In this document: positions 1-64,000 of the stretch, in pieces
How the letters are laid out: each line of letters begins with the position of its first letter
Position numbering within the stretch: the first letter of the stretch is position 1
Made by a program: the position numbers and the translations under genes
Notes under the pieces: generated by a model
Database searches by the model: none
Seen by the model: only the letters and a program-made list of their open reading frames with translations
Told to the model about the DNA's origin: nothing
Origin: Podarcis vaucheri
Taxonomy: Eukaryota
Assembly (NCBI GenBank): GCA_965113315.1
Contig: OZ220377.1
Strand: one strand, 5' to 3'
DNA length: 64,000 bases

Positions 1-238
1 GTGTGGGCCGCACACTTTGGCCAGCCATGTCTGCACAGACTGTTTCCTCCCAGCCCCAGTGAATGATCTGGGGCTACGCATTTGCAGGATGAATGCAGAG
101 TGTTCTTTGGGGTGAGCAGGTGGTCCTGGCCAGCAGGAGCGGCCTCAGTGACCCTGTGCTGGCCAAATGGCCCGGGGGGCAACTGGCGTCTCCCAAGGAG
201 CCCCTTCCTTATTTCCTCCCTCCTTCCTCCCCCCGCAG

Positions 239-8969
<8,731 letters not shown>

Positions 8970-9958
8970 GAGGTGGCTTCTCTTTGCCGGACTGGGCTGG
9001 GAGCCTCCATGGGCAAAGGCAGCAGCCCCTCCTCCCACTCCCTGGTGGTGCTGCTTGTGCCCCCCTGGCAGCTCCTGCCTTGTCCTCCTCTGCCCAGCCT
9101 CCAGAGACAGGCAGCGGCTGGGCCAGCATGGGCCTCACCTGAGTCCTCAACGGCCACACACAGCGTCACGCCTCTTCCGCTCCCTCGCTGCTTGTTCACG
9201 GGACTCTGGTGCTGCAGGGGCGCTGACTGGTCTGCAAAAGCAGAGCCCCTTCACTGCCCCCAACTGCAGCTTGCGCCAGTGCAGGACACAGGTGCTCTCC
9301 TGCCGCCCTCCTCTGCCCTCGGCCATTCCTGGAGCCCAGAAGCAAGCCTCTTTCCCCTGCCTCCAGACTCCAGTCCGTCCTCCAGCCTGAAGGGGCGAGG
9401 AGAGGAGGAGGGGAGCCCAATGGGACTCTGCAGGCTGACCTGGGCAACAGCCACGGACCTCTTCGTTCTGCTCCGGACAGCTACTTGCTGCAGGGCAAGG
9501 GGCTGCCTCTGGGCCACCGAGGGGGCAAGGAAGATTGGGGGGCACGTCCAGCTGGCCTGGATCTAGAGGCGGAGGAGCTGGGGCCTTCCCCCTTGCTCCC
9601 CACTAAAGGGCTGGTCTGATGTGAAGCTGGCACTGGATTTTGCAGGGTTGCTGGGAGCCGGGTGCGTGTGTGCGGAGCTTGCTCTCCTCTCTGCCTGGGG
9701 AGGGAGCAGCTCCTGCTTTGCAAAGCAATAAATAGGCTGGCGGGGGGGGGGGCCTAGACTGAGCTCCAGGGAGGCAAGCTTGATGAATGTTCCCCTATCC
9801 CTTTCCTGAAAGGGATGCCACAAGCTTGCCCACCCCTCTCCATCCGTAGCTATCTGGGGATCTCTCAGGCCAAGGGGGGTCAGGGTGGCGGATGTCTTTG
9901 CCCCGGAAGGTACTTGGGCTCACCCTGATCCTCTTCTACTGGCAGCCTGGTGGAGCCG

Positions 9959-9977
9959 CTGCGCCCCCTGGTGGCCG
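9959..9977 (-). promoter_or_regulatory. Strong CTCF motif, reverse orientation
   Basis: The minus strand reads CGGCCACCAGGGGGCGCAG, with a perfect CCACCAGGGGGCGC core. Confidence 0.7.
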
Positions 9978-12900
9978 ACAGTCACTCCACAGGGAGGGCC
10001 ATTTACTCACACGTAGTGACAATGGCAAGGATGACACAGCCTGTTTTGTGTGTTCTGAACAACCTCCTCCCCTGCTGTCTTGTCTCTTAAAAAAAGGAAG
10101 AAAACCCCAGACATGGCTTGAGTGCTGATTTCACAAATCTCTCATCAAAACAGCCTTCCTCCTAGGGCAGGGAAGGGTTGGCTGCTCGGGGGGGGGGGGC
10201 AGGACAGGGATGTGGGTCGTCCACATCTTGCATTCCCTGGGATTGAAACGCCCCCACTCCCGTTTATTAGGGTGGGTGGGGGTGATACCCTGCTCCCTCC
10301 CTCCCTCCCTCTTTGTTTCTGAAATGCAGGCAGGGAAGGGGAGGAGAAGAGGCAAACCTTTAACCAAGAGCAGCTCTGGCGGCAGCAGAGGGGGAGTCTG
10401 CTGTGGTCCATTATTGAGGTGGGGCATTTCTGGGGTCAGCAGTGGGACTCATCACTGGGGTGCGGGGGGAGTTAAACTGGAGCTAACCAAGGGGAGATTC
10501 TGAACCTGAAGAGCAAGGGGCTACCACCAGGGTAAGCGCACAAGCACAAACCTGCGGTGAGAGGTTGTATCATTTTAAAAGCAGTGGCTGCAGTTTTCTC
10601 TTGGGCTGCTTCTGCCCCAACCTCTTCTTGCAGAAACCTTCCTGCAGGTCACTCCAGGGGCTCTTCTCTCTCCATCTGGGGAGGGGGGAAGGAAATGGGC
10701 AGGAAGCTTAACCTCCCAGGCCAGGATGCTGAGGCAGGGGGAGAAGACTCTCCTACAAGAGCCTTCCCCCCCCCCCCGCACCTTGGCGCCCCCTAGAAGT
10801 GGGGTCAGCTGCAGAACTGGCCTCTTCCTCCAGCTCTGATGCCCCGAGCCTCACACGCCCCCACACTTCTCCCTGCCCTGTCACCCTCAGGGCTTCCACC
10901 TGCCAGCTCCTCCCTGCTCTCTTGCCCTGGCAAGCAAAGGCTGGCACCCTCTGCCAAGCCTGCCCAGCGGCAGAGGCAGGGCCCACCTCTGCCAGCAGTG
11001 AGCTTTGGGGGGGGGGAGAGAGGTAAGGGCTGATGGGAAGAGAGCCCCTTTGGACATGCAAGGTGCCAGCAGGCACGCTGACATTTTCAGGACAAGAACA
11101 AAGTGTGTCACCTGTGCCAGGAAAGATCAGCCCAGTGAAGGCTGAACATGCTCAATAGCCACAGCATTGCATGTGTCCTTGGGCATAACATTGGAAAGCT
11201 CTGGTGGGTCTTCCATCACCTGGGCTGTGCTAAAAGAGCTGTCAAGGGATGAGAGATGCTCCTCCACCCCATTTCTTGGCCCCAGAGCAGCCAATATTCA
11301 TAACCCCCCCCCCCTGTAAAACAGCTAAATGATGTCTAAGGATGCTCAGTTTGAGGGGGAACAGAATGGAGTATCCTGGAGAAGGGACTGGCTGGCCAGT
11401 TCCCTCCCTGGGCAACAGCACTCTCATACCCTGACACTGTGCCACTTTGTTCTGCTTCCCCCTCCCTTTTCTCTTACCTTCTTAGAAAAGGCTGCTAAGA
11501 ATGGATGGAATTAAGTACCGAAAGATTAAACATCTAAAACAGGAACATTTCAGCACCACAGCATAACCCCCCCCCCACTTCCCCCTGGAGGGGCAGGACC
11601 TGGTGGAAGAGATGGGCCGAGTTGAAAGTGCAACACAACCAGGCAGCCTGCTTTGGGCAGAGCAGAGGCCCCACCACCGAGAAGGCCCTACCTCCTTGCC
11701 TCCACCAGGGATATGCCCATTTCCTTGACTCTTCTCCCTGCTGCTTCTTTTTGACAACCCAACAGTTGGGAGAAAAGCAGACTCCTCAGCCTTTGGCTGC
11801 CATGCTGCGTCAACTACATTATTTTCATTGCCCGGCCATTGACAGCTGCGTGAGAAAATCCTCCTGGCAATTAAAGCAGCATTTGTCTCTGCTGTCCTTA
11901 ATTCACAGGACAGAGGCAGGATCACCTCCAGGTGGTGTCAGAGCCCTTGCGCACATGGAGGCTGGAGTGTAGGGAACTGGGCGGGTGGCTGTTTACTCCC
12001 TCCCAGGCCCCGTCTCCTAGCAACAGCCTGCCTGGGGTGTTGCAAGAGGGCAGCCAGGCAGGAAGCGGCCCTGATTCCAGCTTGCCAGAGATGTGGAAAA
12101 CTTGACTCTGCAAATGCCAGAGCAGCCACCCCACACAGATGAAACTGGCACAGCCCAGGGACTCCCTCCGAGGGAGGTTTCAGAAAATGACACAGCGAGG
12201 GAAATATTTTAATGCCAGGTGTGTGCGCAAACTTCACAGGAAAGCCGCCGGCACCAAAATGTACATGCTTTTAAAAGGAGCTCCATCAACCGGAAGCCCA
12301 GAATCGGAATCTGCATGCTGCTCTCATGCGTAATCTCACTGGCATCCTGGCGACATCCCTGGGAGGTAAAGTCAGTATTACTATCCTCCAGATTGCAGGT
12401 CCCGGACCCCCAACAACTTCTGAAGCTGAAAGGGGGCGAGACTATGCTGTGAGTCCACGGCAGAGGTGATGGTCTCCCAGTAGCCCAGCCAGCATGGCCA
12501 ATGGCCAGAGGCAATAGGAGGGGGGTCCATCAACATCTGGAAGGCCAAACTTTTCCCCATCTAGTCCAGCATCCCATTTCCTACAGCGCTCAGTCAGATG
12601 CTGCTTCTGGGAAGCCTGCAGGGAGGGGTTGACTGGCTGCCCCCCCTGGAGGCAACATGCTCCTGAATAGAGAGTCCCAACAGCCATTAACAAATGTCCT
12701 CCATGGGGCAAACTTTGATACTAAGGCCCCCTGAGCTAGGAGAATATTTGGTCCCTCCCGCTGCTTTGGGAAGATGTGAGGGCTCTGGCAGGGTCCTAGA
12801 GACCCCCTACCTCTTTCCCAAAGCTGGGGAGGCCGGACTCTAGGACCCTGTCAGAGCCCCCAGGCCTCCTTCCCATCTGTTCTCCCTCAGCTACTGGAGG

Positions 12901-14556
12901 CAGGGAGTGCGCCTGGGAATTGCAGTTGGGGAGAGTTGCTCAGGTCCTGCTTTAGGAATTCCCTTTGGGACATCTGGCTGGCCATGTGAGAACCGGAGAC
13001 TGGATCTTTTCTTGATACGTACATAATTTTATTGTTTACCACCTTTCCACAGTTCAAGGCAGCTTACAACATGAAAAAATGCATAACTTCAACATAGCAA
13101 AAGTAGCCATAAATGATAAAACATTTAAAAAATAAGCAACCAAACTGAATGCTTTGCACATAAAGATCTAAAATAAATATATAAAAAGCCCACATCACCA
13201 CCAGCAATGCCCTGCAACAAAACCCCTTAAACAACACCCCAGTCTTTGAGTCTGTTCAGCATTCTCAGATTTTGTAGCTGGAGTCAGTCCTGGCCCCACC
13301 CTCCCAGGCCAGGTGGAAAAAGACTTGCAAGGAAGAGAGCAGGCCTTCTGGGACTCACAGCCAAGCTAGTTCTTGATCTGTGTCCCCTTCATATAGTTAG
13401 GATCCTTACTTTCCTTAAGGCCCCTAAAAGACAGTGGTCTACTGGTTAGAGAAGACGGGGGCATGGAACCCACTGGCCACATCCCCTCTTGGGGATCCTT
13501 CCAGAGGCTGGATGCCAGAAGGACAGCGGTGACTCTTGCCACCTTGGTACTGCAGGGTACCTTCCCTCAAGAGGTTGTGTGTGCGCACCCAGGAACCTGC
13601 CTCTCCACCCAGGCAAGCCAGAGTCAGGATCCCAGTTCAAGAGCTCACTCGAGGCGGGGACTGAGAGACTGGTCTCAGGAGGGTGCATGGTCTGAGCAGA
13701 GTCCCAAGGGCCAGAGAGAGAGAGGCTGGAGGGCCGCATTGCCTCCCAGGGCTGGAGCATCAGATTAAGACCGTGGAGAGCCAGGATCACACCTCTGCTC
13801 GCCCATGAAACTGACAGGGGCTGCTACTTCTCAGCCTAATCTGCCTAACAGGAGGCCTAGGCCACCCGCCCTGAGGTCCTTGGAAGGAGGGGGCAGTATA
13901 AAAAGGTAATAAATGCACATTTGTGACAAGGGACCATGTCCCATTGGAAAGCGGTGTGAAGAAGCCCCACTTGCTCTTGGGGCAAATGAAGGATGCTGGC
14001 TTCCTCCAGGGAGCTGCCGTGGCTCCAGGGAAGGCCTGGGCTCTGAGCACAAGGCAGGCTGCAGCTGTTGCTCACTCCGCATTTGGACAGCTTTGCAAGC
14101 AAAGCATCTTTCCCCAAAGATGACGTCCTTCTCTTAGTTAAACACACTCCCTCTGGGGGCAGGCGTGGTCAAGGCAGACCCCGCTGAAGCCAGTCAACAG
14201 GCAGGCAGGCAGGTGGGGAAGCTTTCTCATCCACAAGGGGTCCTGCCAGCCCTCGGCCCCACTGACTTCAAGGGACCAAGTCCAAGGGCGGAGAAAAGCC
14301 CTCAGATAGGGGGCCTTGGACTTTGCCTCTTTCGTTCTGTGGGCGTAGGTTCCTCAGAGGGTTCACAGGAACAGAAAGTAAACTCAGCCGTCATGGGTTA
14401 AGAGGGTGGATTCCTCTAAACAGATTGGTCACTGGCTGAAACAGAAGAAAACCAAGAGTAGGAATAAATGCCTCCTCTTTGCACAGAAGGCGGCTGCAAA
14501 AAGGGGCATCCCTGAAGGATCTCCCGAAATTTCTTTCAGAATATTAAAATTCAAGG

Positions 14557-15454
14557 CAACCTCACCTAGCAAATTTCTACAAAAATAACAAACCCATATT
14601 GACACAAGAAATAAAATACAAACTAGGTGACACCCAAATGCCCTGGCTAACACACCAACAACTGCACGCCGCCTTAAACAAACCAAAAGTAAAACCAGCA
14701 GCCAATATGCCCTTGACCACCTTTGAAAACCTCCTCCTAACAGCAAAAGGACACAGCAAGGAGATGACAAAATACTGCTCCAAAACCCCACAAACCCCCA
14801 TGACATAATCAAAAAACAACAATGCTGATGACATAAACATAGGTTACGAAATTAACCACACCCAATGGACTAGAATGTGGTCTAAACCATAATGACCATA
14901 TAAAGAGCTTACTCTCAGCAGCCAGAAACCTCATAGCCAGATGGACCTGTCAGGAGTATAAACATGGACCACTTGTACAAAATCGTACTGGGAAAAGCCT
15001 TACCATAAAAGTTAACCAATAAACTGAAACTGACACGGGAACAAATAAACGAGGAGGCCTTCACCCTGGAATCGCTCCCCTTTATTACATACACAGCTCA
15101 ACAAGAACCCACCAACAGCATACACATGAATATGGCTAACTTGACCCAACAATCCCTCCCCCCTCACCTAAACAAATCTCACTGCAGCCAACTAAAGACA
15201 ACCAACCACACTGCCCCAGTGCCTCTTACTACCAAGGGAATATAACAAATAGAAAGAGAGTCTACTCAAGTGATGCTGACCCAAAGACCCCCCCCCCACA
15301 TAAGTTTTACCACCCCACCCCTCTCCCCCTCTTCTTCCCCAACCTTATCCTGTATACACTGTCTCACATCAAATGTAACCCATCTGTAGAAAAGACTCTA
15401 CAACCTGAGACAATGCACATATTTTTGTAAGGCAAGAAAATCATTTTTTTAAAA
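14557..15454 (+). mobile_element. 5'-truncated L1-clade LINE with 11-bp TSD
   Basis: A/C-rich, with decayed ORF2 C-terminal peptides (PWLTHQQLHAAL; IGYEINHTQWTRMW) and an A tail. TSD aaaattcaagg at 14546-14556 and 15455-15465; the left copy is preceded by TT (TT/AAAA site). Confidence 0.8.
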
Positions 15455-15794
15455 AAAATTCAAGGTCACCTTGTGAAATTGATCAGGTGGGCAGGAACCT
15501 CAGTCCCAGGGGTCAACTGGTGCCCTCCAAGCCTCTCTCGCTCTTCGGCCCCCTAAGCTTCCCCCAGATCACACACCCTCTTCCCAGTCCACAACTCCCT
15601 GCCCTGCTTTGGGCCCTACTTGAGTGCTTTGCCTGACTGGACTCTGCCCATGAACTCTGGTCATGTCTCTTGATGGCACTGGACAGGAGGGGTGCCTATA
15701 TGTGCAGAAACTGTGTAGCAAGGCAAATGCTCATTTTGCTTCTGGCCCCCGCTCCCCACATGTGTGCAGCCCTTAGACTGTAAAAGGTTCCTGA

Positions 15795-16106
15795 GCCAGA
15801 GATTCAAAACAGACAAAAGGAAGTCCTTCACACAACATGTAACCGAACTCATTGCCACATGAAGTGGAGATGGCCACTAGCTCAGCTTGCTTTAGAAGGG
15901 GGGGAATCCAAGGAGGAAGAAGCAGCAGCCTTTCGATGGCTGTGTAGAACCTCCACTTTCAAGGGCAGTCTACCTCTGAATGACAGATTCTGGAGGGCAG
16001 CAGGGAGGGAGAGCCCATGCTTTTATTCCCTTTCTGGGCTTCCCAGAAGCACCTGCAGGAAGTGGGAGGCTGGGCTCCATGGCCTGATCCTGCAGGGCTC
16101 CTCTTT
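15795..16106 (+). mobile_element. Old CR1 LINE 3' end
   Basis: agattcaaaacagacaaaaggaagtccttcacacaac...ggcctgatcctgcagggctcctctt resembles a degenerate squamate CR1 ORF2 end and 3' UTR. Confidence 0.6.
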
Positions 16107-16627
16107 TGCTGGAATTCCCTCCCAGGGCTGTACTGGGCCATGGAGAGGGTGACATCCTGCAAAGACGATGAGAAACTTCTCCTACTATCAGAGGCAGCTG
16201 AGGAGCAACCAGTGTAACCAGCTCAGCCGGTATAAACCCGGAAACCTAGCAACCCTTGAAATGAGGATGACAGCAGGCGGCTATCATTCTCCGTGCTGGG
16301 TGGAGGCACCAGATTGCCCTGCCATGCAGAAAGGGCTGTCCCAGGGCTCAGGGTGGGGCAGAAGCTCCTCCTCCTTAGCAGCTGAGTCATGCTTGGCAAA
16401 GGGGGGGGGGGCAGACTCAGCCCTCCAAACCACCTTTCAGCAGCTGAACCTTCCTTCCAGCCAAATCCTTTTCAAAAGGGTGCTTCCCCCACCCCACCCC
16501 CCAAAATATGGGAAAATTCCCACCAACTAACTGATGAATTGAATAGGCAGGTGTGGGGAAGGAGTGCAAGTGTTGGTGACTACAACTCCCATCGCCCCAA
16601 TCCCTGACTATGCTGGTACATCCACAC

Positions 16628-16980
16628 ATGACTTCCCCCAAAGAAACCTGGGAACTATGTTGTTCGTTGTTTAGTCATTTAGTCATGTCCGCCTCTTTGT
16701 GACCCCCTGGACCAGAGCACGCCAGGCCCTCCTGTCTTCCACTGCCTCCCGCAGTTTGGTCAAACTCATGTTGGTAGCTTTGAGAACACTGTCCCACCAT
16801 CTCACCCTCTGTCGTCCCCTTCTCCTTGCGCCCTCCATCTTTCCCAACATCAGGGTCTTTTCCAGGGAGTCTTCTCTTGTCACGAGGTGGCCAAAGTCTT
16901 GGAGCCTCAGCTTCAGCTGGGAACTATAGTTTACCCCATCCCAGAACTACCCTTCTTGGGATTCTTTGGGGGAAGCCGTG
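16628..16980. mobile_element. Palindromic MITE-like element split by a Bov-B insertion
   Basis: Left arm atgacttcccccaaagaaacctgggaact and right arm cttgggattctttgggggaagccgtg are inverted copies of each other. Confidence 0.65.
16659..16916 (-). mobile_element. Bov-B (RTE) LINE 3' fragment with 11-bp TSD
   Basis: The minus strand encodes REDSLEKTLMLGKMEGARRRGRQRVRWWDSV...LREAVEDRRAWRALVQGVTK, with a CAA-type tail. TSD ctgggaactat at 16648-16658 and 16917-16927. Confidence 0.93.
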
Positions 16981-17154
16981 GGGCTGTGTGGGGCTGCAGT
17001 TCACCAACATGGGGGGGGGAGCACTGATGCCCACCCCCCGGTTCAAGAGAAGCTGTGGCAGAATGAATATCCGCTCTCAGAGCCCCCTCTCTCAGCCGCT
17101 GCTCTGTTTCAGGATGAACCCCACGGGGCTCCTTTGGACGTCCGCCACATTCTG

Positions 17155-17350
17155 GATGAATGAATGAATTTTATTATTTCGGTGACAGACCAGTTCCAGC
17201 CCACATAGAATATCAAGGAAGTCATAAAACATGATAGGGTTACATTTTAATTTGCAATTAGGTATAACAGGGACGATACAGATATAGCAACAGTTAAAAA
17301 ATATAAAAATTAAAACTAAGTCACTAACATATAACCTACAATTATCATGG
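17155..17350 (-). mobile_element. AT-rich LINE-like 3' tail ending in (TTCA)n
   Basis: The minus strand ends ctggtctgtcaccgaaataataaaattcattcattcatc; an abrupt AT-rich block next to the CpG island. Family not determined. Confidence 0.45.
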
Positions 17351-17797
17351 ATAGAAACCGAGGCACCAGGACAGGGACGTGAAGTACCGAGTGAGCGAAA
17401 GAGGCGGCTGGCGCCCTTATCACTGGAAGCAAGGAATACCTCTGAGCATACGCAGAGCGCCGCCCGACCCGCCTCAACCTTCCCGCGCGCCTCCTGCGCA
17501 CGCGCCGCTCGCGCGCCCCCACCCTCCCGCTTTCCCTCCGCGGCGTGACGCCATCGCGCCGGGGACGCGTCGCAGTGACGCAGCGGCTGTTGCCGGGGAA
17601 CGCTCCTTCCTTCCCTCTCGGCGCGCCGCCCCCTCCCCTCTCGCTCCCGCCCCCCTCCCTTCGGCGCTCCGTCCGGGCCGCGCGCGGAGCCCAGAAAGAG
17701 GCGGACGGCGGGCGAGGAGAGACGGAGCGCAGCCCCGCAGGACGAGGAGGAGCAGGACGGACCGCCAGGAGCCGCCGCCGCCGCCCGCCCGCCCGCC

Positions 17798-34610
<16,813 letters not shown>

Positions 34611-36651
34611 CGTGGATTCCTCTCTTTGCACGGTATGTCCACATCTTCGGGGCTGCCTTCAAAGGTTAGAAAAGAGGCAGTGCCACAAATATGGGGACAG
34701 GGTGCTTCTGACATGAGCTGTGTTGTCCCTTCTTAAGGATCCTGCATTGGCTCCAAGCATAAATATCAAGAGAAACATCTGTGCCCAGTGCAATAAATTC
34801 CTGGTGCAAATGTTCTTTGTGGGCTCGGCTGCAGGAGGCTTTTGGTGTGTGTGGGGGGTGTCTGAGCAGGACATGGAATAAGTCTGCTGCTGGCTCTCCA
34901 GGATTGCACAGTTGACTGTACCCTCACTGTTGAAACCGTGCAGTGTCATCCCTGACAGAAAAGGCACTCTGCGTTCCCCCTCCTTCAAAAATGACTGCCA
35001 TATACTCAGGAGTGTTTAATAAATCCAGCTACCCAGCAGAGTTTCCCCACTTGGAAGATCACTTTCAAGCCACTGAAGTAACCCAGTTTCTCTCTTTCTT
35101 TCCTTAAGTTTGCAAAACAGCCAGCAGCAAGGCCCAGGAACTCCACCCTCTTGACCAACGGACCATCTCTGGATCAAGCCCTCCTCTATCCAGTCAGCAG
35201 GCGACTTCCAACCTCCCCTAGCTAACTCTAGTGGCCCTTACTATCGTGAGCAAATAGACAGTCCTCTGGTCCTGAGCGCTCTGGCCTTGGCACCTGGGCT
35301 GGAGGCGCTTCCTGGGGGATGGCTGCACCTGTGACACAGGTGCCTTCCCCAGAAGAGTGTTCAGCCCGATTCCCACGTGGCTCTTTGATTTCCAAGTGAC
35401 CGTTTTAGCTGAAATAGTCTTGTGATGTGGTGATTTAGATTTCATATGTATGTATATATCTATATTTTTCCTTTGAAACACTGGGATAAACTGCTGCCTT
35501 GGTTTCTTCACCTTTCTTTGTCCATTTGTGGAGATGGGAACTCAGTATTAGAGGGTGTCAGGCCAACCTTTTTGCTCCCTGAATATCACGGTGATGGGCA
35601 GGGCTCCTGGCAACAAGGAGCAGGGAAGATTGCTACTAGCAGTGCCCTGGTCTTGAAGTGCACCTGCGCCAGCCTCTGTTCCCTGCCCAGGTTCTGCCTG
35701 CTGAGCCCCTTCCAGTGTGGTCCTCAAGGTCCACATTGCCGCTTTTGGGGTGGTGGGAGCAGGTGACTTAGTTGGCCTGCTAAGAAAACAGTCCTGGGTC
35801 TCCTCCACCTTCCCCTTTACTACAGTAGACGAGCGGAATGGTCTCTTAACCCGACCACCAAACAAATTGCACAAGCAGAATCCCGTTCTTTGGTTGTTTC
35901 CTGCTCAGGCGCTGCTTGTGTTGGGCGTTTGCGATGCTCCTGAGCAATAAGGCCTGTAGCACGGAGCAGTGGCACTGCAGAGGGGGTGATCTGTCTCTCT
36001 CGGTTGCCAGGAGCTGCAGGGGTCATGGCCAAAAGCTGGCTGAGCTCTTTGCTGCTGAGGAGGGGCTTCTGAAGCCCACTTGCATGTGGGCTGGCAGCTG
36101 CTTAAGACAATCACAGGAGAAAGAGCGGGTTGAACAAACACTGCCGGCTTCACTCAGGAGCTGGTGGAAGCAGAGCTGAGGCCATGCCTTGGTGTGGCAG
36201 CCTCTGTAGCCGGGTCTCCTCCCTTTCTCCCTCCAGAGCAAGCTCTGCGCCTGAAGCAGTGGCCCTTGCCAGACAGAGAGGGTGGGAGACAAGCAGGGTG
36301 ACGACGGGCAGCTTTGCCTTGAGAGGAGGCAGTTTATCCCTCTTGTCCTCTTGTTTTGTCCATTTTTTGCCTTATCAATGTCCAAGTGCAATAAGCAAGC
36401 TTGATCCGTTCTGGTCGCGCTCTCTTGACAGGTGACTTGAGGGGCTTTGGGGGAAAGGGGCTTTTAGCAAGCCCCCCAGGCGGAGCGGGAGACCTGGCTC
36501 AGCGCTGGGCCTGCCTGAGAAAGAGAAGCCCAGGGGTTGGGGCAAAGTCTGTGGGACCAGGAATGTGTCGGGTGCTCCCTCCTCCTTCCCCTCCAGGGCA
36601 AGGAGGCCCCCTGGTTAATCTTCCTGTACTGTAAAATACTGAGAATTGGGA

Positions 36652-36657
36652 ATTAAA
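36652..36657 (+). terminator. PITPNA proximal poly(A) signal ATTAAA
   Basis: Upstream tgta motifs and a downstream T-rich tract (ttttttccttttt). Confidence 0.55.
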
Positions 36658-37516
36658 ACACTGAACATTTTTTTCCTTTTTCCTTTTGGTAATGAAGTGT
36701 AAGAGGATTCTTATGCTTGAATGTGTTAACTGTTTCTATGGCTGTTCTTATCACTCCTGCTGCTTAAAGATTTGTTTTTTAGCTGAGAGGCTTTGTAGCT
36801 GGTGACACCACATCTCTATGGAAACAGATGGTGACATTTTGAAGGGTGGGGGAGAAAATCAAGGGAAGATTGTGGTACGAAGGTGAAAGCTCTCATTAAA
36901 ACACAAAGCTTTCCTGCTTAGCAGTAAGAGCGAGAAAAATGCAGCAAACTTCCACTGTGTGTCCTTTGTTCTGCTCTTTGCGTGTTGCGTTTTTTTAGAG
37001 TTCGCCTCCTGCCGAACTGTAGCTGAGGCACATCTTCTGAGCCTTCTCTCTGCCTCCCCTGCCCCCCCCCCGTGACGACTGACCTCTTTGTTCCTTCTTG
37101 GGAGGAGGGGGGAGCCCAGCAATGGGAGCAGAGAGGGTGCTGCGGAGGCACCGCGTAACATGTTGCATTTGGCTTCACCACCCAGACCCCACCCCAACCT
37201 GTTGGCTTGGAGGAGGGTGGGTATGGTTGCTGAGCTGAGCTGCTTTCTCCCAACACCTGCCTGGGCTTCCATCTTTGGAGCCCAGTGGGGGGAGAGAAGC
37301 CCCCCACCCCACCAGCATGCTCTTGCCTTTCTGGGCTCATCCTCTGCTGGCCTCTGCAGGGACTCCCTGATCTGTTTTGGTTGGTTCCTAGTGCAACTCC
37401 TTTTTATGGCAAACACTTTGTAGACTTGATTAGATGATCTTATTGTTTCTTTAATGTGAGTTTGTGCCTTTTTTTGTCTCCCAATCTTCCAATACAGGCA
37501 TATTGGAAACAAATCT

Positions 37517-37522
37517 AATAAA
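37517..37522 (+). terminator. PITPNA distal poly(A) signal AATAAA
   Basis: Follows a U-rich UTR segment and precedes gtctggcttttttctt. Confidence 0.65.
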
Positions 37523-37570
37523 ATCATAGACAGAGCATTGGCCTGCAGTCTGGCTTTTTCTTGGATGGGA

Positions 37571-37604
37571 GGGAAGGAAGGAAGGAAGGAAGGAAGGAAG
37601 GAAG
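37571..37604. repeat. (GGAA)n microsatellite
   Basis: ggaaggaaggaagg... run. Confidence 0.9.
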
Positions 37605-37785
37605 GGGTTGTTTTGCTTCTCCCCCACCCCGATATCTTTTAGGGTGTGTGTCAGCCAGTGTGAATGACTTCTCTTTAACTGGAGGAGGGAAGCAGGTAGG
37701 GAAGCTGTGACAGCTGTTGTGCTTACTGAGCAGCTGGACTCCAGTAACCAGGGGGAAGTCTCTAAGGACGACACAGCAGTGCTTG

Positions 37786-37923
37786 CAGCGGTTCTCAACC
37801 TGCAGGTCTCCAGATGTTGTTGGACTACAACTCCCATCATCCCTGAGCTCTGGCCTTGCTTGCTAGGGGTGATGGGAGTTGTAGTTCAACAACATCTGGG
37901 TACCCACAAGTTGAGAGAGGCTG
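37786..37923. mobile_element. hAT-type MITE (~138 bp, palindromic)
   Basis: Arms cagatgttgttggactacaactcccatca and tgatgggagttgtagttcaacaacatctg; termini CAG...CTG. Confidence 0.8.
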
Positions 37924-38299
37924 ATAGGGAGTGGGTGGGCTTCCCTGGTTGTCCTCTTAGAAGGCTACAGTGGAGACCATGATTTCAGTAGAGTTGGTGA
38001 CAGCCGGGGGTGGGACTTGGGGAGTGAGTGAATGAATCCCCTCTCAGAAGACGCTGGGAAGGCGGCAGGAGCCGAAGGAGCGACGGGAGAAGCGTCTCCT
38101 AGCCTGCAGTTTCCCGGAGGCAAGACAGGAGCCCCTAGTGCCTTCCTACCGCAGAAGGGGTGCTCTGCACATGTTCTTGGGTCTCCCTTATTCCGCATTT
38201 GCACTCGCGCTCGGGTGTCCGGCCTTTTCTAGTGGGTCAGCCCTAATTTATATAGAAAGCGAGTACAAGGCGAGGCTCCCTGCACATCGAGGGACACAT

Positions 38300-40000
38300 C
38301 GAGGTTGTATTTATCGTGCGACCTGAAACACGGCTAGGAAAACCCCGCTGCTGCGTTCCGTGGGGATTCCTGCCGCGTCGCGCTCTGGGACAAGCCCTTT
38401 CCCCCTCCGACCCTCCTCCTAGCCGGCCTTCCGACGGCCCCGCCACACCGCCCGCCCTGCAGCGCTCCTGGGCCCGAAGCCGACCCGGAAGGCAGCTGCG
38501 GGACGTCACGGCCCGCTCTCGAAGGGACTCCGTCGGGGCCGCGCTCCCCCGGAGATACGAAATAGGTAGAGGGGACCATTTTGCTGCCGGGATGGGTCAC
38601 TCCCTGGATCCAATTGAGAAACCATGTTTGAATCTTCCTCCCTCAAGTGAGAGCAGCACGTAGAAAACGGGCAGCCCGGACCGCGAAGTGCAAGCGCCCC
38701 CCCTCCCCGCAAAAGAAACACACGCACAAAACGCCTCAGGCACGTGCAGGTTTTTATTTTGCGAGAAATACGTTCATTTTACTGCGCCGGCCATCGCTGC
38801 AGCAGAGCGGAGAGTCCTCTGTGCGGAAGAGAGCCGCTTGCAACATGCTTGCAGGGTAACCTCGCGCGGATATTGCGGGTTGGGGTCAGGCCCCATAATA
38901 ATAATAATAAATTTCATTTATATCCCGCCCTCCCCAGCCGAAGTCGGGCTCAGGGCGGCTAACAACAATAAAATAATACATTATAAAATCATTTCATTAT
39001 AAAATTAATTCAAATCATGAAGAGCAGCAGGCACCAGGGTCGCAGCGACCCTCAAAACCCCATTGACTTCTCTGGCCAGCTTCCTGTTTCTACCCGGAAG
39101 TGCACCGGATGTGACACTCTATCCTTTTTGGGTAGCTCTGCGTTCGCTCCCCGTTGTTTGCATCACGTGCTCACAACGACGCGGCCTCTTGGCATCCCAG
39201 CCAATCAGGAGGCGCGCCGACCTCGTCCTCTGCCCCGATTGGCCGGAGCGGTCACAAGAGCGGAGCGAGTTCGTTCCTCCGGTCTCGCCCGCCTCTTCTT
39301 TCTCGGGCAGCCGCGATGGAGGCGGAGGAAGGACCGCGGCATCTCAGGTGAGGACGCGGAGGGGGCCTCCGGCTGCGCCTGCACATGCGCGCGGGGGACC
39401 CGTCTTGGGAAACCCCCGCTTTGGCCCACGTGCCCCCGGCGGAGTCAAGGGAGTCCCTGGGCATGTGCAGAGTGCGCCCCAGCCTTCCTGCCCCAAGGGG
39501 CGCCCCCACTCCCGCTGCTCCATCGAGGCTCTTCCGCCCCCTTGGGGTTTCCCGCGAGGAGGCAGCAACCCCTCCCGAAGGATTTCGGGGCCCCGTGACC
39601 GGCCTCCGCCCGCGGACAGGCGCTCCTTCTTACAGCAAAGCCCCCGAATGCGGCGCCGCGGCTCCGGAGCGGGAGTTATGCTAATCGCCGCGGGAAGCGC
39701 GAAAGCCGATTTCGGCTTGCAAAGCGCCGGCTGGGATTTGAGTCCTTCGTGGGCCGCTTATTCAGCAGGTGCTGCGCCTGCTGCCAAAGGGGCTCTCCTG
39801 CCCGCACTTGCCACATCCTCCGGGGGCGGTGATCAGGTGCGCCCGCGGAAAGGCAGGCAGGCGGCCGGGAACACGCCCAGGATCGGGGGCTGCCGGGCTG
39901 CCTGCCGGTGGCGCTTCTCCCTCCTCCCGCGGGACGGGGGTCTGGCGCTTAAGTCCCAGCCAGGTCTTCATAACCGCGGCCCTGCGCGGCTCATCCGCTT
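38300..40000 (+). promoter_or_regulatory. INPP5K: INPP5K CpG-island promoter region
   Basis: CpG-rich. Two ETS motifs (ccggaagt ~39094, ccggatgt ~39105), E-box cacgtg ~39164, CCAAT ~39201 and inverted CCAAT ~39238 lie upstream of the ATG at 39316. Confidence 0.85.
38896..38975 (-). mobile_element. Short L2-type 3' tail with (AAT)n inside the CpG island
   Basis: aataataataataaatttcatttatatcccgccctccccagcc...ctcagggcggctaacaac. Confidence 0.6.
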
Positions 40001-43000
40001 TCTGCCTTTGCAGCTCCTGTATTTACGGGGAACCTCCAGTAGATGTTGGGCTCTAGTTCCCAGCAAGCAGCGGAGACAGTGCTCAGGGGTGATGGGAGCT
40101 GTAGTCTGGCAGCCTTTGGAAGGCCACCTGTCTGGGCTACATCCTGTGCCTTGTGGAGGGCTGACTTGGGTGGGGAAACAGACCAAATATGTTTTCCCTT
40201 CCCCACACTACTCTGACCACAAGCTAAGCTCCAACAGCCACCTCTGAACCCCCAAACCCCTTCCTAGCCAGAAGCTGTGTTAATAAAAGCCTCCTGAGAG
40301 GGTCACTTGTCAGATTTGGTCCCTGGCTTGGCAATCCCTCCATGTGGGGCACGTGCCTCAAAACAGGTGATTATACCTCCATGACACAGTGGCAGAAACA
40401 TGTGATTGGCCTCAGTTAACAATAGCTTTTCATAAATCTCCAGGCTCCAGTAGCATTAAATCTTGGCGCGTGGCATGGGTTTGGGGGGTGCACCTTGAGG
40501 GCTTGCAAGGAGGGGAAGAGGATGTCTCTTCCTGCCTCAGAGTTGCCTTCTGGTGTGGTTGACGGCTTCCTTGCTTAGCTTGTGCCAGAAGCAAGGCTTA
40601 ATTCTGCCTACATTGACCCTTCTCTGGCTGGGGGGCGCCTTGGGTGGGGAGTGGGGCATGCCCCTCTCCTTCTGGCCCCATGGCATCTTTGCAGCCTGAA
40701 GAGCCGCTTCAGGACTTGCTCTCCGTCTCCTTGCTGGACCTGGAGGGCACCCCCTCTGCCTTGCGCAGCCGCTCGGCCAGTGTGAGCAGCACGGGCTCCA
40801 GCGGGCGGCTGCAGCTGCGGCAGCGAGTGGCACAGCTCATGGCTTGCGTGGAGGACGTCAGCTCCGATGACGAGATCCATGAGGAAGTCTCACGCACCAT
40901 TGACGAGGCTTTTCTGATCTGTGGGAAGATGCAGAAGCAGAAGCGTCTAGGGATCAGGTGCCCTTCCCAGGCAGACAGGCTCTCTCCAGCGGGGCTTTGG
41001 TGTTTTTAGGGCAGGATTACAGATAATAAGGCACGAGGAGGGGAGAGATAAATGGGGTGGCGAGGGAGCCTGTCCCCACCTGTTTGTACTTCAGCTGCAC
41101 TGCCTTTTGTCTGTCTCTGAAGGTTGCACTTGGTGACCTGGAACGTGGGCACAGCTTCTCCCCCTCCTGATGTCACCTCTTTGCTGCAGCTCAACTTGCA
41201 AGACCAGGAAATGGACATGTATGTCATTGGGTAGGTATTTTGGGAACTAGAGCTGGGGCTCTTCTTGGGGATATCATCCTGGTCATGCCATCTGCAGAAG
41301 CGAGGGGGCGGCCTTCAAGAGCATGGTGCTTCTTGAGATCTTTTGCAGAAGGTCTCTGCAGGTCTCTGGACATAGGGGGAATGTGGCACAGGTGAGAGAT
41401 CTCATTCAAGAAAAGGGGCGGCCATTCAGGATTGTGTGGACTTCAAGAAAGAACGCTCTTGGTGTGTGTGATTTCACTGAGTAGTGCTGAGTAGTCAGTA
41501 CTCAGTGTGCTAAGATGGTATCCAGAATTCTGCCACTGTGTAGTGATGCACCCTCCCTTCCTCTGCTTTCATGTGGATGCAGGCGATGGGTTAAAAGATT
41601 AACAAACATTTTATTGGACAGCAGAGGGACAGCAGCCGCTCCTGCTCTTAGTGGTTCCCAATAGGTCTGGGTACTTTTTGTCAAAATGAGATGTAAGATT
41701 ACCTGGGTTAACCCTGGACTGTTCAGTTTACAGGAGGTGAACTCCAAGATTGTGAATTTCCTATCCGACATGGCCTTTGATGATCCTTGGAGTATTTTCT
41801 TCATGAATGTTCTTTCTCCTCTGCGCTATGTCAAGGTAATCATGTTGATTTGTCTATCGGTGGTCTCTGGCTTACATTCTCCTGATGAATATTCTCTCGT
41901 GTGAGGTGTCCTGTCATTTGGCCGTGGCCCTGCCTCCTTCCTGACCAGCAGACAGTCATAGATCTGCTGCAAGTGTTCCAGATTTTGCATTCAGCATAGG
42001 GAGGCCACACTGGGGAGGCATTCTCAGTGACTGCCCGCTCCTCCCAGGGACTCGCCAAAGCAGAAACCATTCAAGGCTGGCTTTTGGAATTAAGTGTTCT
42101 AGAATTGTCTCCGATGCAAGAAGTAATGTAGTCACAGTGGCTCTGTGCTCCCTCCACTGGTCTGGAGGCAACAAGTGCCTCTGAATACGGTGAATTACAA
42201 GCGTGGAGAGTATTTCTGCTGTTTTCAGGTCCTGCTTATGGGGAGCAGGTTGGCCACTATGGGAAGCAGGGCAGGGGGCTAGAGGACCCCTTTGGCCCGA
42301 TCCAGTTGCTGAAGGACCTTCTTATGTTCTTTTGATTTCAAGAATGGTCTAGTCTGGTTTGATTCCAAAAGGCCTACCAACCACCTGGAATTGCAGTGGC
42401 TGCGCATTAAATTAAATAAGACAAGGCTACAGTTTTGATATTTCCTGTGCTTGGTCCTCAGACACTACTCCACGGCCAGAGTTCTGTTGAGCATTGCACT
42501 GGCTTTGGTCAGATGCTCCCCAGTGCCTTTATCAGGGCTGGGCAGGAAGAGATTCTTGATACTGCCTGTCTTCCATTTATCTCAAATTCCATCACGAATG
42601 GAGGAAGCAGAAGCTTTCCTTGGCCCTCAGAGGAGATGCAGTCGCCTTTCTTTAGCCAACTGAGCAGTGTTTGGACTCCCTTCCCAGGCCTGGGGTTTCC
42701 TGGGGCACCCTAACCTTTTCTGGGGGGTCGCTAGTGTTTGTTTTTAAAAATTCTCTTCTGCTCGCAGGTATCTTCCATGCGCATGCAGGGTCTCCTCCTG
42801 CTGGTCTTTGCAAAGCAGCCTCACGTCCCCTTCATACGGGACATTCAGAGCCAGTTCACTCGCACGGGTCTCTACGGATATTGGGTAAGCAGCTCACCGT
42901 GTTTTCCAGACCTTTTAATGGCTTTTTCAAAGTGCAACTTAGTCTTGGCTTCTGCATGTTGTCAGCGGTGGCTTCAGTGAGGAATAAAAGAACGTATAGA

Positions 43001-46000
43001 ATTTTACTCCTTTTAGTAAAGTTTTGAAACATTTTGTCTGAAGTTATAAACTTGTCAAGGGCTACAGAGAATAATCTGTGTGATGATGCAGGATTGGACC
43101 ACATCAGAGCAAAAAGTGCTGCCATCCCTGGTGCTAGCAAATTTGCTCCTCACTTCTGTACCCAAAGTACAGTCTGATTCCTGGCTACCTATTTAACACT
43201 CATGGTGGCTTACTTCTCTGTTGTCTTGAGGATTCCAGTCCCTTTCTTGTCTTCAAACAAGTTTGGGATTGACCAGGGCTTTTTTTAGCTGAAACTCACC
43301 AGAACTCAGTTCCGACACATCTCAGGTGGGCGCCGTTGCCATTATAAGAGAACAAAGGAGGTATTCCTGAGAAGTTCCAACACCTCTTTTTCTAGAAAAA
43401 TAGCACTGTTTGATATTTATGAATGGTAGGTGTTGCTTCTGAAATGTACCGTATTTTGCGCCCCATAGGACGCTCCGGCCCATAGGACGCACCTAGTTTT
43501 TTGGGGGGGAAATAAAGGGGAAAAAAATTATTTCCCCCCCAGGTGCGGGGCTGGAAGAACCAGGTCGGGGAACAGTGGGAAGGCACGCTCTGCCTCCCCG
43601 CTGTCCCCCGAGCTTGTGGGGCTGGCGATGGGGAGAAGTGCGCTGATCCCGGGACTGCAGGCAGCTCTGTGCGGCCATCCGGAGTGGGGCGGGACTTCGC
43701 TCCCGGTGGCCGCACAGAGCTGCGCTGATCCCAGGACTGCAGGCAGCTCTTCGCAACCCTCGGAGCCGGTCTCCCGAGGGTTGCGCAGAGCTTCCTGAAG
43801 CCCGGAGAGCGAGAGGGGTCGGTGCGCAGCGACCCCTCTCGCTCTCCAGGCTTCAGCGAAAACCTGCATTCGCCCCATAGGATGCAGGCACATTTCCCCT
43901 TCATTTTTTGAGGGGGAAAAGTGCGTCCTATAGGGCAAAAAATACGGTACCTGGAAATGGAAACAAGTTCAATGGAAACAAGTCCCAAAACCGCCTCAAG
44001 CGCTGTTGTTGTGTGATCTGGGGGACCTGATCCGTCCGTGCCTTGCCTTCTTATGTCTTGTAGGGAAACAAGGGGGGTGTCACTACTCGCATGTCTGTCT
44101 ATGGACATACCATCTGTTTCCTGAACTGCCACTTGCCAGCCCACATGGAGAATGCAGGACAGCGGCTGGATGACTTTGAGCGCATCTTGGAGATGCAGCA
44201 GTTTGAAGGCGAAAAGATTCCCAACGTCCTGGATCACGAGTGAGTGGCAACTGAATCTGGTCGAGGCTGCCCTGCTGGCTTGCTTCTAGGAAAAGAGGAT
44301 CCAGCTGGATTGGCCTCTGCTACATATGTCATTGTCCATTTAGTTTAGGGAGCCTCTCTGATAGCTTTGAACCCAAAGTGAGAGCCTCCGGAAGAGGGTT
44401 ATTTCATGAAGGCGGTGGTGGCGATTAATTTGTTGCTGTTTCCACAAAAGCAACTCAAAGTGGTTTACAAAAATGAACATTAAAAACAATCTAAACTGCT
44501 CATCAATAGAATGTGGATTCAATTCAACTTATCCTAATAAAAAGGTGAGCAGAAGGCCACATACTTGACGCTCCAAATTCCCAGGTAAATAACATTTTTT
44601 TTGCCCAACTCCTAAAAAGAGATAGCGGTTGTGGAATTTTGTAGTTTAGGGTTTATTCAGAGCTCCACAGAAGTCCGTTCAAGGGAACAAAATTCCTGGA
44701 AGAAGAGGAGGTCCTCAAGCAGAACAGCCCTTGGTCTCACTCCCAAGCTTGGAAGTCTTCCCTTTTGCTCTGAAGCACCTGGTTCTGCGAAGGGAGGGAG
44801 GTAAGGGACCAGAGAGGGAGGGCCATTTTGAGCATTGTTCTGGCAGCTCTTTTGGGAGCCACTGTAAGTAGTGAGCCTGACTCTGCCCCCCCCCTCCGCA
44901 CCTTGTCACTTTCAAGACTAAGTGATGCTTCCTAATGGGAAAAAACCATGCAGTTCAAAGCAAGCAAGAGGACAGATAACTTTGCACAGTGGTGAAAGAT
45001 AATTGAGAACTACAGAGTAAATGTGCTCCTGAGATGACATGTGCGGATGAATCTGCTATGTCTGACGTCTGCCTTGCAGCTTTCTCCTGTTTTTTCTTAG
45101 TTATTTCTCGTTTCTTCTCTGTGAAGCGTTCTCTTCTGGTTTGGTGACTTGAACTTCCGGATTGAAGATTACGGCCTGCATTTCATTCGAGAATCAATCA
45201 ATAACAGCCGATTCAGCCTTTTGTGGGAAAAGGACCAGGTACTACCTCCAAGTTCTGTTCTCTTCATCCCTGTGCAGGTGCCACCACCATGATCTTCTGC
45301 TTTCCTCTCTCTTCTGGCTTCCCCTGATGGAAGACCCTACAATTTCTCCTGCTGATTCCACCCACCCATGACTCACCCCCCAAATGTCACTTGGCAACAA
45401 ATCTGTGAATATTTACATTTTGTTCCCATACTTTTTTGCCTTATTCATGGTCCATATCTATTTCACAATTGGCTCTAAATTTCCTCCTGGGAAGTTGTGA
45501 AACTTGCCTGTCCCATTCCATATCAATTTCTGTGGAGTAAAATGACCTTCATGTGGATCTCCTTTCCGGAAGGAAGGAAGGAAGGAAAGAAAGGCCTCGA
45601 AGAGGAGGCTGCAGAACTTCTTATATGTAGGATTCTTTTAGTTGGGCCTGGTTGCTGCTTTGCGTTTCTGTTATTCCTTTCTTTTTATTTTTGCAGCTTA
45701 ACATAGCTAAGAAGAAGGAACCCATTCTTCAAGAATTCATGGAGGGGCCCCTGAAGTTCAAACCCACCTACAAGTTTGACCTGTACTCCAATGACTATGA
45801 CACCAGGTAAATGCTGGTGTCACACATCTTGGATGTATGACCAGGCTGGTGAAGGTGAATAAGCAGAAGAAAGCGGGAGGCAGTTTGGGGAAGGAGAGAG
45901 CTTCATCAGTGTCTTGGCCCAAGTCCTCCAAAAGAGCTCCAGTGGAATTGGTGTTTGGGATTTTTGCACTAATGTCTGTTTCTATTTCAGGGGGCAGAAG

Positions 46001-49000
46001 ACGCTCTTTTGGTTTAAGTAAGGAGATTTTGATGCCCTCCTTTCCAAATCTTCAGCATTTTAGACTATTAGGCTATTAGCATTTCAAACTGTTGCTGCTC
46101 TATTCTCTCCAGCTGCTGGAGGCTTGATCCTAACCTGCTAATTGGCGTGATGGACCTGAAATAAAAAAGAGCCTCTTGCATCTGGGTGCAACGGAGAGTT
46201 TCCCCCACAGTGATCAGTGGGGATGAAGGAAGCAGCTGTTCTCCAGCATGATAGCCCTTGCGAATTCAGTTTTGTTGGCTCACTAGGTTTGCTTTCTCGC
46301 CTGCCTGCTGGGGCTCCTCAGAAGTCAGGATAGGAAGTGCTTCTGCTGCACTTGCTTCCACAAGGCACAAAAGGGCTCTGTTGGCTGCTATTTAGTCAGC
46401 TCAGCAGCTTAAAACGGGGTTTGTAGGTTGCTCAGCTGCCCCTTGGGTAGCTTAATCCCTTCAAAGAGACCCCGGTGGGAAATGGAGTGAACAGGTCAGA
46501 GCTTAAGCTACTGGTAACTCCAGTGGCAATAAGAGTTTAGTGCTGCCGAGCAAACTTGTCTTCTTCCCACATCTTTCTATCGTAGAATTATAGAGTTGGG
46601 AGGGATCTGAAGGGCCATCTAGCCCACCCCCTTGCAGTGCAGGAATCCTTTGCCCAAAGTGGGGCTCAAATCCATGACCCTGAGATTAAAAGCCTCATGC
46701 TCTGAGTCCTCTGAGAATGACCAGGCAGCCCAGGCTGTATTTGTCTCCTGGGGTTATCACCATTTCACTCAGGGCCAGAAATGCAGGTGGCACAAACTTC
46801 AATGTGGGCAAACCTCTCCTGAGCACTTGATGGTCTCATGACTTACCACGTGGGCCACTGTAAATGTAGCTGATGCAACCTGGCTAACACTTGGTTGCTG
46901 CTAGTTCGTGTTGTTTTCTGATACGAAGTTGATTAACCTCCCTTCTTCTTCGTCTGCCTTTCTTTTAGATCTGCTAACGTCCAGATAGACATTGTTTGAT
47001 TGAGCTATAAAATGAAGGCGGTGGGGGGCAGTGTATGAACTGGTTTGCTTTGTCCCCATAATGCCTCTGCTGCTGCCACCATGGATAGCAGCTTTGCTTC
47101 GTTGGTGTGTCCTCACTGCCTCCCCTTTTGCAGTGGGAAGAAGCGGAAGCCTGCGTGGACGGACCGGATCCTCTGGAGGGTGAAGCACCTTTTGCAGTTG
47201 GCCTCAGAGGCAGGAGAGATGCCAGAAGAGGAGGCCATTTCTGTGTCGCTGCACAGCTACATCAGCCACATGAGTTACGGCATCAGCGACCACAAACCTG
47301 TCACCGGGACCTTTGTACTTGAGGTAATGTTCTCCTCTCCCTGAGTGCAGAATTGGCTCTTGGAAAAGGAAACCTGGCCACGACTCCGGTCCCTTCCATC
47401 AGAGAAATGGCTGGGCAGATGAAGCCCAGCTACAGAAGTCCTGGGAAGGCTTTGCAAGCTTTCCAGCTCCCCAAGGTGTATTTTCTGATGGACGCTTTGC
47501 AGTCCTGCTCTGTGTCTCAAAGACAGATCACGAACCATCTTATGGTTGGTGGAGAGAGAGCCCTTGCACCCTAAGTAGATAAACAGGATTGACTCTGCCT
47601 TTGATTTCCAGGCCCGTTTAAACTCCTCTCTTGTGTAGGTGCTTGCAAACTGTAACTGCGTCAGCCTACTGATTTGGGAAGGTCTCCTGTGAAGCTGCCG
47701 CACCCCCCAAATTTTTTTTGAGGGTCACTCTACAACCTTTTTAGGATAGCTTAAGTGGCAGCACGGGATGCGGGTGGCGCTGTGGGTTAAACCACAGAGC
47801 CTAGGACTTGCAATCAGAAGGTCGCCGGTTTGAAACCCCACGACGGGGTGAGCTCCCGTTGCTCGGTCCCTGCTCCTGCCAACCTAGCAGTTCGAAAGCA
47901 AGTCAAAGTGCAAGTAGATAAATAGGTACCGCTCCTGTGGGAAGGTAAACGGCGCTTCTGTGCACTGCTCTGGTTCGCCAGAAGCCGCTTAGTCCTGCTG
48001 GCCACATGACCTGGAAGCTGTATGCCGGCTTCCTTGGCCAATAAAGTGAGATGAGCGCTGCAACCCCAGAGTCGGCCACGACTGGACCTAATGGTCAGGG
48101 GTCCCTTTACCTTTAAGTGGCAGCACTTGAGGATTATTAACGTTTTCAGAGTTGGGCGCATGAAGAGTGGCTTTTGACTGCTGTTGAATGGGTGGCTATG
48201 GGATTCAACTTCTTTCCTTTCTTCCAGATGAAGCCTCTGCTTCCTGTCCCACTGGTCAGGCTGCATCCTGTGGGCAACTGGAATGCTGAGCAAGATGCCA
48301 CTGTCCGCTACTCCACAGCTCCTGAATTCCCAAGCAGTGCCTGGGATTGGATTGGTCTCTACAAGGTGACATTGCCACAGATGTGTACTGAGGGGGGAAG
48401 GATAGTAGCTCAACAACAGAGACATGAAGAAGAGTCCTCAGTTGAATTCCTGGCCTCTTGAACTGGGAAAGACCCCTGCCTGAAACCCTGGAGAGATGTT
48501 GCAGTGTAGACCAGGCACCCCCAACCTTCGGCCCTCCAGATGTTTTGGACTACAATTCCCATCATCCCTGACCACTGGTCCTGTTAGCTAGGGATCATGG
48601 GAGTTGTAGGCCAAAACATCTGGAGGGCCGAAGGTTGGGGGTGCCTGTTGTAGGCAGCACAGAGCCAACATACCAATGGCCTGGCTTCCATTTCCTCTGC
48701 TCCTTTGAGGGTGAGGTGTGCTGTGGTCATGAGAAAAACTGTGGCATTTTCTCCTTGTGAAGGAGAGGTTCTCCTGGTTCCTCCTGACAGTGTCAGAGAT
48801 TTCCTCCTGCCCAGAGTGCCCACAGTTCCAAGAGGATTTTTGGCATCCTGCAGCCAAGGATGACTAAAAGGAGGCAGTGGTGGGTTGTGTGAAGCCGAGG
48901 TATCAGGGTGGGAGGGCGCTGAGTGACCTGAGCAAAGGGTCTGGTTCCCTTGGGGGAAAGAACAGGCTGCAGACCCCGGCCCAGAAACAAAGGCAAGGCT

Positions 49001-50083
49001 CAGAGACAAGAGGAGGCTCGTGAGTGGCAGACCTCCTTGCGCCTGAAAATTCTCATTTTGATGGAAGCTGTCAAAAGCCAGGAGACGGATGAGAGACTTG
49101 GTCTTTGGTATGGGAATCTTTTGGATTATTCAGGCCAGTTCTTCTGTCCTTGTCTAAGCCTCTAAATACCACATGTGTTGCCATAATTTCCTTAGAGAAA
49201 AGGTTACAAACTTTGTGATAAATCATTGTGTGGCCTTGGCTTAATCTTGCTTTTGTTGTCATATTTCCTCATTTCTAAAACCTTGTATCACTCTCAGCAA
49301 TACTGAAGTGTGAAACAGTTCAGAGTTTGCAGCCCATTTCCTTAGCTAACCAGAGCAAATAGCTCTCACATATTAGACAGGTCTTCACTCCCCTGACAAC
49401 CAAGTTGTGCTCAAGGCAGCTCTTTCCCCTTGCAGGTGACCTTCAAGCATGCAAATGACTATGTGATGTACGCCTGGGTGCAAGACAACGAGATTTCCTC
49501 TGAGGAGGATGCCAAGCAGGTGAGGGGGAAGTAGCCTGAGGTTATCACTGCTGGCTGCTTCGTTCCCGATGTTTTGCTGAATGCTGACTGCCTTTGCTTT
49601 ATTTTCCCCAGGTCTATCTCAGTGCTGAGGAGCTTCCAGCGACGGGAGGAGAGTTTCTCCTGGGTTATTACAGCAACACAATGCAATCCCTGGTTGGCAT
49701 CAGTCAGCCCTTTCAGGTATGGGACTGATGGGCTGACTCAATACAAGCCAGCTTCCTAGGTTCCTAGAACCCCCAGGGAGCTCTTCCCTATGTTCCTGGA
49801 ATCACCTGGGGAAATGGTTCTCCTCTTTGGATTACCTAGGCTACCTCACAGGATTGTTGTGAGGACAAAATAGAGAGCGGAAGAGAACCATATATGCCGC
49901 CCTGAGGTCCTTAAAGGAAAGGTGGGAGAGAACTGTAATAAATAATAAGAAACAAAAACAAAGACTGATCTCTCCTTTCAGATCCAACCAAGGAGAATGT
50001 TAGCAGAGAAGGACCTGGCCTGGGACGGAGTCAGCAAGATGCAGGAGCAGCTCTGTGATGAGAAACCACCGTGTGACTTTTGA
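39316..50083 (+). CDS. INPP5K: INPP5K (SKIP) inositol polyphosphate 5-phosphatase K, 460 aa: join(39316..39347,41123..41230,41727..41835,42768..42884,44064..44239,45127..45238,45697..45806,47134..47323,48228..48365,49436..49519,49612..49716,49982..50083)
   Basis: 1383 nt, frame-consistent. 5-phosphatase motifs [49 protein letters not shown] and SDHKPV, then a C-terminal SKICH domain (WDWIGLYKV...YYSN...GISQPFQI). All introns are GT-AG. Confidence 0.96.
40680..40957 (+). CDS. INPP5K: Alternative 5' coding exon of INPP5K (92-aa N-terminal extension; long isoform 542 aa)
   Basis: ATG at 40680 opens [23 protein letters not shown]...[18 protein letters not shown](R). Phase-2 donor ag|gtgccc joins exon 41123 in frame. 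Coding-like codon usage and retained CpGs. Confidence 0.75.
42170..42330 (+). mobile_element. Old CR1-type 3' tail
   Basis: gcctctgaatac...ttggccactatgggaagcagg...ggcccgatccag...cttcttatgttctt. Confidence 0.55.
43274..43408. mobile_element. Small hAT-like MITE
   Basis: Imperfect TIRs cagggctttttt and aaaatagcactg. Confidence 0.55.
43449..43947. mobile_element. Non-autonomous Tc1/mariner-superfamily (Tc2/pogo-like) element, TA TSD
   Basis: TA|CCGTATTTTGCGCCCCATAGGACGC ... GCGTCCTATAGGGCAAAAAATACGG|TA; CpG-rich interior with an internal ~29-bp duplication. Confidence 0.9.
46582..46706 (-). mobile_element. tRNA-Lys-derived SINE with CR1 tail
   Basis: The minus strand reads cagagcatgaggcttttaatctcagggtcatggatttgagccccactttgggc (tRNA-Lys-like), fused to gattcctgcactgcaagggggtgggctagatggccc...actctataattctacg (CR1 3' end). 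Confidence 0.75.
47765..48112 (+). mobile_element. Full-length Sauria SINE with 14-bp TSD
   Basis: tRNA-like head gggatgcgggtggcgctgtgggttaaacc, Sauria core gccaacctagcagttcgaaagc, Bov-B-like 3' end and accttt tail. TSD ttaagtggcagcac at 47751-47764 and 48113-48126. Confidence 0.95.
48393..48685 (+). mobile_element. Degenerate Squam3-like tRNA-SINE interrupted by a MITE
   Basis: ggggaaggatagtagctca...gaaagacccctgcctgaaaccctggagag...gtgtagac|MITE|...ccaatggcctg; similar to the copy at 52053. Confidence 0.55.
48512..48647. mobile_element. hAT MITE, 136 bp, with 37-bp perfect TIRs
   Basis: caggcacccccaaccttcggccctccagatgttttgg and its exact reverse complement; 8-bp flanks gtgtagac and ttgtaggc match at 6/8. 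Confidence 0.92.
49830..49950 (+). mobile_element. SINE/L2-type 3' tail
   Basis: ctacctcacaggattgttgtgagg...gccgccctgaggtcctt...aataaataataa; a related copy lies at ~13830-13915. Confidence 0.55.
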
Positions 50084-50224
50084 ACTGTGCCACGTGCCCC
50101 TGCAGCGGGGTCTGCGAGGAGGGAACCTCCTTCCTCTGCCTTAGAAACAGGCCTCTCTCTGAAGAAGGCTAGAAACACAGATGGGCATGTGAGTTTGAGC
50201 AGCCCAGAGCATCATTTCCTAGGA

Positions 50225-50230
50225 AATAAA
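50225..50230 (+). terminator. Candidate INPP5K poly(A) signal AATAAA
   Basis: First AATAAA after the stop codon, ~140 nt downstream. Confidence 0.45.
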
Positions 50231-52052
50231 TAGTTCTATTGCTGTCCCAGGAAGCTGGAACAAGGCTGTGCCTACCTTCAGCAACTAAAGAACCTTGACT
50301 AATTGTAGCTTTCCCAAGAGGACCCACCTTCCAGTGGCCTAGCGCAGGGCAGGGGGCACTTATTCCTGAGGCCTGCTGCTGCTTCCTTTTCCTAGGGGTT
50401 ATTTTAGGGCCCAGGCAATACACTGCAATATTAAGTAGTCGATGGTTGGTCCTGTTTTTTTAAAAACCAGCATTCCAGGATTCAGCTCCCTATTTTTATG
50501 AAATGCACTTAGAATTTACTTGGGAGCTGAAATACACTTTCTATCGTAAACGAAGAGAGTATGCCGTCAGTTGTGACATTTTGGTTGGTTGGAAATGAGC
50601 AGTCTTGACAGAGCAGTGAAGAGGGAGGGACTTGAGCAGCTCATGGCTTCTGTTATCTTTACTTCCAGCTGCCCCACTTCCTGTGGTAGTTTTAATCTCC
50701 AAGAGCTCAGTGCTTGAAATTCTGGAGGTAAATCTACATCCATCCAACCAACCAGCTGACATTTGCTTGGAATGTGGGAGTTCTTGATGGCCTGTCGCAT
50801 AAAAAGCCCCCGGCCATGCTGGTGATTTCACCTGGGGTTATTTTGAGCTGTACAACAAGGGAAGCCAATGTGGTGCCGTCCAGATGATGTTGGCCCCCCA
50901 ACTCCTATCAGCCACAGCCAGCATGGCCAAAGGTCAGGAAAGAACAGGGGCAGGTGTTATCTCCCCCTTCCCCTTCTGGAGCAAGCTCCGCAGCAACACA
51001 GCCTTGCTGGCACCTTCCTGGGGCCAGTCCTCACCTGGATGCGGATTTCCTGCACCTTTGCACAATTTCTGTGGACCTGGCCTGTCTCCTTCAGCCCATG
51101 TTTCTGCAGTGTGTGGCTCCACTCGGCACTCAAGGCCCCTGCCAGGATGGGCTCCTGCGCTGCACTCTCTGCAGCCCCCAAGCTCATAAAGCAAAGCCGG
51201 CTAGTTCTTCTCTGTATGCAAGTGATGTGGAGGCTGCTGTTGGCAACATGTTGTGTGTGGATATGACTTGGCCGCTGCAGGGATTCCCTTTGCTGCTCAT
51301 GCCTTTGCACTCACAAGGGAGGGAGAGAAATATGGATGCCCCTGCCCTCTGGGCACTTCTCAGCTGCTCCTGTGACTCAAAGGTTTTCCGTGGAGAAAAG
51401 GTACCAAACTGCCAAGAGAACAGGAGAAACCTGGGCTGAAATAATTAGTGGTGGGTGTTATCATGGTGGGCAGCCTTTGAGCTCTGAGATAAGGCAGATG
51501 CACCCACCAAAATCCTTATGTACAAGCACTTTCACTTTGTCTTGTCTGAATTACTCCTGTTGCATCTGGACTAGTTTCCATTTCTCCCAATGCAGTTTCT
51601 GTTTCCGAGAAGGTGGCCATCTCGCTCCCTTCTAGACTCAGACCAAGTGTAAGTATGGGAGGTTTTTGAATGGGGCAAATTTCCCCGTGCCTGTTAGCAG
51701 GTGAGCTTCAGTCACTGCCTAATGGATTTAAAGTTAAATTGTGGCAGATGGACAGCAGGATTCTTATGTGAATTGGCCCACAAGAAGGGTGCCCTGCCTG
51801 GCAAAGCCTGACTCTTCGCTTGAGCCTCGCATTCTACCTGGGGCAGGAACTTCCTTGGGAGCCAGCGGTGGCAGGTGCTTTTCTGTATGTCACTTTGTTA
51901 CATGCGTGAAGATATATTGAGAGCGGTTTTTTATTGTCTTTTCGGTAAACACCCTCAAGATACTGTCTGGGGTCATTGCTGTGACGGACATATTTTTTGT
52001 TTTAATCTTTCTGTTTGAGAGCTCTGTCGCAGCCTGGGAAAGGACTCTCTTC

Positions 52053-52193
52053 AGGAAGGGCCATAGCTCAGAGCAACTGCCTTGCATGCAGAAGGCTGCT
52101 GGTTCAATCGGCAGGTAGGGCTGGCAGAGTCTGAAACCCAGGCAGTGCAAACAGTACTAAGCTAGATGGACCAGTGGCATAAGGCAGCTTCCT
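52053..52193 (+). mobile_element. Squam3-like tRNA-derived SINE with internal deletions
   Basis: ggaagggccatagctcag...tgcatgcagaagg...ggttcaatc...gctagatggacca...ataaggcagcttcct. Confidence 0.7.
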
Positions 52194-52671
52194 CAGTGGA
52201 ATTTCATTTTCTCCTCTTTTAAGCATCCTGGCCATCCACTTCCTTTGTTCTTTGCTGTGCGAATTTAAGAGAAGCATCGTATTTGTGTCATTGTATCATG
52301 ACATCATTTTTATGTGTGAGAGAGATTCACCCCGAAAATTGTTTGGCAGTCAGGTGTGCTCTGTCAACACAGAACAAGATGTGGCAAAGCAGGTGTTCCA
52401 TCCTTTCACTGTGCCAAAGAGTCTTGTGGCCTAGGGGTCACACTTCTCCATACCAAACCGGTTCACAGTTAAATCTGCCATTAAATCTAGTCCTGGTGTT
52501 GACACCCAAGTGGTAGGAAACACTTTTCATCAGCTTTGATTGGTTTACCAGTGTGCATCTCCTCTTGAGTAATTACTTGGCCACATCTGCAGTTGATAAC
52601 ATCCAAGAACTGTGGGGGACTGACTAGGAAAAATGTCCAAGCTACTGAATATGTCTCGGCAATACTTACAA

Positions 52672-53145
52672 GACTGCCACTGGGTTGCTGTTGGTTTCTG
52701 GGTGCAGTTCAAGGTGCTTCTCCTACTGTTTTTTAAAGCCTAATTCCTTAAAGGGTACCTGAAGGAGCTCTGCTTCCTCCCATATGAACCTGCTGGTTCC
52801 TGGAGACCACTGTCTTAAGGTCCAGCTCCTGGCACCTCACTGTCACGGGTCAGGCAGGTGGTGATTTGGGACAGGGTGTTTTCTGTGCTGGTGCCTTGCT
52901 TTTGTGATACACTTTCAATTGCATCAACTTTTTTTTTTTTTAATCATGTTTTAGGTACCAAGTAACAACTGTATTTCCCCCAACCCCTCATCTGTTATTT
53001 GCTGTATTTTGCTGCTGCTGCTGCTATTTGTCTTCACTGCTTAGTTTGTATTGTGCTTCTATACTATTTTATTTTAGATGGTAACTTGTCTTGCAGCCCT
53101 TGAGGTGAATCACAAATGGTTTAAAGAAGAAATATAAAAATAAAT
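52672..53145 (+). mobile_element. Old degenerate L2 3' fragment
   Basis: cactgggttgctgttggtttctgggtgcagttcaaggtgctt (a decayed HWLPV.FRVQFKVL) ... acagggtgttttctgtgctggtgcct. Confidence 0.65.
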
Positions 53146-53192
53146 GTTAACTCTGATAGTTACTCTGCCTCCCAGTTGTTGCTGTTGTCTCT

Positions 53193-53211
53193 GAGCCACA
53201 AGGGGGCACTG
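53193..53211 (+). promoter_or_regulatory. CTCF motif, forward orientation
   Basis: GAGCCACAAGGGGGCACTG fits CCASNAGRGGGCRC. Confidence 0.55.
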
Positions 53212-56200
53212 CAGAGGGCGCAGATTCTGCTGAAACGGTTCCAGCTGTTTCTCGGGCGTGGTCTCTCCTCTGGAAGCTCTTCTGAGTGATGGCAGTGCAG
53301 AAGTCTTCACCATTAGTAGGGTGCGCCTGCCTTTAAGTGAGGCATGTGTGTGTCCTGAACCCTGGTGCATCCCATTGCACAAGGGGGAAGGGGGTTGCTG
53401 GGGAGACGTGGAGATTGTTAGCGTGAAAAGAGATGGTCCTGCCCACTGCCATTGGCAGGGGACGCCTATCTGGGAAGATTCCCCCCACTCCCCGCTTCAA
53501 ACTTGGGATGCAAAGTTTTTTCACAGCTCAAGAGAGTCTTCTGTTTTGGCTCCTATTGGCAGAGGGAGAACAGATCCTCCAGACCACAAAACAAGACCGG
53601 AATTGATCACTTGCTTCAGAAATGCCAGTTCAGAAATGTGCCAGGGAAAACTGCTGACACTTTTGAACTGAGTGGGTGGATCTGTCTTTAGTAAGCTAAT
53701 CTCTCGGCAGAACAATGCTGCTACTACCACCGGCTGCAGTGGAAAGTCGTCTAATTAAATCTTCCCAGCTTGTGGCTTTTCCAAGCCTTTGTGGCAGAGT
53801 GCAACCTGGGGTGGGAGGAGGAAGAGGGCCTGTGCTGCTGATGGAAGCAGATAACCAGGCAGGGAGCGGCTGGCTCCACAGGGCAGGCGCAGGGAGCCTG
53901 AGAGGGAAGAGATGACTGAGCCAGAGGCGGAGGGGAGGGAGACTGGAAAGTATTTGAGGAGAGGCTTGAACATGGAAACAACTAGGCAACTTTTAAAAAA
54001 TCTGCTAGGCATACAAGAAAACTGGGAGGAGTTCTCACATCCGTCCTTCCCCCTCCCAGCACTGTTGTTCACTGGTTAATGAACTGAAACAATCCTGTTC
54101 ATGGTGTCCTCCAAAAGCAGTGCTACAATGATAGGAAAGATTTGCTTTGACACAGCCTTCTGTGACCTGGCACCCTCAGGATAGGATGGCCTGCAGCTCT
54201 CAGCACCAGGCATCTGGAGGGCACCAGCTGGCAAAGGTTGCGAAAACAATTTTGTGTTCTTTTGTGATCTAGTAAGATGCTGTGAACTCCTTGGCCTGGC
54301 TCAGCTCTCCCCCCACCCCCACCCCCCACTAGTAGCACTGCAGAAGCGCCAATGCAAAGCAAGGAGGAGGGAGAAGAAATCGCCACTGAGGTTCACAATG
54401 CAAAGAAGAAGGGTTTTGATGTGTGTGTTTAAAAAAGCCGAATCTGGGTTGCTACTGAAACGAAGTACACTTGAAACAAGCGGAAGCGTCAGGAGATAAA
54501 ACTTCTGACAGGGTTGGCATTCTGGGACAGCTGCCAAGGCCCCAAAACCTAACCCAGTTCACTGCCCCAGAGATGCTGGAGCAGCAACCCCCATGGCCTG
54601 CCCTCTGTCTTGCGGCACCATCAGCCTCCCACCCCTTGAAGTGGCGGCCACTGATTCCCACCTCTTGCGCTGCTGAGGGGGGCGGGCAGGTAGGTGGTGG
54701 CAGAAGCTGCTGCTTGCTCCTGTCCCATTGCCTTTGGTTCGTCCACCTGACTGCATGGGGGAGCAGCAGGCAGCTTCTCCCTGGCACAATGGGGCTTGGG
54801 CCTAGCAGGTGGCAGCAGCTCCTTATTGCCCCCCCTCCACTCAACACACCCTCCAGATAAAGCTGCTTCCACACTGCTTCGCTTCCTCCTTCCTTGCCTG
54901 CAGAAATCTTCCTACAAAGCCCTGCCCTAGAAGCCAGTTATGGCTGCCTGCCAAGAAGACGGCTGGCCCCTGACCCGATTGATTGACAGACGACTACACA
55001 TGCCCTGGAGGCAGCAAAGTGGGCCATCAGTGTTGAGAGCGATGAGACAGTATTTCTGCAAGTTCTCTTCCGCTCCCAATCCTCCTGGTTTCAGAGCCAG
55101 AGAAAGATTTTGCAGCGAGGGTGAGGGTTCCTCTGCTCTCCGCTTCCTGAACTGTCTGTGGGCAGCAGCACAGGTAAAGCCTGGCTGCTGGATGTTAGAG
55201 GCACGAAAGCAGTCTATGAGGTGTCTTGTGGGGTTTTTAATTCCCAGCATGGGCCCGGAAAGAAGCTAGAGGGTTGGGCAGGGGTGTGTGCGTGTGGGGG
55301 GGGGGGCAGGGGGAGTCTTTCCTCTTGGGACAGAGCAGAATGTTCTTTCAAGGATTTCTTCCCAAAGTGATTCTGATTTTCTCTCACCCAAGCTGCAGCT
55401 CCTCTGTAAACACCCAGCACTGACATCAATCTGCAACTTTTTTGCACAACTGCTGAAGGCCTAGGAGTCCTTTTTCTGGCACTGCATCAGACAGCCACAG
55501 ACTCATAACTGTCTTTTGTTTAAGTCTTAGGTGCCAAGCTGTACTAGGGAAGTAACAAGAAGTCACGGACTGATTGTGTCCAAGGGTTTTCTTTTTTCCA
55601 GTTGCCATAGGCTTGCTTTCTGGCTTTGGACCAGCCATTTCTCCTCACTCTGATGAGAAGTAGCTGGTGTGGTTTGCTGGGAAGAGTTGGAGCAGGAGCA
55701 AGTAGGGAATGGGAGCCTGAGGGTGGGGGCACCAGCCACCATCAGGAATGACTTGCAATAGATTTTGCTAACTTAACTATCAGCTATTTAGTGAAATCCT
55801 CAGAACCAAAGACAGCCAAAATCATCATCATGTGGCAAGGGTGTGTGGGGGAATACACCCATTTTCAGCAAGGAGCAGCAGAAAAACTAGACTCCAAGGG
55901 AACTTTTGGGTGACCAGGAAAAGTAATGTGACTTAATTATGTTAGCAGAGTTGGGAGCAACCTTTCTGTTAAAGTGGGTCAAATTTGACAGTGCTGTGTT
56001 GGGAGGCTTTCACATGATTGTGGCTGTTCAAACTTTAGTTCGAAATCAGTCCCTGCTCTTTTTACTCCTCTTAGGCAAGGAGGTTGAGTCAACCGTCTTC
56101 CACCAATTCAAAATCTGCAGGCTCCTTCAAGCTTCTCCTTGTTAGTGGTAGACAGGCTGGGGTGCTGGAAACTCTGGCTCTACAATTAAGTCCTCGCATT

Positions 56201-57729
56201 CTGAGTGGTGGCTTCCGAAAGTGCGTAAAATGCTATGGCAAGGGGACCCCCAGTGTGTGCGTATGTGTGTCCCAAGCAATGGCATGAAAGAATGACAAAT
56301 ACCTGCTGAGGCCAGCATGCTGCAACTGCCAGTGTGGATGAGGAAGGCCAAGCTCTCTCTTGGGCAGGAAGAACTCCTGCCAGATGACCCTTCCCTGCCC
56401 CCCCATCTGTCAGATACTTGGCAGCTGCTGGCTCCATCAGTCTTCCATAGGCTGTTTCTCAAAGAAAACATTTGTCTGCTTTCAAGTTGCCTAAGTGAAA
56501 TCACTTGAGGACAATTCAGCCAGAGGGAATGTTTCAGAAGTGAAACACTGCAGGTTTCTTCAGACAGCTTGCTCCCCCCTCTCCATCCCTTAAGGCAGGC
56601 AGGAGCCATCAAGGGTCACCCCCTCTCTTGGGGATAAATAGTGAATCTCTGCATTTACATAGCACAGCTTTATGTAAACAGGAAATGTTTCCAAGATATT
56701 TCGCATGTTTTCTGGACCCTAAAATATCCACTGATAAGAGCCATTGTTTCTTCCCCCACTGCTTCCTGCAAACTAAATTATGATTTCCTTGAGACAGCCC
56801 AGCCTTAGAGTCCCAGAACATTGTCTCCTGTCTTACCTGATTATCCTGGAACGTGGACCAAGCAAGGCAATTTCTCTGAAGGGCAGGAGACAAAGTTCAC
56901 GGAGGCTGGCGGGACTCATCACAAAGAGGCAGTTACAGCCCTTGCGGGTGAATTTCCAGAGCACTCCCCATCAGGAAGCAGTTGCAGGGTAACACTGCAG
57001 CGTGGGAGGAAATCAGTAGTGTATGTCCACCAGATCATTCGTTCATTCTCTCTTCCTTCAAAACCTGAATGGGGACTGACCAGGCACCCCACCAAGAGGG
57101 GGAGGGAGGTTGCAGCATAGTTGTGACACCCTTGCATTCTCAACTGCACTGTCAACAATTGAAGTATATTTAGCTATTTCACTGGATGCCTAACTAACTC
57201 TGATTTCTGCAAACAAACCTCTGTATAGGTTTCCTACCTAAGTCCACCAAGTTCAAAACCTTTCCCTTTCTTCCTCCTCCTCACTGTCCCATTGCATTCG
57301 GGATTATGCCACTCTTTCTTACAGCCAGTGACACACCAGAGCCAAGGTGGCTCCATAAATAAATATAAGATTCATCAGAACTGTGAGACATCTTGGAAAA
57401 CATGAAGTCTTTGAAAGGACACTGTTATTTTATACTAGAAGGTAACTTTTCTCTTTCAACACAAGTTTGATACCTGGGCGAGGGTGCCTCTTCCCACCCT
57501 GGTTTGGGTAGTGTACGTGACAGCTGAGCTTGATACCAGTCTATTTTTAAGAGAGGTGGGATTTCAATCTCTGATGAAGTTGATTAATCAGACCAATTAA
57601 CCCTAACTCCACCTTGAACCCTTAGCAGGAGTGATTCTAGCACTAATATAAGCTCAATTTTATCAGCAAAGGCGGCAGATGGGTAACAAAAGCCAACAGT
57701 AACAGCTGAGAGTTTTTCTTTTTCATATA

Positions 57730-57907
57730 CCATATTTACTCAGGTCTAAAGCACCATTGAATCTAATGCACACCTCAATTTTCAGAACCTTGAAATAAAA
57801 AACAGGGATTGCTGGCGAATGTAAATGTGCTGTCGAATCTAATGCACCTTGATTTTTGCAACATAATTTAGCCAAAAAACGTGAGCATTAGATTCAAGTA
57901 AATACAG
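57730..57907. mobile_element. Older Tc2/pogo-like MITE, TA TSD
   Basis: TA|ccatatttactc ... aagtaaatacag|TA, with internal repeated gaatctaatgcac. Confidence 0.7.
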
Positions 57908-59468
57908 TACATATGTATTTCTGGGCATGCTCATCACCCCTCAACATTTAAAGTTTCAGCAAATAAATTACTTAAAAGTACATTTTCCCAAACAAAAATA
58001 AACTAGTTTTATTTTTGGATTGCTTATCTCGGGGGAATATATTTGGACAGCTGTGTCCCAGCCTCCCTTTCTCCTCAGTGTGCTCTTTGGCTCCTTTCCA
58101 CCTTCGTTTAGTTCCTGGTCCCCCCCTCCCCCATTTTACATCTATTTCTTAAAACCTGTTCTTATATTTTGTTTCAGCCTGGGTCTTAAGGCACATCCAT
58201 TAAACCACTTCTGAAGGAAAAGAGAGATTCAAGTCTGCTCCATGTTTTTAGGAATAGGAGAAACTGTTGGCAAGTACTTCCCACCAAGGAATTTGCTTTG
58301 GAAATGGGAAACTTATTCTGGAAAAGACATAAGCAGACTCAGAAGCAGTGACACAGCCTGTTCTGGAAGGGGTAGTGTTCCTTCTTTTGAGCCTGGCTGG
58401 AGGCAGATGCTGGGCAGTAGCTGGGCTTTGGCTGCTGTGTCTGTCCTGGAGAAGGCAAATCTGGCCACTTTCATCACCCATGATGTCTTGGTCACATATT
58501 TCAACTACTGTAAAACTATCTTTGACAAGGGCTTTGCAGCTGGTGGAGACTTATAGGATTTCCTCTGTTCCTCTCTATCTGTTTATAGATATCAATATCC
58601 TTCCCCTCCAGCAGAAACATGGAGGGGGCCACATTATTATTTATTAAATTTGTATATTGCCCTTCATCCATAGACCTTGAGGCTGTTCACATGCAGGGAG
58701 GGTCTTTTTTGGCTGTGGTACCAGTGCAGACTCTGGTCCTCCTTCCTTTGGGCGCAGCCTCTCTTCTCCCTGGCCATTTCACAGACTGGTAAAGACTGTC
58801 ATGCAGGTGTTCAGATCGGATTATCACTGCCATATATTTGCCTACTGCCAGTGGTGGCCTTTTTTTATATAGTATATGTGTTTGCAGCTCTTTTTATGCC
58901 GTTTCCACTGTTTTTTGTTAATAAAACAGCTTGCTGACTTCAGGAGCCTTTGGGTGAAAAGTTGCCCATATAATTTACCAAATTAGCACACAAACAAAGC
59001 TTTGCCCCTTAGGAAGAGGTCTGACAGAAAGAAAGACACACATGGCGCCGGCTGGGCAAGGGGGACCAGGAGGGCTAATGTACCCGGAGAGGAAAAGAGC
59101 CCTTCCGCTGCAGCTTCTCAGGGCAGAACAGCCAAGGTCACAAAGGTGGTGCCAAAAATTGCAGATGTCCATCCAGGTCTCTAGAGTCCCCTGGGTCTGA
59201 GAGAAGAAACATTGGAGTTAAAAGCAATAAGCAAAGACATAAATTAAAGGCTCTTGGAACAGCTGAAAGGACGTGGAAACAAGTGCTTGAACTGCATTGT
59301 TGCTTGAGCTCACACCTAGAGCTTGTACAAACACAGGCCTCCAGTTCTTCCGCTGCTGGGCCAAGAAGGCTGTTTATTGTGCTGCTGCTCCTTCAGAGAA
59401 TGCCAGGACTGTTCGATGTCCGCCGGCTGCAGAGGGATGGTGAAAACCAGAGACCGAACCCTGGGAGG

Positions 59469-59516
59469 ATGGAGCTGCGGACCAAGTTTATCCCCACCGG
59501 AGAAATGATTTGCCAG
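59469..59516 (+). CDS. MYO1C: MYO1C isoform-A-like upstream coding exon, MELRTKFIPTGEMICQ (an in-frame ATG also at 59400)
   Basis: Resembles the recalled human MYO1C isoform A N-terminus MALQVELVPTGEIIRV. Kozak aggATGg; phase-0 donor cag|gttggt; lies upstream of the CpG-island exon in the syntenic position. Confidence 0.7.
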
Positions 59517-60633
59517 GTTGGTCAGGATTGAGGGGCTAAGCCTGTAAGCATGGCTCTTCTTGTGCTGCCTAAACCTGCTTTCCTTTTCTTGTTTTGGTAA
59601 CTTGGCACAGACAAACACGAAGAGGGAGGCACGATTCAGGAAGGGTTCTATCAGTGCGAGGGAACTGCTGCATGGCTTGTGAAGAGAATGAGGACAATAC
59701 CCAGTGACAACTTCAAGCTTTGAGAAAACTGGCCCTTGCAAGGCCAGAGGAAGGAGGAGACAACGGTGTCCATATTTCAGACCACTGGACTGATGCTATA
59801 GCAAGTTAAAAGCAAACACAGTGAAATCTGTCAAGGTGGTCAAGTAGCAGGGGCGGAGGCATAAAGGAAAAGGCTCCAAGAGCCGTGTAAAATTAGCTGG
59901 ACTTCAGGCCATCTCTATGTTGGTGAATGATTGGATCTGGAATACCATACGGGTGAAGAGGAGGCATTTGTTGGTTTGGGCTTTACACATCTCTCCCAAT
60001 ATCTGCTCTGTTGCTTTAAATTAAGGTTGCCTGCAGGTTTCTAACTCTTTGTGCATGTGACATAGGCAGGATTCCAAATTCAAGAGGTCACAAAGGTTGG
60101 AGTGGACGTTTCTGGCTTTATTGGGACCTCCAAAAGCTAACAGCCTGCATTGCCAAAGGATGTTGGCTCTTAGCTTTATACAGTCCAGTTGAATGATTAT
60201 TGCTCTGCCTGCAGTTGGTCTTCCCCAGTGTCTATTGTGGTGGACCATGGGCTGGGCTGTGGGGCACAAGTGGCTATACCCGATGTGGGAGCCACAGGGG
60301 AAAGCCTTCCTTGCCCTGTGCTCTCTGGCGACAAGATGTGGCTCTCAAGTTACCCTGGGACTCTTTCCCCACTCTCCAGGATGTTCCTAGTAACAAGGGC
60401 TAGGCCCTGTCATAACGGCAGGATTTCTCTCTCCCCCCCACCCCTTTGGCTCTGCTGTGGTTGTTTATCTCTGCCCTCTCAGACAGCTCCTGTGCCCATG
60501 TGGTACCAGCCAATGCGCCAATGTGAAATGGTTGTGGGGAAGAGGACTCAGAGGGCGGGTAACATTCTGGGCTGCCATAGCCTGCTGATGGAGCTTGTGG
60601 TGACGGCAGCAGGGTTGGCTTGCCAGTACTGTA

Positions 60634-60859
60634 CAGTGGTACCTCGGGTTACATACGCTTCAGGTTACAGACTCTGCTAACCCAGAAATAGTACCTCGGG
60701 TTAAGTACTTTGCTTCAGGATGAGAACAGAAATTGTGCTCCGGCGGCACAGTGGCAGCAGGAGGCCCCATTAACTAAAGTGGTGCTTCAGGTTAAGAACA
60801 GTTTCATGTTAAGAACAGACCTCTGGAACGAATTAAGTACTTAACCCGAGGTACCACTG
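60634..60859. mobile_element. Tigger-like (pogo) MITE, TA TSD
   Basis: TA|CAGTGGTACCTCGGGTTA ... TAACCCGAGGTACCACTG|TA; 18-bp perfect TIRs. Confidence 0.92.
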
Positions 60860-62289
60860 TAGTTCAATGGCAGCAGTTCCACTCATGAAAAGGCTGGAGG
60901 CGGCTGCTGGCAGGACACTTGTGGCAACATTGGAAGACTTAATCTGGGAGTAGCTGGGAGAGTGCAATGTAGATCAGCCTCCCCACCCCCACATGCTGGA
61001 GCCTGTGCATTCTTTTGAGCTCCTGGCTCCCTCTCCCTGCCCCCCCCCCTTCTCTTGCGTTCTCCTCTAGCACCAGGCCATCTTCTATTCTGCCTTCCTC
61101 CTCACCCCCCACCCTGGCTGCCTTTATGGATTGGTTAAATATGAGATTAACTGGGGTAAATGTTTTCAACATGCTTGCTTCCTCAGCCTCAGTGTTCTCC
61201 ATCTATGAAACAGGCACGTTCCCTAGAATGCCTATCTTTCCTTTAGCTGATATGCTGCACTAATATGCTGCGCTGCACTGCTGTTTGTGTTATACATGTG
61301 ATCTTGTGTGCGATGTGACCTGATGTGGCGGGGTTCAGAGTAATGGGGTCTACATGCACTCTTACTTCTTGCTTCATGTGGGACCTAGGTAACATATCTG
61401 TTTTGTGGGTTGGGGGGCTGGAATTCTCTGCAAGGCTTTGAAGCAGCACAGCTTTTTTGAGTACATTAGGTCCTAAAAATAACAGAAATGTGTAACTGTT
61501 GGTGACTTCAGGGGTGGGGGGAGAAATCCTTACCAGGTCAGCAACACAGAATTTACCTCTTAGCTGAAGTGCTGCCCATAGCTCTGACATGGACCCACAG
61601 ACAGTCTTCTACTAGTCTGAATACGACACTCAAGATTCTTGGGGAATAAGAGCTGTGTAGTTTGAAGAGCCTGCCATTGTGAGCATAAATGCACTTAGAA
61701 CTTTTAAATGTCCTGTCTCCAGATGCTTCAAAACAAGAAACTTGAAATGTTTTATTACTAAAATAACCCTCTACTGCTCTATTAGCCGCCAACAACTCAC
61801 TTGGGAGCATCTGAAAACAGGCAAGACTCAAGGGAAGCCTGTCAGCTACCCTTATGTTGGAATCCTAAACTAGATTGTTAGTCCTTCCAGTGCAGTACTG
61901 TCCTTGCCCTCGCTATCCCCCATCTTTGTTAGAAATCTGCAGAGCTTCAGACAGAGTGAGCAAATAGGTGTTACAAGGTCTCCCTTACAGGCTAAGCTGC
62001 ATCCGCCCCAGCACTGGGCACAACTCTCCAGACAGGTGTCTCTTACAGTTTTGTTACCTGAGACCTTTCATTGGAGAAGTCCGAGCCTTAACCCACAACC
62101 TTTTACAAACAAAGTGTGGACTTGCCAACTGCCAGAGACTGACATGTTGTAAACTGGTCAGATTTGCAAGCAGGGCTGGGCTCAAATGAACCACAAGGCA
62201 AAGGCAAAGACTGCTGGTGGCGGGGAACTGCAAAAGGCAATTTTTGCAAGGGAGTTCACCCTTCCACTTTGCCCCTAAGTATAGTGTAT

Positions 62290-62732
62290 AGTAAAAGCTA
62301 TGGTTTTCCCAGTAGTGATGTATGGAAGTGAGAGCTGGACCATAAAGAAGGCTGATCGCTGAAGAATTGATGCTTTTGAATTGTGGTGCTGGAGGAGACT
62401 CTTGAGAGTCCCATGGACTGCAAGAAGATCAAACCTCTCCATTCTGAAGGAAATCAGCCCTGAGTGCTCCCTGGAAGGACAGATCCTGAAGCTGAGGCTC
62501 CAAGACTTTGGCCCCCTCATGAGAAGAGAAGACTCTCTGGAGAAGACCCTGATGTTGGGAAAGATGGAGGGCACAAGGAGAAGGGGACGATGGAGGAAGA
62601 GATCGTGGGACAGTGTTCTGGAAGCTACCAGCATGAGTCTGACCAAACTGCGGGAAGCAGTGGAAGACAGGAGTGCCTGGCGTGCTCTGGTCCAGGGGGT
62701 CACAAAGAGGCGGACACGACTAAACAACAACA
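62290..62732 (+). mobile_element. Bov-B (RTE) LINE 3' fragment with 9-bp TSD
   Basis: Encodes WCWRRLLRVPWTARRSNLSILKEISPECSLEGQILKLRLQ...REDSLEKTLMLGK; (CAA)n tail. TSD atagtgtat at 62281-62289 and 62733-62741. Confidence 0.95.
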
Positions 62733-62949
62733 ATAGTGTATGTGCTGTGCAACCGCAGCATATGGCTAAATTGGGGGTTCTGCATGGCAGAGGAGTCCTC
62801 TATTTTCTAGGGTTTGCTCTCCTTGCAGTGGGCACCTGGGAAGGGCTGCAGCGAACTGCAATTCTCTCCTTTTTTTTCATGTGAGCAGAGCAGATCCCAA
62901 GCTCTCTTCCTCCTCCAAGAGTTGACAAATGTTAGAACTTGTATTTAAA

Positions 62950-64000
62950 AGTCACCGCCAGCATTAAAGGCCTGGCCTTTCCGCCGCTTGCCGTGCCCCG
63001 GAGAGGCTCTCAGCGAAGAAGGACGAGGCTCCTCTGGAAAGAGCTGGCCGGCACGGACGGCGAGGAGGCCTTCGCCCGGCCTCGCTCAGCGCGGCCCACT
63101 CGGACGGGAAGCAGTGGCGGCTCTGAGGGCGGGTGTCAGGCCAGAGCGCCGCCGAGAGGCCCTCCAGCTCCACCACGGAGGGTCCCCCAGGGCCCCTCGA
63201 GCGCGACCCAGGCGGGGAAACGCCTCAGCTAGCGGGGCGGCGGAGGAAGTTCCCTCAGGGAAACCGAGACGCCGCGTCCTGAGGTGGCTTCTCGCGCGCG
63301 CGCGCCTTTCCCGCCCAAAGGGGCCCGCGGGGGCGGGGGAGGAGAGAGGGTCGCGCAGGCGCGGAGGGGCGTGGCCAGGCCGCTCTCCTGCCCTCCCGCC
63401 CCCCCCCCGGAGGGCCCGAGTCAGGCCGGCCCGCCAGCCCCGCCGCCGCGCAGGCGCACTCCGCCCTTGCCACGGCTCCGCCCGGCCCGTGACGGGAGCC
63501 CCAATTGCCGCCGCCGCCGCCGCCGATCCGACCGAGCGGCTGGAGCGAGTGTCGCCGACGGGGCAGGAGGAGGGCGCGGCGGAGCGGAGCGGGAGGGCCA
63601 GGCGGCGGCAGCAGCTCACTCAGCAAGGTAGGGCAGGAGGGAGCGGCGAGGCGGAGGACGGACCTCTGAGCATGGGCAGAGCGCTGGACTGGGTCTCCCC
63701 TGGGGGCGAAGGCAGCCCGGCGGAGCTGCGGGACCTTCGCGCGCGGCGGCGGCGGCGACCCCCGAGGGGCTGAGGGGGCGGGGCTCCTCTCCCCCCTCCG
63801 CAGCCCCGCCTCTCCGACCCTGAGGAGCTAGCTCTCCGCGTGCAGAGGAGGAGTCGCGTGTCCACGTGTCCCGTGTGAATGCGGCCCCTCCCCGGTGGGC
63901 TCCCCGCGGCGAGGCTGGGCCGGTGTCCCGGGGGGCGACGGGTCTCGCTTTCTCCCGAGGAGGCCCCTCCGCTCTGGCTCTGCCGCCAACAACTTCGCTT
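62950..64000 (+). promoter_or_regulatory. MYO1C: CpG-island promoter, probably MYO1C, with a non-coding first exon ending at 63627
   Basis: Extreme CpG density and GC boxes; ATG-free GC-rich leader ending cagcaag|gtaggg. Gene identity is inferred from synteny and the upstream PTGE exon. Confidence 0.7.

What the first reader, a model, noticed from the sequence alone, without database searches (positions are those of the whole stretch)
40680..40957. INPP5K alternative exon adds a 92-aa N-terminus with a clathrin box and an Akt-type site
Seen in sequence: intron 1 contains a 278-nt ATG-initiated open exon whose phase-2 donor splices in frame to the first catalytic exon. It encodes DLL plus LLDLE (40731-40745), RSRSAS (40764-40781), a helix-like [16 protein letters not shown] and an acidic [12 protein letters not shown] tract. 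Established: LLDLE fits the clathrin-box consensus L-phi-x-phi-[DE], and the related 5-phosphatase OCRL uses clathrin boxes to reach coated pits. RxRxxS is the Akt consensus, and SKIP antagonises PI3K-Akt signalling. Human SKIP as I recall it has only a short N-terminus. Inference: this may be a clathrin-targeted, Akt-feedback-regulated SKIP isoform of non-mammalian vertebrates. It is the best novelty candidate in the window.
Basis: partly seen in the sequence, partly recalled or inferred. Interest (0 to 1): 0.78.

Follow-up and report, generated by a model that had tools for sequence, protein, structure and literature searches.

The report
Known alternative first exon of INPP5K
This is a real and very old alternative first coding exon of the lipid-phosphatase gene INPP5K, already annotated in fishes, frogs, turtles, birds and other lizards, so the exon is ordinary even though nobody has studied what its extra protein piece does.

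Summary
Window 40680-40957 (+) is an ATG-started 278-nt open exon with a GT donor. It joins in frame to the first catalytic exon of INPP5K at 41123, and LLDLE and RSRSAS sit at the stated coordinates.

It is not new. The peptide matches the N-termini of RefSeq "INPP5K isoform X.." proteins of ray-finned fishes, frogs, turtles, many birds and the lizards Elgaria (85% identical), Pogona and Anolis. No mammal appeared in any row I could see. A 2023 zebrafish paper mentions this "alternative exon 1 ... not found in humans" and did not study it.

R-x-R-S-x-S is present in 187 of 194 sequences, and its last Ser is invariant. A clathrin-box match occurs in only 8 of 194, limited to some squamates and sea turtles. 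AlphaFold2 gives about 40 disordered residues, then a confident helix-loop-helix.

In RNA-seq of a sister species the dominant joint is the short exon (39311-39347) to 41123. No 40957-to-41123 joint was listed, and coverage of the long exon is faint.

Verdict: a conserved minor or tissue-restricted isoform. The Akt-type motif is supported as a conserved motif only. Clathrin targeting is not supported.

The parts
39311..39347 (+). Short coding exon ('1a') in the CpG island. ATG at 39316, encoding [10 protein letters not shown] plus AG (phase-2 donor). It gives the short, mammal-like N-terminus.
   Evidence: Sequence: acceptor ...ctcgggcag|, donor CTCAG|gtgagg. The joint to 41123 was seen in 10 reads (X19), 12 reads (X20) and a contig of depth 37.6 (X5). 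CpG o/e is 0.9 at 38-40 kb.
40680..40957 (+). Alternative first coding exon ('1b'): 92 codons plus AG with a phase-2 donor. It is the orthologue of the N-terminal exon of annotated long INPP5K isoforms.
   Evidence: sequence; 37 hits, best E = 2e-31. RefSeq INPP5K isoforms of birds, turtles, lizards, frogs and fishes; 85% identity to Elgaria P0125. P0125 maps collinearly onto 40680-50080.
40731..40745 (+). LLDLE. It fits the clathrin-box pattern L-phi-x-phi-[DE] and lies in a predicted disordered stretch. It is not conserved outside some squamates and sea turtles.
   Evidence: coordinates; 8 of 194 sequences fit; pLDDT below 50; 4.1% of shuffles give a match.
40764..40781 (+). RSRSAS, the basophilic R-x-R-S-x-S motif. 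Ser34 (40779-81) is invariant; R29, R31 and S32 are conserved in at least 90% of sequences.
40800..40859 (+). Predicted helix 1 (residues 41-60, ...[17 protein letters not shown]). L46, L53, C56 and D59 are invariant.
   Evidence: (block pLDDT 84-92).
40860..40874 (+). Acidic loop SSDDE. S-x-x-[DE] is the CK2-type pattern, which I recall rather than tested.
   Evidence: SSDDE in 145 sequences, with SSDDD, SSDEE or SSGDE in 33 more; loop between the two helices.
40869..40949 (+). Predicted helix 2 (residues 64-90, [20 protein letters not shown]...). F78 is invariant and E68-A77 are conserved in at least 90% of sequences.
41123..41230 (+). First catalytic exon (LHLVTWNVG...), the shared acceptor for both first coding exons.
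   Evidence: joints; PF22669.
41727..50080 (+). The remaining INPP5K coding exons (5-phosphatase and SKICH parts).
   Evidence: joints 41230>41727, 41835>42768 and 42884>44064; tblastn of Elgaria P0125 gives 80-92% identity in the catalytic exons.

Best explanation
What it is. Window 40680-40957 is the alternative first coding exon of INPP5K (SKIP). It is orthologous to the exon that starts the annotated long INPP5K isoforms of ray-finned fishes (both teleost paralogues), frogs, turtles, birds and other lizards. Spliced at 40957|41123, it replaces the 10-residue N-terminus of the short isoform with 92 residues.

What sequence and prediction show. The added part has two pieces:
1. About 40 disordered residues carrying a nearly universal R-x-R-S-x-S motif with an invariant last Ser.
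2. A confidently predicted helix-loop-helix (residues 41-90). Its loop is the conserved acidic SSDDE, and its end abuts the first strand of the phosphatase domain.

How it probably works (inferred, roughly 35% confidence). The module is a regulatory or docking unit. A basophilic Ser/Thr kinase (AGC or CaMK type; Akt is one candidate among several) phosphorylates Ser34. CK2-type phosphorylation may charge the loop. Together these would change partner binding, localisation or activity of the phosphatase.

LLDLE. This is a lineage-restricted match to a weak pattern, not a defining part of the module.

Expression. In this lizard group the long isoform is at most minor in the RNA samples examined. 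The short exon-1a isoform dominates.
For: - Exon anatomy and frame.
- Exhaustive HMMER search of 1.84 billion representatives: 37 hits at E <= 0.001, 19 at E <= 1e-10. These include full-length Alosa INPP5K isoform X1 (XP_041948639.1) and a Bambusicola model already spliced ...EFR|LHLVTWNVG.
- Profile search: 278 hits. The 120 listed are INPP5K isoforms of birds, turtles, Elgaria, a frog and fishes.
- Search with Elgaria residues 1-92: 72 of 277 candidates hit, all listed. By row: 57 bird, 7 squamate, 3 turtle, 5 amphibian.
- All of these proteins continue ...FR|LH.VTWNV, the same junction as in the window.
- The window peptide is 85% identical to Elgaria, against 80-92% for the catalytic exons.
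- Invariant S34, L46, L53, C56, D59 and F78 in 150 sequences.
- RxR[ST]x[ST] in 187 of 194 sequences.
- Of 5 listed differences between the window and the sister species within the exon, 4 are synonymous and 1 is R89L. The probability of 4 or more being synonymous is 0.014 to 0.059 under neutrality.
- AF2 of the window peptide: H41-60 and H64-90, with block pLDDT 84-93 for residues 41-80, and residues 1-34 mostly below 50. The same pattern appears in full-length Elgaria.
- PMC10239392 (passages read): zebrafish inpp5ka and inpp5kb have predicted transcripts with an alternative exon 1 adding 63 and 48 aa, 'not found in humans'.
Against: - No 40957>41123 joint was listed in 2 raw RNA-seq runs (about 12% of each read) or in 2 contig sets.
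- Depth on the exon is about 1.1 in X19 (2 reads), which matches intron background there. It is 0 in X20.
- In X5 there are two small contigs of depth 3-3.5 against 37.6 for the main transcript. One of them (40799-40987) runs 30 nt past the donor, so it is unspliced there.
- The RNA comes from a sister species (organism A), not from the window's own organism.
- The 5' end or promoter of the long transcript was not found.
- Ser34 phosphorylation, the kinase and any partner are untested.
- There is no Pro at +2, so the motif is not a canonical mode-1 14-3-3 site (the 14-3-3 consensus is recalled).
- No Pfam, PDB, fold or ESM Atlas relative gives a functional clue.
Confidence: 0.85

Rival explanations
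1. The long isoform is clathrin-targeted through LLDLE, as OCRL is through LIDLE and LIDIA. It is also feedback-regulated by Akt at RSRSAS.
For: - LLDLE fits L-phi-x-phi-[DE] and lies in a predicted disordered segment.
- OCRL1 binds clathrin through LIDIA and LIDLE on flexible loops (PMC3313792, passages read).
- R-x-R-x-x-S is conserved, and 127 of 186 sequences have a hydrophobic residue at +1.
Against: - The clathrin-box pattern is present in only 8 of 194 sequences: the window, Elgaria, Pogona (LLDVE), two unnamed Logan ORFs and three sea-turtle proteins (LFDLE).
- Birds, Anolis, most frogs and all fishes lack it.
- The pattern arises in 4.1% of shuffles of residues 1-43. It also occurs 98 times in the folded parts of 149 INPP5K proteins.
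- RxRxxS is shared by many basophilic kinases (established knowledge). Nothing here singles out Akt.
Confidence: 0.08
2. The exon is an unused relic in this lizard lineage. The short exon-1a isoform has taken over, as in mammals, and the ORF simply has not yet decayed.
For: - Only the 39347>41123 joint is seen: 10 and 12 reads, plus a contig of depth 37.6.
- The long exon has background-level or no coverage in the two raw runs.
- One contig reads through the donor.
Against: - The ORF, ATG and GT donor are intact.
- 85% identity to Elgaria equals that of the catalytic exons.
- All six invariant residues are kept. The motif residues conserved in at least 90% of sequences are also kept, except L74, which is Ile here.
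- 4 of 5 listed differences from the sister species are synonymous.
- In X5 the exon is the only unique part of that intron with any contig coverage.
- The tissues of the runs are unknown, so a tissue-restricted promoter remains possible.
Confidence: 0.06
3. It is a chance ORF in intron 1 with a fortuitous in-frame donor.
For: ORFs of this length are common in this GC-rich window. The two motifs each arise by chance at about 4%.
Against: Homology at E = 2e-31 down to 1e-12 to proteins from fishes to lizards, with the same exon junction.
Confidence: 0.01

Closest known systems
Annotated long isoforms of INPP5K in non-mammalian vertebrates. Examples: Elgaria multicarinata webbii isoform X2 (P0125), Pogona vitticeps X2, Anolis carolinensis X3, Chelonia mydas X1/X2, Parus major X1/X3, Xenopus laevis X2, Danio rerio X2, Alosa sapidissima X1 (XP_041948639.1).
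   Same: - Same gene and same position before the LH.VTWNV exon, with the same phase-2 junction.
- 85% identity to Elgaria, 66-75% to the bird and turtle proteins, and 41-60% to the fish and frog proteins, over the exon.
- Same R-x-R-S-x-S, C-V-E-D-x-SSDDE and EEVSRT(L/I)DEAF blocks.
   Different: The first 27 residues vary between clades. The window's tail ([11 protein letters not shown]) differs from the Elgaria tail (KKLKEKLQEIR). No protein of the window's own organism with this N-terminus was flagged in the searches, so it may not be annotated there.
Zebrafish inpp5ka and inpp5kb 'alternative exon 1' transcripts (XM_009291785.3, XM_021479345.1), as described in PMC10239392.
   Same: An alternative first exon adding an N-terminal extension, which the authors say is absent from human transcripts. 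The Danio protein P0057 carries the same core.
   Different: The fish extensions are shorter: 48 and 63 aa per the paper. They have RVRSDS or RMRSDS rather than RSRSAS, and no LLDLE-like segment. The paper did not test the isoform.
OCRL1 clathrin boxes (LIDIA and LIDLE).
   Same: A 5-phosphatase with a short L-phi-x-phi-[DE] peptide on a flexible segment (PMC3313792).
   Different: The OCRL boxes are conserved from zebrafish to human and are needed for function. The INPP5K LLDLE is confined to some squamates and sea turtles, and its binding is untested.
Mammalian SKIP/INPP5K short isoform.
   Same: The window also encodes a short N-terminus ([19 protein letters not shown]) from exon 1a. This is the dominant form in the RNA examined.
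   Different: No mammalian protein carrying the long module appeared in the rows seen. The paper says it is not found in humans. I did not search mammalian genomes.

Membership tests
INPP5K long-isoform first coding exon (orthologous exon) | Lies in the INPP5K gene, on the same strand, upstream of the first catalytic exon. | tested here: met
   Elgaria INPP5K maps collinearly onto 40680-50080. PF22669; joints of the downstream exons.
INPP5K long-isoform first coding exon (orthologous exon) | Sequence homology to the N-termini of annotated long isoforms. | tested here: met
   (best E = 2e-31), and (85% to Elgaria; six invariant residues kept).
INPP5K long-isoform first coding exon (orthologous exon) | Phase-2 GT donor that joins ...R|LH.VTWNV in frame. 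| tested here: met
   for the window. Searches show the same junction in the annotated proteins.
INPP5K long-isoform first coding exon (orthologous exon) | Spliced transcript present in this organism. | tested here: inconclusive
   no 40957>41123 joint listed in 4 runs of a sister species. Coverage is faint (X5 depth 3-3.5, X19 2 reads, X20 none). The tissues are unknown.
Clathrin-box ligand motif (L-phi-x-phi-[DE]) | Matches the pattern. | tested here: met
   LLDLE at 40731-45.
Clathrin-box ligand motif (L-phi-x-phi-[DE]) | Lies in an accessible, disordered region. | tested here: met
   AF2 pLDDT is below 50 over residues 9-24. This is a prediction only.
Clathrin-box ligand motif (L-phi-x-phi-[DE]) | Conserved among orthologues. 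| tested here: not met
   8 of 194 sequences. Birds have LNDLE, LSDLE or LHDLE. Anolis and the fishes have none.
Clathrin-box ligand motif (L-phi-x-phi-[DE]) | Binds the clathrin heavy-chain terminal domain. | not testable with these tools
   Needs a pull-down or ITC experiment.
Basophilic (Akt/AGC-type) phosphorylation site R-x-R-x-x-[S/T] | Matches the pattern. | tested here: met
   RSRSAS at 40764-81.
Basophilic (Akt/AGC-type) phosphorylation site R-x-R-x-x-[S/T] | Conserved among orthologues. | tested here: met
   187 of 194 sequences. The acceptor Ser is invariant in 149 and 150 aligned sequences.
Basophilic (Akt/AGC-type) phosphorylation site R-x-R-x-x-[S/T] | Bulky hydrophobic residue at +1 (the Akt preference, which I recall). 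| tested here: inconclusive
   F, M, L, V or I at +1 in 127 of 186 sequences. T, S, N, A, Q or G in the other 59. The window has Val.
Basophilic (Akt/AGC-type) phosphorylation site R-x-R-x-x-[S/T] | Actually phosphorylated, and by Akt. | not testable with these tools
   Needs phosphoproteomics and kinase assays.

The most novel reading that the evidence does not exclude
The ancestral bony-vertebrate INPP5K carried an N-terminal regulatory module that mammals have lost. The module has two parts: a disordered arm with an invariant basophilic phospho-serine, and an acidic helix-loop-helix packed next to the catalytic domain.

Phosphorylation of that serine by an insulin- or growth-factor-driven or cAMP/Ca2+-driven basophilic kinase would switch the localisation or activity of the 5-phosphatase. 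That would be a direct kinase-to-phosphoinositide-phosphatase feedback that work on mammalian SKIP could never have seen.

Squamates and sea turtles may have added a clathrin-box-like peptide on top of this module.
Probability: 0.3. Interest if true: 0.55.

Novelty: already known. Interest (0 to 1): 0.22.

Why it matters
INPP5K mutations cause congenital muscular dystrophy with cataracts, and the disease is modelled in zebrafish (listing; PMC10239392). Nearly all functional knowledge comes from the short mammalian protein.

The long isoform carries a module as conserved as the catalytic domain across about 149 fish, frog, turtle, lizard and bird proteins. It starts all the isoforms that my searches returned for many birds and turtles. 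Yet the papers I could search hold only one passing sentence on it.

For this scan the practical result is negative: the exon is an orthologue of an annotated exon, not a discovery. For the field, the invariant Ser and the helix-loop-helix are cheap, well-defined targets for a first functional test. Knock-down or knock-out designs in fish, frog and chick should also check which first exon they hit.

Tried and rejected
- Chance ORF: rejected by homology.
- Pfam on the exon peptide: 0 families at E <= 1.
- ESM Atlas: no usable hit.
- PDB sequence profile: the best hit is RPRD1B at E = 0.058, which is not significant.
- Foldseek against the PDB with the 92-aa model: 4 matches at E <= 10 and none at E <= 0.001. 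A helix hairpin is too simple for this to be informative.
- A cassette-exon model, with exon 1a spliced into 1b. The strong-looking acceptor tttgcag| at 40688-94 would remove the ATG and shift the frame. An in-frame AG at 40650-51 has no pyrimidine tract. No such joint was listed. I therefore prefer an alternative first exon, as the zebrafish paper also calls it. Its transcription start was not found.
- Bacterial-type promoter and terminator scan of 40000-40700: 0 sites. The tool is irrelevant to a vertebrate gene and should not have been used.
I counted the 5 listed differences from the sister species instead. says 18 further differences on the 5.5-kb stretch were not shown, so the count may be incomplete.
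- X1-X4 were listed as holding 0.67 of the exon's words. When laid, however, X1 showed no depth on any INPP5K exon and only low-depth intron pieces. It looks like sparse DNA, and I draw nothing from it.
- Mammals: I made no search of mammalian or human DNA. Absence rests on the rows seen (120 of 278 listed), and on the paper's sentence.
They may hold transcript or alignment details.
Full report
**1. What is in the sequence**

The stretch 40680-40957 on the + strand starts with ATG. It runs for 92 codons plus two bases (AG) and is followed by GT at 40958-59. The next exon starts at 41123 behind a good pyrimidine tract and AG. The split codon reads AGG (Arg), and the frame continues as [23 protein letters not shown]... 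This matches the start of the Pfam 5-phosphatase domain PF22669 (E = 0.029 for this short exon, 1.5e-9 for exon 44064-44240).

By itself it is not beyond chance:
- The window is 53% G+C and has many open frames of 100 codons or more.
- An in-frame donor has a one-in-three chance.
- Each of the two motifs appears in about 4% of shuffles of residues 1-43.

**2. The gene and the other first exon**

The Elgaria multicarinata INPP5K protein (P0125, 540 aa) maps collinearly onto the window from 40680 to 50080 in 11 tblastn pieces. The catalytic exons are 80-92% identical. Earlier notes of this scan place MYO1C and YWHAE just beyond the window's end. I did not check those notes, but the order fits the INPP5K neighbourhood as I recall it from human.

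A CpG island lies at 38-40 kb. In it is a 37-nt exon (39311-39347) with ATG at 39316, encoding [10 protein letters not shown] plus AG, with a strong donor. So the gene has two alternative first coding exons, both with phase-2 donors onto 41123. One gives a short, mammal-like N-terminus. The other gives the 92-residue one.

**3. RNA evidence**

The exon was used to find runs. The best DNA holders (share 1.00) are of organism D, presumably the source of the window. All RNA runs offered are of organism A, a close relative: most laid reads are 95-99% alike.

I laid 38900-44400 (5,501 letters) on two raw RNA-seq runs (X19 and X20, about 12% of each read) and two contig sets (X1, X5).

| Feature | X19 | X20 | X5 |
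|---|---|---|---|
| Joint 39347>41123 | 10 reads | 12 reads | contig, depth 37.6 |
| Depth on the long exon | about 1.1 (2 reads) | 0 | two small contigs, depth 3.5 and 3.0 |

The downstream joints 41230>41727, 41835>42768 and 42884>44064 are equally clear. No joint 40957>41123 was listed; the threshold is 3 reads or a contig.

In X19, the depth on the long exon is no more than elsewhere in that intron (0.55-0.71 in two other bins).

In X5, the two small contigs cover 40665-40821 and 40799-40987. The second runs 30 nt past the donor. In X5 this is nevertheless the only unique part of that intron with any coverage.

X1 covers only intron pieces at depth 3-4 and looks like sparse DNA, despite its word share of 0.67. 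I cannot explain that mismatch and draw nothing from it.

Conclusion: the short isoform dominates in these samples, whose tissues are unknown. The long isoform is not shown to be spliced here.

**4. Homology decides that the exon is real**

An exhaustive HMMER search of the 92-aa peptide against 1.84 billion representatives gave 37 hits at E <= 0.001, 19 at E <= 1e-10, and a best hit of 2.2e-31. Most are short ORFs called on unnamed contigs. Three are named:
- P0012 is 'inositol polyphosphate 5-phosphatase K isoform X1' of Alosa sapidissima (XP_041948639.1).
- P0004 is a Silurus model.
- P0030 is a Bambusicola (partridge) model in which the exon is already joined to LHLVTWNVG.

Three word-index searches then gave names:

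| Query | Hits | Composition |
|---|---|---|
| Alosa N-terminus | 71 of 148 candidates | all ray-finned fishes, including Danio, Amia, Polyodon, Acipenser |
| Profile of the N-terminal exon, with a full-length protein as first row | 278 of 8,000 scored, 120 listed | INPP5K isoforms of many birds, the turtles Chelonia and Natator, the lizard Elgaria, the frog Eleutherodactylus, and fishes |
| Elgaria residues 1-92 | 72 of 277 candidates, all listed | 57 bird, 7 squamate (Elgaria, Pogona, Anolis sagrei x4, A. carolinensis), 3 turtle and 5 amphibian rows (Ascaphus, Xenopus laevis, Ranitomeya, Engystomops x2) |

No mammal is in any row I could see. 158 hits were not listed. The window's peptide is 85% identical to Elgaria's. 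All full-length proteins show the same junction ...(F/I)R|LH.VTWNV.

**5. It is in print**

[quoted passage not shown] It also says the study used the human-like isoforms.

Three searches found no other paper that treats this exon:
- INPP5K, N-terminal, isoform, zebrafish.
- INPP5K, SKIP, alternative first exon, alternative exon 1, N-terminal extension.
- inpp5ka, inpp5kb. 16 papers hold a term. I saw only the listing for all but the one above.

Subscription journals and supplements are outside what I could see.

**6. Which parts are conserved**

I took the census over 194 sequences: 193 stored proteins plus the window. These are the sequences that have the C-[VILM]-[EDG]-D core and at least 25 residues before it. 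I dropped 13 stored proteins that lacked the core or were N-terminally cut.
- R-x-R-[ST]-x-[ST] is present in 187 of 194. The 7 exceptions keep RSDS- or SDS-like remnants.
- L-phi-x-phi-[DE] is present in 8 of 194: the window, Elgaria, two unnamed ORFs (all LLDLE), Pogona (LLDVE) and three sea-turtle proteins (LFDLE).
- Birds have LNDLE, LSDLE, LHDLE and the like, with a polar residue where the pattern needs a hydrophobic one. Anolis has a proline-rich stretch instead. Most frogs and the fishes have nothing similar.

In alignments of 149 and 150 sequences (window numbering):
- Invariant: S34 (the acceptor of RxRxxS), L46, L53, C56, D59 and F78.
- Conserved in at least 90%: R29, R31, S32, S37, S40, R47, R49, Q52, E58, S61-E65, E68-A77 and G82.

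The loop after the core is SSDDE in 145 sequences and SSDDD, SSDEE or SSGDE in 33 more. The teleost Ka-type group has D-P-x-x-E instead. At +1 of the acceptor Ser, 127 of 186 sequences have F, M, L, V or I. At +2, none has Pro.

Within the exon, the sister species differs from the window at 5 listed places. Four are synonymous third-position changes and one is R89L, which restores the Leu of Elgaria. With a synonymous fraction of 0.24 (all changes) or 0.36 (transitions), 4 or more of 5 has probability 0.014 or 0.059. This is a small sample, and one search did not show 18 further differences on the whole stretch.

**7. Shape**

AlphaFold2 on the window's peptide with 150 aligned sequences gives pLDDT below 50 for most of residues 1-34. 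It gives two helices, 41-60 and 64-90, with block means of 84-93 for residues 41-80.

Full-length Elgaria with 149 sequences gives the same picture at lower confidence. Residues 1-42 are below 50. The helices are 40-59 and 63-83 (blocks 58-74), and they run straight into the first strand of the phosphatase domain at 89-99. The mean pLDDT is 67.9, so I draw nothing from domain packing.

Both short motifs thus lie in a predicted disordered arm, which is where linear motifs work.

Nothing related was found in Pfam, PDB sequences (best E = 0.058), PDB folds (best E = 4.2) or the ESM Atlas.

**8. How it most likely works**

Shown:
- The exon is an orthologue of the first coding exon of annotated long INPP5K isoforms.
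- It is intact here and has been kept under constraint.
- Its conserved content is a basophilic Ser motif plus an acidic helix-loop-helix.

Inferred:
- It has its own upstream start (an alternative promoter), because the ATG is contiguous with the exon in genomic ORFs of many species and no joint from exon 1a was seen.
- The module is regulatory. The invariant Ser is probably a phospho-acceptor for a basophilic kinase. RxRxxS fits Akt, SGK, RSK and S6K, and RxxS fits PKA and CaMKII (established consensus knowledge, recalled). SSDDE fits CK2 (recalled).
- I put about 35% on a phospho-switch that changes binding, place or activity, about 10-15% on Akt being the kinase, and about 10% on LLDLE binding clathrin in lizards and turtles.

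**9. Comparison and verdict**

RefSeq annotates it from herring to great tit and in at least four other lizards, and one paper mentions it.

The clathrin-box reading fails the conservation test. OCRL's LIDIA and LIDLE, by contrast, are conserved and functionally required (PMC3313792, passages read).

I file it as already known and of low interest for the scan. The side note is that the module's function is an open, cheaply testable question.

Noticed in passing
window 45991-46017 (+): A 27-nt alternative micro-exon (ttctatttcag|GGGGCAGAAGACGCTCTTTTGGTTTAA|gtaagg) lies between the exons ending at 45806 and starting near 47129. It encodes RGQKTLFWF(N). This is identical to the 9-aa insert that distinguishes Chelonia INPP5K isoform X1 from X2, and similar to the inserts in Falco, Bubo, Anolis sagrei and Siniperca. 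[quoted passage not shown] No read data were laid on it.
   Followed up: partly
window 39309-39312: The main INPP5K contig of run X5 stops matching the window just behind a strong acceptor (ctcgggcag|). It continues upstream with 30 letters that occur nowhere in the window, even allowing 3 mismatches. Possible causes: an upstream non-coding exon outside the window, one that differs in the sister species, or a chimeric contig. The CCAAT-like boxes at 39200-39245 suggest a start site close by.
   Followed up: partly
window 38900-39083 and 43316-44051: These stretches have very high summed contig depth (hundreds to thousands) on both strands in all runs, with many loose ends. They behave as dispersed repeats, probably SINE or other transposon copies, not as part of the INPP5K transcript.
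   Followed up: no
window 37800-37900 and 40025-40115: Inverted-repeat, SINE-like elements (…gatgttgttggactacaactcccatcatccc… and its reverse complement a few bases on). These are typical of lizard genomes as I recall. One copy sits in the intron about 570 nt upstream of the long exon.
   Followed up: no
window 40658-40699: A 13-codon out-of-frame upstream ORF (ATG at 40658) overlaps the ATG of the long exon. It would matter only if the transcript starts upstream of it. The one contig that reaches this side begins at 40665.
   Followed up: no
runs X1-X4 versus window 40680-40957: The run index reports that X1-X4 hold 0.67 of the exon's sampled words. When laid, however, X1 shows zero depth on the exon and on every other INPP5K exon. 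Unexplained.
   Followed up: no
window 62001-64000: A second CpG-rich block (G+C 0.63, CpG o/e 0.71) lies at the end of the window. It may be a promoter of the next gene; this scan's earlier notes place MYO1C there.
   Followed up: no
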